Shown here: positions 1 to 64,000 of the stretch, piece by piece
How positions within the stretch are numbered: position 1 is the first letter of the stretch
Layout: each line of letters begins with the position of its first letter
Assembly: GCA_025558095.1 (NCBI GenBank)
Contig: JAIVFI010000036.1
Location: 471,028 to 535,027, forward strand
Direction: 5' to 3'
Origin: Hyaloraphidium curvatum SAG 235-1
Lineage: Eukaryota; Fungi; Monoblepharomycota
Length of the DNA: 64,000 nucleotides
Program-made: the position numbers and the translations under genes
Notes under the pieces: model-generated
What the model saw: the letters and a program-made list of their open reading frames with translations, nothing else
Databases searched by the model: none
What the model was told of the DNA's origin: nothing

Positions 1-305
1 CCAGCCCGGGCACGAAAGAATGCTTCGGGTTGAGGGGCATGATCGGAGGTCGGTGGCACCACCGATGCTCTTGCACATGTACAGACCTCCTTGAACCTGG
101 CATACTAAGCCGTTGGACAGCGTACCACCGGCTGCGGCGGCGCAACCTTGCGGAGGAGAGATGACGCAGAGGCTGCGCTGTACTAGCTCACGAATGAATA
201 CTTTCCGACACTTTTGAGGGGCAAGCTTTTTGGTGCGTGGTCTAGCGGCCGGCTTGCGCCTCCATCAGTTAAAGAACGCGCTGGAGCAGCACCGCGACAG
301 AAAAC

Positions 306-836
306 ATGGCTTCCCGCGGCGCACAGAGCAGTCCGGAAAACGGCAATGCTCCCCGCTATCCGCCGGCCGCGTTTTCGGGCGCCGCTGCCCCAGCAGCGGC
401 CGCCAAGGCCGCTCTCTCGCCCCTCGCTGCCGATGCTCCCCCGCCCGCCAAAGCCTGCGAGTCAGCGCAAAATGCCGCCATGTACTCGAAGATGGACCGC
501 ACGGCCCTACTTTCTCGTTTCACCGGGCTCGTGGAGGCTTTCGCGGCCCCTTCTCTGCCTTTCGTGGGGATGGGCAAGGTCGGCGAGGAGTTCGTTGCAA
601 TCATCGCCGACAAGGGTCGTGGGGACCTCCTCGATTTCGTCAGAGACCGCCAGCGCGATGCGAAAAGGCAGGGCCGGATCAAGGACGCGTGCGATCGCTG
701 TGGCGCCGAAGGAAAGCTCAAGCGGTGCTCCCGGTGCGGCGTCGCGAGATACTGCGGGCCGCAGTGCCAGCGAGCTGCGTGGAAAGAGCACAAGGACAAG
801 TGCACGCCGAGCTGGGAGGCGCAAATGAAGATCTAG
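306..836 (+). CDS. MYND-type zinc finger protein
   Basis: Intact ATG-TAG ORF of 176 aa. The C-terminal CDRC..LKRCSRCGVARYCGPQCQRAAWKEHKDKC fits the zf-MYND consensus. Confidence 0.9.
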   Translation: MASRGAQSSPENGNAPRYPPAAFSGAAAPAAAAKAALSPLAADAPPPAKACESAQNAAMYSKMDRTALLSRFTGLVEAFAAPSLPFVGMGKVGEEFVAIIADKGRGDLLDFVRDRQRDAKRQGRIKDACDRCGAEGKLKRCSRCGVARYCGPQCQRAAWKEHKDKCTPSWEAQMKI

Positions 837-1073
837 CCGCAGGGTGTTGACGATGGCGTTTCGTGGTGCAGCGGGAAAGAGAGAAGCTCACTCGACATCT
901 GATGGTGCCCGTTCAAATAGTCGATTCGCGAACGAATTTTTCTGTACCGCAACATAACCAGAGTACACGGGTAGAATCTGTCAATTGTCGCCCTGTGGTC
1001 AGAACGAGTGAGCGAGGAGGCGCTTCAGTTTGCTGGTTCCAACCTTCACTCCAACGGCCCGCGGACCCCAGAG

Positions 1074-1704
1074 ATGACCTCTCGCGAGACCCAAAAGAGC
1101 CTTGTGGACGGCAGTGCCTCGGCTCCTGCAGCCGCTGCTTCGTCCGGAGCCGGTGCCCCTCTACAACGTCCCCGTGCGAGTCGGCCGAGAACGTTGCCGC
1201 CTACGCCGAGCTGGACCGCGAGCGCCTCCTCTCCTGCTTTTCGGAGCACATGGAATCATTTGCCACTCAAGGCGGAAATCGGCATGGGCCTCGGGTCCAG
1301 CTTGCCTCAGATCCATTGAAACCAAAGCCCAAGGCGTGGAAGTCACCGCGGAGATGGCATCACTGTTCCGCAATGCACTCGCGCGATCTACAGCTCGGTG
1401 GTGGAAAGCGAGCAGGCGGCCGAAGCACTCGGGAGGTACGGCGGCAACCTTCTTGAGAACCGCAAGGCGCTCCAGCGCAAGACTAGGAGACAAGGCCGGA
1501 TTCAGGATGCATGCGATCGGTGCGGCGTGGAAGGGAAGCTCAAGAGGTGCTCTCGGTGCGGCGTGGGCAGGTAACTGCGGAACCGAGTGCCAGCGCGCGG
1601 CATGGAAGGAGCACAAGGAAAAGTGCACTCCGAGCCTCGTGATGCGAATCGAGGCGGAGCTGCGAATCAGAGCGGAACAGATTTCGAAGACCAAAGATCT
1701 CTAG
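1074..1704 (+). pseudogene. Frameshifted tandem paralogue of the MYND protein
   Basis: Homology is split over frames: PCESAENVAAYAELDRERLLSCF, then RRQGRIQDACDRCGVEGKLKRCSRCGVGR*, then CGTECQRAAWKEHKEKC. There is a +1 insertion in aggtaactgc versus agatactgc in the intact copy. Confidence 0.75.
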
Positions 1705-1860
1705 GCCCACCGCGACAGAAGAAGGTTGACGATAATGGGTCTGATTTGGTGCAGAGGAACGAGCATTCCAACATGCAGCTGTACACGTCTCTAGCTCCAT
1801 CCGCGTTGTCCTACACCACGCGTAGGACGAGCACCTTCCTTACTGTCCGCGTCCCTTCCT

Positions 1861-2433
1861 TCATTCGCTCAGCGCGGGCCAAAAGGCCCTCAGGTCCGGC
1901 AGCTCCGGCGGCTCCTGCGCTCCCGTCCACAGCTCTCCCAGCGACGGCGTCGGGCTGACCGACCCCGGCATCTGCCCCAGCTGTCCGCCGTCGTCGCTGT
2001 CCGGGGAAGCGGCGCGGCCTGGCCTGTTCGGGGCCTGGAGCGCAGCGGCAAGGGCGGCACCCGGGGGCTGGCCGGTGCTGCCCGCCGGGTCCGGCTTGTC
2101 CACAATTCTGGGTGCCAAATGGGAAGGCATCGAACTCCAAGGCTGCAGGGAGCCGGGCACACCGGCGGCCGCGCCCTGTTGCGGGGGGTTGCTAAGGCCC
2201 CATTGCGGCCTGTCTGGTTCCGACATCCGCCGGGCCACGGCCGAGACACATTGCCAACAACATCCATCGACGGGTCCCGGTTGGTGCGCGCAGGTAATGG
2301 CGGGCACGGCAGGCGCGGGGTTCGCGTGCAGGGCCGAGCTCCTCGAACGCGTTGCGGGCGGGGTTGGCCCCGCTGCGGTGCCCGACGCCGCGGCCTCCGC
2401 CGGCCGGCCGCGGTCGCTGCCGCCGCCGGTCAT
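1861..2433 (-). CDS. Cys/His motif-RVxF-LPDLxxFW family member A (no clear RVxF string; possibly degenerate)
   Basis: TCAHQPGPVDGCCWQC and C-terminal ELPDLRAFW are shared with the 25-36 kb array. Confidence 0.6.
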   Translation of the reverse strand: MTGGGSDRGRPAEAAASGTAAGPTPPATRSRSSALHANPAPAVPAITCAHQPGPVDGCCWQCVSAVARRMSEPDRPQWGLSNPPQQGAAAGVPGSLQPWSSMPSHLAPRIVDKPDPAGSTGQPPGAALAAALQAPNRPGRAASPDSDDGGQLGQMPGSVSPTPSLGELWTGAQEPPELPDLRAFWPALSE

Positions 2434-2850
2434 CGCCGGCGGTGGCGCCGGAGGAAATCGACGGCCTGCCAGTTGCTGGGGGTCGTGGGGGGCGGAGGAG
2501 AGGAGTGGTGTCGGCCGGCGGCAAGAGCCGCGAGCACTCTAGGTGATTCACCGTCGGGGGCGATCCAAGGAAAGTGGCAGGGAAGCGACCTCATCCATCG
2601 GCTCGTGCGCATCAGGCCTGTCCGATTCCATCGGCACGATTTTGATGCACTTCTGTGCAACGCGGCCATCGGTGCGAGGGGTTTCTAGCGGGCCGGAGGA
2701 CATGCCGTCACTGCCGGTTCGGGATCGATCGGCGGGCCGAATCCAACCATCCGTGCTGCAGCAGTGTTGCAGCGATCCAGCCAACCGACCGAAGCGGACC
2801 GAAATGAGGGTTCCGTCGTTCGAAGCCAGAATGATTCGCCTTCTAGCACA

Positions 2851-4583
2851 TCACGGCGGTGACTGCGGTAACGTCGCCTGCAACGACGCGGGTTTCGGCA
2901 CCGCCTGCCCCGCCTCGCCCGCAGCGTCCCTCGCCTTCTCCTCCCACACCCGCTTCAGGTGCGTCGTCAGGTGCCTGTCCGTCTGCGTCGAATGGTTCGC
3001 GAACCAATCGATCAGGAAAACCTGCACGAGGAAGACGAGGAACGGGTGCTGGTGCCTCCCGCTTTCGATCTCGTACCGGAGCCGCTTGAAGTGCTCCACG
3101 AAGCTCTGGTGCTCCCGCATGTGCTCGTCCGTGAAGGGGTACCGGTACCGCTGCATGAGCCCCTTTTCGAGGGAGAAATGGTCCCGGACGTAGGAATCCA
3201 GGAAGATCAGCACCGCCGCCACGCTGTCGGAATCGCCGGCCTTCAGGCTGGGCGCGAGGCGGTTCATGGCGTCCACGAGGGCGTGATGCTGCTCGTCGAT
3301 CTCCTCGACGCCCAGCACGAACTCGTCCCGCCACTCCACGGTGCCCTCGAGCTCGCCGGTACCCTCGTGTGTGCCGTCGGTGAGAAAGGCACCGCAGCGC
3401 TCCAGGTAGACCCGTGCCGGCTGGTCCTCGGGGCACTCGGCGATGACGTCCTCGAGGAGGGGGACGGCCTTGTGGATCTCCTTCATGTGATACCCTGAAA
3501 GAAAGGAGCAGTCAGCTACGGCAATGCGGGCCTCCGGAAGCGGCCACGACACCTACATGCCACGGCCTCCTCGAACTTGGACCTCGTCAGCGCCTTGGCC
3601 GACCTCACCGACGGCTCGTCCACCTCGAAGATCTCGTACACGCTGTGGGGCTGCCTCTTCCCCTTGACCCTGATCCGGTCCACGAACCGCGCCTGCTGCG
3701 GCGGGATCCCCAGGGAATACAGCGTCCCCTCCGAGATGAGCAGCGGCACCCCATACCGCTTGGTCATGCTCTCCAAGCGCGAGGCGAGGTTCACTGCGTC
3801 CGAAAGTACCGTGTTCTCCATGCGCCGCGAGCCGCCGACGGTCCCCACGACCGCCGTGCCCGTGTTGAGCCCAATCCCCACGTGGACCGGCTTCCGCCCC
3901 TTCGAGAGGCGGATCTCGTTGTACTGGTCCAGGGCGCGGAGCACTGCCACGGCCCCTGCTATCCCGTCCGCGGCGCCGCCCGCCCGGGCTCCCCGGGTGC
4001 CGGGGAACAGCGCCATGATCGCGTCGCCGATGTACTTGTCCACGAACCCGCCGTGCCGCTCAATCTCGGGGACCAGCGCACCAAAGAAGGAGTTGACGAA
4101 GCGAAAGGTGTCCTGCGGCGAGAGGCTCTCGCACAGCGGGGTGAAGTTCCGGATGTCGAGGAAGAGCACCGTGAGCTTCTCCTCCACGGCGTCGCCCAAG
4201 GAGAGGTCCCAGATGTGCTGTTTTCCGAGCAGTTCGAGGAACTGGTGCGGCACGAAGCGGTCTAGCGCGACCTCCATTCGCCGGACCTCCGCGAGTGCCG
4301 CTGCCTCGCTCTCCCGCGCCGCGGCGAGCTGCGCGCGGAGGTCGTCGACAGTTTCGGAACCAGCGGCGCCCGCAGAAGACAATTGCTCTTCGCGAGCGCC
4401 GGAGAAATCCCTCCCGACTTCGGCGGAGCCGTTGAAGGACGTTCGGGGCGCGACGACGGGCGACGGCGACGGCAGCCGCTGCCCCGCTCCGGACGGCCCG
4501 GAAATCGCGGCGGCTGCGTCAACGCCAGCATGTCCGTCGACGGACGTGGCGAAACGTCCGGAAGATCCCTCAGACGCGGGCAT
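2851..4583 (-). CDS. Class III adenylate cyclase fused to a C-terminal bacteriohemerythrin domain; one intron at 3495-3556
   Basis: Cyclase motifs TVLFLDIRNFT, VDKYIGDAIMALF, GIGLNTG, DAVNLASRLE and VKGK. Hemerythrin ligands DEQH, HFSLE, HMREH and HSTQTD. A 62 nt GTAGGT..GCTGAC..TTTCAG intron joins the frames (EEAVA-W-YHMK). Confidence 0.9.
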
Positions 4584-4747
4584 GGGGTGGCAATCCGGGG
4601 CGTGGCGTCATGCACCTCAATCCCTCCCTTGCTCCCTCGCGCCCCTGCGAAGAAGTCAAGAACCCTTGCATGCTCATTTACTCGCCCCGTAGATGTACAG
4701 CACACAACTTGGCAACCCGGCATCCAATGCGCAGGCTAATAGCATAA

Positions 4748-6781
4748 TCATTCATCATCGCCGCCCCCACCCTCGTCGTCCCCTCCTTCCCCGCCTTCTC
4801 CCCCGCCTTCTCCCCCGCCGTCATCCTCCATCGAATCGTCGACGCCGTCCCCATCGACGTCGTCGGTCTTCTGCCGCTCTTCGTTCAACTTCTCTTCGGC
4901 ATCCAGGACTGCGGAGGGCAGGCGGTCAGCACGAGGCAAATGCGCAGGGGCGGCGGGTACGCACTCTTTCCAGCGTTCTTGGGGAAGAAGCTGCGGCCGA
5001 GGGTGGCGCTCGCGTCGTTCTCCCACTTGGATTTCTTGCCGGACCTGGTCCTTCCGGTGGCGGCGGAGCGGCCGCCCGCCCTCGGTTCCAAGGAACCGTG
5101 GATCAACTCCTCCAACTCCTCCGGGTCGATCACCGATTCCGACGCGGGCGTGCCGCCCATCCCAGAGTCGATGAATGGTTCCGGAGCGGGTTTGCCGCCC
5201 ATCCGCGGGAGGAGCCTCGTGCTGTTGCTCCGCTGGAAGCGTCGGTAGCCGACTCCCTTGTGGCCGGGCGGCGGCGTGAAGTAGATGGCCGAAGCACCGG
5301 CGGTGGGGTTGCAGTTGCCGTTCATGACGATCTTGGTGTGCACCTCGATGTCACCCGCCGCCGTGCGGCACACGGAGGCGCGCTGGCACGACGCCACGCC
5401 GTGGGTCAGCTTGATGGGCTTGGCCGTGAGCCTCGATCCCTCGAAGTCGCACTTCCCGAGCACTTTGGACGACTTCCAGTAGCTGCGGGTGAAGGTGACG
5501 GGCTCCACGCAGACTTTCTCGAAGTCCGCGCCGTTGTTGCAGAACGTGCTCGGGTCGACCTCTTGGAGCTGGATGCGGCACACCTTGTTCCACGTGCCCT
5601 GGCAGGCAGGGGTGCACAAAGCTGTGGGAGCGCAAGTGGTGAATGCGCAGGCTATGAAGGCGTGGTTGACATTGTTGTTGCACTGGAATCCAGTCACGGT
5701 GAACCTGGTGCCCGGCTGGCGGGCGCGGGATATGAGCGATCGCTTTGCAGCACGCGGAGGGAACCCAAGTGAGTGGCAAACGCACCTCGAAGAGGACCTC
5801 CCTCGTCAAAACGGTGCCGAGCACGTGCCCGCGGCTGTTAGGGGCCGCCGTGATCTCCACGATCTCAACGTTGGCAGTTGTGGGCCGGGTGTAGCCGTAG
5901 GCCTGGTCCTCGACCTGGGTGGAGCTCGCGTAGCCCTTCTCCCAGACGACGTTGCCGACGGTGTAGGTGGCTGTCTGCTGGGGCTCGGTCCCGCGCAGCT
6001 CGCGACCGCGGTACACGACGTTTCCTGCGGTCTCCGGGGTGCGCGAACGGAGGGCGACGAGGAGCGCGCGGGTCTTCCACAGCTTGGCGATGTACACGGC
6101 GTCCACCGGAGTGTTCGGGGGCTGCCACATGAAGGCATTGAAGAACGTCGAGTCCTGGATGTACTCGGAGATCTGAGAGGCCATCAAAGCGTCGATGATG
6201 AACTGCTTGCTGGCGTCGGACAAGGCCTCGAAGAGTCTCTTGGCCCTCCTGAGAATGTCGGCCTCCGTCCAAAGCCCGATCTCGGCAATGAAAGCCGCGT
6301 CTGCAACGGGTTGAGGATGATATCGGGGAAAGATGCAGGGGCGTAACCTACTCCTTCCTTGGTTCGCGGTGTACCAGTTATTGTAGTAGGCCCTTCCGAG
6401 ACCTGCGGTGGCCGCAGGGACGTTCGGGGCGCCCGTGCGGCAGTTCCCGACATTGGCAGGGCCAGACACCAGAGTCGCGTAGCAAACCCAGTTCCAAATG
6501 GTGTCCGTGCCTCCCAGCGATGGAATGGCCTTGGCAGTGGTGGGGAAGCTGCCGCACTGGGAGCGGAAGACCAGGAAGTCCCAGCTGCCGTCGGCGCGCG
6601 GCACGCAGACCCCGAGGTTGCCCAAAAACCCATGTACGTTGGCTACATTCGTGTACGCGTCGTTGAGTTTGTACGCGCCGTTCCCGTTCCGCGGCCTCGC
6701 CGCGGCGGCGGGGCCGGCGAGCACCGCCAGCGCGAGGAGCGCGAGCAGCGCGCGCGCGCCGCGACCGGGGAAGGCGCCCAT
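4748..6781 (-). CDS. Secreted ADP-ribosyltransferase (VIP2/C3-like R-S-E clade) with Cys-rich and acidic tail; inferred introns 6301-6351, 5716-5785, 4909-4964
   Basis: Signal peptide ALLALLALAVLAGPAAA. Motifs NVVYRG, WEKGYASST and, after splicing, TREVLFEPGTRFTV. Confidence 0.75.
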
Positions 6782-7494
6782 GGCTTCGGAGCGTCGACCG
6801 AGGGGAGCCACGGGTCTCGAATGCACGCCGAGCCTGGCGCGGAGCCCCCCGTCCGCGATACACGCGCTTGTCAACGGATCGGGGCCGGCGTTGCCGCTGG
6901 ACCCATCTAAGGCCCACCGGCCATCCCCATCCGGTGCCATCCCTTCCGAACCGGCCAGGCTGGGCCCGATCTCTAGGACTCCTCGACGACCTTGAAGCAA
7001 ATGTGTAAACCTGCCCCGGAATGAATCGCGGTTGGGCACGATTCTCTGGAAGCACGTCCCGGACGGTGCTGCTGCGTTTGGACCCGTTGAACGCCCGCCA
7101 CCTGGATGCGGTGCCATCCCCGTCCGATCCGACGATGCAGGTGCTTCAATTTGCTCTCGAGGATGTCCGGCATCGGACATAGATGGCACGATGATGCGTG
7201 GCCGGGATTGACTACGGGAGACTCCACGAGGGGGATTTGAGGCAGGCCGGAAGAAGACCTTCCCACCCACCCAGTCTTGCCTTGGTCCGAGCGCTCGATC
7301 GGATCACCTTGGACTAGCAAAGAATGTGAGAGGCTTGGAGAAACTGCTCGGATTCAAAGGGCCAGGATCGGGCGGGATCGGAGCATCGGAGGCGGATGAA
7401 CTCATCCATGGCGTGCACGCGTTGCCTCATCTATGGCCCAACTCAGGGCTCACGCCCAACACTCCTGCAACCGAATCGGATTCCCGCACCGAGA

Positions 7495-9510
7495 ATGCGT
7501 TTCACGGTCGTGACGTTCGGCACGGAGGGCGACACGCGGCCGCTCGTCCCGCTGTGCCGCGCCCTGCTCGACCGCGGCCACTCCCTCGAGCTGTTCGCGG
7601 ACCGCTCGACGCTGGGCACGGCCGAGGCCGGCGGTGTGCCGGCGCGCGGCCTCGCGGGCGACATCAAAGCCACGGTCGGGCCGGGCGGGTTCCTGAGCAC
7701 AACGACGAGCAAGGGCGCGTCGGACCCAACCGTGATTGCCAGGGCCGTCGCCGAGCTCGCGTCGTCAAACACCGTGTCGTGGCTACGGGACGTCGCCGAG
7801 CACGCGAGGAGCTTCGGTTCGGACGCGATCCTCTTCTCGGGGGTCACGGCGTACGTGGGCCTCGCCGCCGGAGAAGGCCTCGGGATCCCCTCGATCGGCC
7901 TCGGCGCGATCCCCATCTCCCCGACGGGCGACTACACTACCCCCTTCATGCCGCCGTTGGATCTGCCCCGCTGGGCCGCCAGGCTCACACACACGGGGAT
8001 CAACGCGCTCCTCTGGGCGCTCTTCCGGGGCAAAATCAACGAGGCCCGCACGGAGGTCTTTGGCCTCCCGCCGCGCTCGTCCAGCTACTGGGACTACCCG
8101 ATCCTCTGCGGGATCTCGCGGCACCTGATTGCCCAGCCGGCCGACTGGCCCGCCGGCCACCTCATCTGCGGGATGTGGCGGGAGCCGCAGCAGGCCGACT
8201 TCCAGCCTCCGAAGGACCTCGCCGACTTTCTCGCCGCCGGCGAGCCTCCCATCTACGTCGGCTTCGGGTCCATGGGCGGGTTCAACACGGACAAGTTGCT
8301 CGCGGCGGTCGTGGAGGCCGTCGACGGCCGCCGCGCGCTCTTCTACCCGGGCTGGAGCGGCATCGGCGCCGACCGCCTCCCTCCCAACTTCTTCGTCCTC
8401 GAAAGCACCCCCCACTCATGGCTGTTTCCCCGCTGTTCGGTGATTGTGCACCATGGCGGCGCCGGCACCTCGCACACCGCGGCCGCTGCCGGGGTGCCGA
8501 GCGTCGTAGTGCCTTTCGCGGGCGACCAGCCCTTCTGGGCCGACCGACTCAGAAGGGCGGGGGTGGCGCCGCCGGGAGTGCCGCACGACAAGCTGGACGG
8601 GGCGAAGCTGAAGGAGATGATCGATTGGGCGCTGAGGCCGGCGACGAGAGCCCGGGCCAAGGAGCTGGGGGAGGCGATGGCGTCAGAGGACGGCGTCGCG
8701 TTTGCGGTGGACCAGATCGAGAAGCTTGTCGCGACGGAGCGGCACAAGATCGCGGAGGCCAAGCTGCTCCGAGACCGCGAGGAGGAGGCCCGTGCGCAGA
8801 GGGCGGCGAGGCCATTTCTTCCTTTCTACGCCTTGACGACGGGCCTGTCGCTGCCCGTCTGGCTCGCGGCTTCACGGTACCCCGGCGCGACCCTCATGCC
8901 CGGCCTTCCGGTTTCGGCCCTCATGGCCTTTCTCCCGACCGTCGCCGCCGCGATGATCGAGCCTCACGGAGCCCACGGGCTTCTTTCCCGCTCGCTGGAC
9001 CTCCCGCGGGCCGTGGCGCACCCCGGCTGGCTCGCAGCAGCCCTCGTGATCCCCCCCGCGATCCACCTATCTTCCCGCCGCATCCTCGCTCTCCTCGATG
9101 TCCCCGTTCCGCCCATCACCGCCTCCCTGTCGACCGTCGCAGCCCTGTCGCTCGCCTTCCTCCCCCCGGCCCTCGGCGAGGAGCTCGGATTCCTGGGCTA
9201 CGCCGGCGACCCGCACCTCGCCCGCCACGGGCGCGACGGATGGCTCCTCCAGGGCCTCTTTTGGGCCGCGTGGCACGTGGCCCCCCTGATGCAGGCCGGC
9301 AGGCCTTGGACGTGGATCGCAGCCCACGCCGGGTGCTCGGTGGCGTTCCGCGCGGTCCTGGGGAGGATTTTCGAGGGGACGGACAGCGTGGCGGCGGCGG
9401 CGCTGTGCCATGCGGGGTGGAACGTGGCGTGGCAGGCGGTGCCGGGGTTCGAGCCGGGGTTGGCGGGGGCGCTGACCGCGCTGGTGGCGGGGCTCATGTG
9501 GCGGAGCTGA
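7495..9510 (+). CDS. GT-B family 1 (GT28_N/UDPGT-type) glycosyltransferase fused to a CPBP/Abi (CAAX-type) intramembrane protease domain
   Basis: Glycosyltransferase motifs TFGTEGDTRP, PIYVGFGSM, HSWLFP, HHGGAGTSH and PFAGDQPFWA. They are followed in the same intronless frame by TM helices with GEELGFLGY, FWAAWH and CHAGWN. Confidence 0.8.
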   Translation: MRFTVVTFGTEGDTRPLVPLCRALLDRGHSLELFADRSTLGTAEAGGVPARGLAGDIKATVGPGGFLSTTTSKGASDPTVIARAVAELASSNTVSWLRDVAEHARSFGSDAILFSGVTAYVGLAAGEGLGIPSIGLGAIPISPTGDYTTPFMPPLDLPRWAARLTHTGINALLWALFRGKINEARTEVFGLPPRSSSYWDYPILCGISRHLIAQPADWPAGHLICGMWREPQQADFQPPKDLADFLAAGEPPIYVGFGSMGGFNTDKLLAAVVEAVDGRRALFYPGWSGIGADRLPPNFFVLESTPHSWLFPRCSVIVHHGGAGTSHTAAAAGVPSVVVPFAGDQPFWADRLRRAGVAPPGVPHDKLDGAKLKEMIDWALRPATRARAKELGEAMASEDGVAFAVDQIEKLVATERHKIAEAKLLRDREEEARAQRAARPFLPFYALTTGLSLPVWLAASRYPGATLMPGLPVSALMAFLPTVAAAMIEPHGAHGLLSRSLDLPRAVAHPGWLAAALVIPPAIHLSSRRILALLDVPVPPITASLSTVAALSLAFLPPALGEELGFLGYAGDPHLARHGRDGWLLQGLFWAAWHVAPLMQAGRPWTWIAAHAGCSVAFRAVLGRIFEGTDSVAAAALCHAGWNVAWQAVPGFEPGLAGALTALVAGLMWRS

Positions 9511-10036
9511 GGTGCGCTGGTGGGCATTCCGGCCATCGTGATCGAGAGGCGATTCGGGCTTGGGCTTCGGCATCAGGGCACCGGATGCTGTGAGGACAAT
9601 CGCGGGAAAGATCCGCCGTGGTGGAGGAGTCGAGGTGGGCAGTCTTTTCCTTGCTCGAGCGATGCAGCATCAATACAGCTGAACGTCGTAGGGAAATCTC
9701 CTAAGTCTTATCGTACGTCAGATCAAAAGATCGACTATGGAGCTGCGGACCGGCTCGCGATATTTGTTCCGGTTCGGAGAATCTCGGGCGGCTTTCGTGC
9801 GGCAGCCTCGGACCTTCGGCCGCAGTCACAAAACACCCCCGGCCTGCGGAGCACACATGGTGCTCGGGCAAACGGATTGATTCCGTACTCTACATCCATC
9901 GATCCTCGCAAGACTGCTGCCTCGTCTTCGACGGGTTGGCCTTGCGGTGCCGGTGCGGCGGTGTGGCGGAGCAAACGGCCGGTGCGGTGCACTGCGGAAG
10001 GTTTTCTTGCGGCCCACTGCGCCGTCTTCCGAGCCG

Positions 10037-12825
10037 ATGCCTTCCCGCGGGCCACGGATCCCGGGAGCGGGCCTCCTGGCCGCGCTGCTGCTGGCATGCT
10101 TGGCCCTTTTGCGCCTCGCGGACGCGTGGCCGACGGGGTTGCCCTCGTCAATCATCGCGGAACGCGTCGCGGCCGTCGGCGACTTCGTCTCGGACTTTCT
10201 CTTCCTCGACGACTCGCGCCTCATCATCGTCGAGAAGCGCGGGCGGCTCGTGCTCTTCCGGGGCGGCGCGCAGGCCGGCGTGCTGCTGGACCTCACGGGG
10301 CGCGTCGCCCCGGCGGCAGGCGGTGCGTGCGCCGCTCCGTCCCTTCCGGCGCCCCCTAATCCCCGCAGATCGAGGCGTAATGTGCATCGCAATGGATCCC
10401 GGTTTCTACAGGGGCCGTCCGTACGTGTACGTCGGCTACACCGTCGACCCGAATCGGAACGGAGGTGGGCCTGCCGTCCCTCACGTGCTTCGGCGTGCGC
10501 CAATCCCGCCTCCAGCGATGAACTACAACATGCTCGCGAGGTTCACTTACCGCAATGATGCGCTGGTGGACGAGAGGCTGCTCATGGGCGGGGGGTGCAG
10601 GCTGGACGGAAGCTGGCAGCAAGGCGACAACTGTTCGGTGCGAGCTCCTTCGCTTCCTGATTTTCTCGCAGCAATGACCTTACTTACGCGCCCTCCGTAC
10701 GTGCAGCCCATGCCCGGCACGACCCACTCGATCGGCACCATCTGGTTCCCCGGCGACGGAGCCATGTGGGTCTCGGTCGGCGAGGGCAACATTCACGACG
10801 GTGCATTCTGGTACGACACGTACGGACAGGGCCGCGTGGGCGAGGCGCTCGCGGTAAGTCTCCTATGATGCCCAATCCGCAGGAGCTCACCCCTGCCCCC
10901 TTTGCCACAGATGGATCCCAACTTTCTCGGCGGCAAGATCCTCCGCCTCAATCCCGACAACGGCGCTGGCCTATCGAGCAACCCCTTCTACAACGGCAAC
11001 GTGTGGAGCGCCAGGAGCAAGGTGTGGGCCGTCGGCCTGCGCAACCCGTTCCGGTGCGCGGGCGGGCCGGGCGCCGTCTACTGCGGCGACGTCGGCTGGT
11101 ATACATGGGAATCGTTCAAAGTCATCTACAGGGGGCAGAACATGGGATGGCCTTGGTGAGGTGCACGGTGCTGTCGGAGAGCCTCTTGCTGACGGGCTCG
11201 CGGTTCAGCTGGGAGGGCAACAACATCCCGCCCGGGCAGAACCCCGGCACTCCCATCTGCCAGCGCATCTACGGCGGCGACAACCCGTACCCCGGGATCC
11301 CCGGATCGCGGGGCGTCCTCTTCCAATGGAACCACAACGGCGCATCCTCGGCGGCCATCGGCGGCGTGCAGATACCCTCGTACTACCCCGGCGTCGGCGG
11401 CCGCTGGATCGTCGCGGACTACACGTCTGGCCAGGTCTGGGCGCTCACCCCCTCGGGCTCGGCCGTGACCTTCTTCAGGAATGCCGACAACCCGGTCGGC
11501 TTCCGCGTTGGACCGGACGGCTGGCTCTACTACATCAACAACTCGGGTGGCACCCTCGTACGCTTCCGCATCCGCGGCTTCACGCCCCCTCCGAATCCCA
11601 CCATTCCCCGGGGCACCACCGCGCGCCCTGTGCGAACCACCAGCAAACGCCCTCCGGACCCGCTGTGCGCGCCGACCGGGGCGGCACGGATCGTCGTGCC
11701 CACCTGCGCGGTCGCCGCTGGGCAGCAGCCCATCGGCGACGTCACGTTCCTCTCCAGGGAGGGCTGGCCGAGGAGCAGGCTGCGGTTTGCGAGGAACGGA
11801 AACTGGGGTCCAGTGGGGCTGGATGCTTCGGTGGGGAGGAGGGGCCAGCCGCAGACGGGGAGGACGCTGAACGTGAACAACCGGTGGTTCATCACCGGTT
11901 GGGGAACGCACTCGATCAGGTGGGTTCTGCTGAGCCGGAAGCCGACGTGCCTGATATCCTTGTCCAGCCAAATCATCGTCTCGCTCAACCGGTGCTGCTT
12001 CCGAATCACCGGCTTCGTCGGCGTCGACGAGGAGGTCCGCCGCTTCTACCCGCAGTGGAACCTCCAGCTCACGAACGTGACGCACACCAACGTCGAGGGC
12101 TCCTGGACAGTGCGCATCCTCGATACCAACCGTCTGGTCTGGAACTCGACCACGGCGCGCCGCATGCGCCTTGGGCAGAACCCCATGCCCTTCGACATCC
12201 GCAACCTGCAGCGCTACAACCGCGTGCAGTTGGACGCCGCCGTTCCCCCCGCCCTGGATCCCCGCCGAGCAGATGTCTGGACCCCCGCGCACCTCAACTG
12301 GGCCGAGGTCAAGGCCTACTGCGGCCCGCGCGCGCCCTACGCCCCGATCATCACCATGACCTCCCCGCCCGAGGGTTTCGCGGCCCAGCCCAACTCGATG
12401 GTGCGGTTCTCGGCCCGCGCGACCTACTGGGACCGCCGAACTCCGGTGCCGGCGTCCATGTTCCGCTGGGACATCAACCTGGTGCACTGCCAGGGGTTCC
12501 TGTGCCACCAGCACAACCCGTTCCAGTTCCAGGGGGTGCTTGCTGGTGCTTTTAACGCGACAGCGCACGATGACACCGATCAGCAGTGTGAGTTTGGCGG
12601 GCAGGGCGGGCGTTGCCCGGCAGGCTTCGCGCTGGGATGGGACACCCATGAGGGACTCGGCCCCGCCTGACGCGCAACCTACTGGCCTGGCGATGGACAA
12701 TGCTGACCGACTTCTCCCCTGCAGACTACTATTATTCGGTGCAGCTAACCGTCCGCGACCGCTGCGGCAACTCCGACATCGTTCGGCGTTCGGTCAGCAT
12801 GGTTGGATTCCAAGCGATGCCCTAG
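10037..12825 (+). CDS. Secreted glucose/sorbosone (PQQ-dependent) dehydrogenase-like beta-propeller with NPCBM/NEW2 domain; multi-intron
   Basis: Signal peptide. GSDH motifs IVEKRG, THSIGTIWF..DGAMWVSVGE, GKILRLNPD..NPF, WAVGLRNPFR, GDVGW, NMGWP and GPDGWLYY. NPCBM-like NGNWGPV..GWGTHS..GFVGVDEE. The last exon ends at TAG 12823-12825. Confidence 0.8.
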
Positions 12826-12992
12826 ACAAAAACAGCAAGCAACCGCGGATATCTATATTGAACGAAAGGCAGATTGTACCATACCACTGAAGACCATAGA
12901 ATATGATTGGCGTCGCTGGGCAATGGAGTGGATAGTTGGATGGGCTCGAGATTCGGATCGAGCGGCGAGCGACGAGCGACGAGCTTCCAAAC

Positions 12993-13715
12993 ATGGATGA
13001 CCTCTGGGCGAAACTGGACCGTCTAGTCGTGCTGCGCCTCCGCGATCTCCCTCCGGACGTGTTAGACGATGCACCGGATCCCGATCCCGACGATGCCGAT
13101 GGCGACGACGTGTCCGGTGCCCCTGAGCCCCGGGAACGCGCCGTCCCCCTCTCCTGCGCTCGTGCGCTTCTCCACGCCCACCCGTCGGCCGTTCCCTCCC
13201 TGTTTGCCGACCGTGGCATGGCAAAGGACGACTTCGCAGCCGCGGTGTGGTTCCGCTGCCCTCACGCTGGCTGCGGTGGCGCGGTCCTGTTCAAGGTCAA
13301 GGGAACGGGGTACCCCGCGCGGAAGGAGAACTTCGGGAGGTGCCGCAGGTGCGCCAAGGCGCCGCTCATGGAGCTGCGCAAGGACGCACCAGCGACGGCG
13401 ACGCGGTTCGTCGAGCGGACGACGGGGAAGCCGCTGGACCTCGTCTTCTCCGCTGCCGTGGACGGCAACCAGCTGTTCGCCTACAATGCGGCGCACGTCG
13501 AGTACCTGTACTTCCACGTGGCGGCCGAGTTGCGCGTGCGACCCGTTTCGGAATCGTGCGCGCACTCCGGCAGAGAAGGGGGGCTGGACGCTAGGAGCTG
13601 CACGGCGTGCGGGCAGGCGGCGCGCATGCCGGGGTTCCTACGGAATACCAGGCTGAGGAAGAAGCTGCTCGGGATACTCGAAGAGTGGAGGGAGCAGGGA
13701 GAGTCTCTGACGTGA
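12993..13715 (+). CDS. Zinc-ribbon protein resembling a bacterial hypothetical family (LWAYNxxHL..LRER..RLPxW type)
   Basis: CPHAGC and CRRC pairs, then LFAYNAAHVEYL..AELRVR..ARMPGFLRN. Intronless. Confidence 0.65.
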   Translation: MDDLWAKLDRLVVLRLRDLPPDVLDDAPDPDPDDADGDDVSGAPEPRERAVPLSCARALLHAHPSAVPSLFADRGMAKDDFAAAVWFRCPHAGCGGAVLFKVKGTGYPARKENFGRCRRCAKAPLMELRKDAPATATRFVERTTGKPLDLVFSAAVDGNQLFAYNAAHVEYLYFHVAAELRVRPVSESCAHSGREGGLDARSCTACGQAARMPGFLRNTRLRKKLLGILEEWREQGESLT

Positions 13716-13773
13716 CAGACCGCTCTCTTTTTCACTACATACAACGAGAATCACAGACTTGACCTGCCCGACT

Positions 13774-15348
13774 CTAGACGTACTGGTCGCCCTCCCTCTT
13801 CTGCCCCTTTGCGTAGACCCCGACCGTCTGCCACATCTCCCGCATGATCAGGTTGGCCTGGTGCGGGTCGTTCCCGATCTTGTGGCGCATGTTGACAAAG
13901 TCGACGATGGGCCACTCCATCGAGGTGTTGGAGATGTCCTGAACCCACGTGGACTGCGAGAACAGGTCAGCGGGCGGCAAAGAAGGGAAAAGGGAAGGAG
14001 GCTTACGTCCGTGGACATGTAGTGGCCGGTGAGCGACTTGCGGAACTTCTGGGTCCGGTTCTTGCCGCTGCCGTGGATCTGCGGCCGCAGAACTTAGCTG
14101 CGCCCATCTTCCGTCCCATCGGCATAGCCCACCATGAAAGGGTGGAAGAAGACGGTGTCCCCGGGCTGCAGCTCGGCGTACACCAGCGGCAGGTTCTCGG
14201 GCGAGATCCCCACGACGCCGTGGAACCCGGCGTTCTTGTCCTCCCACGGCGGCACGTCGTGCCGCAGCAGGCCCAGCTTGTGGGTGCCGGGGATGAAGGA
14301 CAGGCACCCGTTCTCGCGGGTGGCGGGGTTGATGGCGGTCCAGACGCCGATGGTCGGGCCGAAGACGGGGAAGTAGATGAGGTCCTGGTGGAGGGGGTGG
14401 CGGCCGGTGACGCCGGCATCCGGAGGTTCTGCGGGACGAAGTGAGCTGGGGTGTCGGATCGACCCCAGGAAAGACTCACTGTTGATGACCATCATGTCGA
14501 TGGTCTTTAGGCCGTAGCCGCAAAAGGCGCTGGCGATCTCGGTCATCCTAGGGTCGTAAATGTACTTCTTCAGCACGTCGTCCGTGTGGATGAAGTTGAA
14601 CTGAGCCAAGCAGATCGAGTCAGGGTGGGAGAGGACCAGTCCAGTCAGTGCCCCGAAGGAGACCCAGCCAACCCAGTCAAGTCAGTGTGCGGAAGGAGAC
14701 CAGTCTCGTCAGTGCACGGAAAGAGATTGGCGGCGGGCCGCGCACCTTATAGACGATGTTCTGGCTCTTCTCCATCCACTTCGGCAGCTCGCCCGACTTG
14801 ATCCGCTTGATGATCGAGACGTCGCGCACGACCACCATGTCCGGCGGCACGGGCCGGCGGCCCTCGCAGATGTCGGCGAACCGCTGCTCGCACTCCTGCA
14901 GGAACGGCACGTCGAGGTGGTTCCGGCGGATGAGGTAGCCTGGTCGGCGGCGGAAGTTCCAGTGCCCTGCGGACGGCCCCTGCCGGCTTTGCCCACCGTT
15001 GGCGTCGTAGAAATCCCGCTCCTCGACGGTGAGCACGCCGGCCGACTGCTCGTCGTCGCTGTAGCGCCATTTGCCGGTGCCGTGCACCTTGGGGTCGTAC
15101 AGCGTCATCGACTCCCTCGGCCGCTCCCACGGCGGGCGCCCGAACGCCGCGTTGAACGCTTCGACGTCCTTGCGGATGGCGGTGTACCGCTCGCGGTCCC
15201 ATTCGGGCACGCCGCGGCCGATGAACTCGTCGACACTGTGGACGAGCTCGCGGGTCGGCGCCGCAGCCAGCGGTCCCGCCGGTCCCGCGGCGCACGGCGC
15301 GTCGAGCTGAGAGGCGAGCTGCCCCAGGCGGCGGGTCGCGGAGGCCAT
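13774..15348 (-). CDS. PHYH: Phytanoyl-CoA dioxygenase (PhyH family 2OG-Fe(II) oxygenase), peroxisomal; multi-intron
   Basis: Motifs FYDANG, MVINK-PPDAG..RHPLHQDLIYFP, WTAINPATRENGCLSFIPGTHK and LQPGDTVFFHP. N-terminal PTS2-type nonapeptide RLGQLASQL. Confidence 0.85.
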
Positions 15349-15540
15349 CTCGAGGTGGCGCCGCTGGTTGTGACGCAGAGGTTTCCGCTGGCGGTGGCAA
15401 GGGCACCCGCCGACTCGGGGGCAAAGAGCAACCTGGGCCGTCTCCCAGGCCGATCCGCCACCGATTACCCGCTTTCCGACGCTGACATCATCGAAAGCAA
15501 ATAGGTTCTAGTCATTGGGAGACCCTCTGCCGCTTCCAGG

Positions 15541-16895
15541 CTACAGCTTGGTCTGCCCGACCCCTGAATCCTCAACATCGCTCGCCTTGACCACCACCTT
15601 CCCCCAGGTCTTGCCCGATCCCAGAGCGATCATCCCGTCCTTCGCGCTCGCCAGTCCCACAAAGGGCGTGGTCTGCTTCATCCGATCCGCTGCCGGGCCG
15701 GCGGGGTTGTACACGGGCGGGACGAAGCCGCCCTTTTCCAAAAGCCGCAGGGCGCCCGGGATGTGCCCGCGGGTCGTCGCCGGCTCGTCGGTCCAGTACG
15801 AGCCCCTGGCGGCGAATGCTGATTAGCGAGAGGCCGGATCTGGCGGCTATCAGGGGTTCCTACCAAGCGATGCCCATGACCTCGATGTTCTTCAGCAACA
15901 ACCGGTTCATCGGCAGGCTGGGCAGCGGCGGCAGCGCGGCGCCCTGGTTCCGGTCCAGCCCGGGCACCGCGCCCCGGCCAGCAAAGCCGATGACGATCAG
16001 CCTGCCGTTCCGCGCGATGCACTTGAGCGACTTTGCCGGGTCGCCCACGGGGTCGATAATGACTGCCACAAGCGTCAGGGGAAGGCAATACCGACCGCAA
16101 ATCGACCCACCGTCTGCGCCTGGCCATGCCTTGCCCATCTTCTTGGTGATGGCGAGCACCGTCTTGTCCCATTCCGTGTCCTCGATGTAGTTGATCAAAT
16201 GGTCCGCCTTCCCCTCTGTCCGGCACACCTCCAGCTTCTCCCTGCTGCTCGCCACGGCAATCACCGTCGCCCCCAGCACCTTCCCCATCTGGCACGCGGC
16301 GATGCCCACCCCGCCCGCGGCCGCCAGCACCAGCAGCACCTCGCCCTTTTTGATCCGCGCCTTTTCGACCAACGCGCAGTACGTCGTCGCGTAGCACGCC
16401 GGGATCGCGGGGGCCGCGATCATCGGGAGCCAGTCCGGGAGGGGGAAGACCTGCTCGATGGGCGGGTCGGGGAAGGAGGGGGAGGACCAGGTCACGGGCA
16501 CGAGGATCTGCTGCGACCACGTGCCGTGGTCTTCTTCCGGGTCAGCGGCGCGCGGGAACGGCGCGGAGGGACCTACGGATGGTCGGCATCGAGGAGACAT
16601 TCTGCAGGATCGAGATGCCGAAGACGCGCTGGCCCGGCCGCCATTTGTCCCGCACCGCGGAGCCGACCTTGAGCACCACGCCGGAAAAGTCTGTGCCGCC
16701 CGCGAAGGGGAGCTTCGGCCGGTTCTGGTAGTTGCCCGTGATTACAAGCAAGTCCGCGAAGCCGATGCCGACGTAGGCGATGCCGATGAGGAGTTCGTTC
16801 GGCGCGGGTTCGGGGGGGACGGGGATGCGGACGACGGAGAGTTCGGAGGGGGAGGAGATGTAGCGGTCTTGGAGCAGGGATTCCTGGAGCGCCAT
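15541..16895 (-). CDS. Medium-chain reductase, NADPH:quinone oxidoreductase/zeta-crystallin-like; multi-intron
   Basis: Motifs GIGFADLLVITGNYQ..PF..GTDFSGVV, KKGEVLLVLAAAGGVGIAACQMGK..GATVIA, GRLIVIGFAG, LLLKNI and GKTWGKVVV. Ends in TKL, a PTS1-like tripeptide. Confidence 0.85.
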
Positions 16896-17218
16896 AGCGG
16901 CGGCGAGAATGGAGGAAGGAACGGGCCGATTACCGCGGCGCAGAAGCAAAGGAGGGAGACAGCAAAGGATTGGTTCGCGGTGGTCGACGTTTCCTTGCAG
17001 GTCCGCGTGCGCTGGAACAGCGTTTCCTCGAGGGCCGCGGTCTGGCCGCCTTTTACCGACGAACTGCCCCTGAGACGCTCTCGACGGGTTGTGGCAGTGA
17101 GCAACTGGTTACTCGAGCTCTCTTGGGGGCCCGTTGTAGGAGGACACGAGCTGTGGACATCTCGGGGCCAAAAAGGACCAGAAAGGCGATAGCCCAGGCG
17201 CTTCCGAGGGACCGCAGA

Positions 17219-18686
17219 ATGGCGGACAAGGCCGACGCTGAACCGACGCCGCTGTCCCTCGGACCGAGAGAATGGCTGCCGTTTTTTCCTGAGGCACCGC
17301 CGCCTGCCCGGGGCCGCGCCGACGATGCTCTCCGTGATCCCGCCCGTGCAGCACGCGAGGCCGACCCGCTGGACGTCGATGCCCTGATTGCCGCCCTGGC
17401 CCCCGCGCCCTCCCTCGCGGGGGCCGTGCAAATGCAGCGCTCGCTCGCGCCGTACACGTCGTGGTACGGGCTGCATATGTGGCTCCTTCTGCTCGGCAAC
17501 CTCCTTCCGCTGGCGCCGGCCTTTGTCTTCAACGACGGCCGCTTCTCCGTGCAGGCCATGGCCGCTGGAGCCGTTGCCCACGCATTGCTGCGTTTGTATC
17601 CCCTCCCGAAGGTGCGCTTCGGCAGGGACCCGGGACTGCTCATGAAAGGATCCCTCGACACGCACCCGATGGCGGGCCTGGCGCGGTGGTTTCAGCTGCT
17701 GCGAGAGGGACCGCCTCCCGCACCCCTTGTTGAGCACGATCCGGAGGACGACGCGTGCCCCTGTCCTTTGCCTGCCTGCGCGGGACGACTGGCGCTTCGG
17801 GCCACCGTCATTCGGGCCGCATATCTCGCAGTGATTGCTCTACTGTTCCTCGCACACGCATTGCTGCTTCTGTGGACTCCAGCCGTGACTTTGGCGGACC
17901 AGACGTGGTCCCACGCCTGGAGTGCAATCCTTATCGCCGTCGCGGGTGCGCTCAACGTCAACATCGCGCTGGTCGACAACGCCCTCATTTTCTCGCAGGC
18001 TTTTTCTCTGATCCAGATTCAGCGGCGCCTGCGAGTTCGGGCCCTTACCCGGGCACTCGATTCTTTTTGTGGACGAGTACCGAGCGGTTCTGCTGGACGG
18101 TAGCAGGGGCCAGGAAGGGGCCTCCGGCGGAGGGTTGTTGCCCTTCGAGCCCTACCAGGCACTACACAAGGCCTTGGAGGGTGCCTGGTCTTCGCAGGCC
18201 GCGCTCCCGGCACAGGTCCAAATCATCTGAACAGCATCTTCAACATCACGGCCACCGCCATCGTCTTCATGGCGTCCAGTCGGGATCCTGCTTGCCCGCC
18301 TTTTTGCTCGCATGGGCGCTCCTCTTGCTGTTCACCTTTGGCTACGCGCTCGTCAACGCCGCTGCCGTCACTGCCGAGGTGTTTCTGTCCGCCGCTCGCG
18401 CTGCCGACGTCCTCGCCGAAATCCGAGCTCTCGCAGTGCGGGCCTCGCTCCTGCCCCGCACTCCCGCGCGTTCATTGGGCCTGGATGCTCTTCGATGATA
18501 CGAAGGTGTGCTGACGTCGTTCCAGCACACGGAGAAGTACGCAGGCAAGCTGTTCGGGTTCCCCGTGACATTCGGTGTGCTGAGGACCGCCGCCGCGTCG
18601 GTGCTACGCTGCTGCTCGGGCTGTGGAGCGTGCTGAGGGGACTGGGGATTTTTGTTACTCTCGAGATAGTGTGCCCGGTGCGGTAA
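17219..18686 (+). pseudogene. Disrupted multi-pass membrane protein, paralogue of 46317-47946
   Basis: Shares PxEWL, HDPxDxxCxCP..C, WTPxVTLA and LFGFPVT..RT..LWSVLRGLG..VTxE.C with the paralogue. Frameshifts near 18065, 18228, 18280 and 18600 plus an in-frame TGA at 18496-18498. Confidence 0.65.
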
Positions 18687-18760
18687 GCAATCGATCGCAT
18701 CGATCTCATCGGACGAGCCCGAGCCTTTGATGGGAACCCTAGCATGTCCATCTATTCCAT

Positions 18761-20053
18761 TTAATCGAGCGGGCCAGGCGCTGGCAGATCGTCGTCCTCG
18801 TCGTCCCCGTCGTCGGCCAGGTCCGCATCCACGCTCTTGGCCAGCTCGTACAGCCCCAGAGCCGCCGCCGACGGGAGCACCGCCCTCCCCACCTGCCCCA
18901 ACATCCCCTTGAAAAAGAACCGCATCCCTTTTTCCCTCACGGCCTTGAGCACCGACCTCGCGTGCGCCCTCCTGCCGTTGGCCCCGTTGGCCCCGTTTAC
19001 GCGGCGGTTCCCGTTCCTGTGCCCGCCGCCGGTACCCTCCATCTCGCCCGTCACGGGGTCCCACACGATCCGGTCCCCGCGAGCGTCCAGGTAGGCGGTG
19101 CGGACACGATCCAGGGGCGCCGTGGCGAGCTGGAACGCGGCACCGGCGAGGGAGCCGGCGAGGAGCACGTCCGCGGCCTTTGTGCGCCAGCCCGGGGGGG
19201 CGGCTTGGCCGTCTTCGGAAGACGGGGGATGGAAAAAAAACCGCGAGACGGGATGCAGCCGTTTCAGGTGGGTGTAACACCCGAAAAACAGCGAGAAGCC
19301 CAGGGCGTCCTTGGCGCCGGCGAAGGAGAGCCCGGTGTAGGCCCAGCGGACCTTGCGCCACGTCCTTGGCCCGCTGTACTCGCGCGATGCCTCCTTGATC
19401 CTGATTCGCAGGGTTTTGGCGTCCACAAAAGGGGGCTGCAGGACACGGTAGAGGTTCTCGAGAGGGGTAGAAACCAGCGCCTGCGAGGCCCCGCCAATGG
19501 CGCCGGCAACAAAGGGCACGGCAGCAGTGCCGAGGGCTGGACCGAGGAGCGAGGTGGAGACCTGGTAGGTCTGGAAAAGCAGCAGTCCCGAAAGAGAGTT
19601 GAACAGGACGAGGGGGAACACCAGCGACGCCGGGTGCGAGGGCTGCGGAGGATGCTCCTTGGCATTGGCCTCCCCGTTCTTCTTCCCATGGGGCCTCCCA
19701 ATGCGAGCGCGCGACTTGACGCGCTCCCAGACGATCTGTCCCGCCGTCACCGGTGCGCGGGTGGGCCGGAAGAGTCGAACAGGGCTCTTGAAGTAGCCCT
19801 TTAGCAACGATTTCAGGCCCGTAGCCAAGACCAGCGAGGGCGAGGCGAATGCCTTGCCGAGGGCGGCGGCAAAGGGGGGGAAAGTCGATGGCGCGGGTTC
19901 CGGTGTGTCCGAAGTTGGTGGGGGCGCGGTCCGTGGCGGCGCGCCGGCGGGCTGCCGCGAGGGCGACACGGTGGCCGGTCGGTCCCGAGTACGTTCATCG
20001 GATTGCTGCGACGTGCCCGACTTCGTGTCGCCAGGGCCCGGGTCGGCGGCCAT
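18761..20053 (-). CDS. Divergent mitochondrial carrier (SLC25-like) protein
   Basis: Carrier-type helices and signature motifs AGAIGGASQALVSTPLENL, KDALGFSLFFGCY, AGSLAGAAFQLATAPLDRVR and GMRFFFKG. Confidence 0.75.
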   Translation of the reverse strand: MAADPGPGDTKSGTSQQSDERTRDRPATVSPSRQPAGAPPRTAPPPTSDTPEPAPSTFPPFAAALGKAFASPSLVLATGLKSLLKGYFKSPVRLFRPTRAPVTAGQIVWERVKSRARIGRPHGKKNGEANAKEHPPQPSHPASLVFPLVLFNSLSGLLLFQTYQVSTSLLGPALGTAAVPFVAGAIGGASQALVSTPLENLYRVLQPPFVDAKTLRIRIKEASREYSGPRTWRKVRWAYTGLSFAGAKDALGFSLFFGCYTHLKRLHPVSRFFFHPPSSEDGQAAPPGWRTKAADVLLAGSLAGAAFQLATAPLDRVRTAYLDARGDRIVWDPVTGEMEGTGGGHRNGNRRVNGANGANGRRAHARSVLKAVREKGMRFFFKGMLGQVGRAVLPSAAALGLYELAKSVDADLADDGDDEDDDLPAPGPLD

Positions 20054-20123
20054 CGGGTGGAAGACGCGCGTCGGCTGATGTCAACAAAGGACGCGCAAGC
20101 GTCGTCCTTCCTCAAGTCTCGAG

Positions 20124-21317
20124 ATGCTCTTCGCGGGGCTCCTCTTCAGAGCCTTCGGATGGCGTTCTAAGCCCGCGAACACTCCCGTACCGACCCTCTA
20201 TGCCCGCTCCCTGGCCCCGCCGGCGATGCCGTCCGCGATCCAGCGTGACGCGTGTCCCCTCCTTATTCCCGAACTGGCTGTCGACGTTGCTTCTTTCCTC
20301 AGACCATGCTCTCGGGACATGCTGAACCTCATGCTCTCGTGTCGGGACGCGTTTGAGGTGCTCCTGCCGCAGATGTACGCGTCCTTCACCCTCACGGACA
20401 TTGGCGAAGGAACGGAGGAGACGGTCGACGCGTTGGAGCGCAGGGGCGTCTTTCGTTTCGTGAAACAGCTCGATACTCGCCAGCCCGACGAGGAGGAGGA
20501 GTGCTTCTTCGCGGACGACTTGGCCCGACGCGTGCTGAGCCTGTGCCCGAACCTCGAGGGCCTGGCGATCCAGATCCGGAGCGTAATGGACGTCGAAGCA
20601 CTCAGTAGTCACAGCCTCGACAAGCTCAAGAGGCTCTCTCTCAAGTATGTCGCCGAGGACTTTGACGAAATGCTCCGCGCATCCCCACCGCGGCTCAAGC
20701 GGCTGGAGTGACTTCGATTGCTGGACGTCGAGTGTCCCCTCGATCACGAGCTCTTTGCCGCGCTCGACGTCGCGTGCCCGGACGGCGTGGTCATGAGCAT
20801 GGAAACCTTCTTCACCGTCAACGACGACCTGCGCGCGTTGCCCGATCGGCTGCTCCGGATGGTGGATACCTGGACGGTGCCGCCCGAGCAGGAATGGAAG
20901 CTCTCCTGCATGGCGGAGAATCCCGGTTTCCGGCCCCGCGCGACCAACCTCCATGAAGTAAGCTACAACCGTTTTCCCGTCGACGCCTGGTCCAGCATCT
21001 GCCCACTGGACTCCCTCGCCGAGGCGTACATCCCAAACCTCACCACGGGGATGGCGGGAGACGCTAATCCGAACCTGCAGAGGCTGGAGATCGGAATCCT
21101 TTTCTTCGGGGGACACCCCGCGGAGCAGACGAGGGCCCTCCTGGACCGTTATCCGCCCCTGGAGGTCGTTGTTCGCGCCGTGGACATCATACCGAGGGGT
21201 GAAAGCACTGAGGTGGCGCGTGCGGTGATCGCCGAGTTTGAGATGTGGGAGGCGCACGGTGTGCTCGAGGGCGTGGCCGTCGTGGGGTTGGAGGAGATGC
21301 GGGACCTGGCGGCTTGA
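20124..21317 (+). pseudogene. F-box-like/LRR-like protein interrupted by a single in-frame TGA at 20709-20711
   Basis: N-terminal LIPELAVDVASFL..LNLMLSCR and an LRR-like LCPNLEGLAI. ORFs 20124-20711 and 20718-21317 are in the same frame. Confidence 0.6.
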
Positions 21318-21982
21318 TGAGGCGGCAAAGTGCAAAGTTAGCAGTTGCGCCAAAGAGCTCTTGACCGTGACTGCCTGGCCATTGGTCCTCGGCGTGTCCG
21401 GGCGTCGGCCAGCACCATGCCTGGTGGTGGAATAGAACTGTAGCGAGGGGCTAGAATTCTGCCTTGGCGCTTGATCCCACAACTTCACACATTGAACTGG
21501 AGTTCGAGTGCGACCACTGACACGCTCGGAAAACGGGAGCGGACGAGTGAAGGTGGCCGGTTCAGGATTGATGGGCCTTCTCGTGCGGCCGGGGGCCGGT
21601 CTTAGGAGCCCTGCGGCCTGCTAAACATCATCCGAGCCATCAGTTCGACTCGCCACTTCCACCTAAACCGGGCTTCCTTTCAGGAGAATGGCCGACCGAT
21701 CACAAAAGGGTTTCAAAGGGTTTTCGAACAAGACCAGCCAGGGCGGAGATGTTCGTCATCTGGTTTTCCGGCAGGACCAGGCCTGCCACCGGCTTCGAGT
21801 CTCACTTCAAGACACCATGACGACAAGCTGTGAGGCGCGACCCTGCCCCCGGCTTCCCGGGAGGCCAGGGGCGATTACTGGGTCCCCTTGTCACTGGCTG
21901 TCGATGTCCAGCCAATCTCCCTGGCAGCTGCGCCCCTTGGCGCAAAAAGGTCCGCCCCGCTCTAGCTCGTCCGCCCGCCGCA

Positions 21983-24780
21983 ATGCCGCGCTCCCGTGCC
22001 GCGCCGCGTGTGGCGCTCGTCGCGCTCCTCGCCGCGCTGCTGCTCGCGCTCGCCGCGCTCGCGTCCGCCGCGGAGGTCGGCCCAAACATGAACAACCGGC
22101 GGAGAACCACCACGCGCCGCCGCGCGACGACCACGCGCCCGGGCGCCTACCGGGTGGGGCCGCCGCGGGCCGCCGCCGCGCCGCGCTGACCGCCCCGCCG
22201 CCCGGCAGACCGTGAGCGTCAAGCTGCGCCTCTTCGACGACCGGAACGGGAACGGCCGATTCGACGCCGGCGACGTCGGCTACGCGAACCGCAACATCGT
22301 CATTATCCGGCCGCAGCCAAAGAACGTGCGCTATGTCCGCGCCACCCTCCGCACCGACGCCGCCGGCTGGGCCCGCGGCAGGATGGTCATCATGCCCAAT
22401 GGTGGCTTCATCGTGGCCCGCAAGGAGGTGCCCAACGTCAACATCGCCACATTCAACTGGCCCAACGGCGCCCTGTCGCCCACCCTGGTCGTGCCGCTCC
22501 TGGTGGGTTGCCAGACGCGCGGCCGAGCCCCAACCATTCACGCCCTGATCCCGTTCCTTTCAGGCTCCCCGACCGGCCGGCACCCCTGTCCGCTTCGAGA
22601 TTGGCAACAACGGACTGAGCTGCGGCCCGAGCGGCTGCACGATGACGGAAAGCGGCGGAGGTGGACTTTCTCCTCCGATCCCTGCCATCGAACCCCGTTC
22701 ACTAACAATGAGAACGCCACAGAATCCTTCCAACCCCTGTGCCCGCCCGGCGTGTCGGCCCCCTGCACCGCCGTGTACCTCAAGGACTCTTCCGGCCTCT
22801 GTCTGGGCGTCCGCAGCGGCACCCCCCGGACTTTCACCCTCGGCACCTGTCCCACCGCGCCACGCCGCCTGATGGCGCGGCAGACGATCGACTTCCTCGC
22901 CACCCTCGGAGCCGGCGGCTCGCTGTGCTTCCCGGCTTCGGGCGTCTGCATGGGCGAGGAGGGCGACCCCGTTCCCCCGGCCCAGGCGCCGTCCTTCACC
23001 CAGGTTCCCGCCACCGCGACGACCCAGGCGACTACAGCCACCACCGCCGGGCAGGCAACCACCACGGTCTTTGCTCAGCCTCCGCCTACCACGACCCAGG
23101 CGCCTGCAGCCACCACCGCCGCGCAGGCAACCACCACAGTCTTTGTTCAGCCTCTGCCTACCACGACGGTCGCCCCTCTCGTCCCGACTACCACGGTGCC
23201 CCCTCTTCCGCCGACGAGCACGAGCACCGCGACCCCGAGCCCCGTGAGCTGCGCCCGGAGCACGGACTGCCCGGTCGGCACCTGCGTGGGAGGCACGCCC
23301 TACACCGACGTGTCTGCCCAAGCCGGTGTCGGAGTCGGATCGGTTTGCAACGGCATCGGGGAGGGCACCGGCGTCGGGTTCAGCTGCTCCATCCTCGTCT
23401 CCGGCACCACCGAGTGCGGCAACCAGTGCGCGGCGATCTGTGCCGCCGAGAACCTGAAATCCGGCAACCGGCTCAGCTACCCCAACTACGCCGCTCTCAT
23501 GTTCAACAGCGGCAACAACGCAACCTTTTGCGGGTGCGCGCAGCAGTGCGGACCCGTATCCAATCTTCCCACGTACACCACGACGTTCCTCGAGATCAAG
23601 GGGATCTGCAACGCCAGCATCGAGCACCGCACGACCTCTACCCTCACCACGGCGACACGCACCACGCGAACCACCGTGACCTCCACGAGCATGACCACGT
23701 CGACCCCCGGCTGCCTCGTCAATACCTACGCCGGCACCGGCACCGCCCAGAGCTCGGGCGACGGCGGCGACCGTCTCGATGCGAGCTTCTTCGCCCCCGC
23801 CGGCATCTGCCTGGATGCATCCGGCAACCTGTACGTGGTCGAGATGGGCGCGTACCGCGTGCGCCGGATAGACAAGACCACGGGGATCGTGACGACGTTC
23901 GCCGGGAACGGCACGGATCCCAGCCTCATCGGGGTCCGGGATCTCGGTGACGGCGGGCCGGCCACGGAGGCGGCGCTCATGACTCCGAACTCGTGCACCT
24001 TCGACCCTGCCGGCAACATGTACATCACCGACACGACACAGGTCCGCAAGGTCGACACGAGCGGCATCATTTCCACCGTCTTCAACAAGGGGAACCAGGG
24101 CTTCAGTAACCCCGGCAGCGGCGACGGCGGGCCGGCCGTGGACGCTCGGATCGAGGACACACAGGGCGTCGCCGCCCTCCCCGACGGGACGGTCCTCATC
24201 GGCACCTACTCCGGCGGCACCATCCGCAGCATCTCGTCGGGCGGCATCGCCGGCACCGTTGCCAACAACACCCCCGACGGCTTCTTTGCCCTGGCACCGC
24301 AGGGCACCGGGGTGCTGGTCTCGACCCTCTACACGGTGCGCAACTACGACCCGTCCAACTTCAACGCCTTCGATCCCGTGGCGGGGACCGGGTCCTTCGG
24401 ATCCGACGGCAACGGCGGGTCGGCCACATCGGCGTCCCTGGCGTTTCCCAGGGGCATCGCGCTGGATGCGGCGGGCAACATCTTCCTGGCGGACTCGGCC
24501 AACAACCAGGTAGGTCGCCCGCGGCGGGCCGTCGGCGGCGGGCTGACCGTGTCCAAAGATCCGCGTCATCTCCGCCGCCAACGGCAACATCTACGCCTTC
24601 GCGGGGATCGGCTCCGCGGAATCGACCGGCGACGGCGGGCCCCCGGACCTGGCGGGGACCAACAACCCGTACGGCGTGGCCTACGATGGCGCGACGGGGA
24701 GGATCTACTGGTCCGAGCAGGACGGAGCGAGGATCCGCTTCGCTTCCGGGCCCGAGTGCGGGCCGCCGCCTGCCTCTTAG
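21983..24780 (+). CDS. Secreted modular protein: DxNGNG (SdrD-B-like) domain, Thr-rich linkers, Cys-rich (WSC-like) domain, C-terminal NHL-repeat propeller; multi-intron
   Basis: Signal peptide VALLAALLLALAALASA and LFDDRNGNGRFDAGD. NHL repeats FFAPAGICLDASGNLYVVE and LAFPRGIALDAAGNIFLADSANN, with GDGGPA spacers. The last exon ends at TAG 24780. Confidence 0.8.
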
Positions 24781-25424
24781 GCCTTTCGGATCGAGCAAGG
24801 AGGAGGATGTCAACAGAGGAAGGAAGCTTCGTCTTGGCGTACCATGAGTATGGCTGTGGAACTATACAATGAAGCATTCAGAGCCGTGTTTCTTTCCGAT
24901 ATCGATTCCTGGAAGCGGTGGGCGCCCGGCATGCTGGCCAGGGCGACGGTGGTCGGGCCGTTCAAGGAGATCCATAAGGCGGCGGGCACTGAACTCGGTA
25001 TGGTCGTTTCAAGTCGGTGAGGAAGATTGCGAACGGGTTTTGGGTCAATTGGGGCGCGTTCGATGTGCGGAGAAGGTGTGACTCCGTGTGACTCGGAGGG
25101 TCCCGGCCCCGGGAGATATCCTCGTTTTGGCGAGCCGCCGTTTCCACGCACGATCGCGGGATCGTTGCGTCCTCTGCAAAAATCTGCTCCCTCTCCAAGC
25201 GGGGACAGATTGTTCGGAGAGCTGGACGCAGATTGGACGGCCGGGGCGCCTTGGTCCACATCGTTGCTGGAGGACGCCGATAGGGCGCACTAGCAGTGAA
25301 TCGGGGTATCGGAGCCATGTTCGAACTCGGGGCAACTGCCCCACAACCTTGCTTTACATGCCACTCCATTCGCATGCGGTCCGACCAAGGGCCTATTGCG
25401 CGCGAAGTCAGGCGGCTGTCCTGC

Positions 25425-26096
25425 TCAAGTCGGCACCGCGACCGGCTCCCCGCGGCGTCCCGCCGCCCAGAACGCCTTCAGGTCGGGGAGCTTCCCCGCG
25501 TTGTCTCCGCGCTCGAGCCAGCCGAACGCCGAGAGGCTCCCCGAGGATGCCCTCCGCGGCCGATCCGGCGGCTCGGGGCCTGCGGAGAGCGCGCTGGCGG
25601 ATGCCCGCCTTGCCAGCTGCGCGGCAGCTTGCATCGCAGGAGGTGCTCCCGCGCCGCCATCGTCGTCCGAATCGTCCGAGTCGCCCTCGGGGAAGGAGGT
25701 CGCGAGCGCGGACCCCCGCTCGTAGTCATCCGGCGACCAGGTGGTCCCGAGCAGCACGGTGGCGTCGAACGCCACCTTCTTCCGCTGCCCGAGGCGCATC
25801 TGGGTACGGCGCAGCGCCGAGCGCACCGGGGACGGGTCGGCCGGCCTCCCCAGGGTCACCTCGCAGAGGCACAAACAGAGGCAGTGCCAGCACGCGCCCT
25901 CGCCGCCGGCGCAGCACTCCGCCTCCGCCGGCGCAGCGGGGGGGAGGTAGAGGTCCATCGAGTCTCGGGCGGTCGAAGCGGAGAAGGCAGGAAGGTGGGG
26001 GTAGAGGGAGGAAGGGGCGGCGCTCGGGGAGGCGCCGAGGAGCGTGCGGTCCGACGGCGCCGGCGACGCGGCGCGGGGGCCCGGGGTGACGGCCAT
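25425..26096 (-). CDS. Family member B: putative PP1-interacting protein
   Basis: RDSMDLY, ECCAGGEGACWHC, RKKVAFDATVLLGTTWSPDDYERG, RRASS and GKLPDLKAFW. Confidence 0.8.
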   Translation of the reverse strand: MAVTPGPRAASPAPSDRTLLGASPSAAPSSLYPHLPAFSASTARDSMDLYLPPAAPAEAECCAGGEGACWHCLCLCLCEVTLGRPADPSPVRSALRRTQMRLGQRKKVAFDATVLLGTTWSPDDYERGSALATSFPEGDSDDSDDDGGAGAPPAMQAAAQLARRASASALSAGPEPPDRPRRASSGSLSAFGWLERGDNAGKLPDLKAFWAAGRRGEPVAVPT

Positions 26097-26646
26097 CGCG
26101 GGAAGGCGGGGCGGGTGCTGCTGCAGTTGGTCCAGCGGTGCTCTGTGCGTTCAGGATGAAGTGTTGCGAGTGGTGGGCGTGCGCCCTTCGTGACGCGCCA
26201 GATCCTCACGCGCCCTGCGCCCCTGGCCGACCGACCCTCGAAAACCCCAAAGCGTCGGCGCCGTCGGAACAACCCGCTCCACGCTCGCGCTCCCGATCGC
26301 TCGCCCCAGTCATTCCGCCGCATCCCACGGACCCCTCCGCGCCGTCGCCCCCCCCCCCCCCCCCCCCCCTCGCCGCGCGATCCGAGTGTCCCAATGTGAC
26401 TCGCCGCACAGCCACGAGGCCCCTATGGCGAGGGCCCTGCCGCGTCATGGGCCGACCTCCGTCCGGCCGAAAAATACGCAAGGCACTCCGGGGCACTTCT
26501 TTGGAGCGAGATATGTGGCAGGTGCTCCGTGCACCGTGTCGGAAAGGGCGCAGCACGCTGGACGCGCCCGCGGCCATTCCTGCCATGATGCGCCGCCGAC
26601 AAACAAGCGGAGCACGGGATGTGTCACGGGACCGGGAATCAACGTA

Positions 26647-26684
26647 GAAGCCCAAACGTCCGTGGTGAAGCCCAAACGTCCGTG
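26647..26684. repeat. 18 bp direct repeat GAAGCCCAAACGTCCGTG, two copies
   Basis: Copies at 26647-26664 and 26667-26684. Confidence 0.75.
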
Positions 26685-26779
26685 CATTCCTGGGCTACAT
26701 GATGGCATGTCCGCGCCGACCCGGTATCTCCAACTGGCACGCCCCAATCAGGTCGTCCTCGACGCCGCGCGTCCCCTCA

Positions 26780-27430
26780 TCAAGTCAGCGCCTCCACCGA
26801 CCTCTCCCTTCTCCCGGGTCCCCAGAAGGTCTTCAGGTCCGGCATCTTCCCCGCATCCCCGTCCTGCTCGAGCCAAAAGGCCGAAAGCGTGCCCGACGAC
26901 GCCCTCCGCGGTGTGCACAGCGGGACCATCGTCGGGGAGCTGTAGGCCGGGGCCACCGGCCGGTGCGAGGGCGCCTGCAGGGGCGGAAAGAGCATTGCCA
27001 CGGCGGGCACGCCGGCGTCCGCGTCCGTCCCGTCGTCCGAGTCCCCGCCGGCGGAGGCAGCCGCCCGCCCGCAGCCCCGCTCGTACTCGTCCGCGGACCA
27101 CGTGGTGCCCACCGCCACCGCGGGGTCGAACGCCACCCTGCGCCTCTGCCCCGTGCGCGTCTCGCCCGGGTCGGTCGCCCCGCACGGCCACCGGTACCGG
27201 GAGATGCAGTGCCAGCACGCGCCCTCGCCCCCCGCGCAGCACTCCTCCTCCGCCGCCGAGGGGGCGTACAGCTCCATCGAGTCGCGGGCGCCGGGGGCGG
27301 TGAACGGCGGGAGCAGCCCGCGCTCCGCAGCGGGGGGGAACAGCGCCGCCGGGGCGGAGAGGGGCGAGCCGCCGAGGGTGCGGTCCGAGGGCGTCGGGGA
27401 CACCGCGCGGGCGGGCTGCGAGACGACCAT
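26780..27430 (-). CDS. Family member C: putative PP1-interacting protein
   Basis: RDSMELY, ECCAGGEGACWHC, RRRVAFDPAVAVGTTWSADEYERG, RRASS and GKMPDLKTFW. Start placed at ATG 27430 by homology to B. Confidence 0.8.
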   Translation of the reverse strand: MVVSQPARAVSPTPSDRTLGGSPLSAPAALFPPAAERGLLPPFTAPGARDSMELYAPSAAEEECCAGGEGACWHCISRYRWPCGATDPGETRTGQRRRVAFDPAVAVGTTWSADEYERGCGRAAASAGGDSDDGTDADAGVPAVAMLFPPLQAPSHRPVAPAYSSPTMVPLCTPRRASSGTLSAFWLEQDGDAGKMPDLKTFWGPGRRERSVEALT

Positions 27431-28022
27431 GGCGCGAGTGCGGGTGGCGGGCCGGCGGCGGGCGAACGGTCGTGCGGGTGGGGACGTCGGGCACCCTGGC
27501 GGCGCATGCGGATGACCGCATTGGTGCATCCCGATGCCGACCGACCCTTGCCGACCGACCCTTCTTGTCGGCGCCCCCCCGCCCCGCACCCGGCAGCCGG
27601 TTCCATGCACAAAACGCGCCTTAGGATCACCGCGACCCCGTTCCCGGGCCCGCGAGCCCGCGGTCTCCCGCATCGAGGGCATCCGCGTCCGCACGACGCA
27701 CAGCCACGCCGACGGTCGGGTCTTGGTCGGCAGGTGCCAAGCGGGGGGCCGCGGAAGCCGCGCGGCCCGGGCGGACGGCTCGATGAACTCGGGGCGGCGT
27801 TGTGCGAATCAGGATCGATGGTCGTGGGGGTTACATCAACGAATATCTGCGTGACAGGTCTGGCGTGCAAAAGTGCGTGATGGAAGAGAGGAGTGCCGTC
27901 GCCGGTATCGTCCGTCGTCTGCCCGTCGCCGCGGGCGTGCGTGAGCAGTATGTCCTAGGGGATTGCTTCTCGAGCCGGTCCGTCGGCACGCCGCGGAAGC
28001 CGGTCCCCTTCGCGGCGGGACG

Positions 28023-28709
28023 TCATGCCGACGGCGCGCGCACGGCCGCCGCAACGGGCGCCGCCCAGAAGCTCCGGAGATCGGGAAGCTTCCCCACGTC
28101 GCCCTCGGCGTCGCACGCCCACGCGGGCAGCCAGGCCATCGAGTCCCGCCGGGGCGGTGGTGCCCCCGGCACCTCCGGCCCCTCCTCGTCCTCCTCCGCA
28201 TCCGTCTCCTCGCCTTCCTCGTCCTCGGCACCGAAGTCCGCGGCGGGGAAGTTTTCCGGGAGGTCGGGAAGGTGCGAGCCGCGGGGGTACTCCTCCCGCC
28301 CGTAGGTCTCCCAGGTCTGCACCGAGTCCGCGAACGAGACCTGCCTCGCGCACCGCGCGGCGGCGCCGCCGCGGGGGAGCGAGCGGGACCTGCCGTGTTC
28401 CCGCACGGGGGGCGAAGGAGGGGAGGGGTCCGAGCACCGCCGGGAAAGCAGCAGCAGGCACTCGTAGCAGTGGCCCCCCACGCCGTGCGGGTCGAGGTCC
28501 AGGCACCGCCCCGGGACGTGCGCCGCGCGGGGGGGGAGCAGCATCGAGTCCTTGACGGCGAGCGCGGAGAAGGGGGAGAGGAAGGCCGGGGGGTCGGGGG
28601 TGCCGACGAGGGTGCCCTCGGAGGGCGCGGGCGAGTCGGCGGGGGCGCCCCACGGCGCGGGCCGGGCGGTCGCGGGCAAGGCGGGGAGCAGCATAGCGGG
28701 GACGAACAT
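28023..28709 (-). CDS. Family member D: putative PP1-interacting protein
   Basis: KDSMLL, CLDLDPHGVGGHCYEC, RQVSFADSVQTWETYGREEYPRG and GKLPDLRSFW. Confidence 0.8.
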   Translation of the reverse strand: MFVPAMLLPALPATARPAPWGAPADSPAPSEGTLVGTPDPPAFLSPFSALAVKDSMLLPPRAAHVPGRCLDLDPHGVGGHCYECLLLLSRRCSDPSPPSPPVREHGRSRSLPRGGAAARCARQVSFADSVQTWETYGREEYPRGSHLPDLPENFPAADFGAEDEEGEETDAEEDEEGPEVPGAPPPRRDSMAWLPAWACDAEGDVGKLPDLRSFWAAPVAAAVRAPSA

Positions 28710-29708
28710 CGCTTCTGCGCCGGCGGTGCGGGGTTCGGTTGGGCAAGGGCAGGTGTTTGTCGGCGCCGATCGGCCCCTGAGGGACTACAACGCTGCGCCA
28801 GCTGACGACATCAGCAACGTCCTATCATCCAAAAACAGCTCGGGCTCCGTCTTTCACCCCGGGATTCGCGCGGCTGCGTGCACATCGACACCATCGCGGC
28901 CCGATTGCCGGCGCCGGCCGCCCTCGCCCGCCGCGAAAATGCAACTCCCCTGGTCCCCTCCCCCAGCCGCCGGTTCAGGGCCCCCCGACCTCCCCTTCGC
29001 AACGCGATCGGCGCGCCCATCGCTCCGGCCGACCACCCCGACAGCATCGGAAAAGCCCGCTTCGTGCCCCCCGGGGCGCCCCGTGCGACCGATCCGCGGC
29101 GCCGGGGGGTGCGGCGGTGTCCCACCCCCTTGGCGCCAGATCCCTTCGCGCGTGCTTTGGAATCACATGGCCGGCGGATGCGTGAGGTTTTTCCGGGTCG
29201 GAAGGGGGGGGGAAGGGGTGCATCGTGCGACGCGGATGGCGGGGGATCGTGGATCGGGGCATCAATGGCGGGACGCACGGGGCGGGGGCAGCGCGGTGGA
29301 GGACGGAGGTGGGGGTTTTGGCGATTTGGGGATGGCAATATCGCTGCCGCATGGGCGACCGCAGCGGCGCCGTTGCCGGTGGCGTGCCCGAGCTACTGGA
29401 GTCCACATATCAGGCTCATGGTGATGCGGATGCGCGCGCGATTGGGCGGTGCCGGACCGCGGCGCATCGTGCGGCATGCGGCGGGCGGTGTGCACCCCGG
29501 CTCGCCGGCCGGCACGCGGACGATGGGACGTCGGAGGAAGGACAGGGCAGTTGAACAAGACACAGTCGCGTTCAGATCGCAGAGATGGTACATTGACCAG
29601 GCATCAGTCCCCAGGTTTGCAGCGCGTCCCTCCCCCACCGTCCACGGGCGGCTCCTCGCGCCCTCCCTCCTCCTCCCCTCCATCATCCCTCCCCCCCGCC
29701 AAGGATCG

Positions 29709-30275
29709 TCACGCGGCGACCGGCTTCCCCTGCCAGAACGCCCTCAGGTCCGGCAGCGCCTCCCCGCCCTCCTCGAGCCAGCTGAAGGCCGCCAGCGTCG
29801 CCGACGAGGAACTCCTCGCCGGCGGCTGGAGCTTGGCGGAGGGCACCCCGTCGTCGCCGCCGCACTCGGAGTCCGAGTCGCCCTCGTCGAAGGAGGAGGT
29901 GCGCGCGCAGCCGCGGTCGTACTCCTCGGGGGACCACGTGGGGAAGACGGCGGGGGCGGGGTGGAAGGCCACCCTGCGGCGGGGGTTGCGTGGCAGCGAC
30001 GCGCGGCGCAGGGCGGGGCGTGCGGGCCCGGCGGGGGAGGAGCCGCGGGAGAGGGTGACGGCGGTGAGGCAGTGCCAGCAGTGTCCGTCGGCATCGCCGG
30101 CGCAGGCCGCGTGCGGCGCCGGCTGGCCGTACAGCTCCATCGAGTCGCGGGCGACGCCGGCGGAGAACGCCGGCAGCGGCGGAAACAGCGCCGCGGGCGC
30201 GGCGGAGGGGGAGCCGGCGAGGGTGCGCTCCGACGGCGCGGGCGACGCGGCCCGCGAAGACGGGTGGGCGACCAT
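29709..30275 (-). CDS. Family member E: putative PP1-interacting protein
   Basis: RDSMELY, HAACAGDADGHCWHC, RRRVAFHPAPAVFPTWSPEEYDRG and ALPDLRAFW. Start placed at ATG 30275 by homology. Confidence 0.8.
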   Translation of the reverse strand: MVAHPSSRAASPAPSERTLAGSPSAAPAALFPPLPAFSAGVARDSMELYGQPAPHAACAGDADGHCWHCLTAVTLSRGSSPAGPARPALRRASLPRNPRRRVAFHPAPAVFPTWSPEEYDRGCARTSSFDEGDSDSECGGDDGVPSAKLQPPARSSSSATLAAFSWLEEGGEALPDLRAFWQGKPVAA

Positions 30276-31196
30276 CGCGGAGCGGCGCGGAGAGTGCGGT
30301 GCGGTGTCGCGGTAAGCGTGCAGTCTCGCGTTTGTGGGTGTGTGGTGTTCGGCCCGAGCAGCGCCCTGTCGGGCTGCCCTTGGGGGCGCGATGCCATCTG
30401 ACGCAGGTCCAGGCCCCGCCGGACCGATATCGGCCGACCCCTTAAATTCGCAAACGCCCCTGCAGCGGCCTCCTTCTACCCGATCCGCCCGATCTCTCCG
30501 TCCGCCCACCCTCCCACACCTGCCGCACCCTCCCGCCCTGGTCCACCCGCCCCCCGGCCCCCCAAGACCGCGAGATCCCAATGCGTCCCCGCTGACTCGA
30601 CCGCACAGCCCCGAAGGGCCAAGCCCAGGCCCCGCCAAATCGGCCAAAGGACCCCGCCCCGGCCCCAGGGACGCCGCGACCTCCGCGTCGCCGCCCCCGC
30701 CGTTCTGCAGGCACCGGGCGGCGCGCGGCGCCGGGGGCTGCGGGGAAGGGCGGGCGCGGGGAGCCCGGACTTCCCGGCGGGCGCGCAGCCGCGCGGCGCG
30801 GAGCCAAAGTCGGAGGCCCCAACACCGCCCGCAAAGGGAAGCCATGTCTCCCCGCCGCGTCGGGAGAACCTCCAGGCGGGGCGGACCTGCGTCCTCCGCG
30901 GGGGCAGTGAACGGGCGGCGGTCGCCGAGGAGCCTCGAAAGGACGGACCGCGCTCGCTACGGGTGTGCCTGTCACGTCAATCGCCACGCGATGCGCATCG
31001 CTTCCCCTCTTTTCGTCCCGATCTACGTCCTGCCGCCCGACTTCGACGTCCGTTCGCGCGCCCGTCGAGCGCCGGCGCCCCGCCGGCCACGAGGAGCAAA
31101 AGCGCAACCTCCTCGCCCCGCGTTCAACCGCGTTCCCCTGATCCCATGGAGAAGATCCCAGGATGCCGCCGCCGCGTTCCCACCCGGACGCTCCCC

Positions 31197-31257
31197 GCAT
31201 CGCACACCGTCTTGCCTGCATCGCACCCCGTCTTGCCTGCAACGCACCGCCTTGCTA
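31197..31257. repeat. About three copies of a 21 bp tandem repeat (GCATCGCACnCCGTCTTGCCT)
   Basis: Seen directly in the spacer between family members E and F. Confidence 0.7.
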
Positions 31258-32224
31258 CCCCAGCCCCGCGCGCAGCCCGTCCGCCAGGTTCCGGCTCCGT
31301 CTCGGCGACGGTTTGCTTGCCCCGTGGCGCATCCCGGCCCCAGATGTGCCGGCGGAGAAGCCCGGAGAAGATGCAAGATGCTGTGCAGGCGAGCCGGGAG
31401 CTCCGTCGGGAGCTAGAGCGCGGGGACGTGGCCGTGATCCGAGGGGCAGGGCACGGGGCGGGGAGCGTCCTCCGCGTCTGCGGCCGCCCATTGCGATGCC
31501 CGATCCCCGCCCGCAGCAATTGCCAAAATACGCCACGTCCGCACCGCCCTCCCCTCCGCCGCGTCCGATTCCGATGCCTCGGCGCCAAGGCGTGGCGCGT
31601 GACTAGACGCGCTCTCGACCCCGCCCGCGTTTCCCCCGCCGGCCGCACGAACGGCTCGAATTCCGGAGGGGCGCACTCTCGGGGACTTGGATCGGGCCGC
31701 TCGATGGCGCGCAGCGGATTGGCGGTTCGGCGCACCAAGGCCGGCGAGCCGCACGCACCGGCCTTGCTGCCCCCAAACGGCGCACGCGGCGCCCCTCCGA
31801 CCCGCTCCGGCTCCCCGCAGCCCCGCCTCCCAACGCTTCCATGCATGGTGCCGACCCCGGGCGTCGTCGACCCGCGGCGGCCACGGCGTTGCGCAAAAGA
31901 GGGTCAGATGCGTCGCGATCTTCGGGCCCCGCCTGGGCTCCGCAGCCCGCCCGCGGGGCGGACCGGATCGCGCACTCCCCCCGCTCCACCCCGCCCTCGG
32001 TCGGTCCGGGTAGCTCGGGGGATAATTCCGCACCGTTTTTCTGGGCGGGAGCACGCGCGGGAAAGGGGTGCTTGCGACGGGCGGGCCTGACTGTGCGGCC
32101 GACGGTCGGGCCGGCGGCGTCCAGAGCCGCCGCCGACGCCCTTGCGGGGCCCCGAATTCGCGCCCCTGCCGCGTTCCGAACATCCGAGGACGCAGAGGGA
32201 CGCACCCCGGGAGCAGCGGGCGGG

Positions 32225-32821
32225 ATGCCGGACGGCGGGCCGGACGCCCCCGCGCAGAGGGCGCCGCTCCCCGCGCGGCGCAGCGCGGCAACGGCGGCAT
32301 CGCACGCCGGTCCCGCGAACGCCGGCATCGCGCCGGCAGCCCCGCTCCCCGCCGCGCCCCCGGCCCCGCACCCGGCCGCAACCTGCGCGCACCGCAACCC
32401 GCCGGACTGGCACATCGAGGGCTACTGCTACCCCTGCCTCGTCGCCCTGCTCTCCCGGAGGAGGGCGTCGGACCCGTCCCCGGACCCTGCTCCCCGCGCC
32501 GGCCCGCCCAAGAATAAGCCCCGGCGGAGCGTGTCGTTCGCGCCGCACGTCACGGCGTGGGAGACCTGGTCCCCCGAGGAATACGACCGCGGGCTGCCGC
32601 CCACGTGGACCCCGCGCCCGCCGTCCCCCGCCGGGACGGACTCCACGGAGGTCGAGGCGCCGCATGCGGGGCCGGGGAGCCCGGGGAGCACGCTGGGGGG
32701 GCTGCGGACGGGCGCGCCGGAGCCGGGGTTGCCGGACCTGAAGGGGTTCTGGGGGGCGGGAGGGGGGGACGGGGGGTGGGATTGGGGGTGGTTGGAGGTG
32801 GGGAGGGCTGCGACCGCCTGA
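32225..32821 (+). CDS. Family member F: putative PP1-interacting protein
   Basis: CAHRNPPDWHIEGYCYPC, RRSVSFAPHVTAWETWSPEEYDRG and GLPDLKGFW. Start is uncertain. Confidence 0.78.
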   Translation: MPDGGPDAPAQRAPLPARRSAATAASHAGPANAGIAPAAPLPAAPPAPHPAATCAHRNPPDWHIEGYCYPCLVALLSRRRASDPSPDPAPRAGPPKNKPRRSVSFAPHVTAWETWSPEEYDRGLPPTWTPRPPSPAGTDSTEVEAPHAGPGSPGSTLGGLRTGAPEPGLPDLKGFWGAGGGDGGWDWGWLEVGRAATA

Positions 32822-33754
32822 CGTGGAGGGGGCTTGTATTGGGCATGGACGAGGGTGCGGGCGGGCGCGGGAGGAGCGAGGGCGGGAGGAAGGGTGGATG
32901 TTGGTGGAGTGTGTGGGGACTACGGCACGGGATCGGGTGCGGAGTTGGGAATGCGGTTTGGCGATGGGATGCGGTCGGCCTTGTAGCTGCTGTTGCGCGG
33001 TCGGGAGGTGTAGTCGCTGTACATACGCAGAGTGCACGGTTCGTTGGCGGATCGGACCGATTCCCTCGTCCTCGGTGACATGCAGCTCGCCAGTCTAGCC
33101 GCCTCGAAGTGCCCCGCCGCCGGACCGGTCCCGCCTCCCTCCGCCTCCCCGGGCGGAGAACCCCCGCCCAGAAACGCCTGCGGCCCGCCCTCCCGCCGTT
33201 GACTAACATTCGCCCGCCCCCGACCCCCGAATACCGCGCCCCGACGCGCCCTCGGGTCCGGAACAATCCGTGACGCAGCGCCTGGCCCCCCGAACCGTAC
33301 CCGGGGCGGCAATCCGCGGTGTCCGGGGACCGGCGGTCGGCCGACGCCCGCGTGGAGGGCGAGGGGGCCGGGAAGCCGGACCGCGGGATCCGCGGGGGTG
33401 TGGGAGCGAGGGGGAGGAGGGGCGCGGGGGTCCGCGTTCCCGCCGGGTCCTGGGGGTCGGTGTTTGGCTTTGGGGGTTGCGAATTTGGCTTTGGGGATCC
33501 TCGCGTCGGCAGGGACGCAGCTCCGTCCGCGTGTTGCCGGGCCCCGGGCGCATCCCCGGGCGGCGGTGCGGGGCTGGGAGGTCGGGAGCATCGGGAGCAC
33601 GATGGGCGAGCACCGCGGGCAGGGAGTGCGGGGAGCGCGTCGGACGGCGTCGGCATCGGGCACCGGAGCTTCGAGGACGCAGACCGGTCCGGACGCGTCC
33701 CATCGCCGACCGGGCCCAAACTGCCCGACCGCGCCCGCCGACGTCGATCCCGCG

Positions 33755-34483
33755 ATGAGTGCCCCCATGCCGGTCCCGAAGCTCCCCCCCGCCTCGCCGG
33801 GCCCGCACCGCCGCTGCACCGCGCCCGCGCTGCCCCTCCGCCTCGCCTTCCCCGGCGCCACACCCGCCGCCCCCTCTCCCGCCCGCCAGCGCTCCCAATC
33901 GGACCCTCCCGCAGGATGGCCGCCTTCGGTGCTGCCCCCGCGCGATGAGCACGCCCCGCTGCCGGCACCCTCCCCGCGCTGCGGCCACGCGGACGACGGG
34001 GGGGAGGGGTGGTGCTTCCTCTGCCTCTCGTCCTCCCCGCCCTCCGTCCCCGGCACGGACGCCCACCCCGCACTCGAGCGATCGGCCAGCGCCTCCTGCT
34101 CCTCCTCCTCCTCCTCCCTCCGCGCGGGCAGCTCCGCCACGCTGGGCCGCTCGCGCTCCGTCTCGTTCAGCCCGAGGATCGAGTGCGGGACCACGTGGGG
34201 CAAGGAGGACTACGAGCGCGGGCTGCGGCCCGCTCCGGCGTCCGGCGACCCGGACGACTCCACCGACGACGACGAGGTGCAAGGGGACGCGGAGGGGGAG
34301 TCGGACGAGGCGTCGCTCGTCGGCTCCGACGGGCGGAACCCTTGCCCCTCCCCCGCTCCGGTCGCGCGCGGCGGCTCGTGCTTCGAAGCCTGGCGCGGCC
34401 CAGAGGACGGGCGGCTGCCGGATTTGCGGAGCTTCTGGGGCGGCCCGGGGAGGGGGTCCGGGGAGGCGGGGAGGGCGCGGTGA
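33755..34483 (+). CDS. Family member G: putative PP1-interacting protein
   Basis: CGHADDGGEGWCFLC, RSVSFSPRIECGTTWGKEDYERG and GRLPDLRSFW. Confidence 0.8.
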   Translation: MSAPMPVPKLPPASPGPHRRCTAPALPLRLAFPGATPAAPSPARQRSQSDPPAGWPPSVLPPRDEHAPLPAPSPRCGHADDGGEGWCFLCLSSSPPSVPGTDAHPALERSASASCSSSSSSLRAGSSATLGRSRSVSFSPRIECGTTWGKEDYERGLRPAPASGDPDDSTDDDEVQGDAEGESDEASLVGSDGRNPCPSPAPVARGGSCFEAWRGPEDGRLPDLRSFWGGPGRGSGEAGRAR

Positions 34484-34745
34484 ACGGCTCGGAAAGGGAA
34501 GAGGGGTGCGGTGGGGGAGAAAATCTGATGGCAAGGACGGCTCGAATCACTAAAGGAAAAAGGGCGAGAGGCTTAATGTACATAGGATGAGGCATGGATG
34601 CTAGGTTCGCGAAACGTGACGTGACGACGCCCCCCTTCCTCGCCGGCGCCTCCGCGGCGCAGCCCCACCGTCAGCCATTGCCCCCTCTCCGCCCGCCACG
34701 GGCGTGCCGACCAGGCGGCAGGTGTTCCACGTGTCCGCAGATCCG

Positions 34746-35339
34746 TCACCGCAGCGCCCGCGCCCCCGTTCGCGGCACACCCGCGTCGCCCCCTTCCCCC
34801 ATATTCTCCGCCTCCCTTGCCCCACTGCCGAGGGTCCGGACCCCCGAATCGATGCCCCGCGCGTACTCATCCCCGCTCCACGTGGTGCCCTCCCGCACGC
34901 CCCCGAAGCTCACCGCGCGCTTGGGCTTCCCCGGCGCTGCCGTGCGGAGCGCGGGTTTGCCGGGCGGGGGGAGGGACGGCCGGCGTCCGGGCGACGGTGC
35001 GGGTGCGGGGGAAGGCGACCTCGTGAGGAGCTGGAGGAGCCCGGGGGAGGACGGAAGCCCCGGGGAGGGGAGCGCCACGGAGGATGCAGGGGACGCGGGG
35101 GGCGGCGCGCCGGACCACCGCCCGGGGGGAACCGCCACGGGCTGCGCCGGCCCGTCCTCCCCGTCCGAGCCCCGAGGCAGGGGGCGGGAAGCGAAGCACG
35201 CGAAGCACGCGCCCTCCCCCGCGCCGTGCGCGCACTCCCCGGGCCAGGCCCACTCCGCGGGCGGGCTGGGCAGCCCCGACGCCGCTTTGACGTTCGCGTC
35301 CGCGGGGAGCAAAGGCGGCAACGTGCTCGCGGCGGGCAT
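34746..35339 (-). CDS. Family member H (no LPDL tail)
   Basis: CAHGAGEGACFAC and KPALR..KRAVSFGGVREGTTWSGDEYARG. Confidence 0.75.
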   Translation of the reverse strand: MPAASTLPPLLPADANVKAASGLPSPPAEWAWPGECAHGAGEGACFACFASRPLPRGSDGEDGPAQPVAVPPGRWSGAPPPASPASSVALPSPGLPSSPGLLQLLTRSPSPAPAPSPGRRPSLPPPGKPALRTAAPGKPKRAVSFGGVREGTTWSGDEYARGIDSGVRTLGSGAREAENMGEGGDAGVPRTGARALR

Positions 35340-35998
35340 CCTGCAAGGGGGGGTGCTGTCGCCCGGCCGACGCCCGGGAGCGACGGAACCCTTCGCAACG
35401 CAATGCGGCTTGGCGCGGCCCGTGCGGCCCGCGCGCAAACGCACGGGGCGCTTCGCGGCGCCCCAAAACCGGCCCGTAAGTGGCCGACGGAGGGCGGAAG
35501 GGTTGCCGATCGCGCGGCCGATGCGCGGGATAGGGGGGGAGGGGGCGGAGGGAAGCGCGATCCCCCCGCCGGGCGGTGCGCGGAGATCGGACGCCGAAGG
35601 CCGGGCTTTGCGCACCCGGCGGACGGGCGAGGACGGAGCGGTGGTCGGAACATTGTAGTGCCTGCAAACGGATACCTGTCGTTGGGTGCGGGCCGTGCCG
35701 GGGAGCTAACTGTTCGCGGAAGGCGGTGGTGACCGGGCACCGTCGGCATTCGCGGCACCGACGGAGCGAGTGCCGCCCTCGTCCGAGCACCGGCAGTCCG
35801 CCTCAGATCGTCCGTCTGCGCCGGCAAGGGCGCCGGTGGGGTGCGCCTCGGTCCTCTCGGGGGGAGGGAAGGTTCGTTGCGCCCCGGTGTCAATCGGCCC
35901 GCGATGATGGGGAGCCGCGGCACCGCCGTCGGCCACACGCGGCGTGCTAGAGGGGAAAGGAGCAGGTCCGTCCGCCAGCTCGCTGCCTGAACGGCCGG

Positions 35999-36592
35999 CT
36001 AGGAACCCGCCGCGCCGTGCGGCGTCCCCGCGGGGGGCACCCCGTCCTCCTCGCCCTCGCCGCCCTCCCCGTCCTCCCCCGGGAGCGTCCAGAACGCCAT
36101 CACCATCCCCCGCTCGTAGTCGTCCTTGCCCCAGGTGGTCCCGGGGTGCACGGCGCCGAAGCTCACGCGCTTCCGGAGCGGCGGGGGCGTCTTCCCCGCG
36201 CCGCGGGCGGGCAACGCGTCCAGCGGGGCGCGGGCCGCAAAGGGCAGCGAGGGCCGCCGCTGCGGCGGCAGCGGGGCGTCGTCGGACGGGCGCCGGGCGA
36301 ACGGCAGGGAGGGCCTGTCGGGCGGGGCGGCGCCCGGGAACGACGCCGGCGGCGACGCGGGCAGCGGGGCCCCCGCCCATCGCCCGGGCGGCACCTGCAC
36401 GGGCTCCGCACGGTCGTCGACCGCGCCGGGCGGCCCCCTCCCGGGTGGGCGGTCCGCGGCGGCGAAGCACGCGTAGCATGCGCCCTCGCCGTTGCCGTGC
36501 TCGCAGCCGTCCCCCGGCGGGCTCGGCAGCCCCGCGTCCGCGGGCGCGGGGCGCAGCTGCGGCGGCGGGGACGCGGTGCCGTGGGGCGGCAT
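35999..36592 (-). CDS. Family member I (no LPDL tail)
   Basis: CEHGNGEGACYAC and RKRVSFGAVHPGTTWGKDDYERG. GLPSPP and VPPGRW are shared with H. Confidence 0.78.
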   Translation of the reverse strand: MPPHGTASPPPQLRPAPADAGLPSPPGDGCEHGNGEGACYACFAAADRPPGRGPPGAVDDRAEPVQVPPGRWAGAPLPASPPASFPGAAPPDRPSLPFARRPSDDAPLPPQRRPSLPFAARAPLDALPARGAGKTPPPLRKRVSFGAVHPGTTWGKDDYERGMVMAFWTLPGEDGEGGEGEEDGVPPAGTPHGAAGS

Positions 36593-38297
36593 TCGTTCGC
36601 GTCCGTGTTGGGGAACGGGCGGCGCTACGATGCCTGGCCGGCGGGGTCCTGCGTCGGCCGGCCGGTGACGACGGCCGTACGGGATGCACGGAGCGCGTGC
36701 ACGCGGGGTGGATGATGCGCTGCGGCGATGGAAGGCACGGTGCGGGCGTCTTATTATGCGGGAGGCGCCAGACAGGGGCGGGGAGTGCGAGGGAGACGAT
36801 ACGGGATCTTCCGCCGGCTACCTAGGCGGCCGGTCCGGACCCCGCCCGCGTGCCTGACCCCCTCCTGCACGCACGTACGCCGCTCCGGAACCCACCGGAA
36901 TCGCCCCGTGCGATCGATCTAGCCCTCTTCTGCCCTATCGGTGCGCGGCGCGGCGCACTTCCGTCGGATCGCGGGCGCGGACGAACCCCGGAAAGACTCC
37001 GGGCGGCTGAGCATGCCGCCCGGCGTGGCGCGGGGCGGGCGTCCGGACGGGGCGGTTGTCGGGCACGGACGGAGGGACGGTGGAACGGATGGAATGGGCC
37101 GCATTGGGTGGGTGGTTTCCGGCGGGTGGACGCGGCCGGAGGGCAAAGGAGGTGCGCGGCGGCGCGGCGCGCTGCCCTTGCGGTGGCGACGGAACCCCGG
37201 CGGCCGATCGGCAGGCATCGAGGAGCGCGCGGCCCGCGAGGCGCGCAGTGCGGGCCGCGCGCGACGCCCGGCTGTCGGTGGGGCCCGGAGTTCCGACAGC
37301 GGGTCCGGACGAGCCGAAAGGCCGGCCCGAACGCGCTCATTTAGTTGGGTCCCGGATGGAACTGGACACTTTCCCGGCCGAGCAAACATCACACCCAGTT
37401 CTGCTGCTCGAAAGCGATGTTGCCATTGCGGTAAGCGGCCGTGCTTCCGCACCTCGGAATCTCCCATGGCCCGATCGGGGGGGGTCCCATCGGCCGCCGG
37501 ATCAACGACTTTGCGGCAAATCGGGCGGGCCGTTCTCCGCTCGAGACGATGGAACGGGACTCGATTTCCGACCGGCGTTCGGCACCTTGTGGATCAGTCC
37601 CCATGCGTGGGTGGGCCCAAGTCACCGAAACAAACCACGCGTCCTGCTGTCCTGCTGCGGCAGCAGACACCAACGGTCCTCCATGTACACTCTACCGCGT
37701 CGCACCGCGGCGGAAGTCCAAGCGCTCAGGGGCATGCCTCTTCATCCGCGGCACGGTACAAAAGGGGTCCGAAGGGGGGCCTGCCATGATTCCCCGCCCC
37801 CCGCGACCACGTCCGCCCATCCCGCCGTCCGCGTGCGCCGCCGCGATCCGTGCGTTCCCGCACCCCCACGCTCGTCCCGTCCCGTCGAACGCTTCTGCCG
37901 CACGCGAAGCCCAGAGGCGGAGGCCGAGGCCACCCGTGTCGCAATGGGCAACCCCCGGCCGCCCCTCCCGCCGACTCTCCCGCGCCACGCGCCTTTCCCC
38001 CGGAAAACCAGACGGACGTGATCCCTACTTCGGTTTCCCCCAGCGCCCGCACCTCCGCAACGGTGACTCGGCCCGTCCGTCGGCGCGGGGCTGGTGGTTC
38101 GGGATGCTGGGGTGCCGTATGCGTCCCCTGGGACACCGGCACGGTTACTCACCGTCCCTCGGCGCGGATAGCCCGGAGCGCCGAGCAAACAGCACGCTGC
38201 TTTTCACCGTGCCGGAGCGCTGCCGAGGGAGGGACGCCGCCCTGCGCGGCGCGGCGGATTGCCCGCGGGGAGAGGCTGACGGATCCGGGACGCTACG

Positions 38298-38837
38298 TCA
38301 TCCGCCTCGCCGACCCGACCTCCGACGACCCCATCCGAACGCACCGGCGCGGGCCTTCCCGCACCGGCCTGTGCCGCGGCGAAACGGCTGGATGAGGTCC
38401 GCGCAGGACGGCGCGGCCGTGTCGGCCGCGGCGCAGCCGCGGCCAGAGCCGCTCGAGAGGATGCCGGCCGAGGTGCTGGCCGCGCTGCCGCCCACGGAGA
38501 GGCAGGCGAGCCGGGGACAGGGATGCGCTTTGCCGGCCGTCGTGTGGCCGCCCGATTCGCGCGGGTGGACGCTGGGCGCGCCGGTGGCGGGGGGGAGGGC
38601 GGAGCCGGGGAGGCACGTGAGGGGGGGCGCGGCCGTCGGGGTTTGAGGCCGGGCGCTGGCCCGGGACTCTGATACGAGGGAGCGAATGGAACCGGGAGAG
38701 GGCCACAAAGTCGGATGAGGGACCTGGACAAGGGGAACGGGCGCTGGCTCACTGGAAAGGCCACGAGCACGGCGGGGACGCGGGTGTGTTGTAGACAGGA
38801 CAGGCGGAGGGCGATGTACTTCTAGGCACGGCAACAT
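38298..38837 (-). CDS. Hypothetical Pro/Ser-rich protein, paralogue of 39075-39704
   Basis: Shares PPLTCLP..ALP..SxGxTTAG with the neighbouring ORF. Coding strand is not certain. Confidence 0.35.
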   Translation of the reverse strand: MLPCLEVHRPPPVLSTTHPRPRRARGLSSEPAPVPLVQVPHPTLWPSPGSIRSLVSESRASARPQTPTAAPPLTCLPGSALPPATGAPSVHPRESGGHTTAGKAHPCPRLACLSVGGSAASTSAGILSSGSGRGCAAADTAAPSCADLIQPFRRGTGRCGKARAGAFGWGRRRSGRRGG

Positions 38838-39074
38838 GGCTATGGACGAGGAGAACAAGCAGCTCGCCGCCCTCCATTTGTCCGCGGGCTTGTCGATGGG
38901 GTGGATGGGCAGGAAGCCTCAGGCCGCCGATGCAGGGCCCCTTCGAGTCTGCCGCCCGCCGTCGCCGAAAGCGCGAACCCCCTCCTCCACATCGACCTGA
39001 CACGCCCCTTTTACCCATCCGCTCCACCTTGCGACCCCCATCGAACGGTCGACTCATCGTCGGGGCTGGTGCTG

Positions 39075-39704
39075 TCAGCGTCCCCAAAACCACCCGGACC
39101 CTTTTCCCGGCCGCAGGAGGCCGCAAGGGTCTGACGCACACCGAGTCACACACCGACAACTCAGCGCGGCGCACTTCGAGCACCGCAGACGCCGGGAAAC
39201 TAGCCGGCGAACATCGAACGGAGATAGAAAGAGCGCGGGCGGGCCGAGGCCGGCGCGCGCAGTTGAAGAGGCCTCTCCAGCGAGGGGCGCCACCGGACGG
39301 TATCGGAGGGCCATACCGGCGTCTCCGCAGACGCAAGCAGACGAGAGGACGATGGCACCGCTGCAGCACGGCTTTGCGAGGCCCGCTGCGGGCACCGCCG
39401 AAGCGGCCGCAGGCACCGCCGAGCCCGCCGCCGGGGGGAGGAGGGACGCTCTGGCGACGCTCCCCGCGGACCTCGGGCGCTCGCTCCCCACGAGCTGGCC
39501 CGCATCTGGCGGGCCCGAAGCGACGCTGCCCGCTTTCAGGTGCCGCCCACCGGCGGTTGTCTGGCCGGCGGAGTCGTCCGAGGCGGACGGGCTGCGCTGG
39601 TGGGCGGGGCAGGGGAGGGCGCAGGCGGGGAGGCACGTGAGGGGCGGGGGTGGGGCGTAGGCCACGGACCGCCGGGAACGGGGTGCATTGCTATGGAGAG
39701 ACAT
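39075..39704 (-). CDS. Hypothetical Pro/Ser/Cys-rich protein
   Basis: ATG ORF of 209 aa with RRSVAYAPPPPLTCLP and a Cys cluster CSKCAALSCRC. Similar to 38298-38837. Confidence 0.4.
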   Translation of the reverse strand: MSLHSNAPRSRRSVAYAPPPPLTCLPACALPCPAHQRSPSASDDSAGQTTAGGRHLKAGSVASGPPDAGQLVGSERPRSAGSVARASLLPPAAGSAVPAAASAVPAAGLAKPCCSGAIVLSSACVCGDAGMALRYRPVAPLAGEASSTARAGLGPPALFLSPFDVRRLVSRRLRCSKCAALSCRCVTRCASDPCGLLRPGKGSGWFWGR

Positions 39705-39830
39705 ACTGGATGGAGGGATTGGGGCGGGACGGGCTGTCACTGGGAGAAGGACGCTGCGGCGGGAGATGCGGGCCGTGACTCATAGCAACTCATGGACCAT
39801 CCCTTGCTCAACCCAACGGAGCTAACCATG

Positions 39831-41348
39831 CTACCGCCTGGAACTCGTCCGTGCCCTCCGGCTGCCCGTTGCGGCCGGTCTCCTGCTTGTTGTCCGCCAG
39901 GTCCGCCGCCGGCTGGTTCCCTTTCCGACCGTCGGCCCCGTGCGCCGCAAAGTCGTCCGCCGCATCCCTCGGCGGCCGCTCGATGCCCTCCGCGATGTCA
40001 ACCTCCCCGCGCTGCTCCTGGTCAGAAACGGTGGATCCCAGTCGTCGAGCGCCCTCAGGGAACGCAGCGCCTCCCCCAGCTTCGCCCCGAAGTACAGCTG
40101 CCCATCGGCCGTCGGATGCACGGCGTCGCGCATCAGCCCCGTCGCGTTCCCCGGCGTCAACCATCCGGCGGTGTCGACCAGCACCACCCTCGGCCTGCGG
40201 GGCCACCCCTCCGCGATCGCGCGCCACGTCTCGGGGGCGAAGATCGGCGACACCGTGCCGCTGCCGTTGGACCAGCGGCCGAACGGGACCACGACCGCGT
40301 ACGAGGTGGCGTTCCCACCGCCATGCGCGAGCATCATCTGACGGAGCAAGCCCCTGTACCCCTCGGCGAACGCGGCCGCGGGTACGGCCCGCCAGCGGTC
40401 GTTGGTCCCCAGGTTGACAGCCACGAGGCGGGGCCGGTAGCCCTGGGCCGCGAAATCGTGGCACGGGGCACCGGGGTACAATCCGCGGTGGAAGTAGGCG
40501 TCCCGCATGGGGGGCTGCGGCGCCAGCAGGCCCAGCCCCGCCTGCGCGATCGCGGAAGCCTGGGCGCCGAGGATGCGGGCGGCTTCGGCGGCGTAGGAGG
40601 CGAGGTGCGGGGAGGATTCCCCGAAGCGGGGGAAGCCGACGGGGGCCGTGATGCTGTACCCAACGAATTCGATGACGGGGAGATCGGTCGGCGGGAGGAG
40701 GTCCGCCGCCGGATCCAGCGAGATGGCCTCCACGACCAGAAGGCGCTGGTCCGGGAAGAGGAAGCCGCCCTCGAAAAGGAGGATGATCTCGATGTCGTGG
40801 ATCCGGGATGGGTCCAGGGAGGTCAAGAGCAGGCTCGCGTGCGCACCGGGGGCGGAACCGGACGGGGCGCACGAGACGGGGAGCGTGGTCCACGATCCCT
40901 CACCACCGTCTCGTGCCGTAGATACCCTCACCACAGAGAAGGGCGGGCGCTCGATCCACGTCCCGTCCTCCGCAAATGCCGCACTCCGGCAGTGCAGCGC
41001 GGCCGAGGAGGTTCCCGTTGCGCGGAAACGCAGCCTGCCCCGGGACCAGCCCGTGGAGGCCTCGCCGCCGCGTACGTCCCAGCGGCCGAAAAAGCGGAGC
41101 CGCGTGTCCGAAGCGGGGAAGACGGCGCGGGGTGTGGCGGGGTCCCCGGGCGGGAGGGAGGCGAGCTGCCGCCCCGCGAGGCGCCCCGGGCCGCCCGCGG
41201 CAACTCGGTCCGATCCTCGCGCCCTGCCAACAACGCCCTCCAGAGCAACCGAGGCTACCAAGAAGCCCCGGATCTCCACACGCGCCGTCCCCACCAGCAC
41301 GGCCGCCGAGGCCAGCAGGCCGCCGGCTGCCACGACCCAGCCGCGCAT
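39831..41348 (-). CDS. SGNH/GDSL hydrolase, carbohydrate esterase family 2-like
   Basis: Hydrophobic N-terminus, LRFFGRW, block I IEFVGYSITA, IAQAGLG, block III VNLGTND and block V DAVHPT. The 3' end is uncertain and may be spliced. Confidence 0.8.
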   Translation of the reverse strand: MRGWVVAAGGLLASAAVLVGTARVEIRGFLVASVALEGVVGRARGSDRVAAGGPGRLAGRQLASLPPGDPATPRAVFPASDTRLRFFGRWDVRGGEASTGWSRGRLRFRATGTSSAALHCRSAAFAEDGTWIERPPFSVVRVSTARDGGEGSWTTLPVSCAPSGSAPGAHASLLLTSLDPSRIHDIEIILLFEGGFLFPDQRLLVVEAISLDPAADLLPPTDLPVIEFVGYSITAPVGFPRFGESSPHLASYAAEAARILGAQASAIAQAGLGLLAPQPPMRDAYFHRGLYPGAPCHDFAAQGYRPRLVAVNLGTNDRWRAVPAAAFAEGYRGLLRQMMLAHGGGNATSYAVVVPFGRWSNGSGTVSPIFAPETWRAIAEGWPRRPRVVLVDTAGWLTPGNATGLMRDAVHPTADGQLYFGAKLGEALRSLRALDDWDPPFLTRSSAGRLTSRRASSGRRGMRRTTLRRTGPTVGKGTSRRRTWRTTSRRPAATGSRRARTSSRR

Positions 41349-42546
41349 CGTGGACCCGTGCCCCGCGCGGTTCCGAAGAGGGGAACACGCCGCAGCGGAC
41401 AAGAAGCGCGATGATGACGGCCGCGCAGGGTCCTGGCGCCCCGCCAGCGCCTGAACTGGAACCACCGACAGGCCGCACAAGCCCCGACCGAACGGCCGTC
41501 GGCCACGTTACCCCCGGGCAAAGGGGTAGATGAATGGTGCATGGCGGTGGGATTTCGAGGGACATGACACATTGGTGCACCGGAATCTAGGGCGATCGCC
41601 GGCATAGCTCCACATTGCATGCTCATGAGTTTCCCGCAAACGCGTTGTGCACACCCGTTCAACCCCCCACCCGCCGATGGCGACAACACCGGAAAGACCC
41701 ACTGATCTGCCGCACACGGAAATCTGTCCTTACCCGCAAATGCTCGATCCCGGGCGGGCTGGAGGGTCTCATGAATTACGGATGTGGGCCATGCTGCCAC
41801 GGCGAACTTGGGCGGTGCCCTTCAGAGCAACCATGCGGGGGGCCGATCGCCAAGAGCACGCGCTGACGGACTTATGTCATTGTTGGAGTATAGTTTGAGG
41901 GCGGATGGATGCGTCGAGCACCGCGGCGAGGCAGGGGCGACCTCTTCTAGCGACCCGGTGAGTGCCCTTGGAAGCAATTATCGGGTCCTGTGTTCCTCGG
42001 GCCCGGGGCAATTGCAGTACCGAGCCAATATGGGCATGGATTTGAGGGGATGTCGCCCGATGCTGCCTGGCCGCGGGTCGCGGCGAAATGGGCGGTGCGA
42101 CGGTCCGGGTCGGAACCGGGCCTGAAGCTCTAACCCGGCGCGCGAATCCCGCTTGGCTCTTCGGGTCGGATAGGCCCTGGATGCGAATAAGCGAACGGCA
42201 CTGAATGTACTTGGCCGAAGCCCGGGGAAAAGAGGGGTCGAGTCGAACGACACGGAGAGCACGTAGAGGCAACTGACGACTGTTACATGTCCCGCTCCTT
42301 ATATAGTCCGGGCGGCAGTCGCGACGGCGTCGCGACTGGTCGGTAATGTTAGCCGACCAGCCCTAGTCGAGGGCGACAAAAGGAGATAAAAGTTAAAGCG
42401 TCCTGTACCTTCGCAGCGGGGTGTAGGGGCAATTGCCCGGCCGTCGCTCGTCGACCGCGGGCAAGATCGGGCCGGCCCCGGATGTCCAAAATCTTTCCAT
42501 TAATCCATTCGCCTGTACCGATCGGCACGGCCGCGCGCATGCGCGG

Positions 42547-44485
42547 ATGCCAGCGATTCCCGGGCCCTTGCCACCCTTTTTGTGGGGTTGCCGCCCGCCT
42601 TCGGGCTTGACCCGTTGTCGCACACCGATGCCCTCGTCCACGGGCTCCTCGCCCGGGTCGGCGGAGTCCGATGACCGCGTTGCGCGGCGGCGGCGGCGGC
42701 GGCCCGTGCCCGCGCGCCGGCCGGCGTCCGGGGTGCCCGATCCCGTGTCGGACCCCCTGGCCGTGCCTCCGGGAACGCTGGCGGCGTGCCTCTCGGCCGT
42801 CTTCGAGCACGTGGCGGCGGCGGTGCCTGTGCTGCATCGACCCAGCGTGTTGGCGGCACTGGGGGCGTCGGCGGCGTCGCCCGGAGGAGATGGGCCGCCG
42901 GGGCTGGATGGGGGCAGCCCGTGGGGCGGCCGGCCCCTTGCCTTGCTATGTGCCGTCGCCGCCAACGCCGTACGACTTGCCGACCTTCCCTTGACCGCGA
43001 CGGAGCGCCGGCGGGCGGGATTCGCGCTGGCGGAGCGGGCACGTGCGTACCTCGCATCGGGCTACCTGGCCAGGCAGCACGGGGGTTGCTCGCCCTCGCC
43101 GGACGCCATATCGGACCTCGAGGCCGTGCAGGCAATGATCTTCCTGGGCCGATTCCTCGGCCCCGAGGGGCTGTACGACCAGGCGCGGGCCGTGGGGCGC
43201 AGGGCGTGGGACACGCTGGCCTCGGCAGCCTTGGCGGGGCACGGCGCGGCGGCCATCATCACGGACCCGCATGCCGTGCCGGCCGATGCTTCCGAATGGG
43301 CAGCCCAGGAGATGTGGCTGCGGGCCGCCAGCTATTTGTGCTGGTCAGAGCTCAACGCGCGCGCCTTCACGGGCGAGATCGTGGACCCCACCACGGGTGT
43401 GCTCGCCGGACCTTTGGCGCTGCCCTGCAGCGAGGACCTGTTTTTGCTCCCCGCCGACGATGCCTTTGCCCTCTGCGCGGAAGGCGCCCGTCCGCGCGCC
43501 GTCGTCGACCCCTCCCCTTTACTGGTTGCCGCGCCCGACCCCGGCGCCGCCCACGCGTTCCCCGCCTCCCTGCTCTCACCCGTCCTCGACGGCCGCGCCT
43601 CCCGCACCTCGGTCTGGGTCCTCCTCTCCCTCATCTCCCGCGCCCGCGTGCACCTCCGCGCCCTGGCCACCCTGCACGCGCTCGATCCTGTCCTCGTCGC
43701 CTCCTCGGACCCGGGCAAAGATTCCATGCAGGAACGCGCCCTCCGCACCTCCGTCTCCGCCCTCCTTGCCCTCTCCTCCGGACTGCTCGACGCGCTCCCG
43801 CAGCTCCGCGGCCCCCCCGAAGCGTTGCACCCGCTCACACTTCGCCTCGCGGAGACCTTCGGCCCCGGCCCGGCAACAGGCTTGCTCACAACCCTCCTGG
43901 TGGTCGCCGCCGCCCCCGTCTTCCTCCTCACCGACCTCCCCGCCGGCTCTCCTGCCCCTCCCGGCCTCTTCTCTTCCCCGGCCTTCCTCACCGCTCTCGA
44001 CGGCTCGGCCGCCTGCCTCTCGGTGATGCGGTGGCAGCTTGCCCGCCCGCGCACGCTGCCCAGCACATTCCAGACGGCCTTCATTGCCGTGCTCAAGGTC
44101 GGCGCGTTCCTGGCGGGGTTGGAGGCCGCGGTGGGGGGCCTGCAGGAAAGCTGGGAGGGCGGGGCGGCGACGTGCCTGCGGTACGCCGAGGCGCTGGGGG
44201 CGTTCCACCCTGTCGGAAGTAAGTCTCTTTGGTGAGCGCCGCGCCGGCATTTCTCACGCGCCACCCTCCGGTGCAGCCGGGCCTGCAATCGCCTCCCTCC
44301 GCGCCCTCATCCCGCCCGCCTCCCCTTCCCTCGCGCTTTCGCCCCTCGCGGATCCCGGATTCCCGTGCGACGCGTTCGCGAGCATCGCCGGCGGGCACGC
44401 GAGCTTCCTCGAGCGGGTGGCGGGGAGGGGTTCGGCGAGGCGGTGGGAGGGCGGGAGGGTGGTTCCGGAGGACGAGGAGGCGTGA
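42547..44485 (+). CDS. Fungal-specific transcription factor middle-homology-region protein; no Zn2Cys6 seen; 3' intron starting at about 44219
   Basis: FEHV..VPVLHRPS, LLCAVAA, DLEAVQAM, EMWLR..CW and ALPCSEDLF follow the Fungal_trans pattern. GTAAGT donor near 44219. Confidence 0.6.
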
Positions 44486-44819
44486 CGGGCGGGGGTGGGT
44501 GCTGCGGGCGGGGACAAAACGCGAGCGGTGGGTCGGACGATCGGGATGGTGTGGCGAATTTGTGGGCTTGTAACATGGTTGTGCCGAATGAACCTGAAGG
44601 CAAGAAGAATGGCTGAAGTGCGAGCAACCCCCCCCCTCCACCTGAATCTGCTGCTGTTCCAACCTGCGCTTACGACCGTTCGTCACATCCACATCGGCGG
44701 GGAGTAAAAGCAATAAGGAGTTCTCTCGTTTGGACGCCGCGCTGTTGTATTGTTGTGTATTGTCGTGCTGGTCGAAACAACTCTTGAAGCTCCCATCATC
44801 ACCCTTTGCCTCCTCTTGT

Positions 44820-45158
44820 CTACACTGGCGCGCGGCGGTGCAGCTCCTGGTCGGCCTGGTAGACACAGCTGACCATGCCGCCGGCCGTGGCCTCGCCTGC
44901 GCGAGAGGCGGGGTAAGTGAGCGGTCCGCCCTGCCCGGCCCGGTCGCAGGACCCACAGCGCTCGCCCTCGACGCACTCGGCGCACGAGGATCTCTTGCTG
45001 ACGCGGATGCCGTCGGTGGGGAGGGCGGTCCTGTGGGTGCGGGAAGGGCGTCAGCGACACGATGAGGGGCCGGCTGCGGAGACCCACGCGACGCCGGCGA
45101 GGAGCGCGAGCAGCGCGACGAGGGCGATGAGGAGGACGGTGAGGCGGTTGGCGGCCAT
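44820..45158 (-). CDS. Small secreted Cys peptide (about 75 aa, two introns); not in the ORF track
   Basis: Manual splice gives MAANRLTVLLIALVALLALLAGVATALPTDGIRVSKR-SSCAECVEGERCEATAGGMVSCVYQADQELHRRAPV*. Both introns are GTGGGT..CAG. Confidence 0.65.
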
Positions 45159-45409
45159 GGCTGTAGCTGGTTGTCTTTCTTTGATGGGGCTCCCGCAAGT
45201 GGATCCCTGTCCTCAAGGGGACGGCCGTCCCAGGGCAACCCGCCGAATGGGGGAGGCGCTACTTCCCAGCGCGGAAACCCGGGCACATCGGATGGTGGAT
45301 GAGAGGAGGGAAGGCACATCGACATCTGTTGCCCTCTGTCCCGCCCTCTCCGCCGTCGGGTCCGTGCACGAGCGGCGTGCCAGTTTCCCGGAGCCGCATC
45401 GAGTCACTT

Positions 45410-45423
45410 CGCCTATATAGGCG
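45410..45423. promoter_or_regulatory. Palindromic TATA element CGCCTATATAGGCG between divergent secreted-protein genes
   Basis: Perfect 14 bp palindrome, about 105 nt upstream of ATG 45528 and about 250 nt from ATG 45158. Confidence 0.45.
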
Positions 45424-45527
45424 GACTCCCCGCACACCAGCCACAGGGATACGGAGTGCGGGGCATAAGAGGAGCGCCGTTGCGGAGCGCCACTCCAGGG
45501 ATCAAACCGAATCGAACCTGCAACAAG

Positions 45528-46188
45528 ATGCCTGCTCCTTCCGGCTCGCTCCTCGCGATCTGCGCCCTCCTGGGCCTCGCTGCGGTGGCCATTGCAGCGC
45601 CCACTGCCGGCAGCGTGCCCGTCTTTCGCCGCTCGTGCTCGGAGTGCGATATCGGCTCATACTGGTCTGGATCCCGCCTGCTCGCGCACAACCGAGATCG
45701 CCGCTGACCCGGCCCGGCCCACCTCACCCAGCGAATTCGGCTACCCCGGAGCCCCTCCCGACTCCCCCCTCGCCTGCATCACCAACCTCCGCGGCGTCTC
45801 CCTGTACAAGCGCTACGACCCCTTCATGGGCATGCCCTGCTCCAGCTCCGACGACTGCGACGCCCTGACGGACCCCCCGGCGACCTGCGGGCCCGACCGC
45901 GACAAGGCTAGCGACGTCACCTCCGCCATGGGGGTGGCCAGCGGCGCGGTGTGCAACCCCGTCAACGGCGACGCGTTGACCGTCGGGATGGCGGGGTCGT
46001 CGGTGCAGCTGCAGATGGCCGACTGCCTCGCCTCGTGCGAGGATCTGAGCGGGTTCCCAAAGTACGCGCAGGTGGTGCGCAACGGCAACGACTACGCGTG
46101 CCAGTGCGTGAACGAATGCGCCAAGGTCGCAACGGTGGTCGACGAAGTGCTGCTGTACAACATCCCCGGCAAGTGCGTGCCGGCTTGA
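45528..46188 (+). CDS. Secreted Cys-rich protein (shared N-module plus WSC-like cargo); one intron at about 45665-45731
   Basis: Signal peptide. Spliced FRRSCSECDIGSYCEFGYPGAPPDSPLACITNLRGVSLYKRY, then a domain with about 10 Cys. Confidence 0.75.
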
Positions 46189-46316
46189 GCGGGCAGGTAG
46201 CTAGGGAACGGACGTGGAATACCATTCTAACAAAACTGGGTTGGCACTATGCCTTCTTGTTGGGACCGCACTGGATAGTGTACATCCGCATTTAGACTGA
46301 CGTGAACGGGTACCCA

Positions 46317-47946
46317 TTACCCCGCGGCGCAGAACGACTCGACCGTCACCGGCACCCCCAGTCCCCTGAGCACCCCCCACACTGCCACCAGCACCGTCGC
46401 CGTCGTCGCCGCCACCGTCCTCACCACGGCCCAGTCCACCGCGAACCCGAGGTACCGCGCCTTGTGCCCGTCGAGGTCTCCGAAGCGGGCCAGCAGCGCG
46501 TCGTGCGCGCGCACGGCGTCGCCTTCCGGATCCGGGAACGAGGGAGGGGGCCGGTTGGCCAGCAGGGAAGCGAGGCGCAACCGCGCGGCTCGGTGCAGGG
46601 AGGCGACGGCGCTAATCCGGGCGTTGCTCCCGGCGTAGCAGGCCAGGTACGAGAGCTGCAGGACGACGGAGACGGCGAGGTTGAAGAGTGTCCAGAGGGG
46701 GATGCAGCCGAGCACCTGCGGGAACGGATTATCATTTCAAGGGGGCGCATGTGCCGAGGGCGGATCGAGACCCACGACGTTGATGACGATCGAGACGACG
46801 GTGAGCGGGATCAGAACGTAGCTGAACACCGCGGCGGTCTCCGCCCCTGAGCACGGGAAGCAGCCCCTCCTTCCACTGTTCGAGAAGGTGCATCTGCAGA
46901 TCCTGGTACGCCCGCGTCGCGGGGCCTTCGAGCTGCAGCGGCCCGTTGCCCCGCTCGGCCGCCTGCACGAGCCCAGAGAGCGCGAGCAGCATCGCGCGGG
47001 CCTGCAGGCGGGAGGAGAGGAAAAAAACGCCGGCGTTGGGGACGCCGGGGATGTTGACGAGGTTGGCGGCCAGGGCGACGAACCAGGTGCCGACTGCGGG
47101 GCGGGCGGTGAGTTGAGGACGGGGCAGGGGAGAACAGGAGAGCCCACGGAGCATGGCGGCGAGCAGTACAGACCACCAGGTGCCCCAAAAGGTGCTGGCG
47201 AGGGTAACGAACGGGGTCCAGAGGACGAACACGGGGAGCTGGAGTCCAACGCGGGCGCAGATTTCGGCGATGTAGAGCAGGGCGGTGGTGTGCAGCGAGC
47301 TGGAGGCGCAGGACTCGCGGGGGCACGAGCACAGTTCGTCGCCCGGGTCGTGCGTCACGAGCGGCGATACCTCTGCCTCGTCCATTCCGCCCGCCGGGCC
47401 GCCGTCCGCCCGACTCTCCAAGGCCAGCGCGGCCCAGCGGGCGACGTACCCCAGGGTGTACTCCGCCCGTGCCAGCGGGTCGCTATGTCTTCGCCGGAAC
47501 GCCGAACGCACGAAGGTCACCAGGAAAGCGAGGGTGCCGATCACCCACAGGGCGTAGGCGACGACGCCCGCGGCCACCTGCCGCGCCCCGAACTGATCGA
47601 CTGCACCGAGGCCGGGTGACGCTGCCAGCACCACCAAGCACATGACGTTCGCCGCGAGGTTCGCCCACGCGATGAAGAGGTAGAACCACCGCGGCGCGCG
47701 GGCCGCCGGCCACGAGAGGGCGGCGAACAGCGGGGAAGCACGGCCGGCGAGGCGCACGGCCGCGCGGGGATCCAGCGGGTGCGCGGCGGCGTAGGCAGAG
47801 ACATCCGCGGCGATAGAGTCCGAGTCCTGGGGCGAATCGCCGCGGAAGACGGGGCGGACGGGGCGGAACGCGGGGAGCACCGCCAGCCACTCGGGGGGCG
47901 ACAGCGGCGCGGGGACAAAGGGCCGCGGCGCCTTCGACACGTCCAT
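46317..47946 (-). CDS. Multi-pass membrane protein of unknown function (possible 7TM/GRL-DUF3537-like topology); introns
   Basis: About 7 hydrophobic segments, a HDPGDELCSCP..C loop, and C-terminal KARYLGFAVDWAVVRTVAATTATVLVAVWGVLRGLG. Confidence 0.7.
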
Positions 47947-48482
47947 AGTCCGCTGCGGCAGACGCAGGCGGCTCGAGGGCCGGGCGCCGAGCGGGGGCCG
48001 TCCGGTGGAACAAGGCGATGTTTCGGTGTCCCCGCCGTCACCCATCGATCCGAAACAAATCGCCCACGATCGAGGACCGAAAAGTAGTTTGAATGAGAAT
48101 GAGAAGCTGAGCCGCCTGATTGATGGACTTCTTGTTTGTTCAGTCCACAAACAGGACATGCCTCGGGATGGACAGGGTAGAAGGCTGGCACGCCTCCGGA
48201 TCCCCAATAAACCTTGGTTGCGGGGCCAGTTGGTGGTCAGAGCAAGGCAAGCATTGATCAAATACCGAGTAAACAGGCAGGCAAGCGCGCACCCGGCGCC
48301 GGAGCCCGAAGCTGTACACCGCCCCGACCGCCGCGGGGCCAATCCTCCATTCCACCGAGCCCTAGCCAATCCCGTGCACGCCACGTGCTTCAGTCCCCAT
48401 GCAGTAGAGTCCCCAAGCCGTGGAGCCAGCCCTCATACCAAGTCAGTGTCCTCCCCACAACCCGCCGCCGCACGGCGCCGCG

Positions 48483-49001
48483 TCACGCCCTCCCTTTGGC
48501 CGACCCCGCCCACCCCCCCATCCTCCCGATATCCCCCACCCCGATCCCCGCGTAGGGATTCCCTACGCTCCGCGTCAGCCTGCTCGTGTCCGCCCTGGCC
48601 TCCTTGGCCCCCTGCAGCGGCAGCGAGCTCCACCCCCTGTTTGCGGCGGCGGCCAGCACCAGCGCCGGCGACAGCGAGGTCGTCCGCAGCGAGGCCGGCA
48701 GGGTGCTCGTGCGGCGGGAGGAGCCGCCGGTGCGGGGGGCGTCGCACTCCGAGTCCGAGTCGGAGAGGCCCAAGTCGCTGGGCTCGCTCTCGTAGCCCTC
48801 GTCGCCCGCCTCGGTCGGCGAGGGGCAGCGGCACGTCGAGTCCGAGCCCGCGGAGGGCGTGCGGGCCGGGGCCGCGGTGGTCCACGGCTTGGCGGCCGCG
48901 GCGAGCACGACGGAGTGCCGCCGCGCGGCGAGGGCGGCGGGCGCGGGCGCCGGCGGGAGACCGCACGCGGGGCAGCGCGGGGGCGCCGCGGCGGTCGTCA
49001 T
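48483..49001 (-). CDS. Hypothetical disordered protein (CPAC, RRHS, acidic DEGYES)
   Basis: ATG ORF of 172 aa with GC3-rich codons. Its composition resembles the PP1-family proteins but it lacks their motifs. Confidence 0.45.
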   Translation of the reverse strand: MTTAAAPPRCPACGLPPAPAPAALAARRHSVVLAAAAKPWTTAAPARTPSAGSDSTCRCPSPTEAGDEGYESEPSDLGLSDSDSECDAPRTGGSSRRTSTLPASLRTTSLSPALVLAAAANRGWSSLPLQGAKEARADTSRLTRSVGNPYAGIGVGDIGRMGGWAGSAKGRA

Positions 49002-49814
49002 CTTTTTGCGTGAAGTGTCAATGCGATGTCTGCTTGGAAGACGTTGTTTCGAGCCTGGCTTCGGTGGCGGCCGGCCGCGCGCGGATCCCGCGTCGGTTGG
49101 ACAGACGAACCCAACCCCCACCTCGGTGCCGGGAGCACGCTGCGCAACGACAATGCGACCCAACACTAATCTCTATCTTGGCAATAGGTGCCGCACCTCC
49201 GACGGCGGTCGGCCCGGTGAATCGTGAGTGGCAGCGAAAAGCGTAGGCTTGGGACCCGAACTCCCCCGAGTTGAGCCAAAAATGCAGGGAACTTTATGCG
49301 GCCCCCTGCGGCTGCCCATGCACCGACGGAATCCGGCCCCATTTGCAGCCCGCGACTAACCAGTGCCAGGCCTCCCTCCCAGCACCCGACCGCGCGCCGC
49401 GGCTGCTGCCGCCGCGGACCGGCCCCGCGCCGATCGCATCGGGACCCGATCGTTCCTGGGAGGCCGCGGGACCGCCACCGGGCGTCGGGCGAGCCAAAAG
49501 TAGCGCTGAGGCGACGGAGTGCGCGCGGTGCAATCGTATTGGCGTGCGATGGGGCGTTCGGCGATGCTGGGAGGGGCCGAAAGTGAGGTGCAGGTGGCTC
49601 CGCGGCCGTCATTACTCTCGAGCTGGGCGAAGAGACAGCAGAATAAACCGGACGCGGCAGCTATCGCTTGGACTTTCAGATGGAGAGCTCTATGAATTTG
49701 TCGATCATGCCAGTCGTCGCCCACATTACCCTGCTAGGTCACTGCCGCTGCTCTCACAGCTCATGCCATCCAACCAAAGTCGGTTGCTTCCGGGAACGAT
49801 GTCGCGACGCGCTG

Positions 49815-50459
49815 CTACAGAATCCCGACGAATCCTCGGAGTAGCAGCGATCCCGCCAGCGCGCACCCGGATCCGGCGAAAGCCTTCACCGCACCCGACG
49901 GCCTCGTCGTCGTCGTCGCCGCGCCGCCTCCGGCTCCTCCCGTCGGCCTCGCGCCTCCCACGGGTCCCCCTGTCGCCTGGGCCTGGTCGCACCGCCCGTC
50001 GTCGGCCCCGATATCGGCGTCGGTCTGGGATGACGCCGAAACGGCGGCCGTCGTGATCCCCGCGACGAACCGCACCCTGCCCAGCTGCGCAAACGCGCAC
50101 GGGACGGTCCAGCTGGTCGCGTAAGCGTAGCTCCCGTTCCCCTGCAAGGCCGGCCCGGGGACGGTGGCGATGTCCAGCGTGGGCCGCGTGCCGCCGGTGG
50201 CGCTTAGGAAGACGAGGGTGAAGGTGCAGGGGACTCCGGCGAGCACGGTGCCGTTGGCCGGGAGGGAGAGGCGCACCGTGTCGCGGGGGCGGAGGAAGGC
50301 GGGGGTGGCCGAGAGGCTGCCGATGGGGGGGGTGAAGCCGGCGGTGCGGTTGGTTTGGCGGGGGAGCGGAGGGCCGGAGGAGGACGCGGCCGCGGGGAGA
50401 GCGAAGAGGGAGAGGGCCGCGAGGGAAAGCAGGAAGGAGAGGGACTTTCGAGGCAGCAT
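49815..50459 (-). CDS. Secreted, probably GPI-anchored Ser/Thr-rich surface protein
   Basis: Signal peptide LSFLLSLAALSLFALPAAA, a beta-rich domain with SWTVP, a G/T linker, then an SGA omega-like site and a hydrophobic C-terminus. Confidence 0.7.
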   Translation of the reverse strand: MLPRKSLSFLLSLAALSLFALPAAASSSGPPLPRQTNRTAGFTPPIGSLSATPAFLRPRDTVRLSLPANGTVLAGVPCTFTLVFLSATGGTRPTLDIATVPGPALQGNGSYAYATSWTVPCAFAQLGRVRFVAGITTAAVSASSQTDADIGADDGRCDQAQATGGPVGGARPTGGAGGGAATTTTRPSGAVKAFAGSGCALAGSLLLRGFVGIL

Positions 50460-51155
50460 TGTGCGGTGCGGGCCGGGAAAGTGCGATCCCTCGGCGGGAA
50501 GTCGCCGCTGCCCTTGCGACCCTCCGTCATTTGAGGGATCGTGGCTTGGCTTCGCCCCTCGTTGGACGTTGGGAAAACATCAAACGGCCTCCGAGATGAG
50601 GAGACGGAGTACCACTCTCCACTCCCGCGGGCATCTTCGTCCACAGGGGGTATATTCGGCCCAGAAGGCCGCATAGCTCTACGCCCGTCGTACAAGCGGG
50701 CAAGCCCCCATCCGCCCAACATTTGCGGCGAGGGGTCTATAGGAGGCGGCGAGGATGAGCCTGTCCGCGGGTTGGGGATCCGATTGGGGAGGGGGTGCGG
50801 CGCGGTGGTGCTGCACCTTGGCGACGCGAGAGCCGGCCGTGCGGGACGAACGCTGGGGACCCAAAGGCGGTGTGCGTATAGCGCGGCGACGAGGCAGCAG
50901 GGCACGTGGTGCCCGAGGAAAGAATGTAGGAGAGCCGGGTTGCGCGCGGGCCAAATCACGCGGGGCAGGCGATCGCGCGCCGAGCGTCCAGACAGTAGCA
51001 GTGCGGCGATCCCACACTCGGAGCCAACCGATGCGCACAAGGAGCGAAGGCTTGCGCGGCGGGTTCCGAAGCGGTTCGCGGGGAGCGAGGGGAGAAGGAG
51101 GCTGTGCTGCTTTCTCCCCGTTGCCGAGTTGTCGAGCGACCATACCGAGGTCCAA

Positions 51156-52151
51156 TTATCCCCATCCGGGGTTCCCGTCGACGGCATCGACGGTCCTCAC
51201 GGCAGTGGTCCCCGACGTCCCCCTCAACGGCTCCAACCAAGCGCCCCAGTCCACATCCCCCCAATCCCGCCCATCGTCGTCGCCCTCCTCCTCCGGGCCC
51301 AGCATCCCGAACCGCGCATAGTCCTCCTTTGCCCACGTGTAGCTGCACAGCACGCTCGCGGAGAACAAGACCCTCTTGCCGCCCTCAGCGTGCGGCTTGT
51401 CCGGAGAAGGGTCGTACGCGACGCGGTGGTCGTCGTGGTGGTGCGGCTCGATGTACGCCCGGGGCAGCGTGGGCGGGCGGTAGTCCCCGCGCCAGGTCCT
51501 CGGCATGGGAGGCGATGGGTTTGTTTCGGCCTCGGGAGGGGGCGCGAACGGGTCGAACGGCGGCGGTTCGCGCGCGTCGGGGTCGTCGTCGAACACGGCG
51601 TTGTGCAGGTCCTCCTCCTCCCCCGAATCGTAGCCGGGGGCGGCGGGCGGCGCCTTGGCCGCCTCCTCCGCGAGCTCCTCGCGAGCCAGGTCGGCCTGCT
51701 GTGCCGCGAAACACTCCCAGCAGAACCCGTCCTCGTCGGCGCTACCGTGCGGACATGTGGCCGACGGGGTGAAGGCTGGCAGCCAGATGTCGTTGCCCTT
51801 CTTCAAAGGTTCGAGCTCGGGAGCGGCCGGGGCGCTGCCGCCCACCAGGGAAGGGCGGCGGCCGGGCGGGGCCCCCTGCGTGCCGCGCGAGTAGAGCTCG
51901 AGGCTGTCCTGCGCGGTGCCCAGCGACGGCACCCGCAGCGTGCCCGACGAGCCCGCGGACGCGAGCGACGAGTCCGAGCCGCCGCGCGTCGGCGACGTGC
52001 TCAGGAGGTTCAGAAGGATGGCGCGCTGCACCGACGGCCGCCGCCCCGCCGCCCGCGGCGCCGCCTTCTCTCCGCCGTCGCCGGCCATGCTGTAGGAGAG
52101 GGACACGCCGCTGTCCGTCGCCGAGGTCTCGCGGAGGTGCGACGGGTTCAT
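51156..52151 (-). CDS. Family member M (dispersed, longer copy): putative PP1-interacting protein
   Basis: QDSLELY, two RRPS, CPHGSADEDGFCWEC and GKRVLFSASVLCSYTWAKEDYARFG. Confidence 0.78.
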   Translation of the reverse strand: MNPSHLRETSATDSGVSLSYSMAGDGGEKAAPRAAGRRPSVQRAILLNLLSTSPTRGGSDSSLASAGSSGTLRVPSLGTAQDSLELYSRGTQGAPPGRRPSLVGGSAPAAPELEPLKKGNDIWLPAFTPSATCPHGSADEDGFCWECFAAQQADLAREELAEEAAKAPPAAPGYDSGEEEDLHNAVFDDDPDAREPPPFDPFAPPPEAETNPSPPMPRTWRGDYRPPTLPRAYIEPHHHDDHRVAYDPSPDKPHAEGGKRVLFSASVLCSYTWAKEDYARFGMLGPEEEGDDDGRDWGDVDWGAWLEPLRGTSGTTAVRTVDAVDGNPGWG

Positions 52152-52361
52152 GCCGTTTTGTGGCTGCGGATGGGCCTCGTCTAGGCCCGGGGCCGGCCGG
52201 CGTCGGTGCCGGGAGCGCCCGATCGTCCAAAGTCATCCCCTGCACGTCGCACGCTATGCGGTTGCACGTGCAAGCTGGGCCGCTGCGGACTCTCTCCACC
52301 CGCACTATGTGCCTGCCCGGACGGAATGCCTCGGAACGAATGTGGGCGCGCTTCCATTTTC

Positions 52362-52371
52362 GTGACGTCAC
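52362..52371. promoter_or_regulatory. CRE/ATF palindrome GTGACGTCAC upstream of family member M
   Basis: Exact TGACGTCA about 210 nt upstream of ATG 52151. Confidence 0.4.
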
Positions 52372-53093
52372 ATTCGGTCCCTAGCCTCCAGTTGCCATCG
52401 CCGACCGCGGCGACCGCAATTACTCCGACAGGCCCGATCCGATCGGCAGCCTCCCCATCGGCCTACAAAGGCCGAGGACCTGTCGGCGCCAGGGTCGCTT
52501 CCACCCGGACCGGGGCAGGAGCCGAACCCCGCGACCCGGACGGCGTCGGGGTCCGGCCGACGTCGGGGTCGGCCAGGAACATCCGACTCGCCGGGCGACC
52601 CCGTCGCAGGCCGCCACTGTGACCTCCCGCACTCGGAAGCGCCGTGATGACGTCCTACTTCGAGGGACGCGGCTTTGTCGGGCTTCTCGGATCAGCACGG
52701 CCGAGTGGCAAGTGGACCCCACTTGCGCCGGGTGAGGGGTCGAGGGGTACCTGGGTTGGCGTAACCGGTGTTGGCTGACAACGCTCCGGGAAGCTGTGGA
52801 TGAAGATCCCCGTGCCGATCTCGCCTCCGTGGCCGTGCATCGACGATAACGGCGGCTAGGGCATGCATCACCCCGCACACCAGCCGGCGACGCTTCCAGG
52901 GGACCGGGACTCGGACGCATATTGATGCCATTCATGCACGGGCGGTCACCGACAGCTATTGGCCAAAGCGTCTTACATCCACCGAAAACCCCTACGGAGA
53001 TAGTGTAGGCGCTAGCTGCGCCATGTCCCGCGCACGCAGGTCGCGCCCATCTGCCCACACGAAGAATGGTGACAGGGACCCGCCCCGCCGCCG

Positions 53094-53824
53094 CTAAAAC
53101 GGGGTGTTTAGGGCGCCGCAGCAGCCTGCCCAATTGCCCTTGACGGGGTTGGCTGTGGTGCAGGTAGCGTCGCCTCCCGCGTCGACTTCGCCGGTGCTCG
53201 TGCTGCACTTCAACACCTGCGCGTCGGCCGTCAGGTACGCCAGCTGGTTCCCGATGGCGCAAGGCTTTACGCCCGTGGCGCAAGAGAAAGCGGAAACTAG
53301 GCCGTGGGTAATGCCGACGCAGCAACGCCCCGAGTCTCCGATCGACGATATCGAGCCCTGCAAGCACACGCCCGTTCCCGAGGGGGTGCCTTCGGGATAG
53401 CCTTGGCCCGAGGCAGTGTCGCACGCTTGGTATTCCGCACCGCACACGAAGAGGCTGGAGCTCGGCCAGAGGCACGTGTACGCGCTGTTGGCGTAGCGGC
53501 GGTAAAGAGCGACGCGATCGGAGGCAGGGTAGGTGACGCAGGCGACGCGGTCCTCGGGAGCGCCGAGGTAGGAAAACTCGCTAATGGGCGCGCCGGGGTC
53601 AGAAGTGCCTGGCACGCGCGGGGCCGCGTATCTACCAAATCGCGCCCTCGTCGCATTCGCTGCAGCTGCGGCGGAAGATAGCGTGGGGCTCGGTGGGGGC
53701 GGCGCTGCCAGGAGTGGTGGAGTCAGGGGCCGCCGTCTGCGGGTGGCGTTGGGGGGGCTGACCTGGCTCCTGGGAGCGTCAGGGCGGCGGCGGCCAGCAG
53801 GAACAGGATCAGGACGCTCTTCAT
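53094..53824 (-). CDS. Secreted Cys-rich protein (shared N-module plus a different Cys-rich cargo); two introns
   Basis: Spliced MKSVLILFLLAAAALTLPGASAAPTEPHAIFRRSCSECDEGAICEFSYLGAPEDRVACVTYPASDRVALYRRY, then a 12-Cys region. Confidence 0.75.
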
Positions 53825-54074
53825 TTCGCTTTCGGGCGTGCGATAATGTGACGTGACGCGTGGATTCGGTGCGGTTAGGCGCTGGTTGACGTGCACCAGC
53901 CTCGCGTCGCGAACCAGCCCAGCGTCGTGACTCAACATCTCCGGCATTCCCTTCGGTGACACGGAAATCCCGAGCCGGACGACTCGAAGCACTCCGATGG
54001 GTCCCTTTGGTGCCGGTCTCGAGGTCGTACAGCGCGTTCCGGCGCCGACAGCGGTCGCGAGATCGCTATCCTTG

Positions 54075-54082
54075 TGACGTCA
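54075..54082. promoter_or_regulatory. CRE/ATF site TGACGTCA upstream of the secreted gene at 53824
   Basis: Exact 8-mer about 250 nt upstream of the ATG. Additional GTGACGTGACG near 53848. Confidence 0.35.
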
Positions 54083-54398
54083 TCTCACCCAAGGCACATG
54101 GCGGCCACATCGCTCGGGAAAGTCGCTGGAGGGACCCGGGGAGAGGGGGAGCTCGAGTGGTAGGACCGCTCCTTTGTACATCCTTCCCCCCGAAGGCCGT
54201 TCCATCGCGAGCTCTCATCACGTCTAATCGGGCGTACCTTATCCCTCCACCGCCAGTTATCCGAACCAATCTACATTCATTACATCAACCGGAGAGAGAA
54301 TCTGGGAGGCAAGAGCGGCAAGGCTCCCACTCTATGTTGGCAATGTCGTGCAGGCCCGATGTTCGTCCCCCGACGCTCTCCCGTCCCTTCAGCTCGCT

Positions 54399-55214
54399 TC
54401 AACAGGATAATCGGCTCCCGGCGGGCGGCCCGACGACCCTCAGCTCCCCTCCCTCCATCTCCCCCACCACCAACCCCTCGGCCGGGCACAGCCAGTAGCT
54501 TTCCACCTGGAAGTCCGCCTCTGGAACCGCCTCGTGGCGCAGCTTGGCCCTCGCCAGCGGCCGACCGCACCCGGGACACTCCTTCCCTCCCGCAGGCTGT
54601 AACAGGGGCTGCGACGCGGGAGCGCTCCCCGTCGGAGGTCCCAGCACCCTCCAGTTCCCGTCCACCGGGTGCCGCCCGATGACCAGACCCTCCCTCGGGC
54701 AGAGCCTGATCTCCGCGGGTGTCCAATCGACCTCTGGTATCGCGCCCGGCGCGAACTTGGCCATGGCGAGCGTGGAGCCGCACGATGGGCATGTGTCTTC
54801 CGGCGGAGGAGGGGCGGCGGCTGCGGGAGGGTCGACCGGTCTTTCGATGACTCGGTAGTGACCGCCGGCATGTTCGCGGCCGACGATGAGTCCCTCTGCA
54901 GGGCAGAATCGGTACTCGACCGGCTCCCAGTCCGTCGCCGGGATTGCCGAGGGGGGGAACTTGGCCATCGCGAGGGGGCCCGAGCAGGAAGGGCACCCGT
55001 CCTCCCCCGCCCCGGGCCCCGCCGAGGGATCCACGGGCTTGCCGATCACGCGGTACGGTCCGTCGAAATCGGCGCGGCCGACGATGAGCCCCTCCAAGGC
55101 GCAGAAGCGGTAGTCGACGGGCTGCCAGTCGGTGTGGGGGATCGAGGACGGGGCGAGCTTGGCCATGGCGAGGGGGCGGGAGCAGCTCGGGCAGGCGTCC
55201 TGGGCCGGCATCAT
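54399..55214 (-). CDS. Protein made of four tandem ~60 aa CxxC...CxxE repeats
   Basis: The repeat CP[SG]CxxxLAxAK..PxxD[WF]..CxxEGLxxG..G.[YWL]RV occurs four times. Intronless. Confidence 0.8.
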   Translation of the reverse strand: MMPAQDACPSCSRPLAMAKLAPSSIPHTDWQPVDYRFCALEGLIVGRADFDGPYRVIGKPVDPSAGPGAGEDGCPSCSGPLAMAKFPPSAIPATDWEPVEYRFCPAEGLIVGREHAGGHYRVIERPVDPPAAAAPPPPEDTCPSCGSTLAMAKFAPGAIPEVDWTPAEIRLCPREGLVIGRHPVDGNWRVLGPPTGSAPASQPLLQPAGGKECPGCGRPLARAKLRHEAVPEADFQVESYWLCPAEGLVVGEMEGGELRVVGPPAGSRLSC

Positions 55215-55318
55215 GGTGGCGCTGACAGGTTCCGAAGGGAATCGGGGCCGGAGATGGGCTTCGACGGTCCGGGGGAGGGTATCCCAGATTCGCGGGGGCC
55301 AGGGCCTCTGAGACAGTC

Positions 55319-56083
55319 ATGGCCGCCGAAATGGAGGCCCGCGAGGAGCTGCCGCCGGCGTTGCGGGCGCTGTCGATGCCCGAGGTGCTCCTCTGCGTGC
55401 TGCTCCGTGTCGAGTTCCCGCGGGTGCTCCCGCTGGCCGGCGTCTCGAGGCTGTGGCGCGACCTCCTGGCCGCCGATCCCAGGCTGCGGAGGCACTGCCT
55501 GCTGGCCGCCGATCGGACGGCCGGCCCTCCTGGCGACAGCGTGGAGTATCGGCTGCACCCCGCGCTGGCCGGTCTCGGCCCCAGGCTGGTCTGGCGAACG
55601 GGGGAGCACCCGCGGCACTCGTTCTTCCAGCTGCGGCGCCCCGACGGGACAAAGCGCGCTGCCTACATGCTCCCCTCCTCCGCCTCGTCCCAATTGGCCC
55701 TCTTCCCGCACCCGGGACGGCTGATGGTCTGCGCCCGGAGCCTCAGCGCCGGGAACCCCGCCCCGGGCCAGACGCCTGGTGAGGACGAATCGAACGTCTA
55801 CGGCTTCATCTACGAACCCCTCTGGTTCGAGATCGAGGTTCCCGCAGCGGGGCTGACCGTCAGCGCCCTGATGGCCGCGGTTTACGACAACGTGAGGGAG
55901 TGGCAGTGGGGCCTACACGGGGACTGCGATTGGTTTGCGGGGATGGAGGTGCGGAGCCAGGGTTTTCCAGTCCTCGTCGCCGGGAACGTCAATGGGGACC
56001 GCGAGGACGATCCGACGCCGGTGCTGGAGCTGGTCATGGGGCCGCTGCCAGAGAGCTGCCCGCCGGGCGAAGGCGGAGGGTGA
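55319..56083 (+). CDS. F-box protein
   Basis: N-terminal ALSMPEVLLCVLLRV..LAGVSRLWRDLL..DPRLRR. Confidence 0.7.
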   Translation: MAAEMEAREELPPALRALSMPEVLLCVLLRVEFPRVLPLAGVSRLWRDLLAADPRLRRHCLLAADRTAGPPGDSVEYRLHPALAGLGPRLVWRTGEHPRHSFFQLRRPDGTKRAAYMLPSSASSQLALFPHPGRLMVCARSLSAGNPAPGQTPGEDESNVYGFIYEPLWFEIEVPAAGLTVSALMAAVYDNVREWQWGLHGDCDWFAGMEVRSQGFPVLVAGNVNGDREDDPTPVLELVMGPLPESCPPGEGGG

Positions 56084-56314
56084 GTCGCCGCCGGCTCGGC
56101 GTCCATCCCGGCGAAACTGACGCGCAACCACGCCCATCAGGCCGCAAACCAAGCGTCTTAACCCCAGGGCGTACCGCAGCTACTATCGCTGAGGCAGCGT
56201 CCGTGCCACGACGCCCGGCAGGCGGCACAGCGCTGTGCCACCCGGCAACCTTGACACGTCGCGCCACGTCGCCGTCCTCTTCGCTGCCAGCGAGCGCGGC
56301 ACATAAAGCCAACG

Positions 56315-57598
56315 ATGTCGCCCGCGGACGCCGCCGTCCGCCGGAGGTCTTGCCCCAGGTGCGGCGCCATGACGAGCCGCTTCGCCGCCCAGTGGGGCTG
56401 GGCTACCGCCCCCTCGACGCCGGGCCCTCTGCAGCGGCTTGCCCGACAACTCCGCCTCTTCATCCACCGCATCACCCTGCGCTTCCTCGGCGGCCCTTCG
56501 GCCCCGATGCTGCCCCCCGAGCTTGTGCTCGCCGTCTTCGAGCTCCTCGATCGCAAAGATCAACTGGAGCTCATGCTGACCTGCGCGCGGCACTGCGCCC
56601 TCGGGCTGCGTGTGCTTCTACTCGACTCGAGGGTGCGGAGCTGGGAGGTGGACAAGCTGGCGGGGATGGGGAGGACGGTGGTCGGGCAGCCGGCGTGGGA
56701 GCTGGTCAGGAGGCTCGAGCTGGATACGGACGTGCTCCGGGGGAGGTCCGATTCGGAGGCTGTGTTTGCGGTGGTGCTCGGGAACGCGGAGGAGGCGACG
56801 CTGGTGTTTTCCCAGCCTCGCTTTGTCGGTGTCACCTGGACGCAGCTCCGTCGGCGGTGCCCGGCCCGCGTGCGGCTGGTGTTCCTCGGCGACAGCGTCG
56901 CCCACCTCCGTCGTGGGGAACTGGAATGCCCCGACTTCCGGCACCTGGAGCTGGATCTGCGATGCACGGCGTGCCCGTGCGCCCTGCTCCGCCTCCTGGA
57001 CCGCCCCGGGCCACGGATAGCCCTCCGATTGGACCTCCAAGCGGAGCACAGGATCCCCTTTGCCGATATGCCGCAGCTCGTCTCCAGGATCGCCCTGTTC
57101 GAGACCGCCATGCGGCTGTCGCTCGAGACCAAGTTCGACGCCCGCGACGAGGCCGCCTGCGGCCTCTTGTCCCTCGCGAATTTCGCACCCCGTGCGGTCG
57201 GCGTCCGGGCGGCGGGCCACGTGCCCTACGGCGCGCCGCGGTTCTGGCGTGCCGCGGCCGATCTGGACGGGGTGGGAACGCTCGCGCTCGCGGGGTTCCC
57301 GCTCTTTGCCGTCGCGCTGGATCTCGTGCCCAGGGTCGGGCTGCTGACCATTGTCGACCCCGCCCCGGACGCGTGGGAGGTGGAAGAGACGGCGGCGGCG
57401 GCGGCTGAGGAGCTGGAGAGGTGTCGCGCGGGGAAGGTGGAGGCCGTGCTCCGCGAGCGGAGGTGGGACTGGCCGGGGTGGAGGTTCGCGGAGTGGGTCG
57501 GGAACAGGGGGGTGAGGGTGAGGGAGGAGGCGACGCGGGGGAACTTGTGGGGAGGGCCGATGGACGTGGTTACTTGGGAAGAGGCACTTTGCATCTGA
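56315..57598 (+). CDS. F-box-like protein with degenerate LRR-like region
   Basis: LPPELVLAVFELLDRKDQLELMLTC and VRRLEL/FRHLEL segments. Related in style to 20124-21317. Confidence 0.65.
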   Translation: MSPADAAVRRRSCPRCGAMTSRFAAQWGWATAPSTPGPLQRLARQLRLFIHRITLRFLGGPSAPMLPPELVLAVFELLDRKDQLELMLTCARHCALGLRVLLLDSRVRSWEVDKLAGMGRTVVGQPAWELVRRLELDTDVLRGRSDSEAVFAVVLGNAEEATLVFSQPRFVGVTWTQLRRRCPARVRLVFLGDSVAHLRRGELECPDFRHLELDLRCTACPCALLRLLDRPGPRIALRLDLQAEHRIPFADMPQLVSRIALFETAMRLSLETKFDARDEAACGLLSLANFAPRAVGVRAAGHVPYGAPRFWRAAADLDGVGTLALAGFPLFAVALDLVPRVGLLTIVDPAPDAWEVEETAAAAAEELERCRAGKVEAVLRERRWDWPGWRFAEWVGNRGVRVREEATRGNLWGGPMDVVTWEEALCI

Positions 57599-57709
57599 CC
57601 GAACTGCATAGTGTATTTGACGCCCGATTGCTAGCCCAAGATCACGACTCGTCGTCCGTGGCATCCGGATCCAGCACCTTCCTGACGATCCCGGGGGCTC
57701 GGGCCACGC

Positions 57710-57960
57710 GGAGACCCCAACCCCGCCCCCCTCGATCCTTACGCTCCCTGCCGTCCGATGCGTCTCGCAGTACCTCCGTTTCTGTTCCACGGGATCCCCG
57801 AACATGGCCGCGCGGTGGCAACCGGGCGCCTCGCAAGGTCCGCGAGGGATGTACACCATCCCGAGCTCCTTGTGCGCGATGCACACCCGCGGGATCTTGC
57901 TGTGCGGCTCGTTGTACCGCGACGTGCCGACAGCCGGGGCGCCGGCACAACGGGGGCCGC
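57710..57960 (-). pseudogene. Frameshifted partial duplicate of the 3' end of the EsV-1-7 repeat gene
   Basis: PLCRRPGCRHVA, a 2 nt deletion, then YNEPHSK..CIAHK..YIPR..CHRAAMFGDP..YCETHR..RIEGG. This matches the C-terminus of 58925-59743. Confidence 0.75.
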
Positions 57961-58000
57961 CAAGTTTGCTTCGTGGTTCCCCTAGCTCGTCCGTCTGGAC

Positions 58001-58834
58001 ATGCGCAGTACAATCGCCAACATCGACGTCGCGCAATTCGTGCTCTCCCTTCCTCCCCTGGACTCGGCCGCCCTCTCACTCGCCCCTTCGCTGCTGCTGA
58101 AGACGCTGGCCTGGGCGTCGCTGGCTGGCCTGCGCAGGCTGGAGCTCACCGAGGCGAACCCCAGCCGTCTCGTGGGGCCGGGTTTCACTTCCCTGGAAGA
58201 AATAATCCTCTGGAAGTTCAACGTCCCCCGCCACCCGCCCGGGCAGCCCGCTTCGTCAGGCCTCCTCCCCCCCGAGCCGGAAGCCCCGTTCCCGCGCCTC
58301 GTGGCGCTGCAGATCCCCCTCGACGCCGACATCTGGGAACCGCGCGATCCCCCGGCGGACCCGTACCCCGGGGTCCCGCGCGCGGTGCACAACGCCGTGG
58401 AGCAGAAGTGCGCGCTCAGGTTCCTGCGCTGGCTCGGGACGCCGCCGGAGATGCCCCGGCTGCGGAAGGTCGCGGTGGTGCTCTCGTTCCGCCTGCTGGA
58501 CGGGCATCGGAGGCACAAGCACGTCGATCGGGTCAAGCGGGTGCTCGTGGACGCGGGATCCAGGCGGTCGACGCGGCTCGTCGAGGTGCTCGTCCCGGAT
58601 TGGTCCGAGTTCGCGGACGGGCTGTGCCACGAGGCGGCGACGGAAAACCCGCACGCGAGCTACGACATCGTGGGGCCGCGGCACAGGGAGGAAGTGCCGC
58701 CGCAGGGGCCTGCCGAAGTGGGAGGGGGTGGAGAGGGGGGTGAGGGCGGAGCCGCGGGGAACGGCGGGGACGGAGGAGACGGCGACGGCTGGGTTCTCGT
58801 GGACCCGGCGGCGCTTGGCGCGGAGGCGGCCTAA
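58001..58834 (+). CDS. Hypothetical LRR-like protein, possibly 5'-truncated
   Basis: 277 aa ATG ORF with LRRLEL, FTSLEEI, FPRLVALQI and MPRLRKV motifs. Confidence 0.55.
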   Translation: MRSTIANIDVAQFVLSLPPLDSAALSLAPSLLLKTLAWASLAGLRRLELTEANPSRLVGPGFTSLEEIILWKFNVPRHPPGQPASSGLLPPEPEAPFPRLVALQIPLDADIWEPRDPPADPYPGVPRAVHNAVEQKCALRFLRWLGTPPEMPRLRKVAVVLSFRLLDGHRRHKHVDRVKRVLVDAGSRRSTRLVEVLVPDWSEFADGLCHEAATENPHASYDIVGPRHREEVPPQGPAEVGGGGEGGEGGAAGNGGDGGDGDGWVLVDPAALGAEAA

Positions 58835-58924
58835 GCGGCATAGGCGTGACATCAGGAACTGATTCAATTTGTACCGAAAGTCATCCGACGAGTGTTTGAG
58901 AAGCCTGCTCCAGTCAGCGCCCAA

Positions 58925-59743
58925 TCAACCCCCGAGCCCGCCCTCGATCCGCTCGTTCCCCGGCGCCCTGTGTGTCTCGCAGTACAGCCTCTTGCCCTCG
59001 GCCGGGTCCCCGAAGATGGCGGCGCGGTGGCACTGCGGCGCCCCGCACACGTGACGCGGGATGTACAGCGTGCCTTCGACCTTGTGGTCGATGCAGAGCC
59101 GCCCGACCTTGGAGTGCGGGTAGTTGTAACGCGCCACGTGCCGACACCCGGGCCGCTCGCACAGGGGTACCATCGTTTGGGAGGCGTGCTCGGGGCAGGC
59201 GAGCACGCGGGCCCCACCCGCGGCGGAGCCCACTGTCGCCCGCGCCCGGCAGCCCGGGGTGAAGCACGGCGGGTCCGGAAGGCCGGATGCCGACTCCTTC
59301 ATCTGCTCTGCGACGCTCCTGTCCCCGCGCTTCCCCTTGACCGCGTTGTCGGGGCGGTGCCTCCCGCACCAGCGGAAGGAGTACTCGTCCGGCAGCCTGA
59401 AGGACGCCCAGTTCGGGCACGTGTTCTCCTCGCACATGGGCCTGTTGAGCCACGTCTGCGCGCCGGGGATCTTGTGCTTCTCGCACCGCGTCGCGGCGCC
59501 GCCCTTGCTGCCGAACCGCGCGAGCCCGGCGCAGCCCGGCACGAGGCACAGGTGCGCCATCCCGTCCGCGGCGTGGACATCGCACGCGTAGGTGCGGTGC
59601 CGCCCGGCCCCCGCGCGGCCGTGCGTGGCCGGTGCGCCGCAGCCCGAGCGCGAGCACGGCGGGGGACGCGGCGCGTCTTCCTCGGCCGGCGGGTCCGAGG
59701 GCGCGGCGGACGGTTCCGCCTCCGGGAGATCGTCCTCCGCCAT
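58925..59743 (-). CDS. EsV-1-7-type cysteine-rich repeat protein (six CxxxxC..A...CxxH units)
   Basis: Examples: CLVPGCAGLARFG..RCEKHK, CERPGCRHVARY..CIDHK and CGAPQCHRAAIFG..YCETHR. Confidence 0.75.
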   Translation of the reverse strand: MAEDDLPEAEPSAAPSDPPAEEDAPRPPPCSRSGCGAPATHGRAGAGRHRTYACDVHAADGMAHLCLVPGCAGLARFGSKGGAATRCEKHKIPGAQTWLNRPMCEENTCPNWASFRLPDEYSFRWCGRHRPDNAVKGKRGDRSVAEQMKESASGLPDPPCFTPGCRARATVGSAAGGARVLACPEHASQTMVPLCERPGCRHVARYNYPHSKVGRLCIDHKVEGTLYIPRHVCGAPQCHRAAIFGDPAEGKRLYCETHRAPGNERIEGGLGG

Positions 59744-59847
59744 CGAATGAGCAGGAAGGGTGGCGTTTCCGCCCGTTCGTCCTTTCACGGGGCCGCGCAT
59801 CGTGCGGCGAGCCGCGTTGTTTGTTGTTGACTTGGCGCCGAGCGGCC

Positions 59848-60879
59848 TCACTCCTCACCCGGGGATGGAAAGGGGGAAGAGGAATATACAAGCGGCCTAC
59901 CCCCTCTTTCTGCCTTTCTTCCTCCTGCGCGGTTAGGCAGTTCCCGGTGCCGAGGATGGCTGCGCCGGCTCCGGACCCGTCCGCATCGTCCGGAACCAAC
60001 GCCGCACTGCCGTGCCCTCCATTCGCTTGCCCCGTTTCCTTTCCGCCAGTGTCGCCCCCAGTGCCATCCACGGCGTCTTCCGTGAGAGTTGTGTCGCCGT
60101 CCGCAGCCCCCGTCCGATCCCCGAAACCTCCTTTCACCTCCGGGACGCCGCGATCTGTCCCGTGGCCCACCACCGCAACACGCGGTACGTTTGACGACGC
60201 AGGCGCGGGCGCCGCGTCTGCCGCCGTTCTCGCGGCACCGCGGCCACATGAGCGTCACGTACACAGGGCAGCCGTCGAGCTTGTCGTAGGCCGAGAAGGA
60301 GGATTCGGTGGTGCAGGGGCGGCCGCAACGCACGCAGGGGTACGGGCCCGCGGTCCCGCATCGCATCGGGGCGTGGAGTTCCTGGGCGGGTAGGTTGGTC
60401 ACCTCCTCGGGGACCAGCATCATGCTCTCGTACAGGGCAGTCCCGCGCCCGGGCTCGGGGGAGTGCACGAGGATGCGGAAAGTCACGGGAACCACCCGGG
60501 TCTGTGGGGGGCGCCGGCTGCGTGCGACGTCGATGTCGGCACGCCGAAAGCGCAGGGCGGCCTCGCGGCACTCGCCCGAATCGTGTCCCCAGGCGCGCAG
60601 CGAAAAGACGTGCGGCGTCCCCGCCGCCTTGGGGCTGAGGGTCCCGGAAACGGCACGGTCGGTTGCGGGGCCATCGCATCGGATGCAGTGCCGCGGTTTG
60701 GCAGCCCAGGCCGCGTCCAGGAGGGGCGTAGCAGCGGCAAGGAGTTCTTCGTCCGCGGCGGGAAACTCCCACACCGGGAACAGGGGGGCGCTCGGCTCGA
60801 CCCCGAGCAGGGCCGAATGCGTCTCCCGCCCGCTGCGGCCGTCGTAGAGGTGCATCTGCACTGAAAATGGCCGCGCCAT
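59848..60879 (-). CDS. Hypothetical protein with two CxxC-containing modules
   Basis: CIRCDGPA..ECR and CVRCGRP..RCR. Lies head-to-head with 60986. The 3' end is uncertain. Confidence 0.45.
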   Translation of the reverse strand: MARPFSVQMHLYDGRSGRETHSALLGVEPSAPLFPVWEFPAADEELLAAATPLLDAAWAAKPRHCIRCDGPATDRAVSGTLSPKAAGTPHVFSLRAWGHDSGECREAALRFRRADIDVARSRRPPQTRVVPVTFRILVHSPEPGRGTALYESMMLVPEEVTNLPAQELHAPMRCGTAGPYPCVRCGRPCTTESSFSAYDKLDGCPVYVTLMWPRCRENGGRRGARACVVKRTACCGGGPRDRSRRPGGERRFRGSDGGCGRRHNSHGRRRGWHWGRHWRKGNGASEWRARQCGVGSGRCGRVRSRRSHPRHRELPNRAGGRKAERGGRPLVYSSSPFPSPGEE

Positions 60880-60985
60880 CACGGACGCAAGCGGGCGAAG
60901 AGGAAAACGGCAAGGGACTGCCGCCTGGCTGCCCCTCCGGACCCGCGTTGCCCCGCCGGGCAGAGCGGGCCTTGCAGGCGCCAAA

Positions 60986-63278
60986 ATGCCGGGCATTTTG
61001 GTCGAGCTGCTCAGCGATTTATTGGGAGGGGGCCGAGGAGGCGGCGGGGGCGGCCAAGGCGGCCCCACCGAGTCTGCGTCGAGCGCGTCGGAGGACGATT
61101 CCGCCAGCGGCTCCGAGTCGGGCAGCGAGAGCACGGACACCGATGCCGAGGGCGCGGACTTCGCGGACCTGCGCCCGGCGCGGAGGGCGGCGGACGCGCA
61201 GCGGCAGAGGGGCGCCGCGCCGGTGCGGCCCCCGCAGCGGCCCGCCGCGCGCCCGCCGCCCCGCCTGCAGCAGCCGGCCCACTCGGAGTTTGCGACCGTC
61301 AGCCTGGGGCCGTCGCCCGCGCTGCCGCCCTCCCCGCAGGGCCGGCACCGCCCCGCCCCGCCGGAACCCCGCGGCCCGTCCGGCCATTCCCGCGCAATGG
61401 AGCTGCGGGGCGCCGACCCGCGCGGCATCTACCACGTGCCCATGGTCGTCGGGCCCTCCGTCACCCGCCACTCGTCGGGCCACTCGATCGCCGCCGGCGC
61501 CGCCTCGGAGACGGAGACCGAGAGCGGCTACCTCGCCGGCGCAGAGTCGGGCTCCGACGCCGGCCTGCCGCGACGCAACGGGACGCCCCGCTGGAGCGTC
61601 TCCTCCGCACCCTCGGTGCCCCCGTCGCCCGCTTCCTCCTCCTCGTCGGCGCGGCTGGCCGCCTTCCCCATCCCGCCGGACCTCGCCTACCAGCCCGCCG
61701 CGGGAGACACTGCGGGCGGCTCGCCGCTGGGCGACTTTGGGCTCCTCCCGCCGGCCCTCGTGCATCGCATCCTCGACGCCGTCGCGCCGCCCCCGGTGCA
61801 GTCGCCCGCCCCGTTCCTCGCCCTGATCCAGGCCTCCAAGCCGCTCCGCGCCCTGGCCTACGCCAACCTTGTCGCACGCCGCCCCCCCCTCGGCCTCGCC
61901 GCGGTGATCGTGCCCCCGCAGGGTGGCCCGACCGGCTGGACCGCCCTCGTCGCCGGCGCCGAGGTGCTCCCCGACGGCGCAGTGTCTTTCGGCCGCGCCG
62001 GCGTCGCGGTGTACCCCTTTTCGGACGGGCGCGACGGCGCGAGGGACGCCTTCACGCAGTACCGTGCGCGGTACCCGGTTCCGGATCCCGAGGACGAGGA
62101 GGGAGAGCGGGGCAGGGGGAGGAGAGAGCTGCTGCGGATCCTGGACGGCGGATGGCCGTTTGCCGCCGCACCGTGGAGGCGCGGGCCGGTCGGGGGTGTC
62201 GACGGGCTGTCGCCGGCTCGGAGCTCGCCTCGCCCCCCGCGCCCGCGCTCGGCTTCCGTGTCGCGGGAGCGGCTCGTGTTCGGCGGCATGTCGCCCGTCG
62301 CGGACCTCTCCGACTCGGACGACGACAGCGACGCGAGCACGCCGACGAGCGCGGCCTCGGACCCCTCCCTGCTGTTCCACGCGCGGCGCCCGCCCTCGGA
62401 CCTGCTCGACGCCAGCCCGCTCTCCGAGACGGCCGGCACGAGCGCGTGGAACCGCCCTCGGCCGCGCTTCCCCTCCCTCACCAGCCTCTTCGGCTCCTCG
62501 GACCGCCTCCCCGAACCCACGGAGCTCCACCTCGCCGAGCTCTTCCTCGTCCTCCCCCCGCGCGACGACCCCAAGGGCAAGGGACCCCCGCCCACCCCGC
62601 ACCGCTTCCCCGGCGCCGTCGTGCGGCTGTTCCGCGGCGTGCCGGGGGGCCACGCCGACCCCGTGCCGCTCGGCCCGCGCGCCGATCCGGGGCTGTTTTC
62701 CCGCGCGCGAGCCGCCGCACGCACTCCGCGCCTCCCTCTCGGCCGCGGGCGACGTCGTCCTGCACACCATGCCGCTCCCCTCCTCGGTCCGCATCCTCTC
62801 TGCCCACGCGCACCCCAACCTCGTCCTCCGCCCGCCGGTGCCGGGCATCCCCCCGCCCTCGCAGCTCCTCGGCAAGCACGTGGCATCGCTGCGGCGGTAC
62901 CTCTCCCGCCTGCAGGCCGCCGGGTTCCGCCTGCCGCTGATGCCCGAGGAGACGGACTGGCTGACGCGGACGCACCCGCGGCTCTGTGCGGACGCCCGGC
63001 GGGGGACGGCAAAGTGCGAGGCGTGCGATGCCGCGCGTTCGTACGTCCGCCTGCGTGCGGAGGAGGCTGAGTCGGCGCGGTTGGGGATCGCGCGGAAGGA
63101 GGGGGATGCGGAGGAGGAGCTGAGGGCGGCGGTGATGCGGATCGTGGGGGTCCTCCGGCGTGGCGGGCAGGGCGGTAAGATCGTGGGGGAGGAGGAGGAG
63201 GATGCGGAGGAGGGAGAGAGGGAGGAGAGGAGCAGGGGGCTGCTTTGGGAGGCGTGGGAGGGGTGGAACGGGAGGTAG
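60986..63278 (+). CDS. Large hypothetical protein with F-box-like segment; apparent +1 frameshift near 62697
   Basis: GDFGLLPPALVHRIL. The coding frame switches at ctgttttccc to the frame ending WEGWNGR* at 63278. It is the last gene before the telomere. Confidence 0.6.
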
Positions 63279-63847
63279 CGGGCGAGGGGGGCAGCGTTGA
63301 AATCGAGCGGATGTGCCAGCACGCTACAGCACGCTGCGATGCACTTGCCCTATCGCACACCCTGCTCACCTCATGCTGCGCTCCTCACCGGACGGATAGC
63401 TGAGAGAGCTGCGTGAAATGAAATGGATGTCGATGAAGTAAGGATGGCGAACCGGCTGCCGTTGCGCGCGCGGAAGGCCTCCCGCGCGCGCAATGGCACC
63501 GACGCCTCCGAAATACATATGTGACGATCTAACCATCCTCCTCCTCTCCTCCGATCGCGCCCCTGTGCGCGATCGTGCCCATCAGCGCCCGCTTTGGGGC
63601 CCTCGGGCGGCCCGGAGCGTGAAAGGGGCCGATGTCCCTTTCACAGCAGAGAGCAATGCATTTCCCACGACAACAGCCCGTCCCCAAAGGATGCTGGAGA
63701 TGTGTCCATCGCGGCGCACCATCTGCTGCCCTTCTTTCTGGCCCCCTTGACCAATGCAACACACAACCGCCAAGCAGCAGCTCTCACCCCCTCCTCCTAG
63801 TACCTTGTTGGGTGTAGAAACGGCGTTTCTACGAGTCGCCACAAGTC

Positions 63848-64000: not shown

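What the first reader, a model, noticed from the sequence alone, without database searches (positions are those of the whole stretch)
25425..36592. Subtelomeric array of an apparently undescribed family of putative PP1-regulatory proteins
Seen: eight intronless ~190-240 aa ORFs in 11 kb (B-E minus, F-G plus, H-I minus), plus dispersed copies at 1861-2433 and 51156-52151. They are very divergent except for ordered short motifs: DS[ML]xLY in some; a Cys/His motif; [RK]xVxF-x7-8-T[WY][SGA]x[DE][DE]YxR in nine of ten; an acidic patch; RRxS; and [LM]PDL[KR]xFW in seven of ten. Known: RVxF followed by T[YW]SxxxYDR is the extended PP1-binding string of spinophilin/neurabin ([24 protein letters not shown], from memory), Phactr and fungal Bni4. 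SALR/PALR upstream in B, E and H resembles a SILK motif. Inference: this is a lineage-specific, diversifying panel of PP1 targeting or inhibitory subunits. Such regulators are normally single-copy housekeeping genes, not tandem subtelomeric families. It is the best candidate for a new system in this window.
Basis: partly seen in the sequence, partly recalled or inferred. Interest (0 to 1): 0.9.

Follow-up and report, generated by a model that had tools for sequence, protein, structure and literature searches.

The report
Expanded fungal PP1-docking protein family
Near a chromosome end, the freshwater fungus Hyaloraphidium curvatum carries a row of small, mostly unstructured proteins. They belong to an unannotated family of at least 87 genes, and nearly all carry the same short docking sequence that spinophilin and related proteins use to grip protein phosphatase 1.

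Summary
Eight small genes (188-242 aa) lie at 25.4-36.6 kb and two more at 1.9 and 51 kb. All share a CxH..GxC[WYF]xC motif. Nine of ten carry an RVxF...T[WY]xx[DE]YxR string and seven end in LPDL[KR]xFW.

The PP1 reading is supported in silico:
- A profile of the string hits only PP1-bound peptides in the PDB (spinophilin, neurabin, KNL1, PPP1R15A/B, DP71L).
- A PP1 complex model scores 0.93, best control 0.00 (mark reached by 51 of 78 solved complexes and 2 of 108 mismatched pairs), with canonical contacts. It may be recalled from solved complexes.

The array is not the whole family. The genome holds at least 87 copies, 71% within 100 kb of contig ends. In about 40 of them the same module ends a 750-900 aa protein whose helical domain resembles the fungal transcription-factor regulatory domain (Cep3, Upc2). 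A relative of unknown name has both forms.

The paralogs are old (48% identity at most). Crude dN/dS is 0.46-0.81, so diversifying selection is not shown. The SILK likeness is not family-wide. Binding is untested and the transcript evidence is provisional. I rate it a new variant of a known kind. Another reader of this scan noted the same family elsewhere in this genome (s1-712733).

The parts
25425..26096 (-). Gene B, 223 aa: DSMDLY, Cys motif (25881-25898), PP1 string (25716-25781), acidic run, RRxS, LPDLKAFW (25467-25490)
   Evidence: A 736-nt contig of run X1 lies on 25326-26061 with no differences or gaps. The AF2 model is disordered (pTM 0.22), with local pLDDT peaks at the Cys motif and the PP1 string.
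26780..27430 (-). Gene C, 216 aa: DSMELY, Cys motif (27206-27223), PP1 string (27077-27142), MPDLKTFW (26822-26845)
   Evidence: An X1 contig lies on 26678-27490 with no gaps and ends 60 nt upstream of the ATG at 27430.
28023..28709 (-). Gene D, 228 aa: Cys motif (28458-28475), PP1 string with RQVSF (28281-28346), long acidic run, LPDLRSFW (28065-28088)
   Evidence: X1 contigs lie on 27829-28236 and 28390-28759.
29709..30275 (-). Gene E, 188 aa: DSMELY, Cys motif (30069-30086), PALRR, PP1 string (29913-29978), LPDLRAFW (29733-29756)
   Evidence: Its tail (residues 43-147 of window:29712-30152:-) was docked on PP1: ipSAE 0.93 in three runs, best control 0.00.
32225..32821 (+). Gene F, 198 aa: Cys motif (32420-32437), PP1 string (32525-32590), LPDLKGFW (32729-32752)
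33755..34483 (+). Gene G, 242 aa: Cys motif (34007-34024), Ser-rich linker, PP1 string (34154-34219), LPDLRSFW (34415-34438)
34746..35339 (-). Gene H, 197 aa: Cys motif (35196-35213), Pro-rich linker, PALRT, PP1 string (34857-34919); no LPDL motif
   Evidence: The representative protein P0162 (197 aa) carries the same Cys motif and PP1 string and has the same length as this gene.
35999..36592 (-). Gene I, 197 aa: Cys motif (36467-36484), Pro-rich linker, PP1 string (36110-36172); no LPDL motif
   Evidence: It is 45% identical to H.
1861..2433 (-). Gene A, 190 aa: Cys motif (2248-2265) and LPDLRAFW (1879-1902), but the PP1 string is lost
51156..52151 (-). Gene J, 331 aa: DSLELY, Cys motif (51711-51728), PP1 string (51312-51377); no LPDL motif
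63848..64000 (+). Telomeric TTAGG/TTAGGG repeats at the contig end, which fix the array as subtelomeric
   Evidence: The window is G000:C36:471028-535027 and C36 is 535027 bases long.

Best explanation
The ten ORFs are real, intronless genes for short, intrinsically disordered proteins. They belong to a large family so far seen only in the Hyaloraphidium lineage. The family is defined by one ordered module:
- a CxH-x(5-10)-GxC[WYF]xC knuckle, probably zinc-binding;
- a variable Ser/Pro-rich linker;
- an RVxF, phi-phi, [TS][WY]xx[DE]Y and Arg string;
- an acidic run;
- in many members, LP[DN]L[KR]x[FY]W at or near the C-terminus.

The string is a PP1 docking site of the spinophilin/neurabin/Phactr type. 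Val and Phe enter the RVxF groove. The next hydrophobic residues add a strand beside PP1 strand beta14. The Tyr-x-Arg pair reaches the Pro24/Tyr70/Asp71/Asn271 site of the C-terminal groove. So each protein should hold one PP1 catalytic subunit and cover its C-terminal groove.

Most family members carry this module after a roughly 600-residue helical domain of the fungal transcription-factor regulatory type. There the tail would recruit PP1 to that protein or its partners. The subtelomeric short genes are tail-only versions. By inference they compete for PP1, or bridge PP1 to whatever binds the knuckle and the C-terminal motif, and phosphorylation of the Ser inside RVSF or of the RRxS sites may regulate them.

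Shown: the genes, the motifs, the family size, the likeness to PP1-bound peptides, and a passing complex model. Inferred: binding in the cell, the direction of the effect on PP1, and the roles of the knuckle and the LPDL motif.
For: - Motifs occur only in these frames and GC3 is 0.80-0.97 there.
- Contigs of run X1 lie without differences or gaps on B, C and D, and intergenic bins are empty.
- The 172-position family profile hits only spinophilin and neurabin among 177,635 PDB sequences (best E 0.0024), aligned on their PP1-binding string.
- The 40-position string profile has 8 PDB hits at E up to 10, and all are peptides solved on PP1: spinophilin, neurabin, CASC5/KNL1, PPP1R15A, PPP1R15B and DP71L.
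- Pfam PDZ_5 (PF17817) hits the same stretch weakly in two members. It hits above threshold in a basidiomycete protein that the family profile also reaches.
- Complex model of PP1 with the gene E tail: ipSAE 0.93 in three runs, best control 0.00; the mark was reached by 51 of 78 solved complexes and 2 of 108 mismatched pairs; runs agree in at least 79% of contacts; partner pLDDT at least 53. The interface joins partner 59-64, 67-75 and 77-86 to PP1 242-243, 255, 261 and 288-300 (RVxF groove and beta14), to PP1 23-25, 70-71 and 269-275, and to PP1 133-136.
- The 23-25/70-71/269-275 and 133-136 stretches cover the residues reported for Phactr1 Y534/R536 (P24, Y70, D71, N271) and for the Trp motif (I133) in PMC7599070.
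- The exons of the H. curvatum PP1 gene read by eye keep the stretches that form the RVxF groove, by comparison with the full-length PP1 sequences.
- The family has at least 87 copies.
- A second organism keeps the short architecture.
Against: - No binding experiment exists.
- The complex model may be recalled from solved PP1-peptide complexes, so it shows likeness, not that these copies bind.
- The PP1 chain used was from another chytrid (P0039), not H. curvatum.
- Profile E-values against the PDB are modest (0.002-0.003).
- Run X1 is only guessed to be RNA and is held as contigs. 29 of 37 pieces are 95-99% alike and half of the laid pieces run on into unlike sequence.
- Most family members have Tyr-Pro-Ala-Arg, one residue longer than the Tyr-x-Arg of spinophilin and Phactr1.
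- No conserved Trp motif follows.
- Gene A has lost the string, and H, I and J lack the LPDL motif, so some copies may be decaying.
Confidence: 0.68

Rival explanations
1. The short subtelomeric ORFs are decaying remnants of the 3' ends of the long genes, copied into a chromosome end, and have no function of their own.
For: - The same module ends the long proteins.
- Gene A lost the PP1 string and H, I and J lack the LPDL motif.
- Whole-gene dN/dS is fairly high, 0.46-0.81.
- Subtelomeres collect gene fragments (general knowledge).
Against: - The frames are open. The motifs are kept while the linkers have diverged to 25-48% identity, which points to selection on the motifs.
- GC3 is coding-like.
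- Contigs of a probable RNA run cover B, C and D.
- Short forms with their own N-terminal motifs exist in a second organism.
- In the module tree all ten window genes fall on one side of a split (SH-aLRT 87) together with other short forms and two long ones (L022, P0209), while 46 of the 48 long-form tails lie on the other side (weakly resolved).
Confidence: 0.1
2. The conserved string is not a PP1 site. It serves another partner or forms part of a small zinc-dependent fold, and the likeness to spinophilin is convergence of a short motif.
For: - RVxF-like motifs are common in proteomes (general knowledge).
- PDB E-values are only about 0.003.
- The commonest form, Tyr-Pro-Ala-Arg-Ser, differs from the Tyr-x-Arg of known strings.
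- The predictor could be recalling known complexes.
Against: - The match spans about 25 ordered positions, not four.
- Every PDB hit of the string profile is a PP1-bound peptide.
- The modelled contacts fall on the published residues.
- Both the partner-swap and the PP1-swap controls scored 0.00.
Confidence: 0.12
3. The proteins are mainly PP1 substrates rather than regulators. The string brings PP1 to remove phosphates from the Ser-rich linker and RRxS sites of the same molecule. In the long forms this switches the transcription-factor-like domain, and the short forms are merely co-regulated relatives.
For: - Ser-rich linkers and RRxS sites flank the string.
- The long forms carry a regulatory-type helical domain.
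- Substrates that carry their own RVxF are known, e.g. KNL1, which is among the PDB hits.
Against: Nothing here separates substrate from regulator. The short forms have no domain to be switched. The RRxS sites are not conserved across the family.
Confidence: 0.1

Closest known systems
Spinophilin / neurabin-1 PP1-binding domain (PDB 3EGG, 3EGH, 3HVQ, 9GSU; front part of Pfam PF17817)
   Same: An ordered RVxF, hydrophobic strand, [ST]-Tyr/Trp-Ser, acidic-Tyr-x-Arg string. These are the only PDB hits of the whole-module profile. The modelled docking covers the RVxF groove, beta14 and the C-terminal groove.
   Different: No PDZ domain, actin-binding region or coiled coil. No helix of the spinophilin type after the string. 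Different flanking motifs (Cys knuckle, LPDL[KR]xFW). Most members have Tyr-Pro-Ala-Arg rather than Tyr-Asp-Arg.
Phactr1-4 and yeast Bni4 PP1-binding domains (RVxF-phiphi-R-W string; PMC7599070)
   Same: The same kind of extended string, with a Tyr-x-Arg pair that contacts PP1 D71, Y70, P24 and N271. It also sits near the C-terminus of the protein.
   Different: No RPEL repeats (no Pfam hit). No conserved Trp motif. No basic C-terminal helix that remodels the hydrophobic groove. Bni4 itself could not be compared because no sequence was on hand.
PPP1R15A/B (GADD34, CReP), ASFV DP71L and KNL1 PP1-docking peptides
   Same: They share the RVxF-phiphi part. They are the weaker PDB hits of the 40-position profile.
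   Different: Only the first half aligns. No eIF2alpha-binding or kinetochore parts. E-values are 0.08-1.9, so this is likeness of a motif, not homology.
Fungal Zn2Cys6 transcription-factor regulatory domain (Pfam PF04082 Fungal_trans; Cep3 of CBF3, Upc2)
   Same: The long relatives of the window genes have a helical domain whose best structural matches are Cep3 (Z 10.2 and 9.2 over 386 and 371 residues) and Upc2 (Z 8.6). ESM Atlas Fungal_trans clusters match at TM 0.42-0.62. One member hits PF04082 at 2.8e-8.
   Different: No Zn2Cys6 DNA-binding cluster was seen. Pfam misses 16 of the 17 long members scanned. A PP1-docking tail on this domain was not found described in my searches. The window's short genes lack the domain altogether.

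Membership tests
PP1-interacting proteins with an RVxF-phiphi-R(-W) string | RVxF motif, [RK]-x(0,1)-[VI]-{P}-[FW] | tested here: met
   Present in 9 of 10 window genes and 84 of 113 representative hits. In the model Val61 and Phe63 contact PP1 242-243, 261 and 289-292.
PP1-interacting proteins with an RVxF-phiphi-R(-W) string | phi-phi motif a few residues after RVxF that adds a strand to PP1 beta14 | tested here: met
   A V-x-V or V-F pair follows 4-6 residues after the Phe. In the model partner residues 67-72 pair with PP1 293-297.
PP1-interacting proteins with an RVxF-phiphi-R(-W) string | Arg motif with a stabilising Tyr (Tyr-x-Arg) reaching PP1 D71/N271 | tested here: met
   The nine window genes that carry the string have Y-[DEAP]-R. 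In the model Tyr78 contacts PP1 70-71 and the interface includes 23-25 and 269-275, matching PMC7599070. Most long members have Y-P-A-R, shifted by one residue.
PP1-interacting proteins with an RVxF-phiphi-R(-W) string | Trp motif about six residues after the Arg | tested here: not met
   No conserved aromatic residue at that spacing. The model does bring residues 81-86 near PP1 133-136.
PP1-interacting proteins with an RVxF-phiphi-R(-W) string | Physical binding to the PP1 catalytic subunit | not testable with these tools
   Only a structure prediction is available: ipSAE 0.93, best control 0.00; mark reached by 51 of 78 solved complexes and 2 of 108 mismatched pairs.
Spinophilin/neurabin family | PDZ domain after the PP1-binding string | tested here: not met
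   Pfam gives only a weak PF17817 hit confined to the string (profile positions 16-52 of 71). No other PDZ model hits.
Phactr family | RPEL actin-binding repeats overlapping the RVxF | tested here: not met
   No Pfam hit in any of the ten proteins at E up to 1.
SILK-RVxF class of PP1 regulators | [GS]IL[RK] motif N-terminal to RVxF | tested here: inconclusive
   The strict motif occurs in 3 of 92 members and the loose form in 8 of 92, against 0.9 and 3.6 expected. In the model E residues 43-49 (with PALR) touch PP1, whose interface includes 53-59 and 166-169. That this PP1 site is the SILK pocket is from my memory.
Fungal_trans (PF04082) domain proteins | About 250-600-residue helical regulatory domain | tested here: not met
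   The window's short genes have no such domain. Their long relatives do by fold, and one does by HMM.
Bni4/Afr1 fungal Glc7-targeting subunits | Sequence homology beyond the PP1 string | not tested
Only the literature statement that Phactr and Bni4 PP1-binding domains are related and interchangeable was read.

The most novel reading that the evidence does not exclude
H. curvatum and its relatives may have built a lineage-specific PP1 signalling layer. In it, about 40 DNA-binding-domain-less proteins with a transcription-factor regulatory fold each carry their own PP1 dock. A second set of about 45 tail-only proteins, concentrated at chromosome ends, would act in trans. Their Cys knuckle and C-terminal LPDL[KR]xFW motif would bind the long proteins or a shared partner, so that they deliver, withhold or titrate PP1. 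This would be a paralogous decoy/adaptor system for a phosphatase, with no described counterpart that I could find.
Probability: 0.2. Interest if true: 0.75.

Novelty: new variant of a known kind. Interest (0 to 1): 0.6.

Why it matters
PP1 gains its specificity from docking proteins. Those known are many unrelated families that share only short motifs, and they are usually single-copy. Here one paralogous family supplies at least 87 proteins with the same extended dock, in a genome where only one PP1 gene and one PP1-like gene matched the PP1 N-terminal domain model. About half are attached to a transcription-factor-type regulatory domain and about half are free-standing and subtelomeric.

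If binding is confirmed, three things follow. It would be a natural series of diverged RVxF-phiphi-Arg strings for studying PP1 docking rules. It would be an example of phosphatase recruitment built into a fungal regulator family. It would also give two further conserved motifs (the Cys knuckle and LPDL[KR]xFW) whose partners are unknown.

Tried and rejected
- **Word-indexed protein search** with the module alignment returned one hit only. Low-complexity words swamped it. The exhaustive HMM search was used instead.
- **Foldseek against the PDB** with the long-protein model gave nothing below E 0.06. VIA-align and the ESM Atlas gave the Cep3, Upc2 and Fungal_trans matches.
- **hhalign** of the long-family alignment against the one PF04082-positive member gave only 27.6% probability over 58 columns. 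Homology of the long domains therefore rests on fold and language-model likeness, not on sequence.
- **SILK motif as a family feature** is rejected: 8 of 92 against 3.6 expected.
- **LPDL[KR]xFW as a PP1 contact** has no support from the complex model, where only residue 145 of the tail is in the confident interface. A likeness to the MyPhoNE motif is recalled from memory. The paper I read did not give the consensus, so I make no claim.
- **Diversifying selection** is not shown. NG86 dN/dS is 0.46-0.81. This is crude, because GC3 near 0.9 distorts dS.
- **Recent tandem duplication** is rejected. The best pair is 66% identical in DNA.
- **The run accession of the second organism** was not found in any paper.
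- **Literature search** for RVxF with subtelomeric gene families found nothing relevant.
- **The H. curvatum PP1 gene (L032)** is split by introns. I searched one open stretch by reference and used a full-length chytrid PP1 from that search for the complex.

Full report
**What is there.** The window is G000:C36:471028-535027, the last 64 kb of a 535-kb contig that ends in TTAGG/TTAGGG repeats. Earlier notes name the genome Hyaloraphidium curvatum. I confirmed this: public H. curvatum proteins returned by my searches sit on contigs of exactly the lengths of C41 and C25.

A six-frame regex scan finds GxC[WFY]xC, the RVxF...T[WY]xx[DE]YxR string, [LM]PDL[KR]xFW and DS[ML]xLY only inside these ORFs, in the stated frames. 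Third-position GC is 0.80-0.97 in those frames. After trimming to the start methionines shared with paralogs, the eight array genes are 188-242 aa.

**Are they genes?**
- One public run, guessed to be RNA and held as contigs, carries 39% of the sampled words of the array.
- Its contigs lie without a single difference or gap on B (25326-26061), C (26678-27490) and D (27829-28236 and 28390-28759).
- Several intergenic bins have no depth.
- This fits short, intronless transcripts. It is provisional, because contigs show neither strand nor ends and the run's type is not on record.

**The array is a small part of a large family.**
- A profile of the ten proteins finds 51 matches in the genome.
- A 40-position profile of the RVxF string alone finds at least 87, on about 30 contigs.
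- In about 38 of them the surrounding open frame is 460-1240 aa. The same ordered module (Cys motif, linker, RVxF string, acidic run, often LPDL[KR]xFW as the last residues) is the C-terminal tail of a 750-900 aa protein.
- 62 of the 87 lie within 100 kb of a contig end, where at most 34% of the genome lies. At cluster level this is 33 of 54, binomial p about 6e-5.
- Copies with short open frames are the most terminal, 40 of 49 within 100 kb.
- The window array is the largest cluster, nine copies in 26 kb. Five more copies lie just left of the window at C36:449-465 kb.

**Outside this genome.** An exhaustive HMM search of 1.84 billion representative proteins gave 113 hits at E up to 0.001 and 61 at E up to 1e-10. 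Both long and short forms appear, many with LP[DN]L[KR]x[FY]W as the exact C-terminus.

Of 30 hits whose origin I looked up, most come from Logan assemblies. All five Logan hits that I traced to a run come from SRR26194948. The three traced contigs whose composition I measured are 54% GC. The nearest named relative of a Na/H exchanger on one of them is H. curvatum, at 58% identity. Short forms are loosely clustered there too. A few hits come from metagenomes.

The only named non-Hyaloraphidium hits are weak and share just the string. One is a PDZ protein of the choanoflagellate Salpingoeca kvevrii. The other is a basidiomycete protein that UniRef calls 'Neurabin-1/2 PDZ domain-containing' because PF17817 hits its string. 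As far as I could see, the family is confined to the Hyaloraphidium lineage. Origins were looked up for only 30 of the 113 hits.

**Is the string a PP1 dock?** Four lines agree.
1. Pfam PF17817, built on neurabin/spinophilin, hits the string weakly in two members.
2. The 172-position module profile has only four PDB hits at E up to 10. All four are spinophilin or neurabin chains solved with PP1, aligned on their PP1-binding string (best E 0.0024).
3. The 40-position string profile has eight PDB hits at E up to 10. All are peptides solved on PP1: spinophilin, neurabin, CASC5/KNL1, PPP1R15A, PPP1R15B and DP71L.
4. A complex model of a chytrid PP1 (residues 1-300 of P0039) with the last 105 residues of gene E scored ipSAE 0.93 in three runs, against 0.00 for all three controls. 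The mark was reached by 51 of 78 solved complexes and 2 of 108 mismatched pairs. The runs agree in at least 79% of contacts and partner pLDDT is at least 53.

In the model the contacts are as follows. RRVAFH sits on PP1 242-243, 255, 261 and 288-292. The next residues pair with 293-297. The Glu-Tyr-Asp-Arg part sits on 23-25, 70-71 and 269-275. Residues 81-86 lie near 133-136. These are the sites described for the RVxF, phi-phi, Arg and Trp motifs of Phactr1, spinophilin, PNUTS and PPP1R15B (PMC7599070).

The model may be recalled from those solved complexes, so it shows likeness and not binding. The H. curvatum PP1 gene (L032) has introns. By eye its exons keep the groove-forming stretches.

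**The other motifs.**
- The Cys motif (C, usually H two residues later, then GxC-aromatic-xC) is nearly invariant across the family. It precedes a short helix in the model of B. That fits a small zinc knuckle, but nothing tested it.
- LPDL[KR]xFW is often the literal C-terminus and is not placed on PP1. Its partner is unknown.
- The SALR/PALR 'SILK-like' element occurs in only 8 of 92 members, against 3.6 expected.
- Protein B as a whole is predicted disordered (pTM 0.22), with local confidence peaks at the knuckle and the string. This is the usual picture for PP1-interacting proteins.

**The long relatives.** An AF2 model of one long member (P0131, with an alignment of 40 sequences) has pTM 0.80. 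It shows an all-helical domain at residues 25-636 and a disordered tail.
- Its best matches among 48,161 PDB representatives are Cep3 of the CBF3 core (Z 10.2 and 9.2 over 386 and 371 residues) and Upc2 (Z 8.6).
- The two best ESM Atlas structural matches are Fungal_trans clusters, TM 0.42-0.62.
- A language-model search gives Fungal_trans clusters at 0.93.
- One H. curvatum member hits PF04082 directly at 2.8e-8.
- Sequence profile comparison between the two kinds of long member is weak, and Z values near 10 are middling for helical proteins.

So I rate the Fungal_trans assignment as likely, not proven. No Zn2Cys6 cluster was seen at the N-termini.

**Evolution.** The paralogs in the array are old. 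The best pair (B and C) is 48% identical in protein and 66% in DNA. NG86 dN/dS is 0.46-0.81. This fits relaxed purifying selection on disordered linkers with conserved motifs, and does not fit diversifying selection.

In a weakly resolved module tree, all ten window genes fall on one side of a split (SH-aLRT 87). Other short forms and two long ones join them there. Most long-form tails fall on the other side. My labels of origin in that tree were guessed from composition and are partly wrong.

**Mechanism.** The most likely reading is that each family member holds one PP1 through the RVxF-phiphi-Tyr-x-Arg string and thereby covers the C-terminal groove, as spinophilin does. In the long proteins this puts PP1 on a regulator-type domain. 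The short, tail-only proteins would compete for PP1 or bridge it to the partner of the knuckle and C-terminal motif. Ser within RVSF and the RRxS sites are candidate off-switches; that reading comes from general knowledge of PP1 docking and is not tested here.

**Novelty.** The docking string is known. The family, its size, its attachment to a Fungal_trans-like domain, the tail-only paralogs and their subtelomeric bias were not found described.

Noticed in passing
window 63848-64000: The telomere is mostly TTAGG units, the type common in arthropods, with a few TTAGGG units at the inner end.
   Followed up: no
L031 (G000:C25:298157-301300), minus strand: A second PP1-like phosphatase gene has a long Ser/Ala/Pro-rich N-terminal extension that begins MGQSGSK. 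This looks like a Ppz-type enzyme with a possible myristoylation site. Only two loci in the genome match the PP1 N-terminal domain model.
   Followed up: no
window 25300-31200 (run X1): 29 of the 37 contig pieces laid are only 95-99% alike, and half of what was laid runs on into unlike sequence. Yet the paralogs in the window are at most about 75% identical in DNA. A second haplotype, strain differences or closer paralogs elsewhere would each explain it.
   Followed up: partly
window 31002-31200 and onward: A 778-nt contig of the same run starts in the 1.9-kb gap between the divergent genes E and F, where no family member lies. This is an unassigned transcript or gene.
   Followed up: no
L058 3001-4245 and 4955-5950 (Logan SRR26194948): In the related organism a traced short member (P0177, 414 aa) is followed on the same strand by a 331-aa gene, probably a second member (the family hit P0190 has that length). 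Both lie next to a homeodomain gene. L039 also holds two or three members within 10 kb.
   Followed up: partly
P0202 (NCBI KAI9014037.1, contig C25): A public H. curvatum model named as a GMA12/MNN10 galactosyltransferase-domain protein carries the same RVxF string at residues 458-497. Either the string occurs in another architecture or two genes were fused in the model.
   Followed up: no
G000:C33:168529-168615 and G000:C53:14037-14123: Two hits have identical score, open-frame length (785 aa) and one in-frame TGA. The 20.7-kb contig C53 may be a duplicate or alternative haplotype of part of C33.
   Followed up: no
G000:C36:449188-465209: Five more family members, two or three of them long, lie just left of the window. 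The terminal 86 kb of this chromosome therefore holds about 15 copies.
   Followed up: partly
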